Under the pieces are notes generated by a model, which saw only the letters and a program-made list of their open reading frames with translations, did not search any database and had not been told where the DNA came from. From the IMG/VR virus record IMGVR_UViG_3300042566_000678, positions 84,236 to 148,235 of that record: DNA of 64,000 bases. One strand, written 5' to 3'. Shown here one piece after another: positions 1 through 64,000 of this stretch; the stretch's first letter is position 1, and each line of letters starts with the position of its first letter. A program made the position numbers and the translations under genes. This stretch comes from a virus.

Positions 1-299
1 TTCCAAAGGATTTTGTTTTCGTTGGCGAATGCTTCTAATTCCAATTTGATTGCCTTAAGTCTTTTCATTCTACTGGCTTCCATCGCTTCGTAAATACGAT
101 TATTTTCCTCTGTACCTTTATAGTTCTTATAGGTCAAATCATATACTTTCTGTGCTTCGGCTCTTGTATCTTCTGCTTCCTTAAACATATAAGAATAGCC
201 ATAATCACCATTACGAATTTTAAGTAACAATGGAGCATCCTCTTTAAGAGGTTTTTGGGGTCTACCTTTTGTAAACCATCTGAACTTATTATATCCCAT
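1..299 (-). CDS. Hypothetical protein, truncated by the window edge (MGYNKFRWFTKG...)
   Basis: ATG at 299 overlaps the upstream TAA (TAATG coupling); frame stays open to the edge. Confidence 0.7.
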   Translation of the reverse strand, partial: MGYNKFRWFTKGRPQKPLKEDAPLLLKIRNGDYGYSYMFKEAEDTRAEAQKVYDLTYKNYKGTEENNRIYEAMEASRMKRLKAIKLELEAFANENKILW

Positions 300-493
300 T
301 ACACAATACGATTTATATCTCGTATATAATCTGATAGTAATTCGGCTTCGTAAATATCCTGCTCCGTTAGGTTACATTCAATTTCCTCATCTAAAAACAA
401 ATCCAATGGTGGATTGTTATACTCTACATCATCATAAACCGATGAAGTATCCATGCCCAATGTTTCCAAGTAATACTCTTTTGTTCTGCTCAT
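299..493 (-). CDS. Small acidic hypothetical protein (start re-called to MSRTKEYY)
   Basis: The ORF-track N-terminal extension overlaps a promoter motif at 513-544. Confidence 0.65.
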   Translation of the reverse strand: MSRTKEYYLETLGMDTSSVYDDVEYNNPPLDLFLDEEIECNLTEQDIYEAELLSDYIRDINRIV

Positions 494-550
494 AACTTTT
501 ATTTTTATAATGTAAATATACAAAAAATATTTTACAATTCCAAGCATTTA

Positions 551-832
551 TTAAAATAAATCTGCCATAGTTAGAGGACCATTTTTATATGGTGCAATAT
601 CTAATTCATATGTAGTTTCATCAATTTGTGTATATGGTAGTGAATCCTTCAAAGGTCTAATTGCTTTTGTTCCAACCGAACCTTTCCACATTACCGCTAA
701 ATCCGCATCATATACTAAATTATCTTCAGATGAAAATATATATTTGCTTTGAATTGGGTTTGCATCTATAAAATAGATATTTTCTATAATAGTATCACCC
801 TCTTTCATAATAACTTTGTCCATTAAATTCAT
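551..832 (-). CDS. Hypothetical protein
   Basis: ORF track; 4-nt overlap coupling with 829..1158. Confidence 0.65.
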   Translation of the reverse strand: MNLMDKVIMKEGDTIIENIYFIDANPIQSKYIFSSEDNLVYDADLAVMWKGSVGTKAIRPLKDSLPYTQIDETTYELDIAPYKNGPLTMADLF

Positions 833-1158
833 ACTAACTCCTGTTTTTTAAGTTTATTTTGTTGTCTTTTGTACTTTTTCTCTGCTGATAAATATAACTC
901 CCAAAACCTTTCCTTCCAATAATCTACGGATTTGGTTTCTTTTTTATCATATCGTAGAACACGTTTCTGCTTTCCGTTACGTGTCATAATCCATTCACCG
1001 AATATAGGTAAGTAGGCTGGAACTATATAATCTCCACCATGCTCTCTACTATGGTTGGCTAAATAGGTAATACTTTGTTGTGCTAGTTCCATAGCTTCAT
1101 TAAAGTTTTTGGAATCTATAAACCATTTGGTTTGTTCTATTGTTAGTGATACGTTCAT
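829..1158 (-). CDS. Hypothetical protein
   Basis: ORF track; tight packing. Confidence 0.65.
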   Translation of the reverse strand: MNVSLTIEQTKWFIDSKNFNEAMELAQQSITYLANHSREHGGDYIVPAYLPIFGEWIMTRNGKQKRVLRYDKKETKSVDYWKERFWELYLSAEKKYKRQQNKLKKQELV

Positions 1159-1159
1159 A

Positions 1160-1399
1160 TTATTTGGCGGATTGAGATTTAACTAATGTGATTAATTTGA
1201 GTGGCGAAAGTGTCTGACCGAATATCAAATGTGATAAGATATTCAATCCAATTGCTTCCCAAAAAGTAATGTAACGTAATCCGAAGATTGATGGAACTAT
1301 CCAATTCCATACATACATTAGTGGTGCACCCATCAAAATTAGTGAGGATAATCCTATAAATAATATTCCAACTATTAAGTTTAATCTATCTGTATTCAT
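1160..1399 (-). CDS. Small membrane protein
   Basis: Hydrophobic segments, YVWNWIVPSIFGL..ITFWEAIGL; start re-called to MNTDRL. Confidence 0.65.
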   Translation of the reverse strand: MNTDRLNLIVGILFIGLSSLILMGAPLMYVWNWIVPSIFGLRYITFWEAIGLNILSHLIFGQTLSPLKLITLVKSQSAK

Positions 1400-1410
1400 A
1401 ATTTTAAGTT

Positions 1411-1743
1411 TTAATCGAACCATTGTGAACGATTTGTTTTTACATTTTTAATTTGAGGGTCTTTATACTTTGGGTCACCACCCAATTTTTCAGCTGCCTG
1501 TGCTATTTCGTTTGAACGAAACTCATCACCAACTCTACCAATCTCCTTTGCAGTTTTTAACTCTTCAGTAGATAACTCACCACCATTACTCAATGCTGCG
1601 AATGTTTTAGCGTGATAGGTATCTAAAGGACGAGTGAATTGTTTTAGATATTTGGCTTTTGAATCTAAATACTCAAAGAAATCTGCTTCATCTAAACAAT
1701 TTAATTCGTTTTGAGTTAGTTCGTTTTCTGGATTGTATTTCAT
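1411..1743 (-). CDS. Hypothetical protein
   Basis: ORF track. Confidence 0.7.
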   Translation of the reverse strand: MKYNPENELTQNELNCLDEADFFEYLDSKAKYLKQFTRPLDTYHAKTFAALSNGGELSTEELKTAKEIGRVGDEFRSNEIAQAAEKLGGDPKYKDPQIKNVKTNRSQWFD

Positions 1744-1751
1744 ATTAGTAT

Positions 1752-1784
1752 AAAATAATGGCTGGATGTTTTCACACCCAGCCG
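1752..1784 (-). terminator. Putative intrinsic terminator after the AAA+ gene
   Basis: CGGCTGGGTG-TGAAAA-CATCCAGCCA hairpin then TTATTTT. Confidence 0.55.
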
Positions 1785-1795
1785 TAGTGAATTAA

Positions 1796-3016
1796 TTACC
1801 AAACAATGTTTTCTTCATCATTAGCTTCAACCTTTTCTTCAAACAATGGTTTATCACCACTCTCATCACGAAGATACTTTTGAACTAATTGTTTGATGTA
1901 AGTACGTTCTGAATCAATACCACCATCCGTAGAATAGAATGGGAAGATAGAGATTTCAGCGGCCTCAACCAAATTGAAACCATCATATAACAACCCAGCT
2001 AACTCCACACTAGCACGCGTAGATACTGCCGTACTCAATTTACCTGCTTCATTACGAATCTGGTCACGAGTGTGAGCGGCGATTTCAGCAACTGCATTCA
2101 AGTCATAAGAATCAACGCCTGGATACAACATCGTAAGTAACTCCAACTCTTGCTCTTTATCAAGCACATCAACCTCAATCGTAGTGAATCGGTCCATAAT
2201 AGCCCGGTCAAGAACACGCGTTGATGTATATTCATTACCGATGTTAGCCGTTGCGATGAAAGTAACCCCCTCTGCAACAGGAACGATTGGTGAACCTTCA
2301 GCCTCATCCAAACGTAAGTAACGTTGTCCCTGGTCTAACACACTCATTAAGATGTTCCATGCTTCTGGGTGAGCTCTACTCAACTCATCTAATAAGATAA
2401 CTGCGTTAGGAGTTTTGATTGCCGTAACGAAAGCGGAATCAGAGAAGAAAGTACCCTTTTGTTTATCAAAGTGAGTATTACCAATTAATGCTGCTCTCGG
2501 GTCCTGCGTTGCTCCCAAGTTAAAGTAATGGAAAGGTCTTCCTAATGCTTCAACCAATGCTTTAGCTGCCAACGTCTTACCCGAACCAGCAGGTCCAGTC
2601 ATCATAATGTTACGAGCTCTAACTGCTGAACGGATTAAATATTTCCATTTCAAATCAGTCATAATTAACGATTTCGGTTTTAATGCTACCGAACTATTTT
2701 GGATAAAATCCACAATAGCGTTGTGTTCTTTTGGAATCTCATTCGTAGGTTCTGCGTTGGTAGTGTTTAATGGTTTAACCAACTTATCATACTCTTTCAT
2801 ATCTACTAATCGGTAGGTTTTGTTACCCAATTTGTTAATGTGTCCTCGAACTGCTTTGTTAGTTCGTAGTGCCTTTGAGCGGGTGATTTGATTTAATTTA
2901 ACGCCGGTTGTAACATCACCTTGTGTGTTCAACATTTGGATTCTACCATTAGATAATTTCTCTAATTTGTAAATCTCATTAGTGTAACCGAACTCTGAAT
3001 TTTTTAACTTTGTCAT
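1796..3016 (-). CDS. MoxR/CbbQ/CobS-like AAA+ ATPase
   Basis: Walker A GPAGSGKT, Walker B ILLDELSRA, ATAN sensor and LDRAIMDRF motif; next to a vWA gene. Confidence 0.9.
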   Translation of the reverse strand: MTKLKNSEFGYTNEIYKLEKLSNGRIQMLNTQGDVTTGVKLNQITRSKALRTNKAVRGHINKLGNKTYRLVDMKEYDKLVKPLNTTNAEPTNEIPKEHNAIVDFIQNSSVALKPKSLIMTDLKWKYLIRSAVRARNIMMTGPAGSGKTLAAKALVEALGRPFHYFNLGATQDPRAALIGNTHFDKQKGTFFSDSAFVTAIKTPNAVILLDELSRAHPEAWNILMSVLDQGQRYLRLDEAEGSPIVPVAEGVTFIATANIGNEYTSTRVLDRAIMDRFTTIEVDVLDKEQELELLTMLYPGVDSYDLNAVAEIAAHTRDQIRNEAGKLSTAVSTRASVELAGLLYDGFNLVEAAEISIFPFYSTDGGIDSERTYIKQLVQKYLRDESGDKPLFEEKVEANDEENIVW

Positions 3017-3070
3017 AGGAATTGGATTTATGTTTTATGTTTAATAATTAGTAACTCTCTCAATGTTTAG

Positions 3071-3101
3071 TAAAGATACGCAAAATAATTGATAATGTCA
3101 A
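3071..3101 (-). promoter_or_regulatory. Strong early-type promoter (class I)
   Basis: TTGACA-N17-TATCTTTA with TTGCG before the -10; 1 of 4 copies. Confidence 0.75.
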
Positions 3102-3134
3102 GGTAATTGCCAAATATTTTTGAACTTTTTTTCA

Positions 3135-5294
3135 TTATTTTTTAAGAAATAATTCGTTCAAAGTTTTGGTGATTGGAACTAAACCATTTACATCAATAAA
3201 TTTAGCATCCTTACCATACATTTCAGAAAACACTTTCTTTGAACTTTCGTATGGTGTGTAATCAGATACAAAGTAACTCAACACCCCAATACCACGTTGT
3301 TTGATTCTCTTAACCATTTCAGCGGTGTGCTTACTTGCTACCTGACGAGAATAGTTAATTGAATCATTACCAAAGTTTGGTTCACCATCTGAAATGTTTA
3401 GGAAATAGGATTCCAAATCGTTAGATGATTCAACAAAGTGTTTCATAATTGCTTCGAAACACAAACCTTCAGGTGTAGTACCATTTGGTTCTAATGCTGC
3501 TACCAATTGTTTAACCTTTGTAAACTTATCAGTACGAGAATCGTATGCAATAACCATATAAGGTTTACTATTATTCCAGCTTCCACCATCAATTGTTGAA
3601 CGAACTGAAACCTGTACATCCAAGTTGTTTACCATCGTAGCTGCTTTACAGATAGCGATTGTAGTGGTCATTGCCTGTCTCCATCTATCACCTGCCATAG
3701 AGCCAGATGCATCTAATGAAATATGAAGAATGATTTTCTTAAATTTATCAACCTCTTTAGTGTAGAAAACGTTTTGGTAATCATAACCCAAAGCAGAAAC
3801 CAATCGGCGGTCAATTCGTCCATTTAACTGACGATTGTAAACCGTATCACGTTCTTCACTACGAACTTGCAATCTCTTACCCAATAAAGTTCCCAATGCT
3901 AATCCCTTTTGTAAGGTATTCTCATCAACAACCAACTCTTTAGTTCTCCAATCCTGTCTAGCCAAAGGAAATGCTTCGGATTTCATCAACTCTTCTGTCA
4001 ACTTTTTAACCACTACCACCTGCGTTTGAGGAACTTTACCCACACCTTCGATAGTTTCACCAGCAACATTCACCAATTCAGTACCCGATTTAGCAATCTG
4101 TTCTAATGCTTTATCATCTTTGTTAGTGATTGTTTTCTTTTTAGTTTCACCTTTTAAGAAATCTTGTTGTTTCTTAATTGCTTTCTCTAATTTCTTACGA
4201 TTAGCTTCACTTAAACCAGCACCTTTATCAGAACCTTTACCTTCAGATTCTTTAACTTTAACCTTACCTTTAAGTGGTTGGTTTAGAGAAGCAGATGGAC
4301 CTGAATCAGAACCCGAATCACCATCTTCTGAATCATCAAACTCAACCTCTAAATCATCATCTTCTTCACCATCTTCACCCTGTCCGTTGCCAGAACCCTC
4401 ACCTTTCTCTTGTGGTCCATCCTGCGCATCTTGCTTACCATTACCATTCTTTTCATCCTCCAGCTCATCAGCGATAGATTGAATGATAATCTCAACAATA
4501 CCTTCTGCAATCTCAACTGATTGTTGAGTAGAGGTGATACGATTGATATTGTTTAAGTTTAACAATTTAGAAATCTTACCTAAACCTCTCAACTTTGATA
4601 AGTTAGTGTTGGGGTTGGTGATATTGATAATACGGAACAAATAAGAATCAATTGTTTCCGTAGTATATTCATTTGAAAGTAATCCTTTATCAATAGAAGC
4701 ATCGTTGAAATATGTATCATATAAAGAACGATAGTAATCTCGGTAGCCAGGGCAGGTAGTGTAAACGTGATTGTCAATACGTTTATCTTCTACATAGTTA
4801 GTTAAGTTCTTAACCAAATCCCAAATCCGTTGTTTAGCCCAATTTTGGTGAGATTGATTACCTCTATCTACATTTTCAACCACATCTAAATACTTATCAA
4901 CCAATGTAGGATTGGCTTTGTAATTAACAAAGGTTTCAAAATCAGTAAGAACAATGTGAGATGCTTCGTGCAATGCTAAACCAACCGTAGAATCAAACTT
5001 ATCTGGCTTCAAATCAGAAGAGATAGTAACAGATTTACCATCGGTATAAGAATCACCTTTGACGGTAAAACGAACAGGAATGTTTCTGTTAGTAAGGATA
5101 TTAACAAAGTTAGAAATGGCTCTACGATGAGCATTTAACTTTAAATAATGTAGGGTAGAGTTTTCAGTAGCAGTTCTGGTAGGAACATCTGAATCATCCA
5201 AATCATCCCAACCATAATCTAAATCGTAATCATTAGCCCAAAAAGAAGTGGCTGATTTGGTAGATGTTTTACCTTTGAAGAAGTTGTTTATCAT
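3135..5294 (-). CDS. vWA-domain protein with N-terminal HExxH metallopeptidase-like domain and acidic linker (CobT-like partner of the AAA+)
   Basis: LHEASH; D/E/G/S-rich linker; MIDAS LDASGSM, GTTPEG and ISDGEP. Confidence 0.85.
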   Translation of the reverse strand: MINNFFKGKTSTKSATSFWANDYDLDYGWDDLDDSDVPTRTATENSTLHYLKLNAHRRAISNFVNILTNRNIPVRFTVKGDSYTDGKSVTISSDLKPDKFDSTVGLALHEASHIVLTDFETFVNYKANPTLVDKYLDVVENVDRGNQSHQNWAKQRIWDLVKNLTNYVEDKRIDNHVYTTCPGYRDYYRSLYDTYFNDASIDKGLLSNEYTTETIDSYLFRIINITNPNTNLSKLRGLGKISKLLNLNNINRITSTQQSVEIAEGIVEIIIQSIADELEDEKNGNGKQDAQDGPQEKGEGSGNGQGEDGEEDDDLEVEFDDSEDGDSGSDSGPSASLNQPLKGKVKVKESEGKGSDKGAGLSEANRKKLEKAIKKQQDFLKGETKKKTITNKDDKALEQIAKSGTELVNVAGETIEGVGKVPQTQVVVVKKLTEELMKSEAFPLARQDWRTKELVVDENTLQKGLALGTLLGKRLQVRSEERDTVYNRQLNGRIDRRLVSALGYDYQNVFYTKEVDKFKKIILHISLDASGSMAGDRWRQAMTTTIAICKAATMVNNLDVQVSVRSTIDGGSWNNSKPYMVIAYDSRTDKFTKVKQLVAALEPNGTTPEGLCFEAIMKHFVESSNDLESYFLNISDGEPNFGNDSINYSRQVASKHTAEMVKRIKQRGIGVLSYFVSDYTPYESSKKVFSEMYGKDAKFIDVNGLVPITKTLNELFLKK

Positions 5295-5423
5295 AGTATC
5301 TATCTTTTAATGTATATACAAATATAGTGAAAATAATTGAGAATGTCTAATGGTATTTTACCAACTTTTGGTGTTATTTTACCCAATATTGATTTTATTT
5401 TATATCTAACTCTCATTACCCTA

Positions 5424-5454
5424 TAAAGATACGCAAAATATATGATAATGTCAA
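5424..5454 (-). promoter_or_regulatory. Strong early-type promoter (class I)
   Basis: TTGACA-N17-TATCTTTA. Confidence 0.75.
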
Positions 5455-5482
5455 GCTTTTTCTTAAATATATTTTTGGACAT

Positions 5483-5507
5483 AAAAAAACCTCCCACTTT
5501 GGGAGGT
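5483..5507 (-). terminator. Intrinsic terminator
   Basis: ACCTCCCA-AAG-TGGGAGGT followed by a T run. Confidence 0.85.
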
Positions 5508-5528
5508 CTAATTATTAAATAGGTTTAA

Positions 5529-5690
5529 TTATTTAGCTACTGAATCAACTGCCGCCGAATCTGTTGCTACCGAATCTGCTGCAACAGTATCAACTGCTAC
5601 TGAATCTGCTGCTGCTTCTGTGTTTTTCTCACCACAAGCTACTAATCCTAATCCTAATGCGATAAACGCTACGAATAATAAATTTTTCAT
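5529..5690 (-). CDS. 53-aa lipoprotein with repeated D-(S/T)-(V/A) motifs (not in ORF track)
   Basis: MKNLLFVAFIALGLGLVAC-GEKNTEAAADSVAVDTVAADSVATDSAAVDSVAK; lipobox LVAC. Confidence 0.85.
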   Translation of the reverse strand: MKNLLFVAFIALGLGLVACGEKNTEAAADSVAVDTVAADSVATDSAAVDSVAK

Positions 5691-5700
5691 ACTTTTTGTT

Positions 5701-6021
5701 TTATTGTTTATTTGTTTTTGGTTTATAATAACGTCTTTTTTTCTTTACAGGAACTTCGTTTCCTTTTACTACATCAGCTACTTCGCCCATTTCTTTGGCT
5801 ACTTTCTTAACTGCTTTAGTAACATCTTCAACTTGCTCCTTAACTTTTTCAATCTTTACCTTTGTTTCTGTAAAGGTTTTGTTTACTTCTGCAATAGATT
5901 CCTCTACTACATCTGGGATTGAATCCCCATCCGAGTCTTTAATTTTACCACCTTTGGTAAGTAAGTAGACCACACCAACTGCAACCGCTGCTAATGCGAG
6001 AATGATTAGAATTGTATTCAT
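5701..6021 (-). CDS. Membrane-anchored coiled-coil protein
   Basis: N-terminal TM helix, DSDGDSIPD, basic C-terminus. Confidence 0.75.
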   Translation of the reverse strand: MNTILIILALAAVAVGVVYLLTKGGKIKDSDGDSIPDVVEESIAEVNKTFTETKVKIEKVKEQVEDVTKAVKKVAKEMGEVADVVKGNEVPVKKKRRYYKPKTNKQ

Positions 6022-6054
6022 TTATTTTTATTTATTTGGTTACTATTATAAATA

Positions 6055-6321
6055 TTAATCTTCGCCATATAACGAAAATCTTTTCTGTGGGACTTCCACT
6101 TCAACTTTGGTAACTATTTGAATAGTTCCTTCCCTCGCATCAATATAGAATTGAGTGCTACCATACGATTGAAACCATGCTTCCAAAGCATCTGTAAGAG
6201 AACCGTAAGTTTGCCCAGCACCGATTGTCAAACCATTACCCTCTTTAGCAGCTTTCCATCTATCTCCAGGTGGAAATCTATTAAAAATAACCTTACGTTC
6301 TTCTTTAGTTTCTTTTTCCAT
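6055..6321 (-). CDS. Hypothetical protein
   Basis: ORF track. Confidence 0.7.
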   Translation of the reverse strand: MEKETKEERKVIFNRFPPGDRWKAAKEGNGLTIGAGQTYGSLTDALEAWFQSYGSTQFYIDAREGTIQIVTKVEVEVPQKRFSLYGED

Positions 6322-6530
6322 TATTCAAATACCTCTACGATTTTTGATTGTGCTGCTCCTTTGATGTTATACTCTAACTGAATGTTAGATGCTTCAAATT
6401 CCTTAACAACTCTTGCTTCTGCTTCGGTCACCGATTGAGCATCCACTAAATATTGTTCTGTTACTTTTTTAGTTCCACCCTTACCATTGTCTGTGTGTAA
6501 CTCTACTGCTACTTGAAAGTACTTCGCCAT
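6321..6530 (-). CDS. DUF4494-like protein (Bacteroidota family)
   Basis: KKVTEQYLVDAQSVTEAEARV signature. Confidence 0.75.
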   Translation of the reverse strand: MAKYFQVAVELHTDNGKGGTKKVTEQYLVDAQSVTEAEARVVKEFEASNIQLEYNIKGAAQSKIVEVFE

Positions 6531-6571
6531 AGTTTTTTTGTTTATTTATTAGTTTTAATTTTTAAGTGATA

Positions 6572-6603
6572 CAAATATACGAATAATATTTTATATCTCC
6601 AAA
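6572..6603 (-). promoter_or_regulatory. Bacteroidota sigmaA-type promoter (class II)
   Basis: TTTGG-N19-TATATTTG; same geometry at 12168, 17160, 17765, 29641, 52579, 55150, 57983, 59003, 61243. Confidence 0.75.
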
Positions 6604-6618
6604 TGTTTTAAGGTTTTT

Positions 6619-7122
6619 TTAAGTAGTTGGTAATTCTGTTAGTTTAAAGGCAATAGTAACACGCAAATTGTTATATCCTTTTCTTGGTGCCATTCCTTTG
6701 TGTTTATATTTATGTTCAAATAATACTGCCGAATTTGGTATTGGTGTTACGGCAATGGGTTCACCATCTACCATAAAATAAGTTTCACCAACTAAAGATA
6801 TATCATCGGTATCATTAAAGTAATATAAAAATGTGTAACCTATATCATTATTGAAAGAATCAACGTGCCAACTCCCATCTTGTCCTAATGTTTGACCATT
6901 GGCATATAACCTATCAATTTTAAACTTTTTATTACTTAACTTTTCGATTTCAGATAACCATTCCACAAAGAACGGGTGTTCCATCAACTCCGAATACCAA
7001 AATCTATTAGCTGTTACATCTTTTGTACTATAACCAGAATAAACCCATTGTAAATTTTCAACAATTTTTACAAGTTGATTATACTTTTCTTGTGTTAAGA
7101 AATCAAAATATCTCTGTATCAT
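6619..7122 (-). CDS. 2OG-Fe(II) oxygenase
   Basis: WHVD...HKG...RVTIAF. Confidence 0.8.
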   Translation of the reverse strand: MIQRYFDFLTQEKYNQLVKIVENLQWVYSGYSTKDVTANRFWYSELMEHPFFVEWLSEIEKLSNKKFKIDRLYANGQTLGQDGSWHVDSFNNDIGYTFLYYFNDTDDISLVGETYFMVDGEPIAVTPIPNSAVLFEHKYKHKGMAPRKGYNNLRVTIAFKLTELPTT

Positions 7123-7124
7123 AA

Positions 7125-7832
7125 TTATTCAATTGTAGTTTCATCCTCTGTTGCTTCATCTTCATCGCCATCATCTACCACACCTTGTGTGATAATAGTT
7201 CCTCTCTTTGGTATCCTCCGTTTACCTACCAACAGAAAGAAGCAGTTATAGCAAAGGAATCGTAGATTCTCCAACTTATGGTTTTGCCAATCATTATCTA
7301 AAAAATCTAATAATAGTGGAACTTTTCCATCGGTTGCTCTTTTCTCATCAAAACCACAACACGTACATTCTTCTGCAAAGTAACCAGATGTAATCAATCT
7401 ACGCTTTAATCTTGCAATTGGATAATCTGGTTTACCTTCACCTCTTAATATTTTATCTAATGCATTCTCACCACTATGAACTTGGTTAGCACGGATAATA
7501 CCAATACCAGCTGGATTTAATAAGTTTTCAAATATACCATAGGTTTTAGCCCATTTTTTATAGGTATTATAAGATACACCCAATGTCCTAGCTGCCTCAA
7601 ATGCGGATTTGGATTTAGATTGTGCATCTCTAATATCGTTTTCCAATATAGGACGAAACCCTGCTCCACGTGGATATGCTCCCGTAGACCATTTTTTCTT
7701 CACCATCGTATCTTTTATTTTTTCGATACGCTCTTCAGGTGTAAGTTTCTCCTCTTTGGGTTGGTCTACATCTTCCCACTTATCCTCACTATCTTCACCC
7801 CAATTAGCAAAAAACCTTTCTTCTTTCGGCAT
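7125..7832 (-). CDS. HTH plus HNH-like protein
   Basis: AARTLGVSYNTYKKW HTH; CTCCG...DFLDNDWQNHKLENLRFLCYNC (degenerate HNH). Confidence 0.7.
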   Translation of the reverse strand: MPKEERFFANWGEDSEDKWEDVDQPKEEKLTPEERIEKIKDTMVKKKWSTGAYPRGAGFRPILENDIRDAQSKSKSAFEAARTLGVSYNTYKKWAKTYGIFENLLNPAGIGIIRANQVHSGENALDKILRGEGKPDYPIARLKRRLITSGYFAEECTCCGFDEKRATDGKVPLLLDFLDNDWQNHKLENLRFLCYNCFFLLVGKRRIPKRGTIITQGVVDDGDEDEATEDETTIE

Positions 7833-7833
7833 A

Positions 7834-8079
7834 TTAATCTATATTGTATTCTCGTATAAGATGAATTGGTGTGATGTATTTACCTGCATCATCTGTTAAA
7901 TGATGGTTTAATACATTAAATTCCAAATGTTCCCAAGCATCACTATAAGTCATACCATCTCTAGTCATTAGAGTAGTAATCATTATATCCGTATCATATA
8001 TGTATCTACCGGTATCGTAGCAGTTTCCTATAATAGCCCCATCAAATCCATCCCATTTTATTTTCTCTTCTTCTTCCAT
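7834..8079 (-). CDS. Phage hypothetical protein
   Basis: DGFDGAIIG...RDGMTYSDAWEHLEFNV. Confidence 0.7.
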   Translation of the reverse strand: MEEEEKIKWDGFDGAIIGNCYDTGRYIYDTDIMITTLMTRDGMTYSDAWEHLEFNVLNHHLTDDAGKYITPIHLIREYNID

Positions 8080-8080
8080 A

Positions 8081-8689
8081 TTATTCCTCTATATGTTTAT
8101 ACCAACCGGTTATAATATATTTAGTTTCAGTTTCACTAACTTGACCTTTATGAAAATGTGTCCAAAATGCAGGCCATATTAAAAATTTACCAGCTTCTGC
8201 TTTTTCTGTGTGGTTTTGTGATTTAAACTGCGTTCCACCTGCCTCTACATCATTTAGATATATCATCCACGCCAAAACTCTATTAGAACTATTGGGATAG
8301 CCGGGGTTCTCACAATGCCAATTATAAAAACCTTCACCTGGTAAGTATCGTTGTATGTTATATCCTTCCAAATCAAACTTTTGTATGCTATCTAATGCTG
8401 GATGTTCCAACATATAAGAATCTAATCCCTTTTCCAATTTAGAATTTATATATTGTACATAATCAAACCATTCTGGTTCACCACGTTGTATAGCATCTTC
8501 GATAAAGCCAGGATACATAGAAATATCGGTTGATTTTTTAGTAGTATTTTCATCTTTAGTTTCAATTACCCCACCATTTATCACATACGATGTACCTTTA
8601 TGTTTGAAATTTGATTTTTCAAATAACTCTATAAGGTCTTTGCAAAACTCTTGTGATAATAAATTTGGTACTCTATGTATAAAATCCAT
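8081..8689 (-). CDS. 2OG-Fe(II) oxygenase (prolyl-hydroxylase-like)
   Basis: WHCE, YLNDVEAGGT, WPAFWTHFHKG, KYIITGW. Confidence 0.9.
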   Translation of the reverse strand: MDFIHRVPNLLSQEFCKDLIELFEKSNFKHKGTSYVINGGVIETKDENTTKKSTDISMYPGFIEDAIQRGEPEWFDYVQYINSKLEKGLDSYMLEHPALDSIQKFDLEGYNIQRYLPGEGFYNWHCENPGYPNSSNRVLAWMIYLNDVEAGGTQFKSQNHTEKAEAGKFLIWPAFWTHFHKGQVSETETKYIITGWYKHIEE

Positions 8690-8691
8690 TA

Positions 8692-8952
8692 TTACTCCTT
8701 TATAAATTTATCAACTGCTTTTTGATTTCTATCTAAAATCCGTTTAACATTATCCCAAGCATCATCATTCTCTTTTAATAACTTTGGATTCACACATTCA
8801 ATACGAGTTGGTTCATCTCTAACTGGAACGATATAAGAAATAATATCAGCATCCTTTGCTAATGATTCTTTTATTAGTTCCATCATTTCTCCCAAATTAC
8901 TATTAGGTACACCATCTATATTAATGTAGTGAACCAAAATTATCTTATCCAT
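8692..8952 (-). CDS. Hypothetical protein
   Basis: ORF track. Confidence 0.65.
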   Translation of the reverse strand: MDKIILVHYINIDGVPNSNLGEMMELIKESLAKDADIISYIVPVRDEPTRIECVNPKLLKENDDAWDNVKRILDRNQKAVDKFIKE

Positions 8953-9533
8953 TATACTAAATTAAAGTTTATAACACACCGCATACCATTTGTTGGTTGT
9001 TCCGCAGTGTGATAGTATTTACCATTAAATATAACTGCTCTACCTTTTTTTGGTGTTATACGATGTAAAACCTCATAATCGGTATGTTTTAAATCTTTAG
9101 CAACATCTTCACCTGCTTCAAATTTTTTATTTACAATTACAGTATCACCATCACTATCCAATACATAATATAATACAACCAAATGTTCGGATGTAGAATC
9201 TATATGCAATTTATCAACAAATTCTTTTCTCCAATCTGTATTTAATGGGAATTGTAAAAAAGAACGGACCTGTAATACATCTTGATAATCAAATCCATAT
9301 AATTCTGCACCTTTATCACCAACATCTTCAATTAGATTATAAAATTGACTATTTGTTTTATAATCCAATCTATAATAATGATTCATAACAGGTGTGTTAG
9401 TTGATGATATAGTTGGATATGTTGCATCATTCAAATAAAACCAAGGAAACCCACCATTTAATAAAGTTTCTTTTATTTCATCTTGCTTTTCCAATGATAC
9501 AATATCATCTACAATCAAAAACTTATCACTCAT
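8952..9533 (-). CDS. 2OG-Fe(II) oxygenase-like protein
   Basis: LHID, YYVLDSDGDT, PKKGRAVIFNG..YH, RCVINFN. Confidence 0.8.
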   Translation of the reverse strand: MSDKFLIVDDIVSLEKQDEIKETLLNGGFPWFYLNDATYPTISSTNTPVMNHYYRLDYKTNSQFYNLIEDVGDKGAELYGFDYQDVLQVRSFLQFPLNTDWRKEFVDKLHIDSTSEHLVVLYYVLDSDGDTVIVNKKFEAGEDVAKDLKHTDYEVLHRITPKKGRAVIFNGKYYHTAEQPTNGMRCVINFNLV

Positions 9534-10099
9534 TATAGTATTTCATCAATTACACCCAAATCCAACGCTTCGTCTGCTGGGATGTACCAATCAATCTTTT
9601 CTTTATATACTTCCTTCAATCTTGTCTTCTTAATGCCAGTTCTACGGACTGTGAAATCTTCAATCCATTTCTGTAATCGTTTCATCTCAATCACATCATC
9701 ATCAATATCCTTCAATGTACCAGCCGATACGGATGAAACTTGGTGATACAATAGAGTTGATGTTGGGTATGCAAATCGTTTATGACCTCCCAATGTAATT
9801 AAGAATCCACAACTCATAGCAACACCTGTAACAATCGTATGTATCGGTGTCGTTGAACGTTCCATCACACCTAACAAACCCATACATTGATACACTTGTC
9901 CACCATAACTATCTATATATATCTTAATTGGTTGAGGTTCGTATGTTAAACCATGTATAGAATACAATTTTTTTAAGTATTCATCATCCTCAACTATATC
10001 TACAATTGACTTTGTTAATTCCAATATCGTAGATTGCTCTACCTGTTTGGCAAAGTGTAGTGTTCTATTTTTAGGTAGTAATAATCCTCCTGCGCTCAT
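9533..10099 (-). CDS. clpP: ClpP-family serine protease
   Basis: IYIDSYGG, GVAMSCG (catalytic Ser), YHQ (His), DWYIPADEALDLGVIDEI. Confidence 0.85.
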   Translation of the reverse strand: MSAGGLLLPKNRTLHFAKQVEQSTILELTKSIVDIVEDDEYLKKLYSIHGLTYEPQPIKIYIDSYGGQVYQCMGLLGVMERSTTPIHTIVTGVAMSCGFLITLGGHKRFAYPTSTLLYHQVSSVSAGTLKDIDDDVIEMKRLQKWIEDFTVRRTGIKKTRLKEVYKEKIDWYIPADEALDLGVIDEIL

Positions 10100-10102
10100 A
10101 TA

Positions 10103-10405
10103 TTAATCGTCTAAACTTTCTAAATGGTTAAATTCTGCAATGGCTTCACCTAATTCATCATCACTCCACTCACTCAAAGAATCTTTTAAATCAGTATTTT
10201 CAGTTTCGTAAATAGATTCTGCCATTTCTTTAATACCATAATTCCAAGTAGATTCATCGTACCCCAAACCTACCGTAATTCCTTTAAAAATATCCAATAA
10301 CTCGTGTATATCTGTATCTGAATTAGCTAGTTCAATACTAACCTTTCTACCCCATTGTTCTCCTGTAATCTTTGTAGGTTGTGCACCTTTACTTATATAT
10401 GTCAT
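10103..10405 (-). CDS. Hypothetical protein
   Basis: ORF track; start re-called to MTYISK. Confidence 0.6.
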   Translation of the reverse strand: MTYISKGAQPTKITGEQWGRKVSIELANSDTDIHELLDIFKGITVGLGYDESTWNYGIKEMAESIYETENTDLKDSLSEWSDDELGEAIAEFNHLESLDD

Positions 10406-10507
10406 ATCTATTTTTTGTTTATTACATAGTTGCACACTTCAATACCAAAAAGCACAAAGCGAAACCAACTATGAAAAGTATTAGGGGTGTTTTAATTTCC
10501 TTCATAT

Positions 10508-10930
10508 CTATTTTGATTCAAAATCTAATTCTAATTGATTACTTCCCGTCGTTGGTTGTTGTGGTAATGTAGTTGTATAACTCCATGCAGAACCACTTGG
10601 ATTCCACATCGTTGTTGTAGATGGATTATATGTAATAGAACCATATCCAGGCGTAGCTATAATAGTTCCACTACTACCGGTTGTTACTGTTAGCGTTGTG
10701 TCAGTTCCACAAGTTACCTTATATGGATTGTATGGGTCATATGGTTGGATAAATGGTAATGTTTGTATTGGTGCAGTATTTGGAACTCCAAATGGAAAAG
10801 ATGGTGTTGATTCATCCTTAACCTCACCTAACTTATCTTTTAGGGTATCCCACTGCTTTGGTGTGGGTGAATAATCATTGCAGGCTTCTACAAAACCTTG
10901 CATCCAAACTACAAATTCTTTTGATGTCAT
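10508..10930 (-). CDS. Hypothetical protein with T/P-rich C-terminus
   Basis: MTSKEFVVWMQGF..PTPKQWDTLKDKL. Confidence 0.7.
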   Translation of the reverse strand: MTSKEFVVWMQGFVEACNDYSPTPKQWDTLKDKLGEVKDESTPSFPFGVPNTAPIQTLPFIQPYDPYNPYKVTCGTDTTLTVTTGSSGTIIATPGYGSITYNPSTTTMWNPSGSAWSYTTTLPQQPTTGSNQLELDFESK

Positions 10931-10934
10931 AATC

Positions 10935-11138
10935 TTATTTATCTAAATATTCTTTTACTTTACTCCAATACATATAACCCCTATCAGCTCCCATATCACT
11001 CAATACCTCATCACATACCTTTTTGGCAAATAGAATCGCAGTAGGACGATATAACCTACTATAATCACTCATCTTCGGTGGTTCTGTGTTCATAAAGAAC
11101 TCAATCAATTGTTCCCCTTTTTCTTCTGGTGTTATCAT
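10935..11138 (-). CDS. Hypothetical protein
   Basis: TPEEKGEQL...YWSKVKEYL small phage protein. Confidence 0.65.
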   Translation of the reverse strand: MITPEEKGEQLIEFFMNTEPPKMSDYSRLYRPTAILFAKKVCDEVLSDMGADRGYMYWSKVKEYLDK

Positions 11139-11139
11139 C

Positions 11140-11313
11140 TTATTTATCTTCTACCCAAATGTGCATATCACTTTGAATTGGATTGCCGGTATAGTCGGGG
11201 TTCAAAACGGATTTCCATTTCTGCCCGCATCTTCTACATTTCATTTTAGATGGCATCCACCCAAAGTTCGTTTCGTAACGATGTCCTAAAATCTTACATA
11301 ACAATTTTTTCAT
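11140..11313 (-). CDS. DUF1660-like small Zn-binding protein
   Basis: LLCKILGH...CRRCG. Confidence 0.6.
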   Translation of the reverse strand: MKKLLCKILGHRYETNFGWMPSKMKCRRCGQKWKSVLNPDYTGNPIQSDMHIWVEDK

Positions 11314-11314
11314 T

Positions 11315-11899
11315 TCAAAGATTATCAAATATGAATTTAGCAAACTTTCTATGTCCACTTGAAATTAAATGTATCCCATCGGACGAGTCACCACGAAAAA
11401 TACTATCTTCCATAGGAATTACAACACATTCTTTTAAATCCGTTTGTATTCTCTTTTGTAATGAAATGTATCTATTACGGCATTTAGTTTCAACTTCAGC
11501 TGAATAGATTGTGGTTTGTATCACTCTTTGTGGATTATACCCAACAATTACAATTGGTACTGCTCCCATCTTTTTTGCGATGTAAACCATACTTTGAATG
11601 TTTTTGATGGTTTCATCCTCTTTAACACTACTAAATGAGTCGTTGATACCACCATAAATTATTACAGTATCGTATTCATACGAACCCAATGGATATTTTT
11701 CCATTTGATTTAACATCCATTTAGTTCGTTTACCAGCCTTTGAGATGTTATCATATTTAGCGTGTCTTAACCTTGAAAGTTGATGCTGCCATCCACCTCT
11801 ATAAGCCGTTAGAGAATCACCAACGAAAAGAATTTTTTCTTCTTCTTCCGTAAATCCCATCAAAAACCAACACAATAATGTTATAAGTCCTATTCTCAT
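11315..11899 (-). CDS. SGNH/GDSL hydrolase, secreted
   Basis: Signal peptide; FVGDSLT, GGINDS, DGIHL. Confidence 0.9.
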   Translation of the reverse strand: MRIGLITLLCWFLMGFTEEEEKILFVGDSLTAYRGGWQHQLSRLRHAKYDNISKAGKRTKWMLNQMEKYPLGSYEYDTVIIYGGINDSFSSVKEDETIKNIQSMVYIAKKMGAVPIVIVGYNPQRVIQTTIYSAEVETKCRNRYISLQKRIQTDLKECVVIPMEDSIFRGDSSDGIHLISSGHRKFAKFIFDNL

Positions 11900-11992
11900 T
11901 TTAAATATTTTCTAATTCCATACCCAACGATACTGCCGGTATAGTTGTCGTAGATTGTACACAATTCCATTCGGAATAAAAATCGTAGGATT

Positions 11993-12148
11993 TTATTTGT
12001 GAACTTCATTTTTGGTTTTAAGTTGTTTGATTTGGTCTTTTAAGGATTTAATCTCGCTCTTTAATTGGAATGTTCCAATCATTTGAATAGAAATACACAC
12101 CAATAGACCTATTAGTACCCATACCAATGTATTATCTCTCTTATTCAT
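11993..12148 (-). CDS. 51-aa membrane-anchored coiled-coil protein (not in ORF track)
   Basis: MNKRDNTLVWVLIGLLVCISIQMIG...; directly downstream of the promoter at 12168-12199. Confidence 0.6.
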   Translation of the reverse strand: MNKRDNTLVWVLIGLLVCISIQMIGTFQLKSEIKSLKDQIKQLKTKNEVHK

Positions 12149-12306
12149 AACTTTTTATTTATTTGAACAAAGATACGAAATTATCCGATTAAATCCAAAT
12201 AATATCTATATTTTTTTATAGGATGGGGGAAACCGAAGATTGGGGGGAAGGCGCACTATCAAAAATTTTTAGGTTCGACACCTTTTCTCCCCCCGCCCCC
12301 TCCGCG

Positions 12307-12960
12307 CTACTTAAAGGTGTAACCCGTTAGTTTTTGTATAACTGAAATATCTACTTGATTGTTTAGGAAACCATCTGGATTAGATAAATCATTATTAAAT
12401 AGATATGCTAACCATTTGTTTGCCGATGGGATGTGAATTACCTTCCAACATTGTGTAGGAACTGATACTAAACCAATCTTCTTTGCTTCTCCTACCGAAC
12501 CACTCCACACTCTTACTCTATCATTTATTAATGCCCAATCTCTTGTTGCAGTTTCTAATGATTTCCAATCTCCTGCATTCAATCTATGAGTTTGTGCTAC
12601 CATATTTGAAAAGTAGAAACACTCATCTTGTACCGCTTGAGTTTGACAAAGATTATCAGCTGCTGGCATTACGTGCCCTCTATCGTATCCACTCTTTACA
12701 TAGTAGAATGCAATATTAGTTTCATCCACCAATTGTGGGTCTGGCTTAAAGTTATCCTTTCTTTTTAGTGGAGTTGGGCAACCCACCATTGCTTTGGTTG
12801 TTTCCCATTGTACTAATACAGGGTATCTTTTTGATTTACTGAATGTAGTTGTGTAATTTTGGTGTTTGATTGTTACTAAATCTTGTGCTACTAATCCACT
12901 AGCTACTAAAAGTACTACCGCTAATGTATTCAACCAATTCTTCCATGTTTGTTTGTTCAT
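12307..12960 (-). CDS. DNA/RNA non-specific endonuclease (NucA/EndoG family), secreted
   Basis: Signal peptide; GYDRGHVMPAAD, NMVAQ...LNAGDWKSLE. Confidence 0.9.
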   Translation of the reverse strand: MNKQTWKNWLNTLAVVLLVASGLVAQDLVTIKHQNYTTTFSKSKRYPVLVQWETTKAMVGCPTPLKRKDNFKPDPQLVDETNIAFYYVKSGYDRGHVMPAADNLCQTQAVQDECFYFSNMVAQTHRLNAGDWKSLETATRDWALINDRVRVWSGSVGEAKKIGLVSVPTQCWKVIHIPSANKWLAYLFNNDLSNPDGFLNNQVDISVIQKLTGYTFK

Positions 12961-13306
12961 CGTATTCATCTTCATTAAAATATTCGTTTAAGTATTGTTT
13001 TCCTGATTGTGTTAAATAAATAATTTCTTCCCCTGGCTTTGTATCATCTTCCTTATACATCCCCATAAACCCTTTTTCTGTTAGTTCATATACTACCATC
13101 CTTGATACTATATATGATTGTAGATACTTTATCTCATTTCCATCTTCCAATGAAATCTCTTCTCCTTTGAGGAACTTTTGGAAAAAGTAATGATTGATAA
13201 ACTCATTTGTATCTTTAAGGATTTCTCCTTCTAATTTCATACCAAATAGTCTCTTTACTACCATTAGGTATTTATCTGTTGCTTCTTGTACTGATTGTGG
13301 GTACAT
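12899..13306 (-). CDS. Hypothetical protein, possible winged helix
   Basis: LTEKGF...YLTQSGK. Confidence 0.6.
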   Translation of the reverse strand: MYPQSVQEATDKYLMVVKRLFGMKLEGEILKDTNEFINHYFFQKFLKGEEISLEDGNEIKYLQSYIVSRMVVYELTEKGFMGMYKEDDTKPGEEIIYLTQSGKQYLNEYFNEDEYDEQTNMEELVEYISGSTFSS

Positions 13307-13311
13307 ATTTG

Positions 13312-13548
13312 TTATTTGTGAAAGTGAATCATAATACCAGCATCTCCTGCTGATATTATATGTGTTCCACTTTTGTTTGATACTACATATCCGTATTTAA
13401 TAAACCGATATATTATTACATCTTTATTTTCGAATGTTGCGTGTATTGCGTTTGTTGCAAAATCTAAATGTGGGTGTACGATGTGCCCCATTTTCCAACT
13501 ATCTCTAAACTCTTCTTCTAATTCGTTTGGCGAAATAAGGATTATCAT
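13312..13548 (-). CDS. Hypothetical protein
   Basis: ORF track. Confidence 0.65.
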   Translation of the reverse strand: MIILISPNELEEEFRDSWKMGHIVHPHLDFATNAIHATFENKDVIIYRFIKYGYVVSNKSGTHIISAGDAGIMIHFHK

Positions 13549-13880
13549 TTAATTAAGTTTCGTAGTACAATTGTTAAAGATATAAATATCCAAATTGTAT
13601 TAAATGTTATTAGTGTTGGTAATGATTTCCTCATACTTGCCCATATCAATGCCGATGATGTTGCCAATGTTAGAAAATGCAATTGCCATATCTCTATACC
13701 ATATAATAATCCTGGTAATATTACCACTGCCTTTGCCATCCAAGCCATAAACTCTATGGTGTTGTAATCTGTCCAATAGGATTTCTTACTAAACATTTTA
13801 AGTGTGTTCCAAACCTTTTGGTAGCCAATTAGACCATACCAAATTCCAATAAATGTAATAAAAATAAGTGTGTTTATCAT
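13545..13880 (-). CDS. Multi-pass membrane protein
   Basis: Several hydrophobic helices. Confidence 0.7.
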   Translation of the reverse strand: MINTLIFITFIGIWYGLIGYQKVWNTLKMFSKKSYWTDYNTIEFMAWMAKAVVILPGLLYGIEIWQLHFLTLATSSALIWASMRKSLPTLITFNTIWIFISLTIVLRNLIK

Positions 13881-14392
13881 TTAGTTTCTTTTTTAATCCA
13901 ATGTAAAAACATCATAAAAATATATTCATCTTCACCACATACTAACTCATCTCTCCAATGCTCCAATTCATGCGAGTTGTAAATCAACAAACCATCACCC
14001 AACTTAATATCTTTACAAGTTACAGATTCATCATAATCTTTTGAACAAATAGGCCATTCTATATTTGATGGATTTTCTATACAAATTGATAATGTTACAC
14101 CAATATCTTCTCTATCTATATGTTTAGGGAGTCTTGAACCATTTACATATTCTCTACAATATGTATTTACAGTTTCTACTTCAAAACCAACTAATTCTTC
14201 TATCTTTTCTTTTAAAGTGTGTAACCAAATGTAACATTCAGGAATATCACTTGTCCATACGCCAGTTGCGCCAGGTGCCGAAGCTGGACTATACTCAACC
14301 ATATCTGGTCTGTTACACATTAAATCCATAGTTCTTTGTGTTATTTTTTCACAATCTTCTATTGGGATTACATTTTCTAAATAATGTATCAT
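13877..14392 (-). CDS. 2OG-Fe(II) oxygenase-like protein
   Basis: LPKHIDR, GDGLLIY..ELEHWR, FLHW. Confidence 0.75.
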   Translation of the reverse strand: MIHYLENVIPIEDCEKITQRTMDLMCNRPDMVEYSPASAPGATGVWTSDIPECYIWLHTLKEKIEELVGFEVETVNTYCREYVNGSRLPKHIDREDIGVTLSICIENPSNIEWPICSKDYDESVTCKDIKLGDGLLIYNSHELEHWRDELVCGEDEYIFMMFLHWIKKETK

Positions 14393-14395
14393 AGT

Positions 14396-15559
14396 TTAAT
14401 TACTTAAAGGTGCTTTAATCTTTGGATGTGATTGGTAATCATTCAATTCAAAACAATCAGGTCTGTACGATAGTATCTTATCATTAAATGATTTTGGACC
14501 TAAATGTTCTTTTACTTTCTCATGCTGATACCAATTTCTTTCTGTTATTGTAATAGTTGGTAAATCATATGGTTCTCTACTGATTTGCTCTTTAGCCTGT
14601 TCAATATGATTTTTGTATAAATGTACATCGCCCAAATTACCAATCAAATCTTCAGGTATCATATTAACTTCTTTTGCAATAATCTCTAATAGTAATGCGT
14701 AAGATGCTATGTTAAATGGTAATCCTAAAAATGTATCTACACTTCGTTGATTCCACATTAAAGAGATTGCTCGTGTTGGGATGTTCAATTCATCTAACAC
14801 ATCAAATGTTATCCTTTTATCTGGAGTCCAGTCAAATTTTCTTTCATTTTTTAAAATAAAAATTTCAAATCTTTGGTCATAACTCAACTCTCTCGTATAA
14901 ACTTGGAATCCATAATGGCAAGGTGGTAAAACCATTTGGTCTAACTCTGCTACATTCCAAGCATTTACCATCAATCTTCTACTATCTGGATTTGTTTTTA
15001 GAGAATGAACTAATTGTAGAATCTGGTCATACCATAATGAACCTTTCTCATTACCTCTCATATCTACCCAACCTTGCCATTGTCTCCACTGCTTACCATA
15101 GATTGGTCCTAAATCACCCCACTTTTTGGCAAAATCTTTATCATTTTTTATTTTACTAATAAATTCTTCTTTTGTTAAGGGAATTAATTCATCGGTATTA
15201 CTAAACATCGCTTCAATATGTGGTTGTATTCCCATAATGTCACCACATCTATAACCGTCAATAATATCTTCAACCGCATTAGTATAGTTTTTAAACGCAT
15301 CACCATCCCAAATGTGGCAATCGTAATCCAATAGGAATTTGATGTTAGTATCACCACGTAGAAACCATAGGAGTTCTGTAACAATTGTCTTCCAAGCCAT
15401 CTTCTTTGTAGTAAGTAAAGGGAATCCTTGTGACATCTTATGACGGATTTGTCTACCGAATACAGATATAGTACCCGTACCGGTTCTATCTTGCTTTTCA
15501 ACTCCGTTGTCTAAAATATCTTCTAATAAGTCTTGGTATTTACTATCTATTGTGTTCAT
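14396..15559 (-). CDS. thyA: Thymidylate synthase with two in-frame insertions
   Basis: DRTGTGT, ELLWFLRG, LPPCH, QRSVDTFLGLPFNIASY, GDVHLY. Confidence 0.97.
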   Translation of the reverse strand: MNTIDSKYQDLLEDILDNGVEKQDRTGTGTISVFGRQIRHKMSQGFPLLTTKKMAWKTIVTELLWFLRGDTNIKFLLDYDCHIWDGDAFKNYTNAVEDIIDGYRCGDIMGIQPHIEAMFSNTDELIPLTKEEFISKIKNDKDFAKKWGDLGPIYGKQWRQWQGWVDMRGNEKGSLWYDQILQLVHSLKTNPDSRRLMVNAWNVAELDQMVLPPCHYGFQVYTRELSYDQRFEIFILKNERKFDWTPDKRITFDVLDELNIPTRAISLMWNQRSVDTFLGLPFNIASYALLLEIIAKEVNMIPEDLIGNLGDVHLYKNHIEQAKEQISREPYDLPTITITERNWYQHEKVKEHLGPKSFNDKILSYRPDCFELNDYQSHPKIKAPLSN

Positions 15560-16167
15560 TATTTAATATATACAAAATTGGTTATACAATATCTACCATA
15601 TCCACTATATGGTTCTACCTCTTCAATCATTTTAATTGGTGTTACTTCGTGCAATCTCCAAGATGGAAATACAACCAATCTATTGTTTTTATATGTTATA
15701 CCCGCATCTAATTCTGGCAATATCAAATCGCCACCTTCAAACTTTTTAGGTTCTTTATGACACCAATACAGATAAGTCAATACTGCCGAATCGCTGTGTG
15801 CTTTGTAGTAATCTTTTTCTTCATAATAACTTATCAATGTTGAATCACTATTAGTATATCCGATATATCTAAAACAATTATCCATACCTTCAAAGTTAGA
15901 TATAACCTCCAATGAAAATAACTTTCTATTTAAGGTTAGTATATTAGAAAAATCACGTCTTGCATATAACCCATCTAAAAATAAAGCAGAGTTTTTCTTT
16001 AATGCTTTTCCCGTATCCAAATCATGTGCAGTACCCGTTTCTTCGGGTGGCATTAATTTTTTATCATACGTTAAAAAATCCAATTCTTTCCAAATTTCTA
16101 TTTGCTCTTCATCGGTAAAAAAATCATCTATAACCAAAAAATCTTTGGAATCACTTGCTACTTTCAT
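15559..16167 (-). CDS. 2OG-Fe(II) oxygenase
   Basis: YKAHSD, FEGGDL, FPSWRLHEV; paralog of the next gene. Confidence 0.88.
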   Translation of the reverse strand: MKVASDSKDFLVIDDFFTDEEQIEIWKELDFLTYDKKLMPPEETGTAHDLDTGKALKKNSALFLDGLYARRDFSNILTLNRKLFSLEVISNFEGMDNCFRYIGYTNSDSTLISYYEEKDYYKAHSDSAVLTYLYWCHKEPKKFEGGDLILPELDAGITYKNNRLVVFPSWRLHEVTPIKMIEEVEPYSGYGRYCITNFVYIK

Positions 16168-16168
16168 A

Positions 16169-16780
16169 TTATTTTCCTATTGACGGATATACAAATAAAA
16201 ATTTTGAGATAGAGTATCTACCTTTACCTTGCCCAATTTCTTCCATAGATACTGGCGAAACTGAATGTACATTGTGTGATGGGAATATAACCAATCTATT
16301 GTTTTTCATACTAATAACCTCACCAATTTGATGTAGAGTTAAATCCCCACCTTCAAATGCTTTTGGTTCTTTATAACACCAATATAAGCAAGTTAGGATT
16401 GCTGCATCGGTATGTGGTTTGTAGTGGTCATCATTCTCATAATAATTCAATAGAGTTCTATCAAAGTTTACATAAAATGCATACTTAAACTCTGGACTCA
16501 TTGTTGGGAACTTTTCATATACCTCCGTACAAATATACTTATCGTACATATTCAGTATAGATGAATCTTCACGTTTCTCATAGTAATCATCTAAAAATAT
16601 ACCAGAGTTCTGTTTGATTATATTACCATCCTCACCCTTTGCTCCAGCAGTAATGCTTGGTGGTTGTAATGCATCCTTACTTTGTAATGTATCCAACTCT
16701 CTCCAAAGAGATATTAGTTCACTCTCATTAAAGAAATCATCTACAATTAAGTATTGTTTAGAATTACTTGATACTTGCAT
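16169..16780 (-). CDS. 2OG-Fe(II) oxygenase
   Basis: YKPHTD, FEGGDL, FPSHNVHSV. Confidence 0.88.
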   Translation of the reverse strand: MQVSSNSKQYLIVDDFFNESELISLWRELDTLQSKDALQPPSITAGAKGEDGNIIKQNSGIFLDDYYEKREDSSILNMYDKYICTEVYEKFPTMSPEFKYAFYVNFDRTLLNYYENDDHYKPHTDAAILTCLYWCYKEPKAFEGGDLTLHQIGEVISMKNNRLVIFPSHNVHSVSPVSMEEIGQGKGRYSISKFLFVYPSIGK

Positions 16781-17135
16781 ATCCTGCTTTTTGTTTTATT
16801 TTACGATTTTCCTCAAAGTAATCTTCGTTTAATTGTTCACTATATGCATCGCTGAACATAGCATATCTAATAAACTCTTTACGATTGTGTTTATCTAAAC
16901 CACCTATCCCAAACTCGTATTTAGCAATTAGGTTTTTTAGGTTTTCAACCTCTTCGTTTCTAACTTTATTCTCCATCTCTTGCTCTCCTTGCAAATCATA
17001 GATTACGGCTTGTAGAGAATCTGCTTTACATTCTGTTTGTGATACTATCGGTGCAGTATCATTACGATGGATTACTACGAATACGATAATTTGTGCTAAC
17101 ACAACACCAAAGATAAATGCGATTAAATATTTCAT
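16764..17135 (-). CDS. Membrane-anchored coiled-coil protein
   Basis: N-terminal TM helix. Confidence 0.65.
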   Translation of the reverse strand: MKYLIAFIFGVVLAQIIVFVVIHRNDTAPIVSQTECKADSLQAVIYDLQGEQEMENKVRNEEVENLKNLIAKYEFGIGGLDKHNRKEFIRYAMFSDAYSEQLNEDYFEENRKIKQKAGYASIK

Positions 17136-17192
17136 AACTTTTAGATTTTAAATGTTTTACAAATATACTACTTTTTGTAGATTTTACCAAAT

Positions 17193-17215
17193 AAAAAAGG
17201 GGAAATCTTCCCCTT
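17193..17215 (-). terminator. Intrinsic terminator
   Basis: AAGGGGAAGATTTCCCC followed by a T run at the HAD gene stop. Confidence 0.65.
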
Positions 17216-17744
17216 AAAATGTTTCTTTTGCTTGTTGTACGTTTATTCGTATGTTTGGGTACTTCTTTTGCAGTTTCTTTACTGCTTCCACATTCTTTCT
17301 GGAATCATCTAAAAAAAATATATCATCGTACCCTTTTTGGATTTGTGTTTCAATCCAATCTGCTTTCTTTTGTGGGTCATTCGATGCAAGTGTTACAATA
17401 TAAACATCACCCATACCAATATCTTTTAGGTATTTCTTTACAGGCTCATATGCTGCTCTCGCAGTAAGGATAGTTACTCTGGCAATTCCCTCATCGTTTA
17501 TAATCTTTTTAAGATACTTTGTGAACGGACGGATTTGCTTTGGTTTGTTTACCTTTTCAAAATCATTAAAATTGAATGTATCACCCGGTCTTTCATCATA
17601 TACTGCGTACTCACCTGGAGTTAGTTTAGATTTAGAACCATCTTTATGTGTGATGTATATAAATGATTTGGTTTTGACAAGTGTGTCATCAAAATCTAAA
17701 ACTCGTAATCTTTTCTCTACCAATAAATCTTTTAACTTTATCAT
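17214..17744 (-). CDS. HAD-family phosphatase-like protein
   Basis: LDFDDTL, LTAR, K, FLDDS motifs. Confidence 0.85.
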   Translation of the reverse strand: MIKLKDLLVEKRLRVLDFDDTLVKTKSFIYITHKDGSKSKLTPGEYAVYDERPGDTFNFNDFEKVNKPKQIRPFTKYLKKIINDEGIARVTILTARAAYEPVKKYLKDIGMGDVYIVTLASNDPQKKADWIETQIQKGYDDIFFLDDSRKNVEAVKKLQKKYPNIRINVQQAKETF

Positions 17745-17803
17745 ACTATATATTTTCGTACTTACAAAGATAACTATATTATTTGATATTTCCTAGTCTT
17801 TTC

Positions 17804-18574
17804 TTAATATTTTTCTACTTTTTTGTAATCAATTATTTCGGTAGGTTTCATAATAATCTCATTCCAAAGTGCGGTTTTGTTTTTCTTACACTCATCCCAA
17901 TTCCTACATAAATTGTTTTCATTATCTGGATAAGAGAAACGGAATAGATTTGCTGCTCTATCACCATTATCTACCACCAAAGATTTAACGTCTGATTGGA
18001 ATGCTGCTACTAAATTACCTTTAACCTTTACTAATATATTACTCTCCGGTCTGAAGAATGATTTAGCTTGTGTAGTAAATGTGGAAATAGAAAATTGAGC
18101 TTTATTATCTATACTATCTTGTAAGTTAGCCAATCCTTCCTCACTTGTCCAATGTAATGTTACAACTTCAACTGGCTTCTCACCATATGTATCGTTTGTA
18201 AATCGTTTATCTAATAGTATATATGGTTCTATTGCACCTCTACTGTAAAAGAATGAAAACTTATCATTTTGTATATCAACAATATATTCAGCAAACTCAT
18301 CAGCTAAACCCCACACTCTATGGTTTATAAAATCTTCTATAAAATCTAATACATTTTTTTGTGTTAAATCTTCAAACCTTTGTGTTTCTACATATAGTTG
18401 AAATCCAAACCATTTGTTTACTAATGCAATTAGTTCTGGACTATTATCAATCATACCACCACGAGTATCAAACCCCTTCTTTTGTAAAGATAAAAACTCG
18501 TTGGCAACGGCTTCCCACTCTGCTATGGTAGCGAAACTTTTATATGGGTGATAATATCCTCTTACTTCTGTCAT
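17804..18574 (-). CDS. Hypothetical protein
   Basis: 256-aa ORF. Confidence 0.75.
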   Translation of the reverse strand: MTEVRGYYHPYKSFATIAEWEAVANEFLSLQKKGFDTRGGMIDNSPELIALVNKWFGFQLYVETQRFEDLTQKNVLDFIEDFINHRVWGLADEFAEYIVDIQNDKFSFFYSRGAIEPYILLDKRFTNDTYGEKPVEVVTLHWTSEEGLANLQDSIDNKAQFSISTFTTQAKSFFRPESNILVKVKGNLVAAFQSDVKSLVVDNGDRAANLFRFSYPDNENNLCRNWDECKKNKTALWNEIIMKPTEIIDYKKVEKY

Positions 18575-18577
18575 TAT

Positions 18578-19207
18578 TTACTTTTCGTCTTGTAGGAAAT
18601 TTGAAATATACCCCGCTAATCTATTTGATTCTGCTGATAAATATGATAATTGTTCTTGCTTCAATTGTTTTGGTTTCTTTACCCAATCTACACCCAACGT
18701 TCCCATAAACTCATTTGTTCCTAAATTAAACAAACCAAATACATACGATGCTCTAGTACCAACTGCTTCTGCTCCACCTTTTAATCCAAATGTTGCTATT
18801 GTCTCATCGTTAAAATCTGCTATGAATATACTACCATTTTTTAATAATTCATCAAATGCTCTAGAGTATAATGAAGATGGGATGTTTCTAAATGTATGTG
18901 CTATTGGTGATACCCCGCTTGCATTTACTTCATGGAACACAGAAAACTTTTGTATTGATTTTGGTGAATGTAAAAACTTACCACCATTGTGAAATTGAGA
19001 AATCCAAACTCTATCTGCACTCAATGTATCTAATATAGTTTCCAATTCTTTGTTTATAACACAACTCTTTGCAAGTTCTTCCTTTACGGGGTCTGTTATT
19101 GGTTGGGGTTTTGAAAACTTAACTTTTGCCCATTCTACAACAGTAGGACCTAATGTAGATACTATAAATGCAACTGCAATACTAGCAAATATTTCTAAAT
19201 TATTCAT
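18578..19207 (-). CDS. N-terminal TM plus GAF-like domain (possible T4 gpT-like holin)
   Basis: TM helix; ADRVWISQFHNGG, GTLGVDW. Confidence 0.55.
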   Translation of the reverse strand: MNNLEIFASIAVAFIVSTLGPTVVEWAKVKFSKPQPITDPVKEELAKSCVINKELETILDTLSADRVWISQFHNGGKFLHSPKSIQKFSVFHEVNASGVSPIAHTFRNIPSSLYSRAFDELLKNGSIFIADFNDETIATFGLKGGAEAVGTRASYVFGLFNLGTNEFMGTLGVDWVKKPKQLKQEQLSYLSAESNRLAGYISNFLQDEK

Positions 19208-19209
19208 TA

Positions 19210-21444
19210 TTAATCCTGGTCAGGGTTTCCCTTATAGTATCTGTTTATAGAATGTAGGTAATCACTTGCTAATGCAGTTTTTGCCTGAACCCACGCTGGT
19301 ACATCAAAGTTTTCACCTTTTGATTGGATTGTTTGTTGAATACCTTGTGCCGATTCCATTGCGGATGTTATACTACTGATAAACATTCCACTCTCATCCG
19401 CAGTTGTATCCATATCTTCTACCACTGTATTTTCAGTCTTTATCTTTCTCTTTTGCTGAATTATACTTTGTATTTGTGAAAATATACTTTGTATATCCTT
19501 ATCCAATTGCTTCTCATCTGCGGACATCGGTGTTGTAATATCCACATTAGAATAAAGTTTCTTCTTTTTAGCAATTAGAACATCAACTTTTTTAATTAAA
19601 TCGTGTCTTACTTTATCCAAATCTTTAATGATAGCAGATGTATCTGTATCTTCTTTGATTACACCCTCTATTCTCAATCTATCAGTTACATTTGTTATTT
19701 CATCGTAATCGGAATTTCTCAATTCATCCTCAATATCTCTTCTACTTGCCTTTGGGTCTTTTAACAATATAGTTCCAATTTTCTTACGAGTGAATGAACC
19801 ACCCTTATCCCAAATTGCCATAATTGCTTTGAAATGCCAATCGTTTGTAGTTACTTCGGTTACTTCTTTCTTTGGTGCTTCTGCATTTGCGTCTGCTTTC
19901 TTTTGTTGAATACCAATTTGGTCTGCGAAATCATTTGATATTTTAACCAACTCTTTGATTGGCATATCAATTACTCTTACATTCATCATAGCAGGTTTAC
20001 CACTTGCTACCGCAGAAGATGTAACTGCTGCCCATCTGTGATGACCATCTAATACATATCCATCGTTTGATACATAGATTGGTGCAGTAATCTTTGGATG
20101 ATTGGGTTCTGTTTCCAATGCCTTTGTCATACCTGCTACCTTTGCCCCAACCAATTCAGTTTGAGTTGCTTTCAATTGGTCTGCTGCTACTTCTTGTGGT
20201 TCTGATACTTTTACACCATTCTTCTTTAATAGAACTTTGAATTGTGATTCTGTATCTACTTCACCATCATTATTTTTTGGTAATTTATCAGCGATTGAAC
20301 CTGGCTTTGCGTATCCTTTGAATTGTGGCATATCCTCACGAGGAATACCTTTGTTTCCTTTACAATATAAGTTAGTACCAGGAATTGTAATATCACATAG
20401 ATTAAAGTTTGGTGCTTTCTCACCTGCCGCTTTAGCTTCAGCTGCTGCTTTTGCTAATTGGTCTATCTTCATAGATACCATACTACGGAACTTTTGTGGA
20501 ATATCTTTGATGTGTGATTGTTTATCTACATCTAATTCAGGTCCTTTAGTTGAATTGTTTGAAACCTTATTTACTCTTTCCTTTGCCCAATTTTCTAAAT
20601 CGTTGGTAGAGTAATTGTTGGTTCTAAACTTACTTTCGTGTTCACTTTCACCACCAATCTTTGCCAATCTTTTTAATAGATTATCATATTGAGAGTCTTT
20701 TAATCCTAACGCAGATTGTGGGTCTTTTTCCCCTTTGATAAGTAGGTTCATTAGTTTTTCACCAGTAGTACCTTTTATATCTTCTAAATCTGATTTGATT
20801 TTTTTAGGTGATAAGTTGGAGGTTGGTTCTGCTTTTTGGGAATATTTAGCTATTATATCCTTTGCATATTTGTTACCAGGATTACCAACAACCGCAGTCA
20901 TAAAATCCATAGGTTTTAACTTTTTGGATTTCAAATCATCTGCCACTTTTGATAGGTTTACACCATTCTCATCTGCCCACCCTGCTACTGCTTGTGCTCT
21001 TAAACCAGTTGTGGATGCAATACCATTTACGGTTGCCATACCATCTACTTTAGGTTCTGCTTTTACCTCACCACCATTATCTGCTTTGGCTTTGGCTATA
21101 TCACTTGCCGATGGTTTTGAATGGATTGCCGGATTAGCTTTCTTTACTGAATATACATTACCAGTCTTCTTATTCTTTACTACCACATCTTCACCTAAAT
21201 TTACTGGCTCACCTGTTAATGCTTTTTCAAATGCAGCTTCTGCTCTATCTACCAACTCTTGATGATATTGCATTTCACTATGCAATGCAATCAATTGTGG
21301 TTTTAATTTAACCTTTGCATTGTGGTCACCAACCTTAAATTGGTCAATTAAAGCACGTTGTTCTTTTTGCTTTGCTTGATATTGTTGAACTGCTCTTTGG
21401 TATAGCTCTGATGCCTTCTTAAATTGAGATGATATATTTGCCAT
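19210..21444 (-). CDS. Large multidomain protein with a ParB/Srx-like domain, possibly virion-associated
   Basis: IYVSNDGYVLDGHHRWAA; coiled coils; C-terminal VPAWVQAK..ASDYL. Confidence 0.7.
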   Translation of the reverse strand: MANISSQFKKASELYQRAVQQYQAKQKEQRALIDQFKVGDHNAKVKLKPQLIALHSEMQYHQELVDRAEAAFEKALTGEPVNLGEDVVVKNKKTGNVYSVKKANPAIHSKPSASDIAKAKADNGGEVKAEPKVDGMATVNGIASTTGLRAQAVAGWADENGVNLSKVADDLKSKKLKPMDFMTAVVGNPGNKYAKDIIAKYSQKAEPTSNLSPKKIKSDLEDIKGTTGEKLMNLLIKGEKDPQSALGLKDSQYDNLLKRLAKIGGESEHESKFRTNNYSTNDLENWAKERVNKVSNNSTKGPELDVDKQSHIKDIPQKFRSMVSMKIDQLAKAAAEAKAAGEKAPNFNLCDITIPGTNLYCKGNKGIPREDMPQFKGYAKPGSIADKLPKNNDGEVDTESQFKVLLKKNGVKVSEPQEVAADQLKATQTELVGAKVAGMTKALETEPNHPKITAPIYVSNDGYVLDGHHRWAAVTSSAVASGKPAMMNVRVIDMPIKELVKISNDFADQIGIQQKKADANAEAPKKEVTEVTTNDWHFKAIMAIWDKGGSFTRKKIGTILLKDPKASRRDIEDELRNSDYDEITNVTDRLRIEGVIKEDTDTSAIIKDLDKVRHDLIKKVDVLIAKKKKLYSNVDITTPMSADEKQLDKDIQSIFSQIQSIIQQKRKIKTENTVVEDMDTTADESGMFISSITSAMESAQGIQQTIQSKGENFDVPAWVQAKTALASDYLHSINRYYKGNPDQD

Positions 21445-21447
21445 TTC

Positions 21448-21825
21448 TTATTTCAATGTTAGTAAATACTTTGTTTTATTACATTTTGCCATTAACTCAT
21501 CACGTAAGTTTAATAGGTCTGTATCTCTTCTTGCATCCAACACATCTGTAAGGTTGATTGCGGTTTCAATCATATCATCAATTGCAGTTATTACATTAGC
21601 ATCGCTGATATTTACAAAATCATAAGATAATCCAGCTACATCAACTCTACCATACTTACCCATAGCTGTTTCCGTAAACTCATCAACCAACTCTGTTATA
21701 GCATCAAATGCTTTACCCAATGCTTCGTGTTTTGCATAGATTTTAGTTTGCCAATGAAAGAACTTCAATGCGTTTGAAAAGTGTTGTGTATCTGCGATGT
21801 ATTGTTGTAAATCTTTATTTTCCAT
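21448..21825 (-). CDS. Ferritin/Dps-like four-helix protein
   Basis: FHWQT..YAKHEALG...DEFTETAMGKYGR, NLRDE...KYLLTL. Confidence 0.8.
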   Translation of the reverse strand: MENKDLQQYIADTQHFSNALKFFHWQTKIYAKHEALGKAFDAITELVDEFTETAMGKYGRVDVAGLSYDFVNISDANVITAIDDMIETAINLTDVLDARRDTDLLNLRDELMAKCNKTKYLLTLK

Positions 21826-22781
21826 TATCTAAAATTGTTTCTCGTTATCTTGCTTATTAAATCGTAATCTTTTGGGTCTAACTTTTTCTTCAAAACCTTT
21901 GCAAAATCTACTGTTCTTGGATGGGATACTGCGTGTTGAATATCTTCATCATTTTCTAATTCTTTTTCTAACTGGCGTATTCTACCCATATTCTTTAACG
22001 AAGTCCAAGCATTCTTAACACCCTGAATAGTACTCTTTATACCATTCATCGTTGCATCCTTTGATGATTTTAAGAACTCACCAATCATATATCTAATTAA
22101 AAATCTTAAAAAGAAACTACCCGCTGCTATACCAATCATTTGCAATCCACTCATTACAACATCCGATATATCTTCGTTTAGTTTAGATTCTGTTTGAACT
22201 TTTTTTTTTAAAATAGCTCTAACACTTTCCTTAATACTTTCAATTTGCTTTCTTTCGTAGTATAATTCTTTTAATGAATTGAATACTTGCTCACCATCTG
22301 CTACACCTTCTCTCCAACCACCACCTTTCTTCTCATACATTTTGATACGTTCAACAACAGGTCTACCTTCACAAACTTTACCAGTTGCGTTCCAAAGTAC
22401 TCTGTTAGTTGGTAGTGGAAAATTCTTTTGTGTTCTATTGTTTGGTAAATCTTGGATAGATGCTATGGTAGCATTTGGATTTACATCTGCCGATTCGGTT
22501 CTAAAACAACCACAACTTGCATCATATCCTTTTATAGTGTTTTCAGCACTAACGGGTAAAACAGCTGATGGTAAATCTTCATCTTCCAAATCTATTTTGT
22601 TTTCCTTCTTAACGTGGGTGGGTAAACCTTTGTGTTTTGTAGATGCAAAATCTTTTGCTGCTTTATCGGTCATAGAATCTGCCGCTTTCTCAACTTCTGG
22701 AGATGGGTTTTCTAAATCGCCTTTTTGGGCGGCATGAACCATTCCCATAAATCTTTGTTGTGCTTTACTAACTGACGGCAT
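21825..22781 (-). CDS. Protein with N-terminal DUF3008-like motif
   Basis: MPSVSKAQQRFMGMV...KDFASTKHKGLP. Confidence 0.7.
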   Translation of the reverse strand: MPSVSKAQQRFMGMVHAAQKGDLENPSPEVEKAADSMTDKAAKDFASTKHKGLPTHVKKENKIDLEDEDLPSAVLPVSAENTIKGYDASCGCFRTESADVNPNATIASIQDLPNNRTQKNFPLPTNRVLWNATGKVCEGRPVVERIKMYEKKGGGWREGVADGEQVFNSLKELYYERKQIESIKESVRAILKKKVQTESKLNEDISDVVMSGLQMIGIAAGSFFLRFLIRYMIGEFLKSSKDATMNGIKSTIQGVKNAWTSLKNMGRIRQLEKELENDEDIQHAVSHPRTVDFAKVLKKKLDPKDYDLISKITRNNFR

Positions 22782-22821
22782 ATCTTTTAATATATAGTTT
22801 TACCAATATAAATATATAGAT

Positions 22822-24018
22822 TTAAAGTTTAACTAATGATTTTTGATACTCCGTTAGTTTATTTACCGATATATCAAACACATCGTATTTGAATTTGCCC
22901 TCTGCCTTATTGTCAAACATCACCATAGGTAACATAGTTAGGAATCTAAATCTGTTTTGGTCTGCAAGTAAATCATCACAATTACACTTTACAACTACAT
23001 CGTTGTATGTTGCACCATCTAATGGTTTGAACTTATTATTTATATCAATGTTGGTAAATCGTAGTTCACTAGCCAAATAATCAACTGCTATTTCAGTATC
23101 ACAATGGATAGTTGAAAAGTATGGTTCTAAATAACCAATTACATCTTCTCTTGCATTTTCCAGCACTAAACCAATATCATACTTTGGAACAATTGTTGGG
23201 TATTGATATTCATCATACAATGGAGTTGTTCCCCATTTACGAATGAACTCTCTTGTCTGTCTCATAGCTAGGTAATTCCAATCATCACTTTTCTTTTGTA
23301 AATCATCCGTTTGATTTGCGTGTTCAAATTGTCCACCTCTACAAGTCAAATGATAAACCAATGCATTCCAAGGTTGTACGAAATCAAAACCATTTAATAG
23401 GAAACGATTGAACAAATCTCTATCCTCACTATGTGATTTCATAATTGGGTCATGCCCACCCACCGATAAGAAATCTTCTCTAGCTATCAACCAAGGAGCA
23501 AACACTCCCTTCGTTGTTCTATCATTATCTAAATTATGTTCTACGAAATCATTAAATCTCTGTTTCATAAAACCATCCTTCACATTTTCTTCTGGCCACA
23601 ATCCAAAGTTTTCAACTATCTTTGCTGGGTCTGCTGGATGTAATGGTGGTTCGATTCTTGTAGCTGATACTACCAATCCTTTCTGCCAATTCTTATATAG
23701 ATTTAAATCCATATCTTTACCCGCCAACATATCTGCATGATATATAACTACGAACTCCGTAGTTGCTTTCTCTACTAATAAGTTGTATGCATTACCAATA
23801 CCATATAATTCTGTATGTGGGTTCTTATGGAAATCTACACCATTCTCCTTACACCAATTCTCCGTACCATCATTATCAGCATCAATGAATACTAATATCT
23901 TATGGGTTTTATTATAGCAGTTATCTCTAATATACTGAACTGCGTGTTTTAAGTATCGTAAGTTATTCTTACTGGTGATACAAAATGTAAAATCTGGTAT
24001 TATTTCTATTGTTTCCAT
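22822..24018 (-). CDS. Glycosyltransferase family 2
   Basis: DNDGT, YHADM, GGHDP..SEDRDL. Confidence 0.85.
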   Translation of the reverse strand: METIEIIPDFTFCITSKNNLRYLKHAVQYIRDNCYNKTHKILVFIDADNDGTENWCKENGVDFHKNPHTELYGIGNAYNLLVEKATTEFVVIYHADMLAGKDMDLNLYKNWQKGLVVSATRIEPPLHPADPAKIVENFGLWPEENVKDGFMKQRFNDFVEHNLDNDRTTKGVFAPWLIAREDFLSVGGHDPIMKSHSEDRDLFNRFLLNGFDFVQPWNALVYHLTCRGGQFEHANQTDDLQKKSDDWNYLAMRQTREFIRKWGTTPLYDEYQYPTIVPKYDIGLVLENAREDVIGYLEPYFSTIHCDTEIAVDYLASELRFTNIDINNKFKPLDGATYNDVVVKCNCDDLLADQNRFRFLTMLPMVMFDNKAEGKFKYDVFDISVNKLTEYQKSLVKL

Positions 24019-24665
24019 TATTCTCCTACGTCTACCACGTGTCTATCCCAACCAATATGCTTACAATATCCTTCTGTGAATATCATTGCAAAGTATTCTC
24101 TTTCGTAATAGTATTTACTTATTTCTAACTCTCTACCAATTGGTGTGTACCCATCTTTTGGATAATCTACCAACTTTCGTAGTGATGGGTTGAATGTGAA
24201 TCCATGCCAATGTCCATCAAATCCCCAAATCAATCTACGAACTCCCTTACCATTTACATCATAGGTTGGGTCTATGGATGGGTGTGGTGTATCGTTAGGG
24301 TCTCTTGTCCATACACATATAATCTTTTCATCCAAATCAATTACATCCAAACAAGCCTCAATGAATCCTTCTTTGTAGAACTCCCAATCTTCTTCCATAT
24401 GGAAAATGTATGGGGTTGTTATCATAGTATATGCTTTATCTATACTACGAACTTGACCTATGTTTTTAGGATTATCTATAAACTTAATTAATGGGTACTT
24501 TTTAATCAAGTCATTATTGCAACCAACCACACCACTATCATCAATCACTATAAACTTTTTGATTGGATGTGTGTTAAACTTATGGAAACTATCCAAAGTT
24601 TTCTCTAACAAATCTGGTCTGTTACATGATGTAACTACAACTGAAACCTCTTTAAAGTCCTTCAT
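24018..24665 (-). CDS. Glycosyltransferase family 2
   Basis: TSCNRPDLL, IDDS, HMEEDW, FTFNPSL. Confidence 0.85.
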   Translation of the reverse strand: MKDFKEVSVVVTSCNRPDLLEKTLDSFHKFNTHPIKKFIVIDDSGVVGCNNDLIKKYPLIKFIDNPKNIGQVRSIDKAYTMITTPYIFHMEEDWEFYKEGFIEACLDVIDLDEKIICVWTRDPNDTPHPSIDPTYDVNGKGVRRLIWGFDGHWHGFTFNPSLRKLVDYPKDGYTPIGRELEISKYYYEREYFAMIFTEGYCKHIGWDRHVVDVGE

Positions 24666-25278
24666 AGAAATCGTTTTGTTTTCTTTGACGTTCTATATCT
24701 TTAATATGTTTGATTGAATATACCTCTTCCGTTGGGAATATAGAATAGGAATCATATCCCTGTACCTTCTCATGTACTTTACCTGCCCAAAAGATGTTTT
24801 GTTTGTTTCGATACAATCTACCTTGTACATCTGGATAATTTACCCAACCTTGCTCATTAACTTGCCATCTCCATTTTGCAATATCCTCCGGTGTTAAACC
24901 ATTTACGATGTTGATTCGTGGTAGCCAGAACATATCTATCTCTGGGTTTCCCTCTAATATAGTATGTAGGTTTTCTATAAGTGTTGGGTCTAAATCTTCA
25001 TCTGCATCTAATTGGAAAATCCAATCACCACTACAATTTTGATTTAGATGTTGTTTGAATTGCCCAAAATCCCCATTTAGTGGGAATGATACTAAACGTT
25101 GGATTGAACTATCTATTACAGATTTATTTAGATATTCAACTACCTCCACCGTTGCTTTTGGTGAATCGAATTGAACTACGATTTCATCTTCTTCTCTTTT
25201 GTGTGAAGATAAACGTGTTATAAGGTTTTGTATCTCAACTATCTCATTGGATACTGTAACTGCGTAACTTATTTTCAT
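24652..25278 (-). CDS. Glycosyltransferase family 2
   Basis: WIFQLDADE, YPDVQGRL, VHE. Confidence 0.88.
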   Translation of the reverse strand: MKISYAVTVSNEIVEIQNLITRLSSHKREEDEIVVQFDSPKATVEVVEYLNKSVIDSSIQRLVSFPLNGDFGQFKQHLNQNCSGDWIFQLDADEDLDPTLIENLHTILEGNPEIDMFWLPRINIVNGLTPEDIAKWRWQVNEQGWVNYPDVQGRLYRNKQNIFWAGKVHEKVQGYDSYSIFPTEEVYSIKHIKDIERQRKQNDFYEGL

Positions 25279-25286
25279 AATCTATT

Positions 25287-25820
25287 TTATTGTCTACCAA
25301 CTGGCTTTATTTCAAGTCCAATTTTCTTACCTAATTTTTCTACATTGAAATACACTTCACTCAATCTTTTTAATCCTGGTATTTTATAGGTTCTATAACA
25401 ATCGTAGTTTTTAAGTAGTGTATTATTTTTAACTTGCTTTTGATAAAATGCAGCTCCTGTCCTATCTATCTTTATAGCTTTAGCTTCTTTACTATATTGT
25501 AGATTTTCGGATAGTTCTGTATTAGTATCTTGTATATCTTTTAATAGTGCTACAACGTATAAAGGTTCTTGTATTTTCTGCATCAATTGAGTAAATACCC
25601 TTAAAGGTATTGCGTTTAACTTAATGCAATGTACTAATTTATCGCCTCTGTTAAAACCCAATACCAATAAGAGTGGAGTCTGCGAACCCCCATATGCTTT
25701 TGTTTTACCACTTACATAATCATACCCATATAATCTATAAAACCCACCATTTTTTATTTGGTTTTTTGTAGTGTTTCTTTCTAAATAGAAATATGGAATA
25801 TAATAATATAGGTTATTCAT
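25287..25820 (-). CDS. Hypothetical protein
   Basis: ORF track; inside the GT cluster. Confidence 0.65.
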   Translation of the reverse strand: MNNLYYYIPYFYLERNTTKNQIKNGGFYRLYGYDYVSGKTKAYGGSQTPLLLVLGFNRGDKLVHCIKLNAIPLRVFTQLMQKIQEPLYVVALLKDIQDTNTELSENLQYSKEAKAIKIDRTGAAFYQKQVKNNTLLKNYDCYRTYKIPGLKRLSEVYFNVEKLGKKIGLEIKPVGRQ

Positions 25821-27078
25821 TTACTTTTGTCAACTTTGGGATATTCAACGGAATAAATTGTTTTATTGTTGGAACGTATTTAGTTAAAATACCATCAAAC
25901 AAAGTAGTCATTTTTTCTAAACCAAAATTTTGTTGGTTTTGTTTTCCTAATTGTTGAGATGCTGTTTTGTACTTATCGTATCCCTTATAAATATCGGTAA
26001 ATGTTTTAATTGCTCCGGTGTAATTCACATAGAACCATTTAGTTCCTTCCAAAATGAATTGGTCTTGTGCTGATGGGTGTACATCTTTCAACTCACCATC
26101 TAACAATACTGCACCTTTATTTAAGAAATCCAAATGCCCACTCCAATTAGATGCAATTACGGGCTTACCTGTCAAACTGAACTCTAATAATGGTCTACCA
26201 AATCCTTCACCATGTGTAAACGAAACCATAGTTTTTACCTTTGGATGTTGGTATAGTGCGTTCATTTCTGAATCACTTAACTCACCATGCAGTAAATAGA
26301 TAGATGGGATGTTCTTACCAAACTCTTCCGTAACCTCTTCTAATTTACCCATAGTTGCTTCTCTATCCATTACAGAGAAACCCGCTGATGATGTTTTAAG
26401 GATTAGTGCAGGTGCGTTCTTTTGCCCTCTAAATGCGTGACAGAATGATTTAATCATCATACCTACATCTTTTCTATCGTGCCCCAAATCACCTTTCAAC
26501 CAATGCCCTACAAATAGGAATGCAAAATCTTCTTTGATTTTATCCAACTCTGGTAATTCAACTTCTGCTTTCTTACCAAAGAACTCTTCGTTGTATCCCT
26601 CAAATAAAACCTCAACCGGCTTTTCTAATTTATGTTCTTTAACTACTCGTTGTGTGTTTCTATCAGTTTCACTATAAATAGTTTTAACTAATACATCTTT
26701 AGAAAACTCCGATGGTACAATAATCATATCCATACGATTACACCCTGCAATAAAATCAACAGAACAAGCCGTAGTTTCTATACCAGCAGTAATACCAATA
26801 TTATATGTACCCATTGGTTGGAACTCATTTGGTACAGTCACTTGCATATACACATCTGGCTTACGTTCTACACCAGCCACAATTCTTTTAATAATATCTT
26901 CATCATTACCAGTTAATGCAGTCATCGGTGTTGCTCCCCATCTGGTAGATATAATACGAACATCGTACTTATCCAATTTGATTAGAGAACGAACCAAATC
27001 TCGTGCATGGTCCCCATAACCACTCCTTGTGGCTACGGGTCCTTGAAATAATAGTAAAGGTTTTTTAACTTCTGCCAT
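25813..27078 (-). CDS. Glycosyltransferase family 4 (GT-B)
   Basis: SGYG, GEGFGRPLLE, PVIASNWSGHLDF. Confidence 0.9.
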   Translation of the reverse strand: MAEVKKPLLLFQGPVATRSGYGDHARDLVRSLIKLDKYDVRIISTRWGATPMTALTGNDEDIIKRIVAGVERKPDVYMQVTVPNEFQPMGTYNIGITAGIETTACSVDFIAGCNRMDMIIVPSEFSKDVLVKTIYSETDRNTQRVVKEHKLEKPVEVLFEGYNEEFFGKKAEVELPELDKIKEDFAFLFVGHWLKGDLGHDRKDVGMMIKSFCHAFRGQKNAPALILKTSSAGFSVMDREATMGKLEEVTEEFGKNIPSIYLLHGELSDSEMNALYQHPKVKTMVSFTHGEGFGRPLLEFSLTGKPVIASNWSGHLDFLNKGAVLLDGELKDVHPSAQDQFILEGTKWFYVNYTGAIKTFTDIYKGYDKYKTASQQLGKQNQQNFGLEKMTTLFDGILTKYVPTIKQFIPLNIPKLTKVNE

Positions 27079-27081
27079 AAC

Positions 27082-28476
27082 TTATTTAATATCTAATGTA
27101 AAAATCTCGTGTTTCTTTCTCGGTGTAAAGTTTTCTAATGCATCATTGATTCCATCGGTCATAGTTTTACACATATTCTCTAATGATAATCCACCTTCGC
27201 CTAATGCCCACTCTCTACCTTTTAATCCTAACGCCTTTCTTTCTTCTCTACCCATATTGTAGAACTCACTTAATGCCGATGTTACCTCATAAGTATCAAC
27301 GTGGTCTTCCATAATGTATGGTGTTGGTGGTGAACCTGTATAAGAACGAGAACGGCTCCATACTGGAATTACCCAATCTCCCCAAGTTACTTTATCTTCA
27401 AACTTTCTCCAATCGTGCAAAGAACCAATCTCCACATAATCTTCTTCGTTTAATGCTACACCACTATCTTTCCAACGGAAACCACATTGGTCTTGCAATC
27501 CACCAGTTACATTTACAATGACAGGTGTTCCTGCTACGATACTTTCTGCACTAGCCAATCCAAATCCTTCTGCTGATGAAATGTTTAAAGTAACATCTGC
27601 TATATTGTATAACTGATTTAATTGCTGCTCATTCCACTTTCTATCATCAAATATCACATTGATACCCGGAGCTAAATCTGCTACTACCTTCGGTAAATCC
27701 GTACCATTCTCATCTACCTTTTGTGTGTGCATCAATAAAGCACATTTATCACGTTTTTCTTCTGGTAGATTATTTACAAAATCTCTAAAAGATACAATCA
27801 CATCAATTGCCTGCTTTCTACGGATGTTTCGGTTGTTCCAATATGCTACAAAATCATATTTTTTATCACCCAATACCTCTTTGTAGAATTTATCATCAAT
27901 TTGAGTTGGTTTGTAATCTACATCGTTTATACCGTGTGGTACATACTTTACTTGCCAATCAGCAGGTTGTTTCCAACGTGATTTTGCATCCATTCCCCAT
28001 ACTCTACGAGTAATCCCATAGGTTTGTCTTGAAATAGTACCTACCCAATCACAACTCTCTAAATAATCTCTGTTGTATTGTGGGTCTGGTAAATCATCCC
28101 AAATGTGATAGAATAAAATTGGGATGTTTTGACGAATCTCATGCTCAATTTGATATAACCAAATCCAATACCTAGGGTCTGTAAAGTGTAGGATTGCATC
28201 TGGGTTTTCCATATTGATGATTTGACGTAACGAATCCGCAGTACCATATCCTGATGATGGGTAGATTTTTACATATGCATCTTCGATACCCGTTCTCTTA
28301 CGGACATCTTCACACAAATCCATAATCTTACCTTCTTCCGGATGTTTTACTGCTGCTCCGATTTGCACCCAATCGAAATCTTTTAATGTACCTAATACGA
28401 ATTGCTTTGACATATTTGCAATACCACTTGCCATCCGTAGGTCGTCTGATAGTAACAATATCTTCTTTTTTGCCAT
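27082..28476 (-). CDS. Glycosyltransferase family 4 (GT-B)
   Basis: VPHGI, NRNIRRK, EGFGLASAE, TGGLQDQ. Confidence 0.9.
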   Translation of the reverse strand: MAKKKILLLSDDLRMASGIANMSKQFVLGTLKDFDWVQIGAAVKHPEEGKIMDLCEDVRKRTGIEDAYVKIYPSSGYGTADSLRQIINMENPDAILHFTDPRYWIWLYQIEHEIRQNIPILFYHIWDDLPDPQYNRDYLESCDWVGTISRQTYGITRRVWGMDAKSRWKQPADWQVKYVPHGINDVDYKPTQIDDKFYKEVLGDKKYDFVAYWNNRNIRRKQAIDVIVSFRDFVNNLPEEKRDKCALLMHTQKVDENGTDLPKVVADLAPGINVIFDDRKWNEQQLNQLYNIADVTLNISSAEGFGLASAESIVAGTPVIVNVTGGLQDQCGFRWKDSGVALNEEDYVEIGSLHDWRKFEDKVTWGDWVIPVWSRSRSYTGSPPTPYIMEDHVDTYEVTSALSEFYNMGREERKALGLKGREWALGEGGLSLENMCKTMTDGINDALENFTPRKKHEIFTLDIK

Positions 28477-28482
28477 AATTTG

Positions 28483-28686
28483 TTAAAACGCTGAACCGCT
28501 TAATTGTAACTGATTGTAATTGTTTAATTTGTTTTTGTAATCTTCATCATTCAGATAAAGTTTTATACTCCGATTTACTAATTTTTGTAACGTTATTCCG
28601 TTTTCACTTATTGACGAAACCCTAAATGTTTGGTATAAATCAGAGATTATCTTTACCGAAGTCAGTTTAGTTTCTGCTTTTTTCAT
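28483..28686 (-). CDS. Small ribbon-helix-helix-like DNA-binding protein
   Basis: LTSVKI..DLYQTF...TLQKLVNRSIKLY. Confidence 0.6.
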   Translation of the reverse strand: MKKAETKLTSVKIISDLYQTFRVSSISENGITLQKLVNRSIKLYLNDEDYKNKLNNYNQLQLSGSAF

Positions 28687-28753
28687 AATAACCCTCTATA
28701 TATTTGTATATATAAATATACAAAAAATAAAAAATCATACAAAAAAAATTAAA

Positions 28754-29623
28754 TTATTTTTGCCGAGCTGGACACCTATCCTTAAACTCACAGAATCTAC
28801 AATTTTTATTACCCTCACCTGGATTTGGTGTGTAATCCGCATCTAAATTATCTGTACCATCTTCGTTAAATACCGAATCTACGAATCTCATAAAGTCTTT
28901 AACCGCACGAGCCACCGATGGACCACCATTAGCAGGAACTAATTTAGATATGCGTGGTATAGTATATTCCGTATTCTCACTAATTTTTCGTTTAATGATT
29001 TGGAACTCGACTTGTATCCTGTCTATCGGGTGATTGTACTGCTCTGAATAATAATGTTTGTATAATAGTAATTGGTTTAGTTTAGTTTTGTCCGCCTTCT
29101 GTTCCTTTGTCCAACCACGCGTAGATGTTTTGAAATCAACAATCTTTAATAGGTTGAACTCTTTGTGGCGGGTTACTATATCCAAATATCCTAACATAGA
29201 TACATTGGGTTTTAGTTGGATGTTTAGGGGTAATTCTATACCTACCAACTCCCAACCTTTCTTTGCGAAGAAGTCATCACTATTTTTCTTAAAGTACTCC
29301 AAACAAATGACTCCATCGTTATAGAACTCCATAAGTTCCTCTTTGGAACATACGAACTTGCCTTCCTCAAACCCTTCATGCTCTTTCTTAAAAGTATCTA
29401 CAAGCCTTTCTTTAAGTAAAGCAGGTAAATCTATTTCGTTGGCCTCTTTCTTTGTCTTATTGTAGAATATACTCAAATAATGTTGTAGGGTTTCGTGAAA
29501 TGCAGTACCAAAGATTGTGTGAATACTACCAGAGTAGACACCTAACTTATCAATGTAGTTGAACTTGTACTGCTGCGGGCAGGTGGTGTACATTGAATAC
29601 CGTGAATAGGATACGCGAGCCAT
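28754..29623 (-). CDS. PD-(D/E)XK RecB/Cas4-like exonuclease
   Basis: CPQQY, GTAFH, GYLD, DFKT, QLLLY, CRFC...C; start re-called to MARVSYS. Confidence 0.9.
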   Translation of the reverse strand: MARVSYSRYSMYTTCPQQYKFNYIDKLGVYSGSIHTIFGTAFHETLQHYLSIFYNKTKKEANEIDLPALLKERLVDTFKKEHEGFEEGKFVCSKEELMEFYNDGVICLEYFKKNSDDFFAKKGWELVGIELPLNIQLKPNVSMLGYLDIVTRHKEFNLLKIVDFKTSTRGWTKEQKADKTKLNQLLLYKHYYSEQYNHPIDRIQVEFQIIKRKISENTEYTIPRISKLVPANGGPSVARAVKDFMRFVDSVFNEDGTDNLDADYTPNPGEGNKNCRFCEFKDRCPARQK

Positions 29624-29704
29624 AATATTTTCTTTAAGTACAAATATACAAAAAAGACTTGGGATTACCAAGTCTTTCTCATGTTATTTTTAACTTATTT
29701 AATA

Positions 29705-30955
29705 CTATTTTAAACTATCTAATTGAGCTACAACCTTTCCATAATTTTCATAAAGGTTACCATATACAATAACCATATTATCTTTATGATTATCTAATAC
29801 ATTCTTAATTGGTAAAGTATGCCCACTAATACCAGCGGATTTCCAATCCCTTTCATTAAGATATGTAAATATAACCAACCAACGATTAATAGTTTCATCA
29901 TATGCTACTAAAATATATTGCCCCTCTCTAATACCCTGCCCACCTCGCCATTGTGTAGCTGAAGAATTAAAATTCGTTACCTTTATTTCAACTTTATCAT
30001 CAATATCATTGTGATAAATATCGGGGTCTGTGGCGTGACCATGTGCTGCTCTAACATCATATCCCTCACTTCGTAATATTTGAGCCCCAATCATCTCTGT
30101 TAAGTGAGAAATAATCGCAGAGGTAGAACCTTTAGTAAAATCCTTGTAGGGAAAATAATCTTCACCATTAATAACTACTTTACTTTCACGTGTGGAATGG
30201 ATTAAATTTGAAACTCTATTAAATATACTTTTGAAAATATCAGTAGTGTATATTTCACTCCAATTTCTATTAGGATTATTTGATTTAACTACTTTTGTTT
30301 TATTTCTACCAGTTGCCTCATCCCAAGCAGTTTTTACACTCATATCACCAGAATCAACTAGTGGTAATAAATCTTTACGCTTTGCTTTAATTTCTTGTAG
30401 TTTCTTTATCGTATCACGACTTGTACCCAATTGCTTAATATGTTCATCTTCTTGAGAAGTACTTCTATTAATAGCAAATTCTTTTACATGGGCCAAATTC
30501 ATTTGTTCAAACTCATTCAATTTAACAGAGTGAGTCATCTTACGATAGATGTTTGAACTAACCACAGATTGTAAAGTTGTATATGGTTCGTTTTCAAAAT
30601 CAGGATAAGGTTTATCCGAAAATACTACCCAAATTTCGGTGTTAGCAAGTTTTGCAGCTTCAGTCCTAGTGTGACCAGCATCAATTAAACCATCCTCCCA
30701 TATAATTACAGGTTGTTCGTTTGCAGTTAATCCCCGCTCAATACGTTTTTTAAAATCTTCTGATAATTTTAATTGAGTTGCCTTTTCTTCCTCAATGTTT
30801 GTATATATCTCTTTGTTAAGAGGATTTGGAATAAGTAAATTTGGGTCTACAAATATCTTATCTTTTTTCTTTGTTGTAACTAATTGAATTGTTGTTGGCA
30901 TTCCTTTTGGGGTTTTTGTAGGTATGGGTGATACCTGTATTTGATTTTTGTTCAT
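29705..30955 (-). CDS. ParB-like N-terminal domain fused to a restriction-endonuclease-like C-terminal domain
   Basis: LIPNPLN, LIDAGHTR; C-terminal DPDIY...VEIKVT. Confidence 0.6.
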   Translation of the reverse strand: MNKNQIQVSPIPTKTPKGMPTTIQLVTTKKKDKIFVDPNLLIPNPLNKEIYTNIEEEKATQLKLSEDFKKRIERGLTANEQPVIIWEDGLIDAGHTRTEAAKLANTEIWVVFSDKPYPDFENEPYTTLQSVVSSNIYRKMTHSVKLNEFEQMNLAHVKEFAINRSTSQEDEHIKQLGTSRDTIKKLQEIKAKRKDLLPLVDSGDMSVKTAWDEATGRNKTKVVKSNNPNRNWSEIYTTDIFKSIFNRVSNLIHSTRESKVVINGEDYFPYKDFTKGSTSAIISHLTEMIGAQILRSEGYDVRAAHGHATDPDIYHNDIDDKVEIKVTNFNSSATQWRGGQGIREGQYILVAYDETINRWLVIFTYLNERDWKSAGISGHTLPIKNVLDNHKDNMVIVYGNLYENYGKVVAQLDSLK

Positions 30956-31003
30956 AATTTATTGTTTTAAAGTTTAAAATTTATGCTAATATACAACTAA
31001 TAT

Positions 31004-31558
31004 TTAAGATTTCCTAATAAAATCAACAAAATCTTGTAACTTTTTTTCGTTAATTGGTTTGTAGTTCGGATTTCTCCATATCGGTTTAGTTGATGAACGT
31101 TTCCCATCACACAGATAAAACACCTTATGAATATTACCCTCATCCATATAATACTCGTATGCCTTATCACTTACACTATTTTCTAATGCAAGAATAAAAG
31201 TAGTTGGTTTGGATGTAACACCATTTAGGATTCTACCAAAATCTGAACTAGCCCTTTCCATAAAACATCTATCTAAATATGCTTTACATTCACCAATCTT
31301 TTGCATAGTCCCATCTGTATGGTATAGGTGTCTATCTACCTGAAACTTTAAGGAATACCCACTTTTAGATACGGATTCAATAAAATCATTTTTCTTTGAT
31401 TCACCACCGATTTCAGTTTTCCAAATCAAATCTAACAATCCTTCTACCACCTCTTTCATAGTGGAACGAACCATACCCATTTCGCCTTTGTTGGCGTAAG
31501 ACCTTGCCATTCCGACATTATCTTCGTAATACTTAATGTAAGTTTGTAAGTTGCTCAT
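31004..31558 (-). CDS. Restriction-endonuclease-like PD-(D/E)XK protein
   Basis: QVDRH...GECKAYLD. Confidence 0.55.
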   Translation of the reverse strand: MSNLQTYIKYYEDNVGMARSYANKGEMGMVRSTMKEVVEGLLDLIWKTEIGGESKKNDFIESVSKSGYSLKFQVDRHLYHTDGTMQKIGECKAYLDRCFMERASSDFGRILNGVTSKPTTFILALENSVSDKAYEYYMDEGNIHKVFYLCDGKRSSTKPIWRNPNYKPINEKKLQDFVDFIRKS

Positions 31559-31559
31559 A

Positions 31560-31835
31560 TTAATAAGATTTTATGTTTTCTTCGTGATAAGTTGTGGTTT
31601 TACCGCTACTATTTTGTTGTGTTGTTATGGTTTCACCTCTACTTGTAAAGTAATGAAAATGCATTCCATCATAAAAACGATACATTTTCACACCATCTTT
31701 CTCAAAAAGATATTCTACCTCAAACCCATCATCTTTACCAACACGTTCCTTTGACATTGGTTCGTTAGTACAAGCCCCAAACAACATAGCACCTAGTACT
31801 ATGATTGTTATGTAAATCGCTAATATCTTTTTCAT
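31560..31835 (-). CDS. Small lipoprotein (DUF4884-like)
   Basis: Lipobox FGAC; VEYLFEKDGVKMYRFYD. Confidence 0.7.
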   Translation of the reverse strand: MKKILAIYITIIVLGAMLFGACTNEPMSKERVGKDDGFEVEYLFEKDGVKMYRFYDGMHFHYFTSRGETITTQQNSSGKTTTYHEENIKSY

Positions 31836-31836
31836 A

Positions 31837-32292
31837 TTACCAAGATGAAGAGTAATAGTAATCATCAGCATTAGTATCACTCAATGCTTCCTCTAAAATC
31901 TCAATTGTGTTTTCAATATCTTTGTAGTACCACTCATCGTATTCAGTACCACCAAAGAAGAAACCACTTGCAGTTGGTAATAATTCTTCTGCCAATGAAT
32001 TATCGTTTAGGATTTTCTTACATATATCCAATAATTCTTGCAACTTATCTAAACTTACATAATACTCACTACAATTATCCACACCATTTTGCACATTCTC
32101 TACGAACCATTGGTGAATTTGGTTTGCTTTACGCCAATAACCAACCTCTTCAATAACATAAGTAACACGTTTTGGGTCAATCTTTATAGATTCACCACCT
32201 TTGGTCACTTCCACTTTGTACTGCTCTTCTGGTGTTTGATGCTCCCATTGTCTAACATAGGTACGCTTCTCTAAATACATGTCTAATCCCAT
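31837..32292 (-). CDS. Conserved phage hypothetical protein
   Basis: MGLDMYL, YWRKANQIHQWF, LPTASGFFFG. Confidence 0.8.
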   Translation of the reverse strand: MGLDMYLEKRTYVRQWEHQTPEEQYKVEVTKGGESIKIDPKRVTYVIEEVGYWRKANQIHQWFVENVQNGVDNCSEYYVSLDKLQELLDICKKILNDNSLAEELLPTASGFFFGGTEYDEWYYKDIENTIEILEEALSDTNADDYYYSSSW

Positions 32293-32310
32293 TGTTTTAT
32301 TTTTTAAAGT

Positions 32311-32550
32311 TTATAAATAATTTTTAATAACTGAAACTACATTTTCTATTCTATTGTAAAGTGCCTTATCTATCTTTGCACCTCTAGCTACTTCAAGTAA
32401 ATCATCGTAAAGGTAGCCATCATATAATCCGTATAACATATTCATAAGGTCAAAGCCAGTATTGAAATCAACCTCTTTAATAATATCCATAATTTCACCT
32501 AGCGTTGTTGGTGTCATATTGGCATGTCTATCAAATTTAATGTAACTCAT
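32311..32550 (-). CDS. Hypothetical protein
   Basis: ORF track. Confidence 0.65.
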   Translation of the reverse strand: MSYIKFDRHANMTPTTLGEIMDIIKEVDFNTGFDLMNMLYGLYDGYLYDDLLEVARGAKIDKALYNRIENVVSVIKNYL

Positions 32551-32553
32551 ATC

Positions 32554-32730
32554 TTATTTGTTTTGATTGTCTAACTCAATAATTTCTGGTCCGTATTTGA
32601 TGAACCGCTTTTTGGAATTGAAAATCTTAATTGCTTTCTCTTTTGAGGGAGCGGAGATGAAGATTTGTTCATCATCGAAATCGTTGTAACCCGGCACCCA
32701 GCCGTAATAATTAAATTGGTAATTTTTCAT
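32554..32730 (-). CDS. 58-aa hypothetical protein (not in ORF track)
   Basis: MKNYQFNYYGWVPGYNDFDDEQIF...; fills the gap between neighbours. Confidence 0.6.
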   Translation of the reverse strand: MKNYQFNYYGWVPGYNDFDDEQIFISAPSKEKAIKIFNSKKRFIKYGPEIIELDNQNK

Positions 32731-32742
32731 AACTTTTATATT

Positions 32743-33051
32743 TTATTCTTCACAAACCGTAAACTCAATTGCTGGTCCAAAGTCCCAAATCCCCCCACTA
32801 ACACCCATCCAATTGTAAGATGGTTCTAATATCGTTCTAACTTTCTCTCTATCTATGGAATCAAACTGAATCTCATACTCATGTGGTTGAGTGAGGTACT
32901 CACCGATTGCGTTGATGATTTCTTTACGAGAAGCAATTGGATACATACCAGTCTTTTTATTGTAAAAATCATTACAATACTCAATGAACATAGTAAGTTC
33001 ATTTAAAAAGTTTCTTTGAACTTGCATTGGAATTGGGGCTTCATTCATCAT
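32743..33051 (-). CDS. Hypothetical early protein
   Basis: Follows a class I promoter cassette. Confidence 0.7.
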   Translation of the reverse strand: MMNEAPIPMQVQRNFLNELTMFIEYCNDFYNKKTGMYPIASRKEIINAIGEYLTQPHEYEIQFDSIDREKVRTILEPSYNWMGVSGGIWDFGPAIEFTVCEE

Positions 33052-33087
33052 ATCTTTGTTGTTTTATGTTTAACTCTTATTACTCTA

Positions 33088-33118
33088 TAAAGGTACGCAA
33101 AATAAATGAGAAAGTCAA
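33088..33118 (-). promoter_or_regulatory. Strong early-type promoter (class I)
   Basis: TTGACT-N17-TACCTTTA. Confidence 0.75.
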
Positions 33119-33141
33119 GTCTTTTCTCAAATATTTTTTAA

Positions 33142-33372
33142 TTATTTTAATCGGTACATAAATAAATGCCCACAATCATCATCATAATCTACATCTTCTA
33201 CAACCTCATTCATACCACCGATAATGGATTGTAATTTATCCACATCAACGCTTCTCCAATAACCAAATCGGAAATACACATCGTAACTACCACCAAAAAC
33301 TTGTTTGATTTCAAAATCACCAAACTCTGCTTCAATCTTTTTTAATGTTGAAATACCTAATCCATTTCTCAT
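33142..33372 (-). CDS. Hypothetical early protein
   Basis: Follows a class I promoter cassette. Confidence 0.7.
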   Translation of the reverse strand: MRNGLGISTLKKIEAEFGDFEIKQVFGGSYDVYFRFGYWRSVDVDKLQSIIGGMNEVVEDVDYDDDCGHLFMYRLK

Positions 33373-33408
33373 ATCTGTATTTGTTTATGTTTAACTTTTA
33401 TTACATAG

Positions 33409-33439
33409 TAAAGGTACGCAATTTTTATCACAATGTCAA
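33409..33439 (-). promoter_or_regulatory. Strong early-type promoter (class I)
   Basis: TTGACA-N17-TACCTTTA. Confidence 0.75.
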
Positions 33440-33491
33440 GTCTTTTCCAAAATATTTTTTTGATATATTTATATATACATTCGGGGGTTAT

Positions 33492-33650
33492 ATGAAATCA
33501 TTATTTACAAAAGCATTAGTTTATTCAATTGGAACAATTGTAGTTTCAGCTGCGGTATTTAGTATTACTATGGCAGGGTTGAACCTTGCTGGTAAGACAG
33601 ATGTTACAAAGCAAGTTATTGAAGAAATGGATGAAGTTTTAGGAATCTAA
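33492..33650 (+). CDS. 52-aa single-TM protein, the only credible plus-strand gene
   Basis: MKSLFTKALVYSIGTIVVSAAVFSITMAGL...; preceded by ATATTTATA and a GGGGG SD-like run. Confidence 0.6.
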   Translation: MKSLFTKALVYSIGTIVVSAAVFSITMAGLNLAGKTDVTKQVIEEMDEVLGI

Positions 33651-35227
33651 AGCATCAATCTAGAACCTATTAAGAAATTACTTAATATCGGTGCTCCAGC
33701 AGCAGTTGATGTGTTTATCTTATAGTTGAAACTCAAACCAAACTTTTTGGATAATTTATAATCTACGGATGTTCCTAATAGGAATCCAACATTAGTAGTA
33801 TAACTAACCTCACCCTTTGCAGTATTTAAACTTGCACCAGGAGTCATTACAAACACCTGTGGTGATAGAGTAAGTTTCTTTGATTTCTGATATGGTTTAG
33901 TCCAAAATACAACTGCTGAACTACTCATACTATAATCCTTACCGATAAATAAATTTACCAAACCTAAATTGTAACCATATACACCATACTTTGGATTTGG
34001 TATAATATGTGTAAATCCAGCCAATGCCATATAGTTACCAGATAGGTATGCAGTAGTTACTGAATAGGAGTTCATAGAAGCCATCTTTCCATCCTTAAAG
34101 TTCATCTTTGTTACACCACCACTCAAAGCAAACTGCTTCAATGTAGACCATACCATAGAGTTTAATGAATAGGTTACATTACCTGCTGCCGATGAACGTG
34201 ATATACCATTAGTAAGTATAGCTGCGAACTCACCAGGTGAACCTTCTACTACGCTTAAATCAGATGCTATTAATAGTGGATTTATTGGTGCTACTTTTTG
34301 TTTTTTCTCTTCTTTTTTTTCCTCTTTCTTTTCTTCCTTTTTTTCTTCTTTTTTAGATTCTTCTTTCTTTTCTTCCTTTTTAGATTCCGATTTAGATTCT
34401 TCTTTCTTTTCCTCACTCTTACTTTCAGATTTGCTTTCTGATTTGGATTCAGATTTGGATTCAGCTTTTGCTTCGGTTTTAGTTTCCGTTTTACTTTCAG
34501 ATGATGAAGATGAACTATTGGATGATGAACTACTACTACCACCGGCCGATGGAGATGATGAACTACTTGCTGGCGCTGGTGCGGATGATGCGGCAGGTGC
34601 TGGTGCTGAAGTAGTTGGTGTTGGTGGTGGAGGTGGAACTGCCGCCGATGCAGCTCCACTAGCTGCTCCACTCGCTGCCGAACTAGCCGCTCCACTTGCT
34701 GCCCCACTTGCCGCTGAACTTGCTGCTCCACTCGCTGCATTTGAGGCCGCTGAACTGGCTGCCGATGAAGCTGCTGAACTTGCTGCACTACTTGCGGCAG
34801 AACTCGCTGCCGATGAAGCTGCTGAACTCGCTGCTTGGGATGCTGCACTACTTGCGGCTTGAGCTGCTGCCGCTGATGCGGCTTGTGTAGCTGCTTGGGC
34901 TGCTGCTTGCTGAACTGCCTGATTTACCGTTTGTTGAACTGTCTGTTGAACTACTATTGTTGCCGTTTGGCATCCTTGTGCGGAGTATGCAGTATAAACT
35001 GTCTGTAACCATATTCGCATTGCACCACTTTGAACTTCATCTGGTGAGAATACTCTCATCTGGTCATAGAATGATACAAATGCACTTCCGTTGACATAAG
35101 TAGTAGTGGCAAGTTTTACCTCACCACTACACTTGTCAATAAATGTTTGTGTAAATGTTTGTCCTTTAGCTTTGGAAGCTAGACAAAAGATAAATAATAC
35201 ACTTAATAATATTCTTAAACTTTTCAA
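33647..35227 (-). CDS. Outer-membrane protein: signal peptide, low-complexity stalk, C-terminal beta-barrel-like domain
   Basis: Signal peptide; (AASS/AASG)n, poly-P/S, (KSES)n, (EEKK)n; amphipathic beta-strands at the C-terminus. Confidence 0.75.
   Translation of the reverse strand: MKSLRILLSVLFIFCLASKAKGQTFTQTFIDKCSGEVKLATTTYVNGSAFVSFYDQMRVFSPDEVQSGAMRIWLQTVYTAYSAQGCQTATIVVQQTVQQTVNQAVQQAAAQAATQAASAAAAQAASSAASQAASSAASSAASSAASSAASSAASSAASSAASNAASGAASSAASGAASGAASSAASGAASGAASAAVPPPPPTPTTSAPAPAASSAPAPASSSSSPSAGGSSSSSSNSSSSSSESKTETKTEAKAESKSESKSESKSESKSEEKKEESKSESKKEEKKEESKKEEKKEEKKEEKKEEKKQKVAPINPLLIASDLSVVEGSPGEFAAILTNGISRSSAAGNVTYSLNSMVWSTLKQFALSGGVTKMNFKDGKMASMNSYSVTTAYLSGNYMALAGFTHIIPNPKYGVYGYNLGLVNLFIGKDYSMSSSAVVFWTKPYQKSKKLTLSPQVFVMTPGASLNTAKGEVSYTTNVGFLLGTSVDYKLSKKFGLSFNYKINTSTAAGAPILSNFLIGSRLML
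34305..34915 (-). repeat. Coding tandem repeats (mostly 12-bp units for AASS/AASG, KSES, EEKK)
   Basis: Degenerate tandem repeats inside 33647..35227. Confidence 0.85.
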
Positions 35228-35260
35228 CCATCTGATATTTGCTACTTATATAAATATCAA

Positions 35261-36457
35261 TTAGTTTCCTTTTGTTGGAAATTTTGTCCAATCATTTGTC
35301 CACATTGGTTTATCCATTGTAGGTATTATCACATCCACTTCTTTATTACTCTTTGAAAGTGCAAGAGTTTTTAATTGGTCATTTGTTAGGATTGTAGTTG
35401 CTTTACTGATAAAGTTTAGTGTAGGGTTAAACGTTCCTACTGAATTGTTTTCAAATACTGAAATTCCATCTTTCACAAATTGTGCGGTTTCATTACTTTC
35501 CAAACTTAATCCACCTTTCATCCATCCCCAAATTACACTATTCTTCATTGTGAATTGTGTTGCTCTTCTAAATCTTAAACCTAAATTATGGTTTGATAAT
35601 GCAGTAGATGTATTCGGTCCAATCAAAATCATATTATAAAGTTTTGGATGTGTGAATGGAGTTGCAGATGAACCTGTTCCATCATTATCACATTCTACAC
35701 CATTTCCTGCATCACCATTATCTACGAATTGTGGGTCTCTCTTTGCTACACCATTTGTGATTGTTCCAGTGAATCCAAAATCAAAATCAAAATCATCATC
35801 TGCGGTTGCAAATGCATATAAGTTTTTAGGTGATACAGTCCCACCAAAGAACTCAAATGCATCATCGTTAGCGTAGATAGTTTGTACATTCTCAATGATT
35901 GTACCACTACCAACTCCACCTAATGTTAGTGCGTTGATTTCAGAGTTTGGCATTGCTGCAACTCCTGCGTATTCTATTCTTACATATTTTAGAATACCAC
36001 TATTATCCAAATCGTTTGTTCCACCAAACGCTCTACCAATACCACCTTCGATTGTTGGTTCGGATGTTCTATTGGTTTTTGCTCTACCCAATATTACAAT
36101 ACCACCCCAATCGCCAGGTGTTCTTTCACCGACTGCTCTACCCGATGTGAATACAATTGGTTTTGCCGAAGTTCCTTCTGCTATAATTTGTGCTCCTCTT
36201 TCGATACACAATGCACCTTTCTCACTTATATCTGATTTGATTATTGTACCCGGCTGAATGATAAGTTTTGCACCATCGGTTACATATACATATCCTTTTA
36301 ATATCCACTCTTTATCAGCGGTTAGGGTTGTAGTTGCTGAAATGTTTCCACTTAAAGTTGTAGTTGATGGTACATTTATTGGAGTAACTTCTCCACCCAA
36401 TTCTTTTGAACATCCAAAGATTGTTAAACTTGCAAATAATACTAATAATTTTTTCAT
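35261..36457 (-). CDS. Beta-helix lipoprotein of the family usually paired with a TBDR
   Basis: Lipobox IFGC; PIVFTS, GDWGGIVILG, DNSGILKYVRIEYAG, DDAFEFFGG. Confidence 0.85.
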   Translation of the reverse strand: MKKLLVLFASLTIFGCSKELGGEVTPINVPSTTTLSGNISATTTLTADKEWILKGYVYVTDGAKLIIQPGTIIKSDISEKGALCIERGAQIIAEGTSAKPIVFTSGRAVGERTPGDWGGIVILGRAKTNRTSEPTIEGGIGRAFGGTNDLDNSGILKYVRIEYAGVAAMPNSEINALTLGGVGSGTIIENVQTIYANDDAFEFFGGTVSPKNLYAFATADDDFDFDFGFTGTITNGVAKRDPQFVDNGDAGNGVECDNDGTGSSATPFTHPKLYNMILIGPNTSTALSNHNLGLRFRRATQFTMKNSVIWGWMKGGLSLESNETAQFVKDGISVFENNSVGTFNPTLNFISKATTILTNDQLKTLALSKSNKEVDVIIPTMDKPMWTNDWTKFPTKGN

Positions 36458-38937
36458 AGGTTGTAATTTAGTGTTAGTGAAATTGTTGTTTCGTTGTTTG
36501 TTTTAATTAAGGTACGATTTGGTTTTTGGTAATACTTAAATGGTTGTCTGAATATATCCGATACTGCTAATTTAATTTCTCCGTTTTTAATCTTACGAAG
36601 TAGAACTATATCCACCACATCACGAGAGTTTTCGAATATATCAGGATACCCTTGGAAACCAACTGCTGATATTCTATCTCCTACTCTATTGTATGATATG
36701 TTAAATGTGTTATTATTTTTGTGTAAGTTTAATCCACCATTTACTACATAGTTTGATTGCCCTTGCAATTGTCTTTTTACTGAACCTATTTGGACTTCCG
36801 AATTGATGAACGATGTGTTTGAGTATAAATCTAACCACTCATTTAATTTCTTACGAAGTTCTATCTCTACCCCATAAACTAATGCTTCTTTTGGGTTTTT
36901 GTATGTTAGTAAAAGGTTTGATGGAACTGAACCATCTGCTACTACTTGCTCAATTGGATTGAAGAACTTTTTACCAAAGAAACCAATTGATATATTTTCA
37001 CCTGATTTAGGATACAACTCAAACTTTATATCTGAATTGAATATATCAGTCTTTTGTAAGTTTGGATTTCCCAATAGTTGTGCGTTTCTTACAAAATCAT
37101 AATAAGCAAAGTTTGCTACCTCTCTGAACTCCGGTCTTGCTAATGTTTTACTTACGGATAATCTAACCTTTGTTTTTTCCGATGTTGAATATGTTGCGTT
37201 TAATGATGGTAGTAAATCAAAGTATTCTCTATCTACTGAAATCTTCTGTCCACCAAAATCAGATGTTTGTACTTTGAATAAATTGTACTCCGTTCTGAAA
37301 CCAGTGTTTATCTTTAACTTATCAATTTCTTTTTCGTACATCACATATCCATTTGCCAAATCAAAATCAGCAGTATATCTATCCGTATTGTTTGTGATTT
37401 CGTTTAACATATCCAATGCTTCGTATCTGAATATTCTTGCTTTGAAGTTTCTTAATTTCTTCAAGTAACCCACTCCTAAACGAATATCTCCTATGGATTT
37501 GTTTAATCCCCCATTGAATGAGTTTTCATCCATTACACTCCAAAAACGGTAGGTGTCTCTCCACGCTATTGTGTAAGGTGTTGTTGTGTATAAAGATGAT
37601 ATGAATGGAGTTACTCTATAATCGGGTTGGTCTCTCAACATAAGGTTGTATCCTACATTAAAATCCCAAGTCTTAAATTTACCTTCGAATTGTGTATTGA
37701 TTACTGCTTTTTGAATTGAGTTTGATGATTTACTATCCACATACTGAACATTATCATAGTTCTCACCAACTCTACTTAAAAACGATGATTCGGTTTGGTA
37801 GTTAGCAAGTGTTTTCCAACTATAACGATTCTCTCCCAAATACACTATGTTTAACAATCCGTTTAATGATTGTACATTTGAATAGTTTTGGTCTTTGTAT
37901 TTGTATGCTAATTCCGTTGATGATTGGTAATCAATTCTTTCGGTTGTGTTGGCTGAATATGTATTTCTTGCAGTTGAACTGAATAAGATGTTCCATTTGT
38001 TTTTCACCACACCAAATGATAAACTACCATTTAAGTTTGGGATAGATGTTGATGTTTCAGTTTGTGGTGAACCTATTAGTTTTGTGTATGCTCTTCTATC
38101 ACCATTACTGCCAATTCGGAATGTATTTGTTGATGGAAATGTTTTTGGGAATTGTATAGGGTCTACCAACCTAAAATCCTGTCCAGTTGATAGTGAACCC
38201 CAACTTCCTCCCAATGATATATTAAGGAAATCACCACTAACTTCCTTTGTTGTAATTTGTACCAAACCTCCTGCGAAATCACCCGGTAAGTTTGCAGATG
38301 CTCCTTTGTTGATGATGATATTATCTATAAGTGATGTTGGGATAATATCAAATGAGAATGCTCTCCTATCGGGTTCGGTTGATGGTAGGATTGATTTGTT
38401 TAGTAGAGCCGAGTTGTATCTATCAGCTAAACCTCTAACTAAAACAAACTTATCGTTTTGGATTGTTACTCCACTAACTCGTTTAAGTGCATCACCAACA
38501 GTTCTATCTGGTGTTTTCTTTATTGATTCAATTGATAAACCATCTGCTACAATGTAAGATGCTTTAAGTGTGTTGATAAGTGCAGATGCGGTTTCTTTCT
38601 TTGCAACTTGCTTTACCACAACTTCTTGCAACAATTTAGTATCCTCTTCTAATTGAATATCTAAATTAGTTGTTGTATCAATTGTAATATCTTTGTTGTA
38701 TTCTTTATATCCAACAAAAGATGCTTTTACTGAATAGTTTCCTTTTGCTATATTGGTAAATTGATATTTGGATTCAATATCAGATGTTGTTCCTGCTTTC
38801 TTATTTGTTGTATTATTGGTAAGCCAAATTGTTACACCTATAAGTTCTTCTTTGTTTGATTTTACTTTACCTGAAAGGTTTTGAGAGAAAATTTGATGTG
38901 AAAGTAACAGAATTGATAATAAAAATAGTTTCCTCAT
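36454..38937 (-). CDS. TonB-dependent receptor with N-terminal CarboxypepD_reg-like domain
   Basis: SFVGY, LQEVVV TonB-box-like, VRGLADRY plug, ARPEFRE, GNPNL, barrel C-terminus. Confidence 0.92.
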   Translation of the reverse strand: MRKLFLLSILLLSHQIFSQNLSGKVKSNKEELIGVTIWLTNNTTNKKAGTTSDIESKYQFTNIAKGNYSVKASFVGYKEYNKDITIDTTTNLDIQLEEDTKLLQEVVVKQVAKKETASALINTLKASYIVADGLSIESIKKTPDRTVGDALKRVSGVTIQNDKFVLVRGLADRYNSALLNKSILPSTEPDRRAFSFDIIPTSLIDNIIINKGASANLPGDFAGGLVQITTKEVSGDFLNISLGGSWGSLSTGQDFRLVDPIQFPKTFPSTNTFRIGSNGDRRAYTKLIGSPQTETSTSIPNLNGSLSFGVVKNKWNILFSSTARNTYSANTTERIDYQSSTELAYKYKDQNYSNVQSLNGLLNIVYLGENRYSWKTLANYQTESSFLSRVGENYDNVQYVDSKSSNSIQKAVINTQFEGKFKTWDFNVGYNLMLRDQPDYRVTPFISSLYTTTPYTIAWRDTYRFWSVMDENSFNGGLNKSIGDIRLGVGYLKKLRNFKARIFRYEALDMLNEITNNTDRYTADFDLANGYVMYEKEIDKLKINTGFRTEYNLFKVQTSDFGGQKISVDREYFDLLPSLNATYSTSEKTKVRLSVSKTLARPEFREVANFAYYDFVRNAQLLGNPNLQKTDIFNSDIKFELYPKSGENISIGFFGKKFFNPIEQVVADGSVPSNLLLTYKNPKEALVYGVEIELRKKLNEWLDLYSNTSFINSEVQIGSVKRQLQGQSNYVVNGGLNLHKNNNTFNISYNRVGDRISAVGFQGYPDIFENSRDVVDIVLLRKIKNGEIKLAVSDIFRQPFKYYQKPNRTLIKTNNETTISLTLNYNL

Positions 38938-38988
38938 TATTGTTTTTTTAGTTCAACAATAAGTAGGAAACTATCTTATTAAAATACC

Positions 38989-39013
38989 ATTTCGTATGTT
39001 ACGAAATTGTTAA
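38989..39013 (-). promoter_or_regulatory. Pho-box-like direct repeat overlapping an inverted repeat
   Basis: TTAACA and GTAACA at an 11-bp period; ATTTCGTA-N3-TACGAAAT. Confidence 0.45.
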
Positions 39014-39019
39014 ATTATA

Positions 39020-39820
39020 CTATGCACCCAATGCTTTACTGAACCCATCTGGACAAGTTCTAGTACATACTAAAGATGCAACAACTGGTGCTACTGCAGC
39101 TCCGATTGCGATACCAACTCCAGCAGGCGTTGCCCATAATGCAGCTGAATCTAAACTATAATAGATACAATTTGAACATACGTTTCTTAATAATTGTGGG
39201 TCAACATTTCCACCAACACCAGGTATTGCTAAAAACCCATCTGCCACTATATTTCCCATTGCCGTTGATACTGCCATTTTAGCTGCCATATCTGCAACAT
39301 AAAGAACCGGCGTAGCCATCAATGATAATGTAGTTGAAGTTGCTGCTCCAGCAGGTTGTGCAGGTGTAAATGCTGCAACACAACCCATAGAGATTGCTGC
39401 CGTTAATCCTAATCTACAAGCATTTGCATCTGCCCAATTGTATGCAGATATTGCACCTGCTGCTACAATTTCAACACCTGCTACGATTTGTTGTTCGGCT
39501 TGTTTAGATAATTGAACGAACTCATTTTGAGTTACATCAAATCCTACCTTTGCAAATTCTTCCGTAGTACTTGCTACTGTGTTGGCTGCACTTTCTACTC
39601 TGTGTGCTGTATCAGTTGCAAATGTTACTGAATAATTGTATGCATCTTCAACACTACCTATTGCGGTATTAACACCACCAATCATTGGTTGAATAACATT
39701 ATCGTTAATTGCATTGCCAGCATCTACTACCGCATCTCCAATTGGTTTAATAACATTATCGTTAATTGCATTTCCCGCATCTACAAATGCGTCTTCGATT
39801 GCTTTTCCTGCTCCACCCAT
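39020..39820 (-). CDS. Ala-rich protein with N-terminal repeat and hydrophobic Cys-containing C-terminus
   Basis: VDAGNAINDNVI twice; hydrophobic helices. Confidence 0.7.
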   Translation of the reverse strand: MGGAGKAIEDAFVDAGNAINDNVIKPIGDAVVDAGNAINDNVIQPMIGGVNTAIGSVEDAYNYSVTFATDTAHRVESAANTVASTTEEFAKVGFDVTQNEFVQLSKQAEQQIVAGVEIVAAGAISAYNWADANACRLGLTAAISMGCVAAFTPAQPAGAATSTTLSLMATPVLYVADMAAKMAVSTAMGNIVADGFLAIPGVGGNVDPQLLRNVCSNCIYYSLDSAALWATPAGVGIAIGAAVAPVVASLVCTRTCPDGFSKALGA

Positions 39821-39845
39821 AATTTTTGTTTTTTTGTTTAGTTTA

Positions 39846-40154
39846 TTAATTTATTTCCATTCTCATTAAATACAAATCGTTGTTTTCAAAAAAATCTTTG
39901 AATCCAAACATCTTTGCTAATTTCTTTGCTTTAAGATTACCTTTTAGGGGTGCTCCGTATATTTCGGTATATCCTTCTTTTTTAAAATTATCAAGTATAC
40001 CAACATATATATACATCATTCTCTTAAAAAAAGAATGTGACCATACATCTTCATTAAAAGTTATGTGCATTGCAACCTTGCTACGATTATGTAGATAATC
40101 ACATTCCACTAACACATCTTCATCTTGATATAACGTTACTCTTATTGGTGGCAT
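39846..40154 (-). CDS. GNAT-like small protein
   Basis: NLKAKKLAKMFGF resembles GNAT motif B. Confidence 0.5.
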   Translation of the reverse strand: MPPIRVTLYQDEDVLVECDYLHNRSKVAMHITFNEDVWSHSFFKRMMYIYVGILDNFKKEGYTEIYGAPLKGNLKAKKLAKMFGFKDFFENNDLYLMRMEIN

Positions 40155-40157
40155 TTT

Positions 40158-40898
40158 TTATTTATTTACCCAATTTTCCAATGCTTCTATATACCCACCA
40201 CTCATATGGTCTTTTATATTTTTACCTGAAAATAGTGCTTTTATGTATAACCAAAATGATTTTAGTGATTTATCATTTTTCAATCTATTACCATTATTAT
40301 CTAATCTTACTTGATGATTGACGTGATAAAATCTAATGTATGGTGTATGTGTTACTAAATCGTTGTTATGTACTATTCGTAAAGTATCTATATCACTTTT
40401 ATCATAGTTTTCTTTAAACACATTATTACCAACTCTCGGGCTACCAATAGTTGTTGCACTAACATTATAGTGAGGAAAGTGTTTCTTTATTGAGTATGCA
40501 TATAATGTTGCTACTGCACCACCTAAACTATGCCCACTAACTACAATATCAGTAGTTTCACCTTGTAGGTTTTCTAATGCAGTATCAATAGCATCGTAAG
40601 TATCACCTATTACTGATTCCCAACAATATTTAAATCCAATATGAACCTTCTCACCATCTTCAATGAATGGTACTTTATCAATTGAAGCATCGTTTTGGAA
40701 ATCCTTCTTTGATTCACTACCTCTCCAAACTACATATATAGTTTTATTTCTCGTAGCCACAAATCCTTGTGTATCTGATTTTTTATTCTCAATCCACTTT
40801 ACTAACGATAATCCCAATTCATCCCAATTTATCTGGTCTTTGTTTGAATACGCTAATACTGCTAATTTTGAGTTATATAGTGCTTCCTTTCTTGTCAT
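40158..40898 (-). CDS. Lipase class 3
   Basis: WRGS, VHIGF, GHSLGG, GSPRVGN, DLVTHTP, DH. Confidence 0.93.
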   Translation of the reverse strand: MTRKEALYNSKLAVLAYSNKDQINWDELGLSLVKWIENKKSDTQGFVATRNKTIYVVWRGSESKKDFQNDASIDKVPFIEDGEKVHIGFKYCWESVIGDTYDAIDTALENLQGETTDIVVSGHSLGGAVATLYAYSIKKHFPHYNVSATTIGSPRVGNNVFKENYDKSDIDTLRIVHNNDLVTHTPYIRFYHVNHQVRLDNNGNRLKNDKSLKSFWLYIKALFSGKNIKDHMSGGYIEALENWVNK

Positions 40899-40904
40899 AA
40901 TTTA

Positions 40905-41624
40905 TTATTTTTGGAACTTACCCTTTTTAATCATTCTTAAAAGGATACGAGCACAAGCAATATCTAATGCCTTCTTTGTAGATGTTCCGATTGTTGATTG
41001 GTTAAATTTAACATCTGATAAATTATCATCGTTCAATAATGATAGTTCACGAGTTGTAGTTGCATCACCTAAACCAGATGCTCCAAATACCTCGCCTGTC
41101 TCTGCGTCTGTGAAACGAACTTGTAAACCTAAACGAGTAACCATTTTGTTTTTAACACCATCTTTTAAATTGATTGTTTCATCCTCACTAATAGAGAAAT
41201 CATATACCTCAATAGATACAAAATAATGTGCTAATCTAATCTTACCTCTACCATCTAACTTATCTTGGGAAATGCCCGCTTGAGAAGCTTGAAATTGTTT
41301 AACCATTCTATTTTTGATTTCGGTTTTGTCCTCTGTAAAAGTAAAACGGTTGAGATTTTCAAGGTATTCCATAGATATATTCGCCACACCAAGACCCACC
41401 TTCTTTTCTTTAAGTTCCGGATATTGTTCCAAAATTTCATCACTAATTCCACATTTTAAGATTTGAATTGGAATTGTTGGACCATCGTAGTCCATCAACT
41501 CGCTTATGTCCACTTTTGTTTCAAAACTCGCTTTGTAGTTTTCAGTAGTAGTTTTTCCAACTACTTGTCCCTTTGCAATAAAGGTCAATAATCCCATTGC
41601 TAAAATTAGAAATATATTCTTCAT
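40905..41624 (-). CDS. CsgG-like secreted assembly/transport protein
   Basis: Signal peptide; LENLNRFTF, VYDFS, LQVRFTDAETGEV..ASG. Confidence 0.7.
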   Translation of the reverse strand: MKNIFLILAMGLLTFIAKGQVVGKTTTENYKASFETKVDISELMDYDGPTIPIQILKCGISDEILEQYPELKEKKVGLGVANISMEYLENLNRFTFTEDKTEIKNRMVKQFQASQAGISQDKLDGRGKIRLAHYFVSIEVYDFSISEDETINLKDGVKNKMVTRLGLQVRFTDAETGEVFGASGLGDATTTRELSLLNDDNLSDVKFNQSTIGTSTKKALDIACARILLRMIKKGKFQK

Positions 41625-41656
41625 ATCTTATAGTTTTTTCTTTCCTATAAGTATAT

Positions 41657-41690
41657 AAAAAAAGGGAAAAACTTTCGTTCTTCCCTTTTC
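41657..41690 (-). terminator. Putative intrinsic terminator
   Basis: AAGGGAAG...TTTTCCC followed by a T run. Confidence 0.55.
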
Positions 41691-41696
41691 AATACA

Positions 41697-41996
41697 TTAT
41701 CCTAATTCCTCTTCTTCCTTCATTGGTTCTGGCTTAATACTATCCAAATGATTTAGCTTATCATTTTCGGCTTTCTTATTAACAAACTTGTCAACCGATG
41801 CTATACCAAATGAACCCAATGTGATGGTTAAGAAACCATTAAAGATATACTCATTGATAAGTAATTCCTTACCCATATATCCTGTTACTAAATCAACTGC
41901 TATTGCAACCACCATTATTCCGAATGATGCAAATCCTACAACTGATTTTTCGTTGATGTTATTATCATCATCAAACAAATCTTTAAAAAAACCCAT
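41697..41996 (-). CDS. Two-TM holin-like membrane protein
   Basis: INEKSVVGF, two TM helices, GSFGIASVDKF. Confidence 0.6.
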   Translation of the reverse strand: MGFFKDLFDDDNNINEKSVVGFASFGIMVVAIAVDLVTGYMGKELLINEYIFNGFLTITLGSFGIASVDKFVNKKAENDKLNHLDSIKPEPMKEEEELG

Positions 41997-42017
41997 AGTT
42001 ACTCCCCTTATTTTTAA

Positions 42018-42365
42018 TTAATCTATATTATGGTGTGCTTCATCATTTTGTGGTGCAGAACCTGCGCCAGTGTTTGATAAGGATACACCGTCTTCCTCGT
42101 CCATTTTTTGAACTAACATTTTATCTTTGTCTGTATCAGAGAACCAATAATCTATAATCTTACCATAAGAACCAATGAATGCTCCTAATAATAAAAGTAA
42201 TAATTCTTTCCACTCTTGCCCAACAACCGTATCTGCGTGAATAGAAATAAGAATACCAAATGTTGTGAGCATGAATGTGATTAAGACAATTAATGTCATT
42301 AACCACCTTCTATTCATCATTGTGTTTAGTAGGTCCTTAAATCCTGATGGAGTTTGTTGTTCCAT
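42018..42365 (-). CDS. Two-TM membrane protein
   Basis: LLGAFIGSYGKIIDYWF. Confidence 0.7.
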   Translation of the reverse strand: MEQQTPSGFKDLLNTMMNRRWLMTLIVLITFMLTTFGILISIHADTVVGQEWKELLLLLLGAFIGSYGKIIDYWFSDTDKDKMLVQKMDEEDGVSLSNTGAGSAPQNDEAHHNID

Positions 42366-42371
42366 AATATA

Positions 42372-42695
42372 TTACCAAGCCGCTGGCTTCTCTTTGAACT
42401 CGTCTGCTTCTTTTTTAGGTTTTGGAGCAGGTGCAGGTTGAGCTGGTTTAGCTGAACCATTTCCTTCACCACCTTTGTTGATGATAATAGTTTTACCACC
42501 AGCTGATTGTTGTTGAGTTTGGTTGTTTTGGATGTTAATTACCGGAGCTGCTGCTGGAGCTGCTGCTGGCTGGTCACCACCACCGAACATTTGTGAACCT
42601 AACCAAGCTCCGCCTGCGGTTACTATTGTTCCTACTGTCCCAATTAGTGTTTTAACTAATCCTGACATTGTTCCATCGTTTGATTCTTCTGACAT
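42372..42695 (-). CDS. Membrane-anchored P/Q/A-rich protein
   Basis: TM helix then PAAAPVINIQNNQTQQQ. Confidence 0.7.
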   Translation of the reverse strand: MSEESNDGTMSGLVKTLIGTVGTIVTAGGAWLGSQMFGGGDQPAAAPAAAPVINIQNNQTQQQSAGGKTIIINKGGEGNGSAKPAQPAPAPKPKKEADEFKEKPAAW

Positions 42696-42719
42696 AATCT
42701 TTGTTTTTGTAATTTGTTA

Positions 42720-43091
42720 TTATAATTTATTAAAATCTGCTATTCCTAATGCGTTTCCTTCCATATCAAATAAAGCAATTCTATATGCAGAAGATGGTAA
42801 AGCGTTTGCGTATATTTTCAATACGTTATTTCCAGCTTTTATATCAACCTCTTCTTTTGATACTGATTTATTTTCTATGTTTAATATCTTTACTATATAT
42901 TTTCCAGCAGTTTCTGCTTTTACGTTCATAGAAACCTCATCTTTTACGAATGGTGTTTCTACTCTAATACCCATATTTCCAACTATTTGTAATTTTTCGT
43001 TTACTACGGTTGGAGTTGGTACGAATAATTCTTCATTTTGGCAAGATGCTAACAATCCAATTGCCAATATTGATGCTACTATTTTTTTCAT
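42720..43091 (-). CDS. Lipoprotein with a single Ig-like (T9SS-CTD-like) domain
   Basis: Lipobox LASC; IKAGNNVLKI..LPSSAY. Confidence 0.7.
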   Translation of the reverse strand: MKKIVASILAIGLLASCQNEELFVPTPTVVNEKLQIVGNMGIRVETPFVKDEVSMNVKAETAGKYIVKILNIENKSVSKEEVDIKAGNNVLKIYANALPSSAYRIALFDMEGNALGIADFNKL

Positions 43092-43432
43092 TTTATTTTT
43101 ATTATTGTTTTTCCTAATTCTTTTTTAGCAACATCTTCCAATAACAGATATAAATATCTACTTTGTAACGATTTCGTATAAATCTTTCTTACATTTTCTC
43201 CACTTTGCCCAATAAACTTATCTCTACCTACTACTTGTCCACTTTCTTTGTCTATTAAAGTTAATGTATAAGTTCCTTTTTCTGGTAAATCAAAGTGTAG
43301 AGATTCTCCATTTGTAACACTACTTTCACTTACACTAAATATATCATCAATTGATAATCCTTCCGGCATTACCAATTCAGGTCCACTACACCCAACCAAT
43401 AGTATCAAAAATAAATATAGTATCCTTTTCAT
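43088..43432 (-). CDS. Lipoprotein, paralog of the previous gene
   Basis: Lipobox LVGC; GTYTLTL, GENVRKIY. Confidence 0.7.
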   Translation of the reverse strand: MKRILYLFLILLVGCSGPELVMPEGLSIDDIFSVSESSVTNGESLHFDLPEKGTYTLTLIDKESGQVVGRDKFIGQSGENVRKIYTKSLQSRYLYLLLEDVAKKELGKTIIKIK

Positions 43433-45366
43433 TAGTTCATCTTTACTTTTAATGATATACCTTCTTTGTTTACCGCATCTGTTGCTGAAACTGATGTTAA
43501 ACCTAATGTACCTCCAATACCGATTAATGGTATAAATGTTATTTTGTATTCTGTATTATCATCCAACAATCCGTTTCCACTATAAATCAAAGAACCAAAG
43601 TTTATATACTTACCACTATCGTTTGAAAAGTTTGTAGGGTTTCCGGTAGTTGTATATTCTGTACCTTCGTATTTTAATGCATCACTATCATAGTTTAGTT
43701 TTAACTGAATACCTTTTAGTGATTGCCCTAATGTATTTACTTTTACACTTACCACTACTTTACCACCAACTATTTCACTTGATACATATGTAGAAACCTC
43801 CATAGGTATAGTTAAGTTCATAGTACGATTTACACTTGCAGTAGCTTGTGTATTTTGTGCTATCGTATGTGACATATTCACATCTCCCTTTAATGCTACC
43901 ACCACATTATACACATAATCATTTACAGTGGCATCAACCGCCAATGGAAAGTTTGCCCTGTATGGTCTATTTACCGATGTCCAATTTGATTTCGTTATAC
44001 CATCGTATGTACTTTTGTTTATTAATCTAAATAAATTATCTTCACTCCAAGTAGAAACTATCGGTACTGCACCTATTACGTTTTGTAATATTTTATATGA
44101 ATCTATTTCATTAAATACATTGTTTCCATCCACATCCGCATTTAAGAATTGAACCCCATTTGTAAATGTATTACTTTCAGTTCCACTCAATCCTCTATTA
44201 GCCAACTCTTGAAATGCCAAATATGCATCACCAACTGTCAATACACTAAAATATAGATTTGTTAAAGTAGCTGCTGGTAGTTTTGATAAATACATAACCA
44301 TATCGGTTTTACTTTTAACAAAATCACTTGTATTAACTACACTACCATTTGTACCCAAAGTTAAACCATTTGTTGTACTAACTGCCGTTGCTCCGTTTGC
44401 TGTATAATTTTTTACAGACCATTGCGATGGATTTATACCACCCCCAAAATAAAAATTAACCTTTGATGATGGTACATCTATGGGGTTTATTACATTTGCT
44501 GAATAGAAATTAGTAAAGGTTTGTGAATCAGGATTAGTCCAAGTTCCATATTCAATTATGTATGGGTTGCTCCAATTGTTTGATAAATCATTCCACGTTG
44601 ATGCACCATTCCAATTTGTTACCGCATAGTTCTCACTACCATTACTACCATTTGGTTCACCAGGTGCCCAGTTATTATAAACACCTACAATGTTTCCGGC
44701 ATTTTGTCCGTTTGAGGTTTTCATTACAGTTCCCTTTTCAGGTCCTGCATCAATTACCCATCTACCATCAACAACTTCATCTGTTGCCGCAAACCATATA
44801 CTAGCTTGAGGAACATTGGCAAATATAAAAGCGTTTTCATCGGCAGAAGTAATTGTTACCAAATATCCTGTCTGTCCTTTGAATGTTGTTAGTAATGATG
44901 CAGCTCTTGCTCCAGTGTAAGTATCTCCAGTTGTTACAGGTTTATAAAAGTGTCCGTTGATTGGATTGTAATAGAAACCGGTTGGATTTAAGGTTGCCGA
45001 TACTGATATTTGAACATTACCAGCAGTTGCACCAGTATTTATTTTTAAGGATGCTAATGCGTTGTTTATATTTGCTTGTGTACCTGTAAAAACTAAACGA
45101 GCTTTATTACCCGTTAAAGTAAAACCAGATGCTGGAGTTAGACCAGTTGTTGTAGTTAAATTGAAAGTTGTACCCGTTGGTGGATTGATAAACCCTATTG
45201 ATGCTAATAAAATATCAGTAGAAGTAAATCCATTCAAAACAAATCCACTACACGCCTGCCCACTTACGTTTAATTCAAACTTTTTAGAGGCAGGTTGTGT
45301 AATGGATTGTGCTATGGATATACTACTGGATAATAATATTAATATTACAACAAGTAGTTTTCTCAT
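43432..45366 (-). CDS. Secreted protein with C-type lectin-like, dockerin-like and cohesin-like domains
   Basis: GYLVTITSADENAF, WAPGEPN, WND; ADVDGNNVFNEIDS; GIQLKLNYDSDALKY. Confidence 0.75.
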   Translation of the reverse strand: MRKLLVVILILLSSSISIAQSITQPASKKFELNVSGQACSGFVLNGFTSTDILLASIGFINPPTGTTFNLTTTTGLTPASGFTLTGNKARLVFTGTQANINNALASLKINTGATAGNVQISVSATLNPTGFYYNPINGHFYKPVTTGDTYTGARAASLLTTFKGQTGYLVTITSADENAFIFANVPQASIWFAATDEVVDGRWVIDAGPEKGTVMKTSNGQNAGNIVGVYNNWAPGEPNGSNGSENYAVTNWNGASTWNDLSNNWSNPYIIEYGTWTNPDSQTFTNFYSANVINPIDVPSSKVNFYFGGGINPSQWSVKNYTANGATAVSTTNGLTLGTNGSVVNTSDFVKSKTDMVMYLSKLPAATLTNLYFSVLTVGDAYLAFQELANRGLSGTESNTFTNGVQFLNADVDGNNVFNEIDSYKILQNVIGAVPIVSTWSEDNLFRLINKSTYDGITKSNWTSVNRPYRANFPLAVDATVNDYVYNVVVALKGDVNMSHTIAQNTQATASVNRTMNLTIPMEVSTYVSSEIVGGKVVVSVKVNTLGQSLKGIQLKLNYDSDALKYEGTEYTTTGNPTNFSNDSGKYINFGSLIYSGNGLLDDNTEYKITFIPLIGIGGTLGLTSVSATDAVNKEGISLKVKMN

Positions 45367-46991
45367 TACTCTACATTTAATCTAAACTTATTTCCTTTTC
45401 CATCTACCGCATCTGATAATTCAGTATAGAATAAACCAGCGGTATTAGTTAGAGGAACGTTTGATGTGAAAGTTAATTTATATGGTGTACCAGTTTTAAT
45501 TCTTGCAGTTTTGATTTGGTCCATAGAACCAAATGTTAATCTACCATCTTTGTTTGTTGAAAAGTTAGTTATAGATGAACCAGCATCAAATACTATACCA
45601 TCTAAAGTTAATTTAGAACTATCATATTTTAAAATAACTTCCAATCCAGCTAATCCTTCTTGTGATAAATTACCAGTTAGTATCACCTTATTGTTTTCAA
45701 TTTTAGATGTTAAACTTAAAGTTGCGGTTCCTGCTACTTGATTTGCATATATTCCTCTACTAGCAATGGTTCTATTCATTGTTGTTTGACCACCTGTACT
45801 ATTTGCAGATATTGGTTGACCAGGATTAGATGAATGTGAGAAGTCTAAATCACCACTAAATGCATAAGAGAATAACTCTGTTTGATTTGCCGTTGTTATA
45901 TTAACTACGTTGTTAGATTGTGCAGGTGTAATATTAGGATATACCGCTTGTTTAGCTGATATAAACCCTAACGATGTTGCAGCTTGTCTAGTTATGTTTG
46001 CTTTTGATGATACATCTTGTCCTAAAATATAGGCAAATAAGTAATATGCATCATTATTATTAAAATCAGTATCTCCAGTTGTTACATTACCAATTGCCTT
46101 TTCAATTGCAGGATATTGGAATATAGATGATGTACCATTTAATCCAACATCGGTTACTGCTAAAAATGCTCTATACGCATCTGTAACCGTTACTACATTG
46201 TTTAAATAAGCTGCCCCAAATGTTGGAACAATATAGACACCAAATGTATCACCAATATTAAATTGTGCAAAATCAGCTATACCACCACCACTTAATGCTT
46301 TCTTTGCTAATGGTGGAACACCCCAGTTTGTACTACCATCTCCATTTAGTGGTTGTATTTGAACTGATAATGATGAAATATCAAAATTGGATGGATAGCC
46401 AACTTTCACTCTAAATGCAGAAACGTGTTTTACATCTGCATCTGCGAATGATAATTGAAGAACTTGCGAACCAATCGGTATAATTGGTGCATCGTTTGTT
46501 CCGTTTGCCGTTGCCAAATCCAATTTATGTATTCCTTGATATGTTGAGTTTTCTAATAAGATAAACTTTTCGGTTGCCCATAAACCATCAATTACCGCAT
46601 CTGCTCTTTGTGTTGTAAATTGTTTTACTATCCAATCGTTATTTGGTGAATAATTCCAAGGTGTTGAAGCATATTGTTTATCCAATTCACCAACTCCAAT
46701 TGTAGGATTTTGTGTGAACATATAATTTGGCCAAGTTGCTTCAAAGTTTTGTGCAGTTTGTCCTTGTGAAAATTCAGTAGGTCCTAACTTTTGTAAGTGT
46801 TTGTTTGAGTATTGGTAGCGCATCCATAGGTATCTTGGATTTGTACTTCCCTTAACAACATTGTACCTCATTGTTAGTGTATCACCAACTCTGTAAGGTT
46901 TTGAGTTGATGATTTCTTGGTTAATGATAAGTTGTCCGTAAGACATAAATGATGTTAAAAACAACACCAAACCGAATAATAAGTTTTTCAT
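45366..46991 (-). CDS. Secreted protein with cohesin-like, dockerin-like and cohesin-like domains
   Basis: RVGDTLTM..RYQYSNKHL; VTVTDAY...GDTDFNNNDAY; GLEVILKYDSSKL. Confidence 0.7.
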   Translation of the reverse strand: MKNLLFGLVLFLTSFMSYGQLIINQEIINSKPYRVGDTLTMRYNVVKGSTNPRYLWMRYQYSNKHLQKLGPTEFSQGQTAQNFEATWPNYMFTQNPTIGVGELDKQYASTPWNYSPNNDWIVKQFTTQRADAVIDGLWATEKFILLENSTYQGIHKLDLATANGTNDAPIIPIGSQVLQLSFADADVKHVSAFRVKVGYPSNFDISSLSVQIQPLNGDGSTNWGVPPLAKKALSGGGIADFAQFNIGDTFGVYIVPTFGAAYLNNVVTVTDAYRAFLAVTDVGLNGTSSIFQYPAIEKAIGNVTTGDTDFNNNDAYYLFAYILGQDVSSKANITRQAATSLGFISAKQAVYPNITPAQSNNVVNITTANQTELFSYAFSGDLDFSHSSNPGQPISANSTGGQTTMNRTIASRGIYANQVAGTATLSLTSKIENNKVILTGNLSQEGLAGLEVILKYDSSKLTLDGIVFDAGSSITNFSTNKDGRLTFGSMDQIKTARIKTGTPYKLTFTSNVPLTNTAGLFYTELSDAVDGKGNKFRLNVE

Positions 46992-47473
46992 TATAATAGT
47001 TTTTTGATTAAGGTTTCACAAGTCTTTTTAATAGCATTTCTGGCTGATTGCTGATTGAATTGACCACCTTCATTAACTAATAATGTACTGGTAGATACTT
47101 CGGATGAACTTTCTTCTGCCAAAAACTGCTTTAATTTCTTGCCGTTTTTGTAAAGTGTGCCCTTTATTCGTATAACTACTTCAGTTTCATCTGAATGAAA
47201 AACTGATATGTTTGTTTTGGTTGTTAGAATATCGAAGAAAACGATTTCTGTTTTGAGAACGATTGTGTTCTCATCTATGGTTTCCATCAAAGGATGGTTC
47301 TCTTGTACTAATTCTTGTAAGATATTTTTTACACCAAAAGCCAGGTTTTTGTTGCCGGTTAAAGGTCCTATTTGAACGCTATTAACAACTTTCTCAACAA
47401 AAACTGGCTCTGTACTTTGTGCCATACCCATAATAGGTAATAGCACCAACAATATTGATGTAATTAGTCTCAT
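46991..47473 (-). CDS. Secreted CsgG/LptE-like alpha/beta protein
   Basis: Signal peptide; FGVKNILQE; FNQQSARNAIKK resembles the C-terminus of the CsgG-like protein (FNQSTIGTSTKK). Confidence 0.55.
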   Translation of the reverse strand: MRLITSILLVLLPIMGMAQSTEPVFVEKVVNSVQIGPLTGNKNLAFGVKNILQELVQENHPLMETIDENTIVLKTEIVFFDILTTKTNISVFHSDETEVVIRIKGTLYKNGKKLKQFLAEESSSEVSTSTLLVNEGGQFNQQSARNAIKKTCETLIKKLL

Positions 47474-47516
47474 AATTTCTCCCATAAATAAATATAGGAG
47501 AAATCATAAAACGATA

Positions 47517-47981
47517 TTAAATTTTAAGTTTTAAGGAAGCAATTTCCTTTTCAGGCGTTCCGTATTTTTGACAAAGGTTTAGTATTTCAGTTTTACCATA
47601 TTTGGTAGAATATAGAATATCCAAATATTCTTCTGCCTGTAATGTGGATACTTGATTATCTTTTGCTACCAACTCAATTAACCATTTTTCATAATCAGCT
47701 GATTTTTTACCTTTCATGTATTTTAGATAATATTTTTTCTTTGGTATTACATCAATCATAACTTTGTAGAATTGTTCAGCCTCTAATGTCTCAACCAATG
47801 GTTGTATTTCAGCCAAAAATTCTACAAATTCATAATTCATTGATAGGTAACGAAAAATAAGATAATTAGTCCAAGTCTTTTTATCCTCTACGGATATTGT
47901 ATTGAAATAATCAGATTTCTGATGTTCCGTTATTGCCGATATGTGGTCAAATAAGCCCAAGCGGGTTTTTTCCTTCGCCAT
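47517..47981 (-). CDS. Probable clamp-loader accessory subunit (T4 gp62-like)
   Basis: YLIFRYLSM, KKYYLKYMK; lies in the replication module. Confidence 0.6.
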   Translation of the reverse strand: MAKEKTRLGLFDHISAITEHQKSDYFNTISVEDKKTWTNYLIFRYLSMNYEFVEFLAEIQPLVETLEAEQFYKVMIDVIPKKKYYLKYMKGKKSADYEKWLIELVAKDNQVSTLQAEEYLDILYSTKYGKTEILNLCQKYGTPEKEIASLKLKI

Positions 47982-48210
47982 TTTCTTTTGGTTTTCTTAA
48001 TTCGGGTTGTAACAACTCTTCTAATGGTTCTCCACACTCTACACATAAGTAGATTTCAAATGGGATAATTTCATCCGATGCTGCACCTGTGAGTAATTTA
48101 CTCATCTTTTTAAACTTATACCCAATTGCAAAAGTATCACCTCCACAATTTGCACAAGCCATATCCTTTGCTTGTGATATGTTTGGTTTTCCTAAATTAC
48201 CACCTATCAT
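47947..48210 (-). CDS. Zinc-ribbon protein
   Basis: CANCG...CVECG. Confidence 0.7.
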   Translation of the reverse strand: MIGGNLGKPNISQAKDMACANCGGDTFAIGYKFKKMSKLLTGAASDEIIPFEIYLCVECGEPLEELLQPELRKPKENGEGKNPLGLI

Positions 48211-48512
48211 CGTATCACCATTAAAACTTCTTGCTCTCGCAATAAAATATAATCTTTACCAGCCAACTTAATAGTTTGTGTATCATAACTATTGTGTGGT
48301 AGTAATACTTTGTTACCAACCTCTAAAGTCATAGGGATACGAGTTCCGTTTTGTGTAAATACACCAGGTCCAACTGATATTACTTTACCCAATTTGTTTT
48401 CCCCATATTGTGCAGTCTCTGGTAAGATAATACCACCAACTGTCTTTTCTTGCTTTTCAATCTCAATTAAAACTCTATCACCAATAGGTTTTGCTGTTTC
48501 TGTGTTTTCCAT
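48207..48512 (-). CDS. groES: Co-chaperonin GroES
   Basis: PIGDRVL, TVGGIILP, VISVGPG, LREQEVL. Confidence 0.93.
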   Translation of the reverse strand: MENTETAKPIGDRVLIEIEKQEKTVGGIILPETAQYGENKLGKVISVGPGVFTQNGTRIPMTLEVGNKVLLPHNSYDTQTIKLAGKDYILLREQEVLMVIR

Positions 48513-48515
48513 AAT

Positions 48516-49475
48516 TTATTTTTTAATAATTCCAATTATACCTATAACTCCTGCCATAAAGCAGATTTCTTTATCTACTACCATAGAATCTCTATATTGA
48601 GCTTCTGCTAATGATAGAATAACACTAGCCGTATTACCAGCTGCGTAATCATCTACCTTTTCATACAAATATGCATACAACTCCGTAAAATCATTTAATC
48701 TATTATCCAATACCAATTGTCTGATATTTAGATATGTATTACGTTTATCATCACTAGCTTTCAAATAATCAACTAATTTGGATTTAACATCCGATTGAAT
48801 CAAAGTTTGAGTATCAATTTTTAATTCACCCTTCGATGATTGTAGTTGGCAAGTATTTATAACTCTACGAATATCAGGATAATACTGATTAATAATCTCT
48901 GCCAAATTCTTAATATCAAATGCAATACCCTCTTTAGTTAATACCTTACTAACATGAACTGCAACATCTTTCTTTGATGGTGGTATTACCGCAAATGTTT
49001 GACATCTAGAAATGATTGGTTCAATAATCTTTTCGTGATAGTTACAAGTTAGAATGAAACGGCAATGTGCACTAAATGTTTCCATTACATTACGAAGAAT
49101 TGCCTGACCATTTGGTGTTAAATAATCTGCCTCATCTAAAATGATAATTTTATAACCACCAAAACCAACTCCACTTGCAAAGTTTTTAATTTTAACACGT
49201 AGAGTTTCCACACCATTCTCATCCGATGCATTGATAATCATATAATCACATTTGATTGTGTTTGCTATGATTTTAGCTAATGTAGTTTTACCAGTACCAG
49301 CTTTACCATAAAGTAATAAATGTGGTATATCGTTTCTCTCCAAATAGCCCTCTACTTTTTCTTTCAATAACTCATTACCAATATATTCATTTAATACCTT
49401 TGGACGGTATTTTTCCACCCACAAACTATGGTTTGAAGATGCATCCTCTACTTTTTCTGTTTCAAAAAACGCCAT
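48516..49475 (-). CDS. RFC-like clamp loader ATPase subunit
   Basis: WVEKYRP, GKAGTGKT, INASDE, LDEAD, SRC. Confidence 0.95.
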   Translation of the reverse strand: MAFFETEKVEDASSNHSLWVEKYRPKVLNEYIGNELLKEKVEGYLERNDIPHLLLYGKAGTGKTTLAKIIANTIKCDYMIINASDENGVETLRVKIKNFASGVGFGGYKIIILDEADYLTPNGQAILRNVMETFSAHCRFILTCNYHEKIIEPIISRCQTFAVIPPSKKDVAVHVSKVLTKEGIAFDIKNLAEIINQYYPDIRRVINTCQLQSSKGELKIDTQTLIQSDVKSKLVDYLKASDDKRNTYLNIRQLVLDNRLNDFTELYAYLYEKVDDYAAGNTASVILSLAEAQYRDSMVVDKEICFMAGVIGIIGIIKK

Positions 49476-49481
49476 TATATT

Positions 49482-50603
49482 TTATTGTTTATCTGTTAAT
49501 TTATTATGCAATATTTGTAACATAACATCATTGTTTTTTGATAATTCACTACAACGATTTATAGCCATAACCTCTCTTTCTTTTCTGAACCCATCGTTAT
49601 CCAATAGTTTATCCAACATTTCAAATAAATCCTTTTTGAATTTGAAGAACATACCATCGGGTTCGATTTCTCTATAACAATCTGATTCCTGATAAATCAT
49701 TGGTGTACCATTCATCATACAATCCGTAGCTGCTACACTCCACCCATAGTTAGTTTGCCTCATTTGAATACCAACTAAACAATTTTGTAATCTATTATAG
49801 TATTCGTGCTTTGGTACTTTCGTATTATCAATCCAACTATGTTCGGGTGTACCATCTAATTGTGGCACCCATACATTAAAGTCTTGCCGTTTCTCTCTAT
49901 ACTCTTCCATCAATTTAATGAAAGATGGATACCCTTTATAAGCTGCTGCTCTGTGGTTGAATACAATCGTATTAGTTTTTTCATTAGATGGTGTAGATAC
50001 AATTTTACTATCATCTATACCAAGATTCCATACTGTAAGTATTTTATCTAAATTACTAACAAATCCATCACTATACCAAATACTAGCTTCTTCCAATACT
50101 CTGTTCTTTTGGTCTTGTGTATTTAAGAAGCAAGTTTCCATTTGAGATACACCCAACAACTCAATCGGCATCCATCTCCATTTGTTCTTTCTATCCTCTG
50201 CGTTGCATGATTTCATCTCCCACCAATGTGCGTAACCAATGATTTTGGTATCAAATGAGTTTTTATATCTACCCACTTGCGGCCAATCTGGTAAATGGGA
50301 ATAAATTACATCATATTCAACATTCTCCAACACTTTATTCATATCGGGTGGATATGTACGCATCTTTATCATATCACCAGAGAATGGTAGTATGTGCTGC
50401 TTTACATTTAATAAGTTCAGCTTTTGTACGGGTTTTGGTAGTATAATATTCCAAAAGTATTCACCATAACTTTCCAATCCTTTAATGTGGTTATAAATTA
50501 CATCCACAAAAGAATCTTTCTCTATATTAGAGGAATTGGTGATATTTGGTATTACCAATACGCGTCTAGCTTCGTTACTTATTTGTCCTTCCCAAAATTG
50601 CAT
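49482..50603 (-). CDS. GT-B fold glycosyltransferase, possibly DNA-modifying
   Basis: IVFNHR..YKG, WSVAATDCMMNGTP; embedded among replication genes. Confidence 0.65.
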   Translation of the reverse strand: MQFWEGQISNEARRVLVIPNITNSSNIEKDSFVDVIYNHIKGLESYGEYFWNIILPKPVQKLNLLNVKQHILPFSGDMIKMRTYPPDMNKVLENVEYDVIYSHLPDWPQVGRYKNSFDTKIIGYAHWWEMKSCNAEDRKNKWRWMPIELLGVSQMETCFLNTQDQKNRVLEEASIWYSDGFVSNLDKILTVWNLGIDDSKIVSTPSNEKTNTIVFNHRAAAYKGYPSFIKLMEEYREKRQDFNVWVPQLDGTPEHSWIDNTKVPKHEYYNRLQNCLVGIQMRQTNYGWSVAATDCMMNGTPMIYQESDCYREIEPDGMFFKFKKDLFEMLDKLLDNDGFRKEREVMAINRCSELSKNNDVMLQILHNKLTDKQ

Positions 50604-50604
50604 A

Positions 50605-51825
50605 TTACCTTCCTACCTCTGATAAATAAAGTTCTTTCATTTTCTCCCAACTAATACCAATTGCATCTACATAAAATAGAACCTCTGGCTTAATCTTACC
50701 TTCTTCGTATAATTTAATGTAACGATTTTTGGCTTTCTTTTTCCACCAATCCATTGTGTATTGAATACCATTCTTAAACTTATCCTTCAATACCAACTCA
50801 TCTTCTGTAATTTTATCACATAGAAACTCATTACCATTCTCATACATTTGAGCGAGATATACACCTCTTTGAAATCCGTGGTCATAAGCATCTGATTTAA
50901 TTCCCAACTCTTTATAGATTGATTGAATAATCTTTTGCTTAATACCACTTACAGGTCCATTCTTTTCATAACCCATATTAGCACCATTTCTCTCACGTTC
51001 TTGTGTGATATTTTTACTATACCACTCTGAACGATTTTCTTTTATCCATTGATGCCAAGGGTCATAAACCGAATCATCTGGCTTTGTAGAAATCTTACCT
51101 TTACTTTCCCCTAATGTTTTGAAATGTGGGATACCATTATACTGTGAGTGAATACCATATAGGGATGTTGTACCTATACCAACTAATGGATTACCATACT
51201 TACGTTTCCAATAATCCCGTACCTCTGGTGCGGTTGCTAATGCTGCGATTAGTTTACCACCCAAAAAGTTATAACCAAATGGTTGTGTTGATACGATAGT
51301 AGTTGCAATAGCAGTACAATTCAATTTACCCTTCTTAAACTTATCATCTTTACTCCAACCAATGTATGCATCTCTAACACCTAATGATGTAATATCAGAA
51401 CCTAAACAAATCTGTCCTAATATTTTATTAGTCTTTCTATCTTTTGCATAGATTTTAACATTACGGCCTGGGTTAGCTGAAAACTCCATCGTATGAATAA
51501 GTCTACGAATATCCGTCCATCGAGTTGACTCTTTTGGGTTTTCTTCAACAATCTCCACATATGGGTCTAACTCATCCAATTCTTTCAGAGTTAGCTCCAT
51601 ATCGTATATATCAGTTGGTCTCCACAATACATCGTAGAATTGACCTAAATATGATTTTTTAGGAAACGTTGTCTTTAAATCCGCATTCCATTCCATCCAC
51701 TTTTTATAAAGCGTTTGTTCTTCAACGGACATTTCTTTGAGATAATCCAAGTTCTCAATGAACTTTCGTTTCATCTCATCGTAATTAAAAACCTCCTTCG
51801 GTTCTTCGGTATCCCAAAATTTCAT
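50605..51825 (-). CDS. DUF4338 (Druantia DruA-like, Mom/GNAT-like) protein
   Basis: PGR, RDAYIGW, PFGYNFLGGKL, TTSLYGIHSQYNG. Confidence 0.75.
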   Translation of the reverse strand: MKFWDTEEPKEVFNYDEMKRKFIENLDYLKEMSVEEQTLYKKWMEWNADLKTTFPKKSYLGQFYDVLWRPTDIYDMELTLKELDELDPYVEIVEENPKESTRWTDIRRLIHTMEFSANPGRNVKIYAKDRKTNKILGQICLGSDITSLGVRDAYIGWSKDDKFKKGKLNCTAIATTIVSTQPFGYNFLGGKLIAALATAPEVRDYWKRKYGNPLVGIGTTSLYGIHSQYNGIPHFKTLGESKGKISTKPDDSVYDPWHQWIKENRSEWYSKNITQERERNGANMGYEKNGPVSGIKQKIIQSIYKELGIKSDAYDHGFQRGVYLAQMYENGNEFLCDKITEDELVLKDKFKNGIQYTMDWWKKKAKNRYIKLYEEGKIKPEVLFYVDAIGISWEKMKELYLSEVGR

Positions 51826-51837
51826 ATATGTAATTTA

Positions 51838-52557
51838 TTATGCTCCAGCTTGAACTTCAACTAAATAATACTTTGATGTAAAATCATCAATTTGGAATGC
51901 AACGTGTGCTAATCCTTGTGTTGAAATTTGTAATTTAGCTGAATTTGCATCTTTGTTTGCTACCAATACCTCTTTGAGATATTTAGCGGAGAATGAAATT
52001 GCTTTAACTTCTGCACCATACGAAGAATGTACAGTATATGTAATTCGGTTAGAGTTTACATTTGAATAACCCAATACCAAATTCAAATCACCCTTCTCTG
52101 TAAGAATTGTAAATGTATCTACATCGGATAATGCGTTTTTACCTTTGATAAAACGGTCAATGAATGCATTATCTAATTCAATTTGAATATCAAAATCAGG
52201 CAATGATTTCAAATCAGGTACGGCTGGAATAACTGCTAATTCAGCCAATTGATAATTTACTTTTGTCTTGTCACTTTTGATATTTAATGAAATACTTTTT
52301 TCTTCCATTTTACCAACCTCTAATTCAATATCATCACCCATTACGGATAACATACGATTTAGATTTGATGTAGTGTAAACACCCAACTCTGCGGTATCAA
52401 ATGTGAAATTTGCTAATTCAACCTCACCTAATAAAGTTTTATCATCGGAAATAAACTTTGTAGTTAATGTACTACCATCTGTTTTCCAAGCAACACTTTC
52501 AATAAGTCCAGCCAAATTATACTTTTGAATGAAACGATTTAATCTTACTTTGTTCAT
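51838..52557 (-). CDS. Sliding clamp (T4 gp45/PCNA-like)
   Basis: 239 aa, adjacent to PolB; FSAKYL, ISTQGLAHVAF...SKYYLV. Confidence 0.8.
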   Translation of the reverse strand: MNKVRLNRFIQKYNLAGLIESVAWKTDGSTLTTKFISDDKTLLGEVELANFTFDTAELGVYTTSNLNRMLSVMGDDIELEVGKMEEKSISLNIKSDKTKVNYQLAELAVIPAVPDLKSLPDFDIQIELDNAFIDRFIKGKNALSDVDTFTILTEKGDLNLVLGYSNVNSNRITYTVHSSYGAEVKAISFSAKYLKEVLVANKDANSAKLQISTQGLAHVAFQIDDFTSKYYLVEVQAGA

Positions 52558-52598
52558 AATTTATTGTTTTAATTTTTACAAATATACGAAAATTTAAT

Positions 52599-55127
52599 TT
52601 AGAAACCAAAAAATTGTGAGAGTTTTTTTTCTGCGTGGTTTACCTTCTCCCATTTCAATGCTCTGTAAAAGTCATTCATCTTATTTTCCAACTCTGCTTC
52701 AAAAATCCTATCCACATCAATGTACTTTTTAACAAAATCCATAATTTCATCTGGGTCATTATAGTTTTTAAAAGCCACCGTATCCAATCCAAATGGATTT
52801 TGTTTTAGGTAAACCCATTTAATCTTATCACCATCCCTAATTGGCTCATACATAAATGCACAATTATAATGTTTGAGTAATCGGTTATATGTGATTGCTG
52901 CTTTAACGTGTGCAGGTGTTCCTTTTTCAAATGCACCTATTCGTTTATCCAAAGTTTTAGTATCATACTTACTAATCTCCTTTACTGCTCCACCCTTTGC
53001 TATAAGTGATGCATCCAAGCCAGATAAACTCAATTTGAAATCTCGTAATTCCCTATCAACATCCTCATTGGTTTTACCTGTTAGAATATCACGTAGGATA
53101 CCACTCATAAAGTCTTGAAATGCTTTAGGGAATGATGAACGAACTACATCCAATCCTTTCACATCCAACTTATCGCAAGGAATACCATTCTTTAGAATCA
53201 TCCATTGAGCGTAACGTTTCTTTGCTACCCAAAATCCTGCTTTGGAAATGTATTCCTTTTTAATTTCAAATCTGTGTTTATCCTTTGATATGAAGAAGAA
53301 CCTTTCAGCTAACATATCGTAGAACTTATTAAGGAATGATTGTGTTTCTTCTGCAATATCATTTACCACCGAAGCCATACGTTTCTCGTCAAATGTTTTG
53401 TATTCTGGAAAACGATGTTTAACCAATGGTTCTGCTAACATATAGATTGAATCCGTATCTATATACACATTGTAATCTTCTTTAGTACCTAATTCTTTTT
53501 GGTACTTAATGTTTGCCATCTCTGCCGTTTTCTTAATAACAGTTTGACCCGTAATCGTAACTGCCTCTGCATTATCAATATCGTAAAACCGAAAGGCAGG
53601 AAGACCAAGAACACCATACATAGAGTTAAGAAGAATCTTCTGAACCAACTGCCTTTTAGCATAAAATTCATATTTCTCCGTATCACCCGCTTCACCATAT
53701 TGCTTTTCTAATTTTCTAAATTCAACCCTTTGTGAAAACCATAAATCTAAAATATCTGCAATAAGTCCAGGCTTACTCTGGTCATACAGAACCCCATTAG
53801 CGGCTACCCCCAATCCGTGCTCCTTAATCATTTGTTGTACTTCACTTTTACTATAAGTTTCTGTACTACCTTCCGATGTTACATCATAGGTTTTATCCGT
53901 ACCCCTAATCCATTCTTCTGCATCCCAATTCTCAATCTTACCCATCTTTGTTTCAGGTGAGATATTTAGGGTCATAATGATAGATGGATATAGAGATGTT
54001 AAATCCAAGTCATAAATCCAATCATACTTACCAACGATAGGTTCTTTAACATACGCACCAATGAACTTCTCTTGATTATTATCATTTATTTCCTGCATCC
54101 GCTCTCGTCTATCCGCAGGTTTGTTTGGTGCTACTAAATTCTTTTGTTTAAGATAATTTAAACAAGCCCCTTCCAAATACTTTGATGAATACACAAAGTC
54201 CTCATACGGAACGTGTCCCGCGTGGCAGATGGCTCTACATAGTTCTATAAATTGTAGTTTCTTTTCTAAACCAACCACTAACTCAACGTCTACTATATTG
54301 TAATCAATGTATTTGTTTATATCCTCTCTGAATAAATCATCCAAATTACCTTTATATTCCAACTTACCTTTACCCAACTCTTTAGTTGCTATATAATTTA
54401 AGGTGTATGATGGTTCTAATGTATAGGTGTATGTTTTATATAAGTGAATATAATCTAATGCACTAACTCCAGCAAAACTCCAACGATTTCTGTATGGTGA
54501 ATAGAAGCATTCCCCAATAGGTGATAGACGAGTTGCATTACTCCTACCCAATACATTTGTAATACGATTGAATAGGTATGGAACGTCAAACGAATCAATA
54601 TTCCAACCCGTAATAATGGATGGATGTATTTCTTCATAGATTGTTAAAAATGCTCTTAACAAATCTCTTTCGTTACTATATGATTTAACAATCCTATTTC
54701 CAGTAGTAGTGTTTTTAACTTTATCATCCTTATCCAAAACCAAAGCATAGTAAATATCAGTTGCACTATCATGTAGAGCAATTGCAGTAATCTCATTCTT
54801 TGCTTTTTGAGTATCCGGTAGACCTGATAACATTTCCACCTCAATGTCAAATGTCATTATAACATGTCCAACCGATGGAATATCGCTTGAATTATATAAA
54901 TCTACTAATATACGAGTTGTTTCGGGAACATCTGATTCGAATAGGTTTGGGTCATCTTTTGTAAACTCATATGTTTTAGAAACTTTAACTCCACTTAACG
55001 ATGTTGCTTCACCAAATGGGTCAGGTCTCCAAGCATATGGTTTAAAATCTAAAACGTGATAACCTGTAAGGTCATCCCACAAATGTACTTTGTTTTTGCC
55101 CTTTTGATAAAATATATTTTGATACAA
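52599..55127 (-). CDS. Family B DNA polymerase (TTG start)
   Basis: FDIE exonuclease, DLTSLYPSI, KILLNSMYG, YIDTDS, KKRY; C-terminal clamp-binding LSQFF. Confidence 0.97.
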   Translation of the reverse strand: MYQNIFYQKGKNKVHLWDDLTGYHVLDFKPYAWRPDPFGEATSLSGVKVSKTYEFTKDDPNLFESDVPETTRILVDLYNSSDIPSVGHVIMTFDIEVEMLSGLPDTQKAKNEITAIALHDSATDIYYALVLDKDDKVKNTTTGNRIVKSYSNERDLLRAFLTIYEEIHPSIITGWNIDSFDVPYLFNRITNVLGRSNATRLSPIGECFYSPYRNRWSFAGVSALDYIHLYKTYTYTLEPSYTLNYIATKELGKGKLEYKGNLDDLFREDINKYIDYNIVDVELVVGLEKKLQFIELCRAICHAGHVPYEDFVYSSKYLEGACLNYLKQKNLVAPNKPADRRERMQEINDNNQEKFIGAYVKEPIVGKYDWIYDLDLTSLYPSIIMTLNISPETKMGKIENWDAEEWIRGTDKTYDVTSEGSTETYSKSEVQQMIKEHGLGVAANGVLYDQSKPGLIADILDLWFSQRVEFRKLEKQYGEAGDTEKYEFYAKRQLVQKILLNSMYGVLGLPAFRFYDIDNAEAVTITGQTVIKKTAEMANIKYQKELGTKEDYNVYIDTDSIYMLAEPLVKHRFPEYKTFDEKRMASVVNDIAEETQSFLNKFYDMLAERFFFISKDKHRFEIKKEYISKAGFWVAKKRYAQWMILKNGIPCDKLDVKGLDVVRSSFPKAFQDFMSGILRDILTGKTNEDVDRELRDFKLSLSGLDASLIAKGGAVKEISKYDTKTLDKRIGAFEKGTPAHVKAAITYNRLLKHYNCAFMYEPIRDGDKIKWVYLKQNPFGLDTVAFKNYNDPDEIMDFVKKYIDVDRIFEAELENKMNDFYRALKWEKVNHAEKKLSQFFGF

Positions 55128-55185
55128 CTTATTATTGGTTTAATTTATACAAAGATACGAAATATAAACCAAAAGAACAAATAGT

Positions 55186-55650
55186 TTAGTACATTTTTAC
55201 TAAACTATCTGCTGCGTATGTTACTGCCGCATTTGTTCCTTTGTGTCTACATTTGTAACCCATTCCTTCCACCATTCCTACTGCTTGACGGAACACTTCA
55301 TTTGATTTGAATTGTGGGTCTGGGTTTAAATCTACGTCAATATATGTTGCCTTTGGTAATCCCGCTTCTCTTAAATATTCTGCTACCTCAATAGAAGACC
55401 ATACTTCATGTATCAAACGATTACCTGAATAGTTCTCTCTATTTGTGTTCCAACGAGTGAAAAGTAAGTGAGCTCCTTTGCCGGGAGTATAAAGTGCAAT
55501 TACAATTGCATAGATTGTTTTTGTTTTGAATACTTGTGAATCGCATCCAATTAAGATTTCGATACCATCATTCGTAGATAGGTATTCAGATATATATGTT
55601 ACTAACTCTACTTTCTTTCTGTCAATTAATCTTCTGAATACCTTTTTCAT
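55186..55650 (-). CDS. RNase H-like YkuK/DUF458 family protein
   Basis: IGCDSQ, EVWSSIEVA, IDVDLN, AAD. Confidence 0.85.
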   Translation of the reverse strand: MKKVFRRLIDRKKVELVTYISEYLSTNDGIEILIGCDSQVFKTKTIYAIVIALYTPGKGAHLLFTRWNTNRENYSGNRLIHEVWSSIEVAEYLREAGLPKATYIDVDLNPDPQFKSNEVFRQAVGMVEGMGYKCRHKGTNAAVTYAADSLVKMY

Positions 55651-55655
55651 ATTCT

Positions 55656-56186
55656 TTACCTTATTTTAAATTTGTGTTTACTACCATCGCTTTTACTATA
55701 AATAACATATAATGGTGAAACTTCAAATTGCATTTCTCTAAACTTATTTGTATATTGTTGCCACTTACCTTTCTTTAAATAAGCAACCGTCATATGTGGA
55801 TGATACTCTGGATAATCGTTTGAATGTGGTAGTTTTTTTAAGAGTTCGTTTGCTCTTTGTAATCCTTCACCACTTGCATCAAACTTTAATACATCGTAAT
55901 CTGGGTTACCTTCGAAAATAGATGGGTTTGTTAGTTTAATATCACCAAACGGAACTTGGTTGATAATTTGAGAAACCACACCATCTGGTACATTTGTGTG
56001 TAGACCATATAGTAATGTAATGTGTGGTTCTGTTTCTAAACCATAGTGACCATTCTCATCATCATATACATCAACATTACTAATTGTACTTGTCAATATA
56101 GATTCATCAAAATCTATGTATAACATAGCACATCCATACTGATATGGTGTCTTTTGTATTTCTTTTAATATCTTGCGTAGTTTCAT
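55656..56186 (-). CDS. 2H phosphoesterase, Acb1/T4 gp57B-like (candidate anti-CBASS)
   Basis: PHITLLYG and YHPHMTVAY; start re-called to MKLRKILKE because the longer ORF runs into a tRNA-like gene. Confidence 0.8.
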   Translation of the reverse strand: MKLRKILKEIQKTPYQYGCAMLYIDFDESILTSTISNVDVYDDENGHYGLETEPHITLLYGLHTNVPDGVVSQIINQVPFGDIKLTNPSIFEGNPDYDVLKFDASGEGLQRANELLKKLPHSNDYPEYHPHMTVAYLKKGKWQQYTNKFREMQFEVSPLYVIYSKSDGSKHKFKIR

Positions 56187-56203
56187 TTTGTTTGGTTTAA
56201 TTG

Positions 56204-56352
56204 CTGTGGGGGCAGGATTCGAACCTGCAAAGGGAGATTCAGTAAGTAACACTTATGCCGGCCGGCTGGTGGTCTACCCCATATCACTTACCTATTTCTT
56301 TATCCCCGCCGTAGAGACGGTACGGTATGGCTGCCAATTTCACCACCCCACA
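56204..56352 (-). ncRNA. 149-nt tRNA-like RNA with a giant variable arm and a non-canonical anticodon loop
   Basis: TGTGGGG/CCCCACA acceptor, GCAGG-TTCGAAT-CCTGC T arm, loop CCGTCTC, ~80-nt structured extra arm. Confidence 0.75.
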
Positions 56353-56356
56353 ATTT

Positions 56357-56551
56357 TTAAGGTCTGCCGAATGTTATATTATTCTGTAACCTTATTTCTT
56401 TATTATTTAATACCCATATTTCACCATCATCCATACCACAAGTAAAATATAAATCGTGCTCCTGTGAGTAATCTATACACATAAATGCGTAACCTTTCAT
56501 ACCATCTGATATACGAATTATAGGTATTGTTGGGTTCAATTGTATTATCAT
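56357..56551 (-). CDS. Small phage hypothetical protein
   Basis: MIIQLNP...IDYSQEHDL...GEIW...NITFGR. Confidence 0.7.
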   Translation of the reverse strand: MIIQLNPTIPIIRISDGMKGYAFMCIDYSQEHDLYFTCGMDDGEIWVLNNKEIRLQNNITFGRP

Positions 56552-56579
56552 ACCTATAAATATCAATTTATATTAAATG

Positions 56580-56669
56580 TAGAGGATAGCGGATTCGAAC
56601 CGCTGGTAGGGTATTACCCCCACGACAGTTTAGCAAACTGCTGGTTTAAGCCAACTCACCCAACCCTCT
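56580..56669 (-). tRNA. tRNA-Ser(GCT)
   Basis: Cloverleaf, loop TTGCTAA, long variable arm. Confidence 0.92.
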
Positions 56670-56672
56670 ATT

Positions 56673-56747
56673 TGGTAGCCCCACCAAGACTCGAACTTGG
56701 AAATTCGCTTTAGAAGAGCGACGGTATATCCCTTTACCTATGGGGCC
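56673..56747 (-). tRNA. tRNA-Arg(TCT)
   Basis: Loop CTTCTAA, encoded CCA. Confidence 0.93.
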
Positions 56748-56753
56748 AGATTT

Positions 56754-56842
56754 GAACTAACTCACTGGAAACCTTATAGTTGAATTTAATCAACTTATGG
56801 GTTAAGCACTCCTTTTATGTTAGTTCCTCGTGCTCCAAGTGT
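56754..56842 (-). ncRNA. Candidate three-way-junction pseudoknotted RNA
   Basis: CACTTGGA/TCCAGTG, AGCAC/GTGCT, a long hairpin, and a GAACTAAC/GTTAGTTC pseudoknot. Confidence 0.45.
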
Positions 56843-56843
56843 G

Positions 56844-56929
56844 AGGAGAGTGAGGGATTCGAACCCCCGGCCCTGTTACAGGCTACGGTTTTCAAGACCG
56901 TCGCGATAGACCAACTCTGCCAACTCTCC
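56844..56929 (-). tRNA. tRNA-Ser(TGA)
   Basis: Loop CTTGAAA, long variable arm. Confidence 0.93.
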
Positions 56930-56935
56930 TTTTTA

Positions 56936-57283
56936 CTATATTTGTTCTGATGCTAAAGTATCCGATTCTATTTTGATTGGTGGATATTTCTTACGGATTT
57001 CTAATGAATCTTCCAATGCCCACTTTTGTTTAAGTTTGGCACGTTTCTCCATATTTTTAAGTTGTTCTTTTTTCTTTATAATATCTTTCGATAATTTTTC
57101 TATACGAACATACTTACTTGCATAATCCTCATCGGTTGCATCAACCCATTGAATTTTTCTTTGTAATTCTTTGATTTCAGTTTTTATTGTTTCAACCAAA
57201 GGTGCTTCATCACTAAACTTTGGGTCAATTGAACCACCCAATGTGTTGAATAAAAGCATAATAGACATTCCTAATTCTTTCAT
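56936..57283 (-). CDS. Coiled-coil hypothetical protein inside the tRNA array
   Basis: ORF track. Confidence 0.65.
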   Translation of the reverse strand: MKELGMSIMLLFNTLGGSIDPKFSDEAPLVETIKTEIKELQRKIQWVDATDEDYASKYVRIEKLSKDIIKKKEQLKNMEKRAKLKQKWALEDSLEIRKKYPPIKIESDTLASEQI

Positions 57284-57300
57284 AATATTTTTATTTAATG

Positions 57301-57371
57301 TTACCCGAGCAGGATTCGAACCTACCCTAACTGCACCAAAAACAGTTGTGCTACCGCTACACCATCGAGCA
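57301..57371 (-). tRNA. tRNA-Gln(TTG)
   Basis: Loop TTTTGGT, T1-A72. Confidence 0.9.
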
Positions 57372-57376
57372 ATTCG

Positions 57377-57450
57377 CAGTTCGTACGGGATTCGAACCCG
57401 TGGTCTCTTCCGTGACAGGGAAGCATGTTGGGCCTCTACACCAACGAACT
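57377..57450 (-). tRNA. tRNA-Asp(GTC)
   Basis: Loop CTGTCAC, G73. Confidence 0.93.
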
Positions 57451-57640
57451 AAATTAAAACAAACTTTTTGTGTCCTTTTACACATCATAACCATTTTATT
57501 GGTGGTTACATTTTCACGTTGGGTTAATTACTCCCTGCTTATAGTAACTCTCTCCTGACCTGTATGACTATTCCGGCTTCAACAGGACCATTTTAGATTT
57601 TATATACCATGGGGTTACACCATAGTCTTCGTTTGTTTTG

Positions 57641-57713
57641 AGCTTCCAATCGGAATCGAACCAATAACCTACGCATTACAAGTGCGTTGCTCTACCAATT
57701 GAGCTATGGAAGC
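57641..57713 (-). tRNA. tRNA-Thr(TGT)
   Basis: Loop CTTGTAA. Confidence 0.93.
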
Positions 57714-57718
57714 AAATT

Positions 57719-57901
57719 ATGTATCAGTTCCATACCGGCCTATTAGGAACTATTAGGGTTTCTCGGACGAGGTGCACAACCCAATCGGCTATAATGTGTT
57801 ATCAGTTACTTGGTTTCCACCATAAGGAATTAGTAAATGGGGTTCGAACCCACCTCATTGAATGTATGCCTACATCAACTTTCACTGCACATTTGATACA
57901 T
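57719..57901 (-). ncRNA. Candidate ~183-nt structured RNA containing a T-arm
   Basis: ATGTATCA/TGATACAT closing stem, GTGGG-TTCGAAC-CCCAT, several hairpins. Confidence 0.5.
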
Positions 57902-57903
57902 TG

Positions 57904-57977
57904 TACTCCGTACGGGACTCGAACCCGTAAGCTTCCACGTGAAAGGCGGATGTCCTAACCAATTAGACGAACGGAGC
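57904..57977 (-). tRNA. tRNA-Glu(TTC)
   Basis: Loop CTTTCAC. Confidence 0.93.
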
Positions 57978-57982
57978 ATTTA

Positions 57983-58014
57983 CAAATATAAGTATTTAAT
58001 TTCATAATTCCAAA
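57983..58014 (-). promoter_or_regulatory. Class II promoter with predicted start near the 5' end of tRNA-Glu
   Basis: TTTGG-N19-TATATTTG. Confidence 0.7.
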
Positions 58015-58032
58015 CTTTATCGGAATTATTTT

Positions 58033-58116
58033 TGGTGAGAGTAGAAGGACTCGAACCTCCGAACTCGTAGAGAGCTGATTTACAGTCAGCCGCAATTGCC
58101 ACTATGCGATACTCCC
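58033..58116 (-). tRNA. tRNA-Tyr(GTA)
   Basis: Loop CTGTAAA, long variable arm, CCA. Confidence 0.93.
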
Positions 58117-58121
58117 AATTG

Positions 58122-58193
58122 AGCAGGTAGTCAGATTCGAACTGACGTCTCCGGTTTGGAAGACCAGAGCACTAACCTCTGTGCTATACCTGC
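58122..58193 (-). tRNA. tRNA-Gly(TCC)
   Basis: Loop CTTCCAA, U73. Confidence 0.93.
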
Positions 58194-58196
58194 TTA

Positions 58197-58408
58197 TTTC
58201 CCCACATTGAGATTACTTGTGAGTAGTTATTTCGGTTTTTTCTTCTGTTCCAAAAACCTGCGAGGCATCCCTCATAAAAACAGTCAACACTACTGGGAGG
58301 AGGTGTGTCACTCTCCTTTATTCCCACGAAGTCCCACTCGCGCCGTAGACTTTCTGCGGAATCATTCTTTAAGTCTTGATTCGAAGACTTTGAGTATCTC
58401 TTACTCAT
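58197..58408 (-). ncRNA. manA-like structured RNA
   Basis: ~210 nt, many hairpins; GTTGACTG...GGAACAGAA...AGTAATCTCA segments recalled from the manA motif (not verified with Rfam). Confidence 0.55.
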
Positions 58409-58410
58409 TG

Positions 58411-58484
58411 TGGACCAGGTAGGAATCGAACCTACTACCTTTTGATTATGAGTCAACTGCTCTAACCGAGTGAGCTACAAGTCC
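58411..58484 (-). tRNA. tRNA-CAT (Ile2-like or elongator Met)
   Basis: Loop CTCATAA; GG..TAGCTCA..GGTTAGAGCA body resembles Ile2. Confidence 0.88.
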
Positions 58485-58491
58485 AATAAGG

Positions 58492-58599
58492 TGCCGGTGG
58501 AGAGATTGGTTACTCACACGATGTCCTTTTCGGTTACACCACCATACTAGTATAGGTACGTCTAATGGTTGTACTTCCCATTCGTTCCGCCACACCGGC
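58492..58599 (-). ncRNA. Aberrant Leu-like tRNA-like RNA with a hairpin inserted in the D loop
   Basis: GCCGGTG/CACCGGC-A acceptor, GGCGGAA..AGACGT D arm, degenerate T loop TAACCAAT. Confidence 0.55.
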
Positions 58600-58716
58600 A
58601 TATTTCTTTTGTAATGTCTGTACGGTTTGTGTCTTATCTACTCCTTTATACGAGCTTCAAAAGTTTCCATTTCATACATAGCGTCCGTTCCGTCATTCTT
58701 TCGAATCATTACAAAG

Positions 58717-58790
58717 TGGAGAATGTGGGATTCGAACCCACGACCTCTTGAATGCAAATCAAGCGTTCTAGCCAACTGAACTAAATCCCC
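58717..58790 (-). tRNA. tRNA-Ala(TGC)
   Basis: Loop TTTGCAT, G3-U70. Confidence 0.95.
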
Positions 58791-58793
58791 ATT

Positions 58794-58901
58794 AAAGATA
58801 GCTTATGATGTTCACATTTTCCATCATAAGAAGAAACGACCAGTCAAGTTGTGAATCTTACTTTACGTTGCCTGCAACAGGTGCATCTTACTTCTATCTT
58901 T
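58794..58901 (-). ncRNA. Candidate kissing-loop RNA
   Basis: AAAGATAG/CTATCTTT closing stem; two hairpin loops with complementary TTCACA/TGTGAA. Confidence 0.5.
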
Positions 58902-58902
58902 G

Positions 58903-58985
58903 TACTCGAAGAGGGACTTGAACCCACACGCCCATACGGACAAAACATTTTAAGTGTTTCTTGTCTACCATTCCAACATTCGAGC
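58903..58985 (-). tRNA. tRNA-Leu(TAA)
   Basis: Loop CTTAAAA, long variable arm. Confidence 0.93.
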
Positions 58986-59002
58986 AACTTATTTTAGTAT
59001 TA

Positions 59003-59034
59003 CAAATATAATAAAAATATTTTATATATCCAAA
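59003..59034 (-). promoter_or_regulatory. Class II promoter for the middle tRNA block
   Basis: TTTGG-N19-TATATTTG. Confidence 0.7.
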
Positions 59035-61218
59035 TTATTCTACATATTTTGTCCAACTATCTACATTAAAACATCCTCCACAATCGGATTTTTTTTGTAA
59101 TAATTTTTGAACGCTTTGAACTCTAATTTCCGATAAATTTGGATTGTTATAAGTATATAATCTATCTATAAAAATAGATGGTAATCCTTTAATGTTTAAA
59201 TATCTTAAATTATTATTCCAAACTAAAAACCAACTTAAAAGTGGATTTTTTGTACAATCCAATGATTCAATTTTATTATCATGCACCCAAAGTCCTTTAA
59301 GCATTGGGTTGCCACTCAAATTTAAAGCTGTCAATCTGTTATTTTGCATATACAATTGTTGCAGGTTTGGATTGTGAGTTATATCAATTGATGTTACACC
59401 TCTGGTTGTTCCGTATCCAGTTCTACCTTCTGTATTACCAAAATCCAATTCAGTTAAATTTGGATTTCTAGAAACATCAAATGTTACAATATCATTATCC
59501 CCTGCACCAAAGTATTGTAATTTTGATAATGAACTTACATCAATACTTGTCAATTTATTATCCCAAAGTGAAACCCAAGTCAGATTAGTATTTTTGGATA
59601 AATCAACACTACTAATTTCATTGTGAATAATTCTTAACCTTTGTAGATTAGGGAATGCCTCTATACCTCTGATACTTACAATACCCATAGGATTTAGGAT
59701 TTCTATGGTAGTTGCGTTTGCAATTGGTGCAGTTTTAATCCGCCCATCCAAAACAAAATCATATCCCCTATCTATTAGTGCTTGCTCAAATCTACTATCT
59801 GGCACACTCATATACTCCGGCAATGCCGATAGAGATGGTGGTGGAGTTGTTACAATTGGACCAGGTACAAATGGTGTAGATGGTGATGATGCCGTTGGTG
59901 GGGTAGGTACTATTGGTGCTACATATACCGGTGGTGGTGTATCATCCAATGTTCTGAAATTGCGTTCATCACCATATACTATACCCTTTGAGTTTATACA
60001 ATATGCTCTAATATAGTAGGTTGAATTTGGTATTAATTCATTTACATCTACCATATATCCACCCAAACCTTTCCCATATATAAGTTTTCTATCTGAAATT
60101 GTAGGTGTTTTTTCTCTACTAATAACCACACCCTTTTCAGTTACAGGTGTATTACCTTCATTTGTAACCTCACCACCAATTCTTGCACTCTTAAATGAAA
60201 TATTCCCAATATCGTTGGTAGATATTTTAGCAAATGTATAATCTAATGTTGAAAAATTGATTTCATCACCATATACAATACCCGCTTCATTTTGAGCGTA
60301 TGCTCTTACATAGTATTTAGTATTTACCTCCAATTTAGTAACTACTATTTTATATTCACCCAAGTCTGTGACTGATGATTTGAACTTTAAATCCTCCACC
60401 GATGGTTTTGGTGATTTAGATACAACTACACCACGTTCTTTCAATTCTCCCCTACCCAAATCTTTTACATTACCACTTAATGTTACCACATCTAATCCAA
60501 CATCCGTTGCAGGATTTGTTTGGATTGTAGGTAGTTTATACTCTAATGTTGAAAATGAAAGTTCTTTACCATACGATGTACCCATAGCATTTGTAGCAAA
60601 GGCACGGACATTGTACTTTGTTCCTGCTTTTAGTTTGATTACAACTAAATTGAATACACCCATACCATCACCTGTATTGAATGTACTATCGGTAGTTGTA
60701 GGTGTTTGGTTGGTACTAATGCAAAATCCTCGCTTTAATATAGGTGTTTCACCATCATCTGTAATATTACCATATAGTTTTACCGATGTTAGAGTTATAT
60801 TACCCAAACTATCGGTTGTTAAAGTTGGTAGTATATAATCACCAGTTGTAAAATTCTTTAATTGACCATATGCAATACCATATTTGTTTTTGGCGTATGC
60901 ATTATAGTAATAGGTTTTATTTGGTGTTAGTTTGGTTAGTTGTGATTTAAATATTGTAACATTTGTATCCAATTTAATGGTAGTACCATATCCACCAACA
61001 TCTGGATTAGTTGCGTAAATAAATCCACGTTCAATTGTAGGTGCATAGGGTACATCTTCTACTTTACCTACAATAAATGCTGATTTAAGTGTAACATTGG
61101 TTGCATCCTCTGTTAATACAGATGGTGGTAAATCAATAATCGTTGGTGTTAGTGCTTCTTCCTTTGCACACCCTAATAATAGGAAAATACCTATTAGACT
61201 GATTTGTAACTTTTTCAT
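59035..61218 (-). CDS. Surface lipoprotein: four FN3-like repeats, Pro-rich linker, leucine-rich repeats
   Basis: Lipobox LLGC; four ~88-aa repeats ending Y(Y/N)xxA(Y/F)xxNxxGxxYG; LRRs such as NxLTSIDVS. Confidence 0.88.
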   Translation of the reverse strand: MKKLQISLIGIFLLLGCAKEEALTPTIIDLPPSVLTEDATNVTLKSAFIVGKVEDVPYAPTIERGFIYATNPDVGGYGTTIKLDTNVTIFKSQLTKLTPNKTYYYNAYAKNKYGIAYGQLKNFTTGDYILPTLTTDSLGNITLTSVKLYGNITDDGETPILKRGFCISTNQTPTTTDSTFNTGDGMGVFNLVVIKLKAGTKYNVRAFATNAMGTSYGKELSFSTLEYKLPTIQTNPATDVGLDVVTLSGNVKDLGRGELKERGVVVSKSPKPSVEDLKFKSSVTDLGEYKIVVTKLEVNTKYYVRAYAQNEAGIVYGDEINFSTLDYTFAKISTNDIGNISFKSARIGGEVTNEGNTPVTEKGVVISREKTPTISDRKLIYGKGLGGYMVDVNELIPNSTYYIRAYCINSKGIVYGDERNFRTLDDTPPPVYVAPIVPTPPTASSPSTPFVPGPIVTTPPPSLSALPEYMSVPDSRFEQALIDRGYDFVLDGRIKTAPIANATTIEILNPMGIVSIRGIEAFPNLQRLRIIHNEISSVDLSKNTNLTWVSLWDNKLTSIDVSSLSKLQYFGAGDNDIVTFDVSRNPNLTELDFGNTEGRTGYGTTRGVTSIDITHNPNLQQLYMQNNRLTALNLSGNPMLKGLWVHDNKIESLDCTKNPLLSWFLVWNNNLRYLNIKGLPSIFIDRLYTYNNPNLSEIRVQSVQKLLQKKSDCGGCFNVDSWTKYVE

Positions 61219-61289
61219 ATTTTACTTTTAGATTTTATGAAACAAATATACAACATTTATTTCACAATTCCTAATTTTTTTAATAAAAG

Positions 61290-61359
61290 TTGCGTGTTCG
61301 GGGTTCGAACCCAATTGGCTTTCCTTATGAGAGATAGCTATTTTCCACTAATCCACGCA
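61290..61359 (-). tRNA. Degenerate tRNA-Met(CAT)-like gene with no clear D stem
   Basis: TGCGTG/CACGCA acceptor, loop CTCATAA, T arm TTGGG-TTCGAAC-CCCGA. Confidence 0.55.
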
Positions 61360-61362
61360 ATC

Positions 61363-61437
61363 TGGTGTGATTGAAGGGAATCGAACCCTTATTGAATGCA
61401 CCACAAACATTTGTCCTACCATTAGACGACAATCACC
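61363..61437 (-). tRNA. tRNA-His(GTG)
   Basis: Loop TTGTGGT, G-1 present, A73, CCA. Confidence 0.92.
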
Positions 61438-61438
61438 G

Positions 61439-61509
61439 AGGTGAATATTGGATTTGAACCAATGTAAATGGTTTTGCAGACCACCCCCTCGCCTCTCGGG
61501 CAATTCACC
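61439..61509 (-). tRNA. tRNA-Cys(GCA)
   Basis: Loop CTGCAAA, U73. Confidence 0.92.
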
Positions 61510-61514
61510 TTATG

Positions 61515-61586
61515 TAGTTCCATAGAGACTCGAACTCCAACTTTGACATCCGTAGTGTCAGGTGCTATCCATTACACCATAGAACC
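61515..61586 (-). tRNA. tRNA-Arg(ACG)
   Basis: Loop CTACGGA. Confidence 0.92.
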
Positions 61587-61591
61587 AATTG

Positions 61592-61662
61592 CACACCCAC
61601 TAGGATTCGAACCCAGAACAACGGAGTTGGAGTCCGTTATGATACCATTTCACCATAGATGC
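61592..61662 (-). tRNA. tRNA-Trp(CCA)
   Basis: Loop CTCCAAC, G73. Confidence 0.9.
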
Positions 61663-61813
61663 GTATTTACTTTCCAACTGAAAAAATTACCTCCAAAAAA
61701 TTTTTGGACCTTTACCCAAAAGTTGAAAAAGTGTAGGAATAATACGAACATCCCCCCGTAGTGGATTCAAACCACATTTTTTTCTCGTCTGGAACGGGGG
61801 ATAATTCGTATTG

Positions 61814-61887
61814 TAGGAATAATAGGAATCGAACCTATAACCGCTGACGTATCAGGTCAGTGCTCTAACCAATTGAGCTATATTCCT
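61814..61887 (-). tRNA. tRNA-Ile(GAT)
   Basis: Loop CTGATAC. Confidence 0.93.
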
Positions 61888-61890
61888 ATG

Positions 61891-61963
61891 TAGAGTAGGC
61901 AGGACTCGAACCTGCAACCTCACGCACCCAAAACGTGTAATCTAGCCATTGATATACTACTCT
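61891..61963 (-). tRNA. tRNA-Pro(TGG)
   Basis: Loop TTTGGGT. Confidence 0.88.
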
Positions 61964-61969
61964 ATATTG

Positions 61970-62042
61970 TGAACCCGTTGGGAATCGAACCCAAAACCCC
62001 TACATTAAAAGTGTAGTGCTCTACCAATTGAGCTACGAGTTC
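61970..62042 (-). tRNA. tRNA-Lys(TTT)
   Basis: Loop CTTTTAA. Confidence 0.94.
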
Positions 62043-62045
62043 TTG

Positions 62046-62122
62046 TGGTGGAACCTGTGGAAATCGAATCACACTCCTTTGGTTTTTCAGACCAACGTAC
62101 GCACCAGCTATACCAAAGTTCC
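62046..62122 (-). tRNA. tRNA-Phe(GAA)
   Basis: Loop CTGAAAA, CCA; irregular T stem. Confidence 0.85.
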
Positions 62123-62127
62123 AATTG

Positions 62128-62210
62128 TGGGAGTTGATGGATTCGAACCACCTACCCATGCAGGTTACCAGATTTACAGTCTAGCGCTTAACCAATTCAG
62201 CCTAACTCCC
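62128..62210 (-). tRNA. tRNA-Tyr(GTA), second divergent copy
   Basis: Loop CTGTAAA, long variable arm. Confidence 0.88.
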
Positions 62211-62252
62211 CGTTCAAATCCGATTTTGATATGTAGCATCGGGAACTACCTG

Positions 62253-62325
62253 TACTCTCGATAGGATTCGAACCTATAAAACCCGGTGTCTAAAACCGGT
62301 GACTTTACCTTTTGTCCACAAGAGT
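62253..62325 (-). tRNA. tRNA with TAG (Leu) anticodon but a short variable loop
   Basis: CCGGT-TTTAGAC-ACCGG, 5-nt variable loop, A73. Confidence 0.8.
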
Positions 62326-62337
62326 ATTTGTTGTAGT

Positions 62338-62856
62338 TTATTCATAACCCCTGTAATTTCTTAAATAAACATTTCTTTTATTATATTTTCTTTGAGAGTT
62401 ACCATTGTTTTTACTACCATAATTTTCAGTTTGTGAATGGCAATTTGGACAAAGTAATCTTAAATTATTCAAATTGTTATTATCAGAATTACCATCTATA
62501 TGGTCTAATTGTAATGTTAGTGGTCTACCATTCCATTCAGCTGATATTCCACAATCAAAACATTCATTTTTCACACTATCTTTTAGATACCTTTTAAGTG
62601 CAAAATTATTAGTAGATGTACCATTTAATATTTTTGGTAAACTTATTGTTTTACTTTTATATTCCGCACAGCATTTTGAATTACAATATTGTTTTACATA
62701 GTTATTTAATTCAGCATCACAATTTTTACATTTAGGTTTTGTTCTTCCACTTGTCCTTTTAGGATATACTTTATTGTTATATTTAGCAGCACAGCTATTT
62801 GAACAAAACTTTCTATTTTTTGGTATATCAATACCACATTCATTACATTTATTCAT
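62338..62856 (-). CDS. Free-standing HNH endonuclease with N-terminal Zn fingers
   Basis: Two CxxC...FCS/YCN fingers; LQLDHIDGNSDNN..NLRLLCPNCH. Confidence 0.9.
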   Translation of the reverse strand: MNKCNECGIDIPKNRKFCSNSCAAKYNNKVYPKRTSGRTKPKCKNCDAELNNYVKQYCNSKCCAEYKSKTISLPKILNGTSTNNFALKRYLKDSVKNECFDCGISAEWNGRPLTLQLDHIDGNSDNNNLNNLRLLCPNCHSQTENYGSKNNGNSQRKYNKRNVYLRNYRGYE

Positions 62857-62920
62857 TTTCGAACTATTTAGTGTTATACCTATAAATATACACTTATATA
62901 TTCAAACAACAATTTTATTG

Positions 62921-62994
62921 TGATGGGTACAGGATTTGAACCTGTAAACCTCTTGGATGTAAGCCAAGCGCTCTACCAATTGAGCTAACCCACC
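62921..62994 (-). tRNA. tRNA-Val(TAC)
   Basis: Loop CTTACAT. Confidence 0.93.
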
Positions 62995-63005
62995 ATTTCA
63001 CCATT

Positions 63006-63018
63006 ATGTCAAAGAACT
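63006..63018 (-). promoter_or_regulatory. boxA-like antitermination sequence
   Basis: AGTTCTTTGACAT between tRNA-Asn and tRNA-Val. Confidence 0.55.
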
Positions 63019-63026
63019 TATTCTTG

Positions 63027-63098
63027 CGTTGGTAATAGGACTCGAACCTATAATCTTCCGGTTAACAGCCGGGCGCTTCACCATTAAGCTATACCAAC
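63027..63098 (-). tRNA. tRNA-Asn(GTT)
   Basis: Loop CTGTTAA, G73; starts directly after the terminator U tract. Confidence 0.92.
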
Positions 63099-63133
63099 AA
63101 AAAAACCCCTAACTTTTTTACAAGTCAGGGGTT
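63099..63133 (-). terminator. Intrinsic terminator of the putative attenuator
   Basis: AACCCCTGACTT-GTAAAA-AAGTTAGGGG followed by TTTTTTT. Confidence 0.85.
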
Positions 63134-63160
63134 GTTTTAATTTAAGTATGTAGTTTGGTT

Positions 63161-63304
63161 TTATCCCAAGTCTACATCATTTAATATTGTTACCCCTAAC
63201 TGTGTTTTAATTCCTTTCGAACTAAAATCACACACGCGATTGCCTACCCATGCCAAAGTTGACATCGGTTGATAAGTAATCGTATGTAGGTTAAGAGTTT
63301 TCAT
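63161..63304 (-). CDS. 47-aa putative leader peptide (not in ORF track)
   Basis: MKTLNLHTITYQPMSTLAWVGNRVCDFSSKGIKTQLGVTILNDVDLG*; A-rich initiation context; contains the antiterminator arm at 63201-63192. Confidence 0.7.
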   Translation of the reverse strand: MKTLNLHTITYQPMSTLAWVGNRVCDFSSKGIKTQLGVTILNDVDLG

Positions 63305-63361
63305 TTCTTTATTTATAATAATATATATGTAATTTTTTTATTTTTAATTAAATTATTTTAG

Positions 63362-63432
63362 AGCGGTGGGATGGAATTGAACCACCTCATCCGACCTGGA
63401 CGGCCGGTATGCTACCGTAACACTTCCACCGC
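63362..63432 (-). tRNA. Non-canonical tRNA-Gly(TCC)-like
   Basis: GCGGTGG/CCACCGC-T acceptor; loop CGTCCAG (G33), A8. Confidence 0.65.
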
Positions 63433-63435
63433 TTG

Positions 63436-63508
63436 TGGAGCGAAACAAAGGAATCAAACCTCCTCTTCTCTACGGATGTAGAGTGTGCTATCGTTACACC
63501 AATCTCGC
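63436..63508 (-). tRNA. Non-canonical tRNA-Gly-like with a shortened anticodon loop
   Basis: GCG acceptor, U73, CCA; CTCTA-CATCCG-TAGAG; D loop lacks GG. Confidence 0.6.
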
Positions 63509-63518
63509 TTATATTATT

Positions 63519-64000
63519 ACGGATGAGAATACTCACGTAAAAGAACCAGCTTTCGTTGGATTATTGTTTCCCAACTTTTCCACTACCTTTTGGGTAGTAC
63601 CGATTCAATGCGGGTTGGTTAAGCCAACCACTCATAAAGTTACAAACTACTCTCTCTTTACTCCGCTTCTTCTACTCTGCCGAACAGATTCACACTTGCG
63701 GTGTTAGAAGTTTTTCGAAAGAATCACAGACCTCTTGCGGAGGTATCGTGGCAAGGAACAACTCCCTACTATGTACGCACCTTTCGTTTGCAACTGACGA
63801 ACACTTTTGCTCTTTTTGTTTATAGTTTGCACTAACAGGCAAATTGAGTTTGGTTCGTAGATGGTTTCAAGTAGTGGTTCGCCAACCTGCTTCGTTACCT
63901 TTTGAGCAACAAAATACTGAACTACTCGATGTGTTATCCCTAACACCATACTTTAAGTTTGCTTCATAACTCCTACCTTGGTAGGTGAAGAGTAAGGATA
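63519..64000 (-). ncRNA. 3' part of a large structured RNA, probably GOLLD-like; 5' end lies outside the window
   Basis: >480 nt with no credible ORF, GC-richer than flanks, dense hairpins (CCTCCGCAAGAGG, ACACCGCAAGTGT, CTACCCAAAAGGTAG), adjacent to tRNAs. Confidence 0.6.

Follow-up and report, generated by a model that had tools for sequence, protein, structure and literature searches.

A codon-diverse leader ORF and a putative transcription attenuator in front of a phage tRNA gene block

The window, a 64,000-nucleotide stretch of a viral genome analysed here by purely computational means, carries near one end a block of tRNA genes preceded by a terminator, a short open reading frame and an AT-rich region. 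The features of this locus, all on the minus strand, are as follows.

63305..63345, minus strand: AT-rich stretch 5' of the leader ATG, with a TATAT-rich box in homologues
63161..63304, minus strand: leader ORF, 47 codons plus TAA, with 19 amino acids within the first 27 codons and without Glu
63289..63298, minus strand: segment 1, codons 3-6, putative anti-antiterminator pairing with segment 2 (MFE fold and alignment)
63193..63200, minus strand: segment 2, codons 35-38, predicted partner of either segment 1 or segment 3, the latter pairing being the antiterminator (folding and covariation)
63122..63133, minus strand: segment 3, 5' arm of the terminator (folding and alignment)
63099..63115, minus strand: segment 4, 3' arm of the terminator and T-run adjoining tRNA-Asn (sequence and alignment)
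63026..63098, minus strand: tRNA-Asn(GTT), first gene of the payload (ARAGORN and Rfam)
62920..62994, minus strand: tRNA-Val(TAC) (ARAGORN and Rfam)
62252..62325, minus strand: tRNA-Leu(TAG) (ARAGORN and Rfam)
62127..62210, minus strand: tRNA-Tyr(GTA), an extra copy, block 1 of the closest relatives having no tRNA-Tyr (ARAGORN)
61813..62123, minus strand: tRNA-Phe(GAA), Lys(TTT), Pro(TGG) and Ile(GAT) (ARAGORN and Rfam)
61363..61662, minus strand: tRNA-Trp(CCA), Arg(ACG), Cys(GCA) and His(GTG) (ARAGORN and Rfam)
61289..61359, minus strand: tRNA-Met(CAT)-like gene, a weak call whose anticodon stem is mismatched (ARAGORN at relaxed threshold only)

Examination of the minus strand with ARAGORN revealed, from 63098 to 61363, tRNA genes for Asn(GTT), Val(TAC), Leu(TAG), Tyr(GTA), Phe(GAA), Lys(TTT), Pro(TGG), Ile(GAT), Trp(CCA), Arg(ACG), Cys(GCA) and His(GTG), which confirms twelve of the thirteen genes proposed in an earlier, sequence-only reading of this DNA. 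The thirteenth, the Met-like gene at 61289-61359, was reported neither by the Rfam tRNA model nor by ARAGORN at its standard threshold. The terminator in front of the block is a 12-pair stem (63133-63104) followed by a T-run to 63099. Because this T-run extends right up to tRNA-Asn, ending on its first base, no room is left for a promoter and block 1 can be reached by read-through only. A GOLLD RNA recognised by its Rfam model lies 216 nt upstream of the element, and GOLLD was likewise upstream of the leader in all relatives checked (L005, L012, L021, L033 and L038). That the element is a part of GOLLD was considered and rejected, as it falls outside the GOLLD model. Metatranscriptome contigs cover GOLLD and a few tRNAs, positions 63080-63361 being outside their coverage.

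The leader ORF is found in at least some 30 distinct homologues, which keep the same ATG and a homologous stop position over lengths of 22 to 53 codons. The stop codon is followed by the first tRNA after about 60-76 nt in homologues and after 92 nt in L091, L082 being left out of this comparison as its first tRNA was not called. Every indel within the ORF in alignment A2 is a multiple of 3. A short conserved open frame directly 5' of the payload is one of the features expected of a leader-peptide attenuator. All 45 listed family members from viral contigs have the element directly before tRNAs, and none of the approximately 119 chance pattern matches in bacterial genomes, taken as negative control, has a tRNA within 500 nt. 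A homology search with the leader protein gave just three clusters, at 85-96% identity; a search of phage GenBank records returned no leader relatives, the matches being to HNH, tRNA and GOLLD. No comparable combination of ORF and terminator was found in the other tRNA spacers of the window. In all homologues of alignment A2, a TATAT-rich box precedes the leader ATG by 8-15 nt, and in L126 this box matches the Bacteroidota-type -33 TTG / -7 TATATTTG motif and lies within a divergent intergenic region. Judged by these motifs, the stretch 63305..63345 probably serves as a promoter, from which the 5' UTR would be very short.

The leader transcript folds far more stably than its shuffles (z = -6.9), and each of the three alternative helices is recovered in the homologues. 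The 2:3 antiterminator helix has 96% of its cells paired across A2, with three pairs (11 cells) being compensatory; this support was reached by 0/500 shuffles and drops to 29-66% in slid controls. The 3:4 terminator is paired in 87% of cells across the aligned leaders, and the 1:2 duplex is present in 23/24 of them, with L052 as the exception and with co-varying flanking pairs. Segment 1 lies within the ORF, as the 5' strand of an anti-antiterminator must, and in L062 and L067 all four segments are altered together. Comparison of the window with L006 shows compensatory change at two base pairs in an internal hairpin, accompanied by changes in the encoded residues; the codon changes comprise 7 non-synonymous and 2 synonymous ones. 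A cmscan of positions 55000-64000 with E values up to 1 matched GOLLD and tRNA, the remainder being chance hits to plastid families; no His, Trp, Thr or Leu leader and no T-box was among them.

When transcripts were folded up to segment 3, the 2:3 helix was predicted to be present with a ribosome placed at codons 1 to about 32 and to be lost beyond. With the full terminator included, equilibrium folding always favoured the terminator, so that the switch must be kinetic. Segments 2 and 3 are 55-75 nt apart, with the stop codon in between. In this lineage the distance from segment 2 to the stop codon is about 30 nt, so a ribosome terminating there leaves segment 2 unmasked, and the model must assume that 1:2 refolds behind it.

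The conserved N-terminal octapeptide pattern and the small number of protein clusters of high identity might also indicate a gene for a small functional peptide, equipped with a terminator of its own and unrelated to tRNA expression. The conserved N-terminus coincides, however, with RNA segment 1 and its adjoining helix, the length of the product varies more than twofold, and close relatives differ mainly by non-synonymous substitutions. The absence of room for a promoter between the terminator and the first tRNA, together with the location of all the listed viral family members, further argues against such a peptide, which we regard as very improbable.

The codon content of the leader is unusual in its diversity. 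In the ORF 63304-63161 the first 27 codons specify 19 distinct amino acids; Glu is found nowhere in the ORF, and His, Tyr, Pro, Trp, Arg, Cys and Phe have one codon each. All 13 tRNAs between the terminator and 61289 have a cognate codon within these 27. On all of these counts the sequence-only reading was accurate, and the random-window check that it had called for also came out in its favour. From 146 long ORFs of the phage genome, 35,791 windows of 27 codons were taken, and 17 of these (4.7e-4) contained at least 19 amino acids, this being best taken as a waiting-time statistic because the length of 27 is the point at which the 19th amino acid appears. Four windows (1.1e-4) covered all 13 anticodons under strict wobble and none satisfied both criteria, which are not independent, as a peptide in which 19/20 amino acids are represented will cover nearly any set of 13. 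In random ORFs free of stops and matched to the dinucleotide content of the leader, 19 amino acids were reached at P = 4.9e-4, so the base composition of the RNA does not explain this diversity. Leaders of high diversity also occur beyond the window: 23 long-form leaders contain 18-20 amino acids in 29-44 sensor codons, and one of them fits all 20 into 30 codons (p = 1.9e-4). Between lineages, Cys, Tyr, Arg, Asp and Glu are retained but shift in position. Synonymous choice in the leader covers 21/23 phage anticodons, compared with 18.3 expected from genomic codon usage (p = 0.03).

The codons are not, however, directed to the first block in particular. Ten of the 27 (Thr x4, Gln, Ser, Ala, Gly, Asp and Leu TTG) correspond to tRNAs of later blocks, and 16/27 are decodable by the first block as against 42% genome-wide (p about 0.05). 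The 13/13 match in the window is a consequence of the near-complete menu and not of tailoring to the first block. The Tyr match in particular loses its force, since the closest relatives L006 and L012 keep the same Tyr codon with no tRNA-Tyr in block 1. The choice of CGC for Arg and the CTA codon, both present as described earlier, carry little weight given priors of 0.32 (CGC over AGA) and about 0.37 (CTA). A promoter-like TTTG-N20-TATATTTG motif does occur at 58014-57983, just 5' of tRNA-Glu; the proposal that this separate promoter accounts for the absence of Glu was dismissed as an ad hoc one, since the leader does sample further blocks headed by promoters of their own and Glu is present in the majority of its homologues.

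Comparison across homologues bears on the further claim that sensor and payload co-evolved. In L221, known from one single 3-kb contig, only tRNA-His genes follow and the leader has three extra His codons, where none were found in 659 pooled residues of other leaders. In L126 the leader precedes tRNAs for Pro, Glu, Gln, His and Arg, and 6/9 of its variable sensor codons are for those five. Phe and Val are missing from both the leaders and the arrays of group B, which has short leaders, and Tyr is missing from most of both. Leaders in front of arrays for 18-20 amino acids themselves contain 19-20, and in L038 a Tyr codon appears along with a tRNA-Tyr. Payload enrichment gave p = 2e-4, 2e-3 and 1.6e-2 (combined 1.4e-6) over three independent lineages with sensor limits defined by modelling, and the true pairing of leaders with payloads ranked best of 24 permutations. 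Payload-cognate regulatory codons are clear in L221 and L126, whereas the 13/13 of the window is no more than its menu implies. The phage relatives of L126 either lack the cassette or have no tRNAs nearby; for the L221 contig no relatives were found among viral contigs, and Pfam was uninformative for its ORFs.

At a finer scale the agreement fails. Recent gains and losses of tRNAs are mostly untracked by the leader (L134, L063, L133, L026, L075 and L153), and group B shows no signal at codon level. Leader composition thus appears to follow the payload at coarse scale but not at fine scale, and co-evolution of the two is partly supported. In an alternative view the attenuator is real and its match to the tRNAs a by-product, the leader gauging overall elongation speed and its diversity being unselected for the payload. 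The broad coverage given by 19/20 amino acids, the ten codons belonging to other blocks, the unchanged leaders of those close relatives in which tRNAs come and go and the lack of codon-level signal in group B would all be expected in that case. The enrichment of small-payload leaders in exactly the amino acids of their payloads, the shortages that the leaders and arrays of group B have in common and the rank of the true pairing are not, and we consider the by-product explanation rather unlikely.

The very strong structure, together with the hairpin compensated in L006 at the expense of the encoded residues, indicates conservation of the RNA and not of the peptide sequence, and is what would be seen if the ORF were untranslated and the element were a structured non-coding switch responding to a tRNA, protein or metabolite ligand, with an incidental open frame. 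Such a switch would not call for the ATG, the frame and the homologous stop to be kept in so many variants of different length with indels in multiples of 3, nor for a menu far more diverse than that of random ORFs of equal base content, nor for a run of His codons before tRNA-His genes, and no Rfam family, T-box included, matches here. We therefore hold this explanation to be improbable.

The likely interpretation, in our judgement, is that the 47-codon ORF serves as translated leader to a transcription attenuator of the trp/his type, gating at least the first tRNA block, with a near-complete menu that follows the payload over longer distances. In the proposed mechanism, segment 1 (codons 3-6) would pair with segment 2 (codons 35-38), for which segment 3 is the alternative partner. 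A ribosome delayed within about the first 32 codons would keep segment 1 off segment 2, so that 2:3 could form and the polymerase read into the tRNA genes. A ribosome keeping pace would already have reached or passed segment 2 by the time segment 3 is transcribed, and the terminator would form; without translation, 1:2 would form and also lead to termination. Since almost all amino acids are represented in the leader by about one codon, slow decoding of any of them would raise tRNA transcription, possibly in compensation for host tRNAs that are depleted or cleaved. Most amino acids occur only once or twice in the leader, which weakens the prediction that one scarce tRNA would be sensed.

More broadly, we lean towards the view that phage tRNA genes can be under feedback from translation speed through leader ORFs whose menu evolves with the payload, from His-only to all 20 amino acids, as a general and unpublished mode of control. 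To our knowledge, almost nothing is known about how phages regulate their tRNA genes, and we found no description of an attenuator preceding tRNA genes in the literature searched. If true, a phage would switch on its own tRNAs in response to slower decoding, as might follow from depletion of host tRNAs or their cleavage by defence nucleases. Confirmation would mean that classical attenuation is applied to tRNA supply itself, sensing decoding speed across nearly all amino acids with a leader codon content tuned to the controlled tRNAs. It would also connect phage tRNA arrays with the depletion of tRNAs in infection in a testable way, and supply a simple annotation signature consisting of a short diverse ORF, then a terminator, then tRNAs.

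Three known systems are comparable in part. GOLLD RNA (Rfam RF02032) shares the neighbourhood of phage tRNA genes but is a separate RNA whose model does not include the leader element; in L126 the small cassette comes directly after a divergent protein gene and the intergenic promoter region, which leaves no room for GOLLD upstream. T-box riboswitches similarly couple tRNA status to terminator read-through before translation-related genes. They bind uncharged tRNA directly and need no ORF, whereas the element described here has a conserved ORF and no T-box match. Leader-peptide attenuators control amino-acid operons (trpL, hisL, leuL, thrL, pheL and the multivalent ilvGMEDA leader) and pheST in enterobacteria. 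The present element differs from them in its payload, which consists of phage tRNA genes and not of biosynthetic enzymes or a synthetase, in a leader with roughly one codon for nearly each amino acid instead of a run of one or a few, and in the separation of segments 2 and 3 by 55-75 nt including the stop codon, without a match to any Rfam leader. As in these attenuators, a short ORF, here predicted to be translated, overlies segment 1, the predicted alternatives are 1:2, 2:3 and 3:4, and the predicted terminator stands directly before the payload; in L221 and L126 payload-cognate codons are likewise enriched, the His run of L221 resembling hisL.

The leader ORF lies in the final 64 kb of a 148-kb virus contig of 33% GC, on whose minus strand a GOLLD RNA, a tRNA-like element, tRNA-Gly, the leader ORF, a terminator and a tRNA block follow one another.

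Features of the locus (window coordinates)
63929-63520, minus: GOLLD RNA, complete match to Rfam RF02032 (295 bits)
63437-63510, minus: tRNA-like gene, anticodon loop malformed (anticodon 'tc' in ARAGORN)
63304-63161, minus: leader ORF, 47 codons
63133-63104, minus: 12-pair terminator, its T-run directly against tRNA-Asn
to 61289, minus: tRNA block 1
62338-62856, minus: HNH-type endonuclease ORF, 172 residues, splitting the block between tRNA-Val and tRNA-Leu(TAG)
61663-61812, minus: 150-nt spacer between tRNA-Ile and tRNA-Trp, with two strong hairpins (z ~ -2.9)
59035-61218, minus: ORF of 727 residues splitting the tRNA array, preceded by a TATATTTG promoter-like motif of its own near 61243

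Promoter-like TTTG-N20-TATATTTG motifs of the Bacteroidota type precede this last ORF (~61243), tRNA-Leu(TAA) and tRNA-Glu; because the T-run adjoins tRNA-Asn, block 1 should be reachable by read-through only. The GOLLD stretch or close relatives were found in freshwater and estuary metatranscriptome contigs with summed depths in the thousands, the adjoining leader being without coverage. The malformed tRNA-like gene is kept between GOLLD and leader in several relatives (also L005:3186-3258 and L012:2232-2304; L-numbers denote loci on other contigs). Upstream of GOLLD, L005:511-898, L012:514-900, L021:2309-2709 and relatives have a tmRNA gene whose long tag peptide is unusual, and then tRNA-Met; this position falls past the end of the present contig (64000). 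The HNH ORF, whose DNA is similar to that of HNH genes in T4-like and jumbo phages, is missing in the closest relatives L006 and L012, where tRNA-Val and tRNA-Leu(TAG) are adjacent. The 727-residue ORF begins with a lipoprotein-type signal, a hydrophobic N-terminus followed by Cys, and contains repeated domains. The tRNA-Ile/tRNA-Trp spacer, which gives weak tRNA-like calls at relaxed threshold, may be a decayed tRNA or other small RNA.

A search of viral, metagenome and bacterial sequences with a DNA pattern based on the conserved ORF start recovered 45 leader homologues in viral contigs and at least 13 in metagenome contigs; among the viral and metagenome matches listed, same-strand tRNA genes lie 123-291 nt after every homologue. 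Bacterial genomes yielded one family member (L355) among the 120 matches listed; no tRNA lies within 500 nt of the other ~119, which were taken as chance matches. The ~30 distinct leaders (22-53 codons) share a common ATG, nearly all have a homologous stop ~60-76 nt upstream of the first tRNA, and the ORF indels in an alignment of 24 leaders are all multiples of three, which argues for translation. The peptide sequence is not conserved: codon changes between the window and L006 are non-synonymous in 7 cases and synonymous in 2, and two of them are compensatory pairs in an internal hairpin.

The leader RNA folds much better than shuffles (z = -6.9) and contains four mutually complementary segments: codons 3-6 (segment 1), codons 35-38 (segment 2) and the 5' and 3' arms of the terminator (segments 3 and 4). 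Across the alignment, 96% of cells in the 2:3 antiterminator are paired and 11 are compensatory; none of 500 shuffles matched this. The terminator is 87% paired across the aligned leaders and the 1:2 duplex, the anti-antiterminator, occurs in 23 of 24 (exception L052); in L062 and L067 all four segments are altered together. When transcripts ending after segment 3 were folded with a ribosome at each codon, the 2:3 helix was predicted to form with the ribosome at codons 1 to ~32 and to be lost further on; we call sensor the codons where delay would favour 2:3.

The sequence-only reading had proposed that leader codons match the tRNAs of block 1, and its factual description holds. ARAGORN and Rfam both find twelve of its listed tRNAs; the Met-like gene (61289-61359) is called at relaxed threshold only. 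Codons 1-27 specify 19 amino acids, and Glu is encoded nowhere in the ORF; His, Tyr, Pro, Trp, Arg, Cys and Phe occur once each, Arg is specified by CGC, and CTA is among the Leu codons. Among 35,791 27-codon windows drawn from 146 long ORFs of the same genome, 17 had at least 19 amino acids, 4 covered all 13 anticodons under strict wobble and none did both, the two counts being interdependent in that almost any set of 13 is covered once a peptide has 19 of the 20 amino acids. Stop-free random ORFs with the leader's dinucleotide content gave P = 4.9e-4 for 19 amino acids, so the base composition of structured RNA is not the source of the diversity.

Tailoring to block 1 itself was not borne out. 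Enrichment is marginal (16/27 codons vs 42%), and 10 of the 27 codons belong to later-block tRNAs with their own promoters, a caveat already raised in that reading. L006 and L012 have the Tyr codon but no tRNA-Tyr in block 1, so the codon is older than the block-1 gene. CGC and CTA also add little: the prior is 0.32 for a single ACG-readable Arg codon and ~0.37 for three Leu codons that include CTA or CTG at least once. The absence of Glu had been explained by the separate promoter of tRNA-Glu; most homologous leaders have Glu, yet tRNA-Glu always heads a later block, and the argument is therefore ad hoc.

The broader claim, co-evolution of sensor and payload (the tRNA genes downstream of the terminator), stood in part. 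Extended arrays were retrieved for 28 loci, with sensor limits set by the folding model. The 29-44 sensor codons of long-form leaders specify 18-20 amino acids (in one case all 20, within 30 codons), and the arrays behind these leaders cover 18-20 amino acids, with exceptions such as loci that lost tRNAs. Cys, Tyr, Arg, Asp and Glu vary in position between lineages and are retained in presence; pooled leader composition is flattened, with Cys, Trp and Met at ~3.5-4% each vs 0.8-2% in the proteome. Three lineages have incomplete payloads: the 22-codon leaders (L021 and relatives) and the following two.

L221, 2603-2674: leader ORF; payload of two tRNA-His genes, then a protein gene
L126, 12023-11949, minus: leader ORF in a complete 68-kb phage

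L221 has three consecutive His codons directly behind the conserved N-terminal octapeptide (p = 2e-4 vs proteome background), extra His numbering 0 among 659 pooled residues of other leaders. The co-directional payload of L126 consists of five tRNAs, for Pro, Glu, Gln, His and Arg(ACG); the phage's remaining 13 lie on the opposite strand. Of the 9 variable sensor codons, 6 specify one of the five payload amino acids (p = 2e-3), the Arg codon being CGT. Phe, Val, Tyr and Glu do not occur in the 22-codon leaders, whose arrays lack tRNAs for Phe, for Val and mostly for Tyr; each of the 12 variable codons has a cognate tRNA in the array (p = 0.016). Combined payload enrichment reaches p = 1.4e-6, a tracking that rests on three independent lineages, with L221 a single 3-kb contig. 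The true leader-payload pairing is top of 24 permutations (59 vs 53 for the runner-up), and L038 shows a Gly-to-Tyr codon change, with tRNA-Tyr directly behind the terminator. With synonymous codons randomised, the window's sensor would be expected to cover 18.3 of the 23 phage anticodons; it covers 21 (p = 0.03). All long forms show the same tendency, though the loci are related and codon choice is also helix-constrained. Fine-scale tracking, however, breaks down at several loci: the L134 array starts with tRNA-Tyr and its leader has no Tyr codon, L063, L133, L026 and L075 lost tRNAs with the leader unchanged, L153 lost Gly, Gln and Pro tRNAs with Gly the sole one of these codons changed, and short leaders keep Lys without tRNA-Lys.

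The L126 cassette also has, between tRNA-His and tRNA-Arg, a tRNA-like gene of 82 nt (L126:11520-11605, minus) whose extra arm is long; it is called as tRNA-Pro(TGG) at relaxed threshold only. The leader and five-tRNA cassette (L126:11400-12137) appear to be acquired or lost together, since both are missing in L142 beside a 99% identical 809-residue gene. In place of the GCT tRNA-Ser of other arrays, short-leader arrays (including L021:5012-5097) carry one with anticodon ACT (A34), which is unusual among bacteria and phages.

On this evidence, all of it computational, a ribosome that decodes any part of the sensor slowly would be delayed, segment 2 would then pair with segment 3 and polymerase would enter the tRNAs; fast decoding, or absence of translation altogether, would lead to termination. 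Since the complete terminator is the preferred fold at equilibrium, such a switch has to be a kinetic one, and in the window's lineage the stop codon lies ~30 nt beyond segment 2, so that 1:2 would have to refold behind the ribosome. The leader element matched no Rfam family, and our literature search found no paper on attenuators upstream of tRNA genes. As modelled by folding, the leader region has both the architecture and the logic of a trp/his-type attenuator.

Follow-up and report, generated by a model that had tools for sequence, protein, structure and literature searches.

A putative all-amino-acid leader attenuator ahead of a phage tRNA array

The purpose of tRNA genes in phages is a question argued over for decades, with codon compensation set against the replacement of tRNAs that are destroyed in the course of infection. 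The locus described here raises this question in a specific form: a short open reading frame (ORF) containing nearly all amino acids stands, with a terminator-like hairpin, immediately in front of a long phage tRNA array, and we sought to understand what this arrangement might do. A first-pass annotation of the DNA had proposed a leader-peptide attenuator that responds to stalling at almost any codon and controls the array. Comparative sequence analysis and RNA folding give us very strong grounds for regarding the element as a real, conserved, ribosome-mediated attenuator, and good grounds for regarding it as codon-specific and as gating the phage tRNA operon; translation, termination, their coupling and the trigger are inferences, there being no expression data.

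The window, by which we mean the whole 64,000-nucleotide stretch analyzed, lies at the end of a linear virus contig of 148 kb (~80% complete). The phage is T4-like, comes from freshwater and has a DNA polymerase of family B; judged by this polymerase, its nearest relative in culture is Microcystis phage Mel-JY01 (49.5% identity), which has no tRNA array in the 42 kb examined. No Sigma70_r2 gene was found in the 80%-complete genome. The phage genes have A-rich starts without Shine-Dalgarno motifs and the genome contains TTTG...TATATTTG promoters; judged by the promoter and start-site rules of Bacteroidota, these features point to a host from that group. The minus strand carries, in order, the 3' domain of a GOLLD RNA, two tRNA-like genes, the leader ORF, the tRNA genes, a 2H phosphoesterase, an RNase H-like gene and, at 55174, the first strong terminator after the array. 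The 24 tRNA genes behind the leader together cover all 20 amino acids. The principal features, all on the minus strand, are:

63520..63929 (-): 3' domain of a GOLLD RNA, preceding the leader (Rfam RF02032, scoring 295 bits where the gathering cut-off is 150; the contig ends at 64000)
63509-63434 and 63432-63361 (-): pair of unusual tRNA-like genes separating GOLLD from the leader
63318..63327 (-): promoter-like motif lying ~15-25 nt ahead of the start of the leader; it matches imperfectly the upstream motif that is most frequent in the genome (TATATTTATA class)
63161..63304 (-): leader ORF, 47 codons plus TAA, without a Pfam match; codons 1-33 form the predicted sensing window
61288..63098 (-): tRNA block 1, wholly behind the terminator (Asn, Val, an HNH gene, Leu-TAG, Tyr, Phe, Lys, Pro, Ile, Trp, Arg-ACG, Cys, His and a tRNA-like gene with a CAT anticodon)
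63006..63017 (-): boxA-like element just after tRNA-Asn, at the same position in 11 of 14 orthologous loci
56579..59036 (-): tRNA blocks 2 and 3 (Leu-TAA, Ala, CAT, Gly, Tyr; Glu, Thr, Asp, Gln, Ser, Arg-TCT, Ser)
56252-55186 (-): 2H phosphoesterase and RNase H-like gene at the end of the tRNA array, before the terminator at 55174

The composition of the leader is as the first-pass annotation had stated: 19 amino acids (all except Glu) are encoded within codons 1-27, the first 29 codons include 26 different ones, and both statements hold base by base. Codons 1-33 likewise specify 19 amino acids and 21 of the 23 decoding classes, lacking only Glu and Arg-AGR; the leader has a single Ala codon. 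Such coverage is rare, with 19 amino acids in 27 codons occurring in only 17 of 37,391 windows of the phage's own genes (0.05%) and in 0.03-0.12% of random open frames. Codon distinctness at the leader's level is found in 0.18% of gene windows, but random frames reach it in 1-10% of cases, and we therefore discarded it as independent evidence. The G/C-ending codons that had been flagged as unexpected are indeed present, but RNA structure partly accounts for them. The motif at 63318..63327 is inferred from its sequence to be a promoter: its class is ~11-fold enriched upstream of ORFs and stands before many genes, and variants of it are kept before orthologous leaders.

The RNA arms around the ORF define four competing segments and two accessory hairpins, again all on the minus strand:

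63290..63298 (-): segment 1, the anti-antiterminator, comprising codons 3-5 within a conserved stretch of codons 2-5; its pairing with segment 2 is 9 bp long, and segment 4 is a further possible partner
63202..63231 (-): hairpin directly before segment 2 (-10.5 kcal/mol here; -5 to -10, with altered sequences, in 13 of 14 orthologs), a candidate RNA polymerase pause hairpin by inference
63192..63201 (-): segment 2, the antiterminator arm, identical in sequence to the 3' arm of the terminator
63148..63177 (-): inner hairpin, which contains the stop codon of the leader in the loop and brings segments 2 and 3 together; kept in most orthologs with different sequences
63122..63133 (-): segment 3, the shared strand, which pairs with segment 2 or segment 4
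63099..63115 (-): segment 4 and U7 of an intrinsic terminator with a 12-bp stem, adjoining tRNA-Asn; its activity is inferred

At the core of this layout is a 10-mer at 63201-63192 that was claimed to be duplicated at 63114-63105, with both copies able to pair with 63132-63123, and that was confirmed. It occurs three times in 296 kb (both strands), two of these at the leader, and the genome has nine hairpin-plus-U sites, of which the leader site alone is preceded by a strong competing arm. The U7 tract also lies where it had been placed, at 63105-63099, with tRNA-Asn beginning at 63098. The antiterminator had been drawn as one long hairpin closed around the leader stop codon; the stop does lie in a loop, that of the inner hairpin, but the structure is not continuous and consists of a 10-bp helix and this inner hairpin separated by a 14x15-nt internal loop. 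The likeness to trp/his-type attenuators was borne out and extended by segment 1, the fourth segment in codons 2-5, which had been missed. Across all 14 orthologs the 1:2 duplex has an energy of -6 to -13 kcal/mol, the 2:3 duplex -10 to -19 and the 3:4 duplex -16 to -23, and the order 1:2 < 2:3 <= 3:4 holds throughout, as in a trp-like four-segment layout.

We then folded the nascent transcript with the RNA behind the leading edge of a ribosome masked. The fold switches at about codon 33: in this purely computational treatment the probability of 2:3 pairing before segment 4 exists is ~1 for A-site codons up to 33 and ~0 beyond. An equilibrium model of the switch was rejected, since the terminator wins once segment 4 exists; the switch must therefore be kinetic, and its kinetics were not simulated. 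The 2:3 duplex is inferred to form first and to leave almost no toehold for the terminator. In naked full-length folds pairing by segment 1 is dominant, and folding models, which disagree between orthologs, allow that without any ribosome 1:2 may pre-empt 2:3 and give termination. Because codons 2-5 pair with the antiterminator arm, a start-codon knockout could thus lower read-through and not, as had been anticipated, raise it. Evidence from covariation is modest among these close relatives because the arms are nearly invariant. For the terminator, 98% of cells are paired across 16 orthologs and one pair has changed on both sides (1/500 shuffles), beside several one-sided changes in the stem; for 2:3 there are few changes, and covariation there is thin.

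The strong conservation of segment 1 at the DNA level would also be expected if a phage protein or small RNA bound segment 1 or 2 and threw the switch as a matter of developmental timing, and phage antiterminators are common. No candidate factor has been identified, however, and such a mechanism does not predict the codon composition of the leader; we regard it as extremely improbable.

Peptide-based searches recovered 27 loci that reduce to 14 distinct leaders including the window's own, with no ortholog of the leader peptide in 185,579 prokaryote genomes or among cultured phages. A DNA pattern built from the N-terminal motif was discarded as an ortholog search, as its matches were mostly noise. 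In all 14 leaders the ORF, the G-rich arm, the terminator and a tRNA-Asn gene directly behind it are kept. The leaders are 40-53 codons long, apart from one of 31 with its stop just before the arm, and those ending at the homologous stop differ in length by whole codons. In 13 of the 14, 19-20 amino acids appear within the first 31-42 codons, with 21-23 of 23 decoding classes; L288, with 18 amino acids only, is the exception. The 13 further leaders thus meet the expectation of an ORF that stays diverse and conserved despite weak peptide conservation. This coverage is maintained while individual codons move: the single Arg, Cys, Met, Glu, Asp and Tyr codons shift position between orthologs, the Arg singleton occurring at codon 12, 17, 23, 29, 31 or 39, that for Cys at 10, 17, 25 or 34 and that for Glu at 16, 20, 33, 34 or 42. 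By comparison, all 20 amino acids occur in 0.07% of 33-codon windows of phage genes, and 10 random substitutions (the typical ortholog distance) preserved all 20 in 1% of simulations. This relocation of singleton codons points to selection on composition and not on peptide sequence. The Glu codon at position 33 has been lost in the window's leader and its sister L290. Nearly all relatives examined have a separate promoter with tRNA-Glu as the first gene after it, and we infer that this promoter may relax the need for the codon. Most orthologs use AGA for Arg, yet the Arg tRNA of block 1 reads CGN.

These comparisons bear on whether the ORF encodes a functional small protein, with the RNA arms a separate matter. 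Relatives do retain ~50% identity, pN/pS is below 1 (0.62-0.72), and gene callers list the ORF as a hypothetical protein. Yet the most conserved codons fall on the RNA helices, the C-termini vary freely, other phages have unrelated peptides at the same position, and the peptide has no family match; we find the idea very hard to credit. They bear equally on a constitutive or timing element, in which the terminator would serve to end transcription of GOLLD and the competing arm would let a constant fraction through into the tRNA array without any translational control. As no terminator was found between GOLLD and the leader, the two may share one transcript; GOLLD and the two tRNA-like genes lie upstream on the same strand, and 2:3 can form in naked RNA ahead of segment 4. 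This scheme offers no reason, though, for a conserved open frame or whole-codon length changes, for amino-acid coverage that ends where a ribosome would cover the arm, or for the match between leader and array described below, and we consider it highly unlikely.

The preferred reading, a codon-specific attenuator, predicts that leaders should be related to the genes behind them. Searches with DNA patterns that made no use of ORFs retrieved the same arrangement from unrelated phages. In a non-circular set of viral terminators, chosen solely for their position before a tRNA and with the competing arm scored by duplex energy against shuffles, arrays of at least three tRNAs had a significant upstream competing arm in 23 of 42 cases and a short ORF in 32 of 42, as against 2 of 18 and 3 of 18 for one or two tRNAs. 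We then compared leaders and arrays in 50 non-redundant cassettes (48 phage, 2 bacterial; <50% peptide identity), among which relatedness is not fully controlled and many arrays are truncated. The fraction of leader codons naming an amino acid of their own array was 0.66 against 0.47 when permuted, and 96% of array amino acids were present in their own leader against 71% (each 0/20,000 permutations). The effect is larger for arrays with 12 or fewer amino acids (0.57 against 0.32), and the more diverse the array, the more diverse its leader (rho 0.82, n=20). In L470, a leader that encodes Gln seven times in succession stands ahead of three tRNA-Gln genes. Given that leader codons match their own array, the window's leader can be understood as the all-amino-acid end of this family.

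The same attenuator could instead be a generic gauge of ribosome speed or availability, with codon identity incidental as in antibiotic-response ABC-F leaders. It is true that stalling anywhere in codons 1-33 gives the same fold, that whiB7-type leaders answer many translation stresses and that isoacceptors agree imperfectly, the only box present being matched by 26 of 34 Leu/Ser/Arg codons; but a generic gauge leaves both the relocation of singleton codons and the match to partial arrays unexplained, making it unlikely in our judgement.

Under codon-specific attenuation, host RNA polymerase would make the leader RNA with a ribosome trailing it. With fast decoding the ribosome would move past codon 33 and cover segment 2, allowing 3:4 to pair and transcription to stop one base before tRNA-Asn. 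A delay at any of codons 1-33, whether from a shortage of any aminoacyl-tRNA (through cleavage, host tRNA decay or starvation) or from slow translation overall, would let 2:3 pair before segment 4 is made, giving read-through into the tRNAs. The boxA-like site, whose 9-mer occurs three times in the genome and which is inferred to recruit Nus factors, would then probably shield the untranslated RNA from Rho. As the leader names the amino acids served by its array, all 20 in this case, the tRNAs made would relieve the signal, constituting negative feedback. One codon per amino acid should be a weaker signal than the classical runs, and this calls for caution.

How far would such a switch reach? 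We found no Bacteroidota-type promoter (-7 box) between the leader and tRNA-Asn, and as the U-tract ends one base before tRNA-Asn there is no room for one; the first tRNAs therefore need read-through. Internal promoters occur at 61250, 59010 and 57990, and the inserted lipoprotein gene has a -7 box ahead of it. Blocks 2 and 3 each stand behind their own Bacteroidota-type promoter (-7 boxes at 59010 and 57990), 13-15 nt before tRNA-Leu(TAA) and tRNA-Glu and conserved in relatives, and half of the tRNAs have their own promoters. Because these drive the later blocks, strict dependence on read-through is limited to block 1 (Asn to His). The claim that stalling at almost any codon releases the array is hence supported by folding for codons 1-33, but strictly for this block alone. 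No strong terminator was found between 63099 and 55174, and read-through could therefore add to the later blocks, which fits a leader covering their amino acids too.

Leader-peptide attenuators of enterobacterial amino-acid operons include trpL, hisL, thrL, ilvL and pheM, of which ilv and thr are multivalent. As a class such attenuators combine a short leader ORF, an intrinsic terminator, an antiterminator that depends on ribosome position and sensing codons related to the genes, and the locus has each of these, the dependence on ribosome position by folding alone; translation of the leader and a response of read-through to stalling, which also define the class, are inferred. It resembles the trpL type in its 1:2/2:3/3:4 layout, intrinsic terminator, ORF overlapping the competing arm and negative feedback. 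The trpL-type leaders, however, use runs of one to three amino acids and have biosynthetic or synthetase targets, whereas here segment 2 is inside the ORF, the stop falls between segments 2 and 3, 19 amino acids appear mostly once or twice and the downstream genes are tRNAs, which places it outside the trp/his/thr/ilv families. Rfam gave no match at 63099-63304 up to E = 1, leader families and T-box included. A T-box riboswitch needs a stem I specifier loop and a T-box bulge and has no translated leader; the antiterminator of the present element is a plain duplex.

The nearest precedent for its composition is the whiB7/wblC uORF of actinobacteria, which has 19 of 20 amino acids in M. smegmatis, and in which stalling lets an antiterminator form and a single codon, Trp included, is enough for sensing (PMC10274678). 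Both are long uORFs in which composition decides, for our leader by inference, what is sensed. The whiB7 uORF serves a chromosomal transcription factor, is Ala-enriched and does not mirror its downstream genes, whereas the leader described here, with its one Ala codon, lies upstream of phage tRNAs, gates them by inference, and has a near-uniform composition that corresponds to the array; it lies outside the whiB7/wblC family. The annotation's statement that no equivalent is known must be qualified in view of this near-all-amino-acid leader, but stands for tRNA arrays, for which we found no attenuation described in literature that leaves out most subscription journals. The long tRNA array of the Anabaena trn operon (L-array) is induced by translational stress (PMC8421152) and has a repressor, TrcR (PMC10272220). 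It shares with our locus a long array with an HNH/homing endonuclease gene and switching under translational stress, but it relies on promoter repression, and the text of PMC8421152 mentions neither attenuation nor a leader. Phage tRNAs have been presented as counter-defence, replacing tRNAs destroyed by the host (PMC10264068, PMC11555353, PMC11464382). The portions of these papers available to us concern the roles of phage tRNAs and not a transcription sensor; they supply a likely purpose, and it is by analogy with them that we infer anticodon nuclease, host tRNA decay or starvation as the trigger. Attenuation itself being known, what is new is the target, namely tRNA genes in phages, and the codon match between leader and array.

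More broadly, we lean slightly towards a widespread phage system in which each array's leader lists its amino acids and senses specific tRNA loss, including that caused by tRNA-cleaving defences, so that replacements are made on demand; the window would be its all-amino-acid form, and read-through could reach an Acb1-like anti-defence gene, the 2H phosphoesterase, whose match to Acb1 (anti-CBASS) is weak and below cut-off. If the array is indeed switched on by slow decoding, phage tRNAs answer a shortage, and leader codons would predict which tRNAs each phage expects to lose. Ribosome-mediated attenuation would then apply not only to protein genes but also to tRNA genes, where it would form a direct feedback loop; an all-amino-acid switch of 200 nt could be a general reporter for tRNA-targeting defence systems.

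Several further observations concern the array and its relatives. Its insertions are an HNH endonuclease (62856-62338, minus strand) and an Fn3/LRR lipoprotein-like gene of 727 aa (61218-59035, minus strand), both preceded by a promoter-like motif of their own; L002, L003 and L006 lack the HNH gene at the same site, and L006 lacks the long insertion. The CAT-anticodon tRNA-like gene after tRNA-His (61360-61288, minus strand) was missed by ARAGORN and Rfam, and the called tRNA-Met at 58484-58410 resembles what we take to be an Ile2-type tRNA. Of the two atypical tRNA-like genes, that at 63509-63434 has a 6-bp anticodon stem and a 4-nt loop and was also missed by both programs, and that at 63432-63361 is Gly(TCC)-like with G replacing U at position 33; these genes are present in several relatives and missing from L003. 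GOLLD is likewise upstream of the leader in L283 and L287, the latter with a tmRNA gene (1-322) upstream of both, and relatives have a full GOLLD RNA behind stacked Bacteroidota-type promoters and a second boxA-like site. Five large phages (L024, L150, L418, L470 and L533) have serial attenuators, each leader matching the sub-array behind it. Among cellular Bacteroidota, a Flavihumibacter bin (L349, 4130-3000, minus strand) and an Ohtaekwangia bin (L376) have cassettes in which two or three tRNA genes stand behind a leader ORF, an antiterminator and a terminator; the former runs on into an ORF that by eye resembles the window's RNase H-like family.
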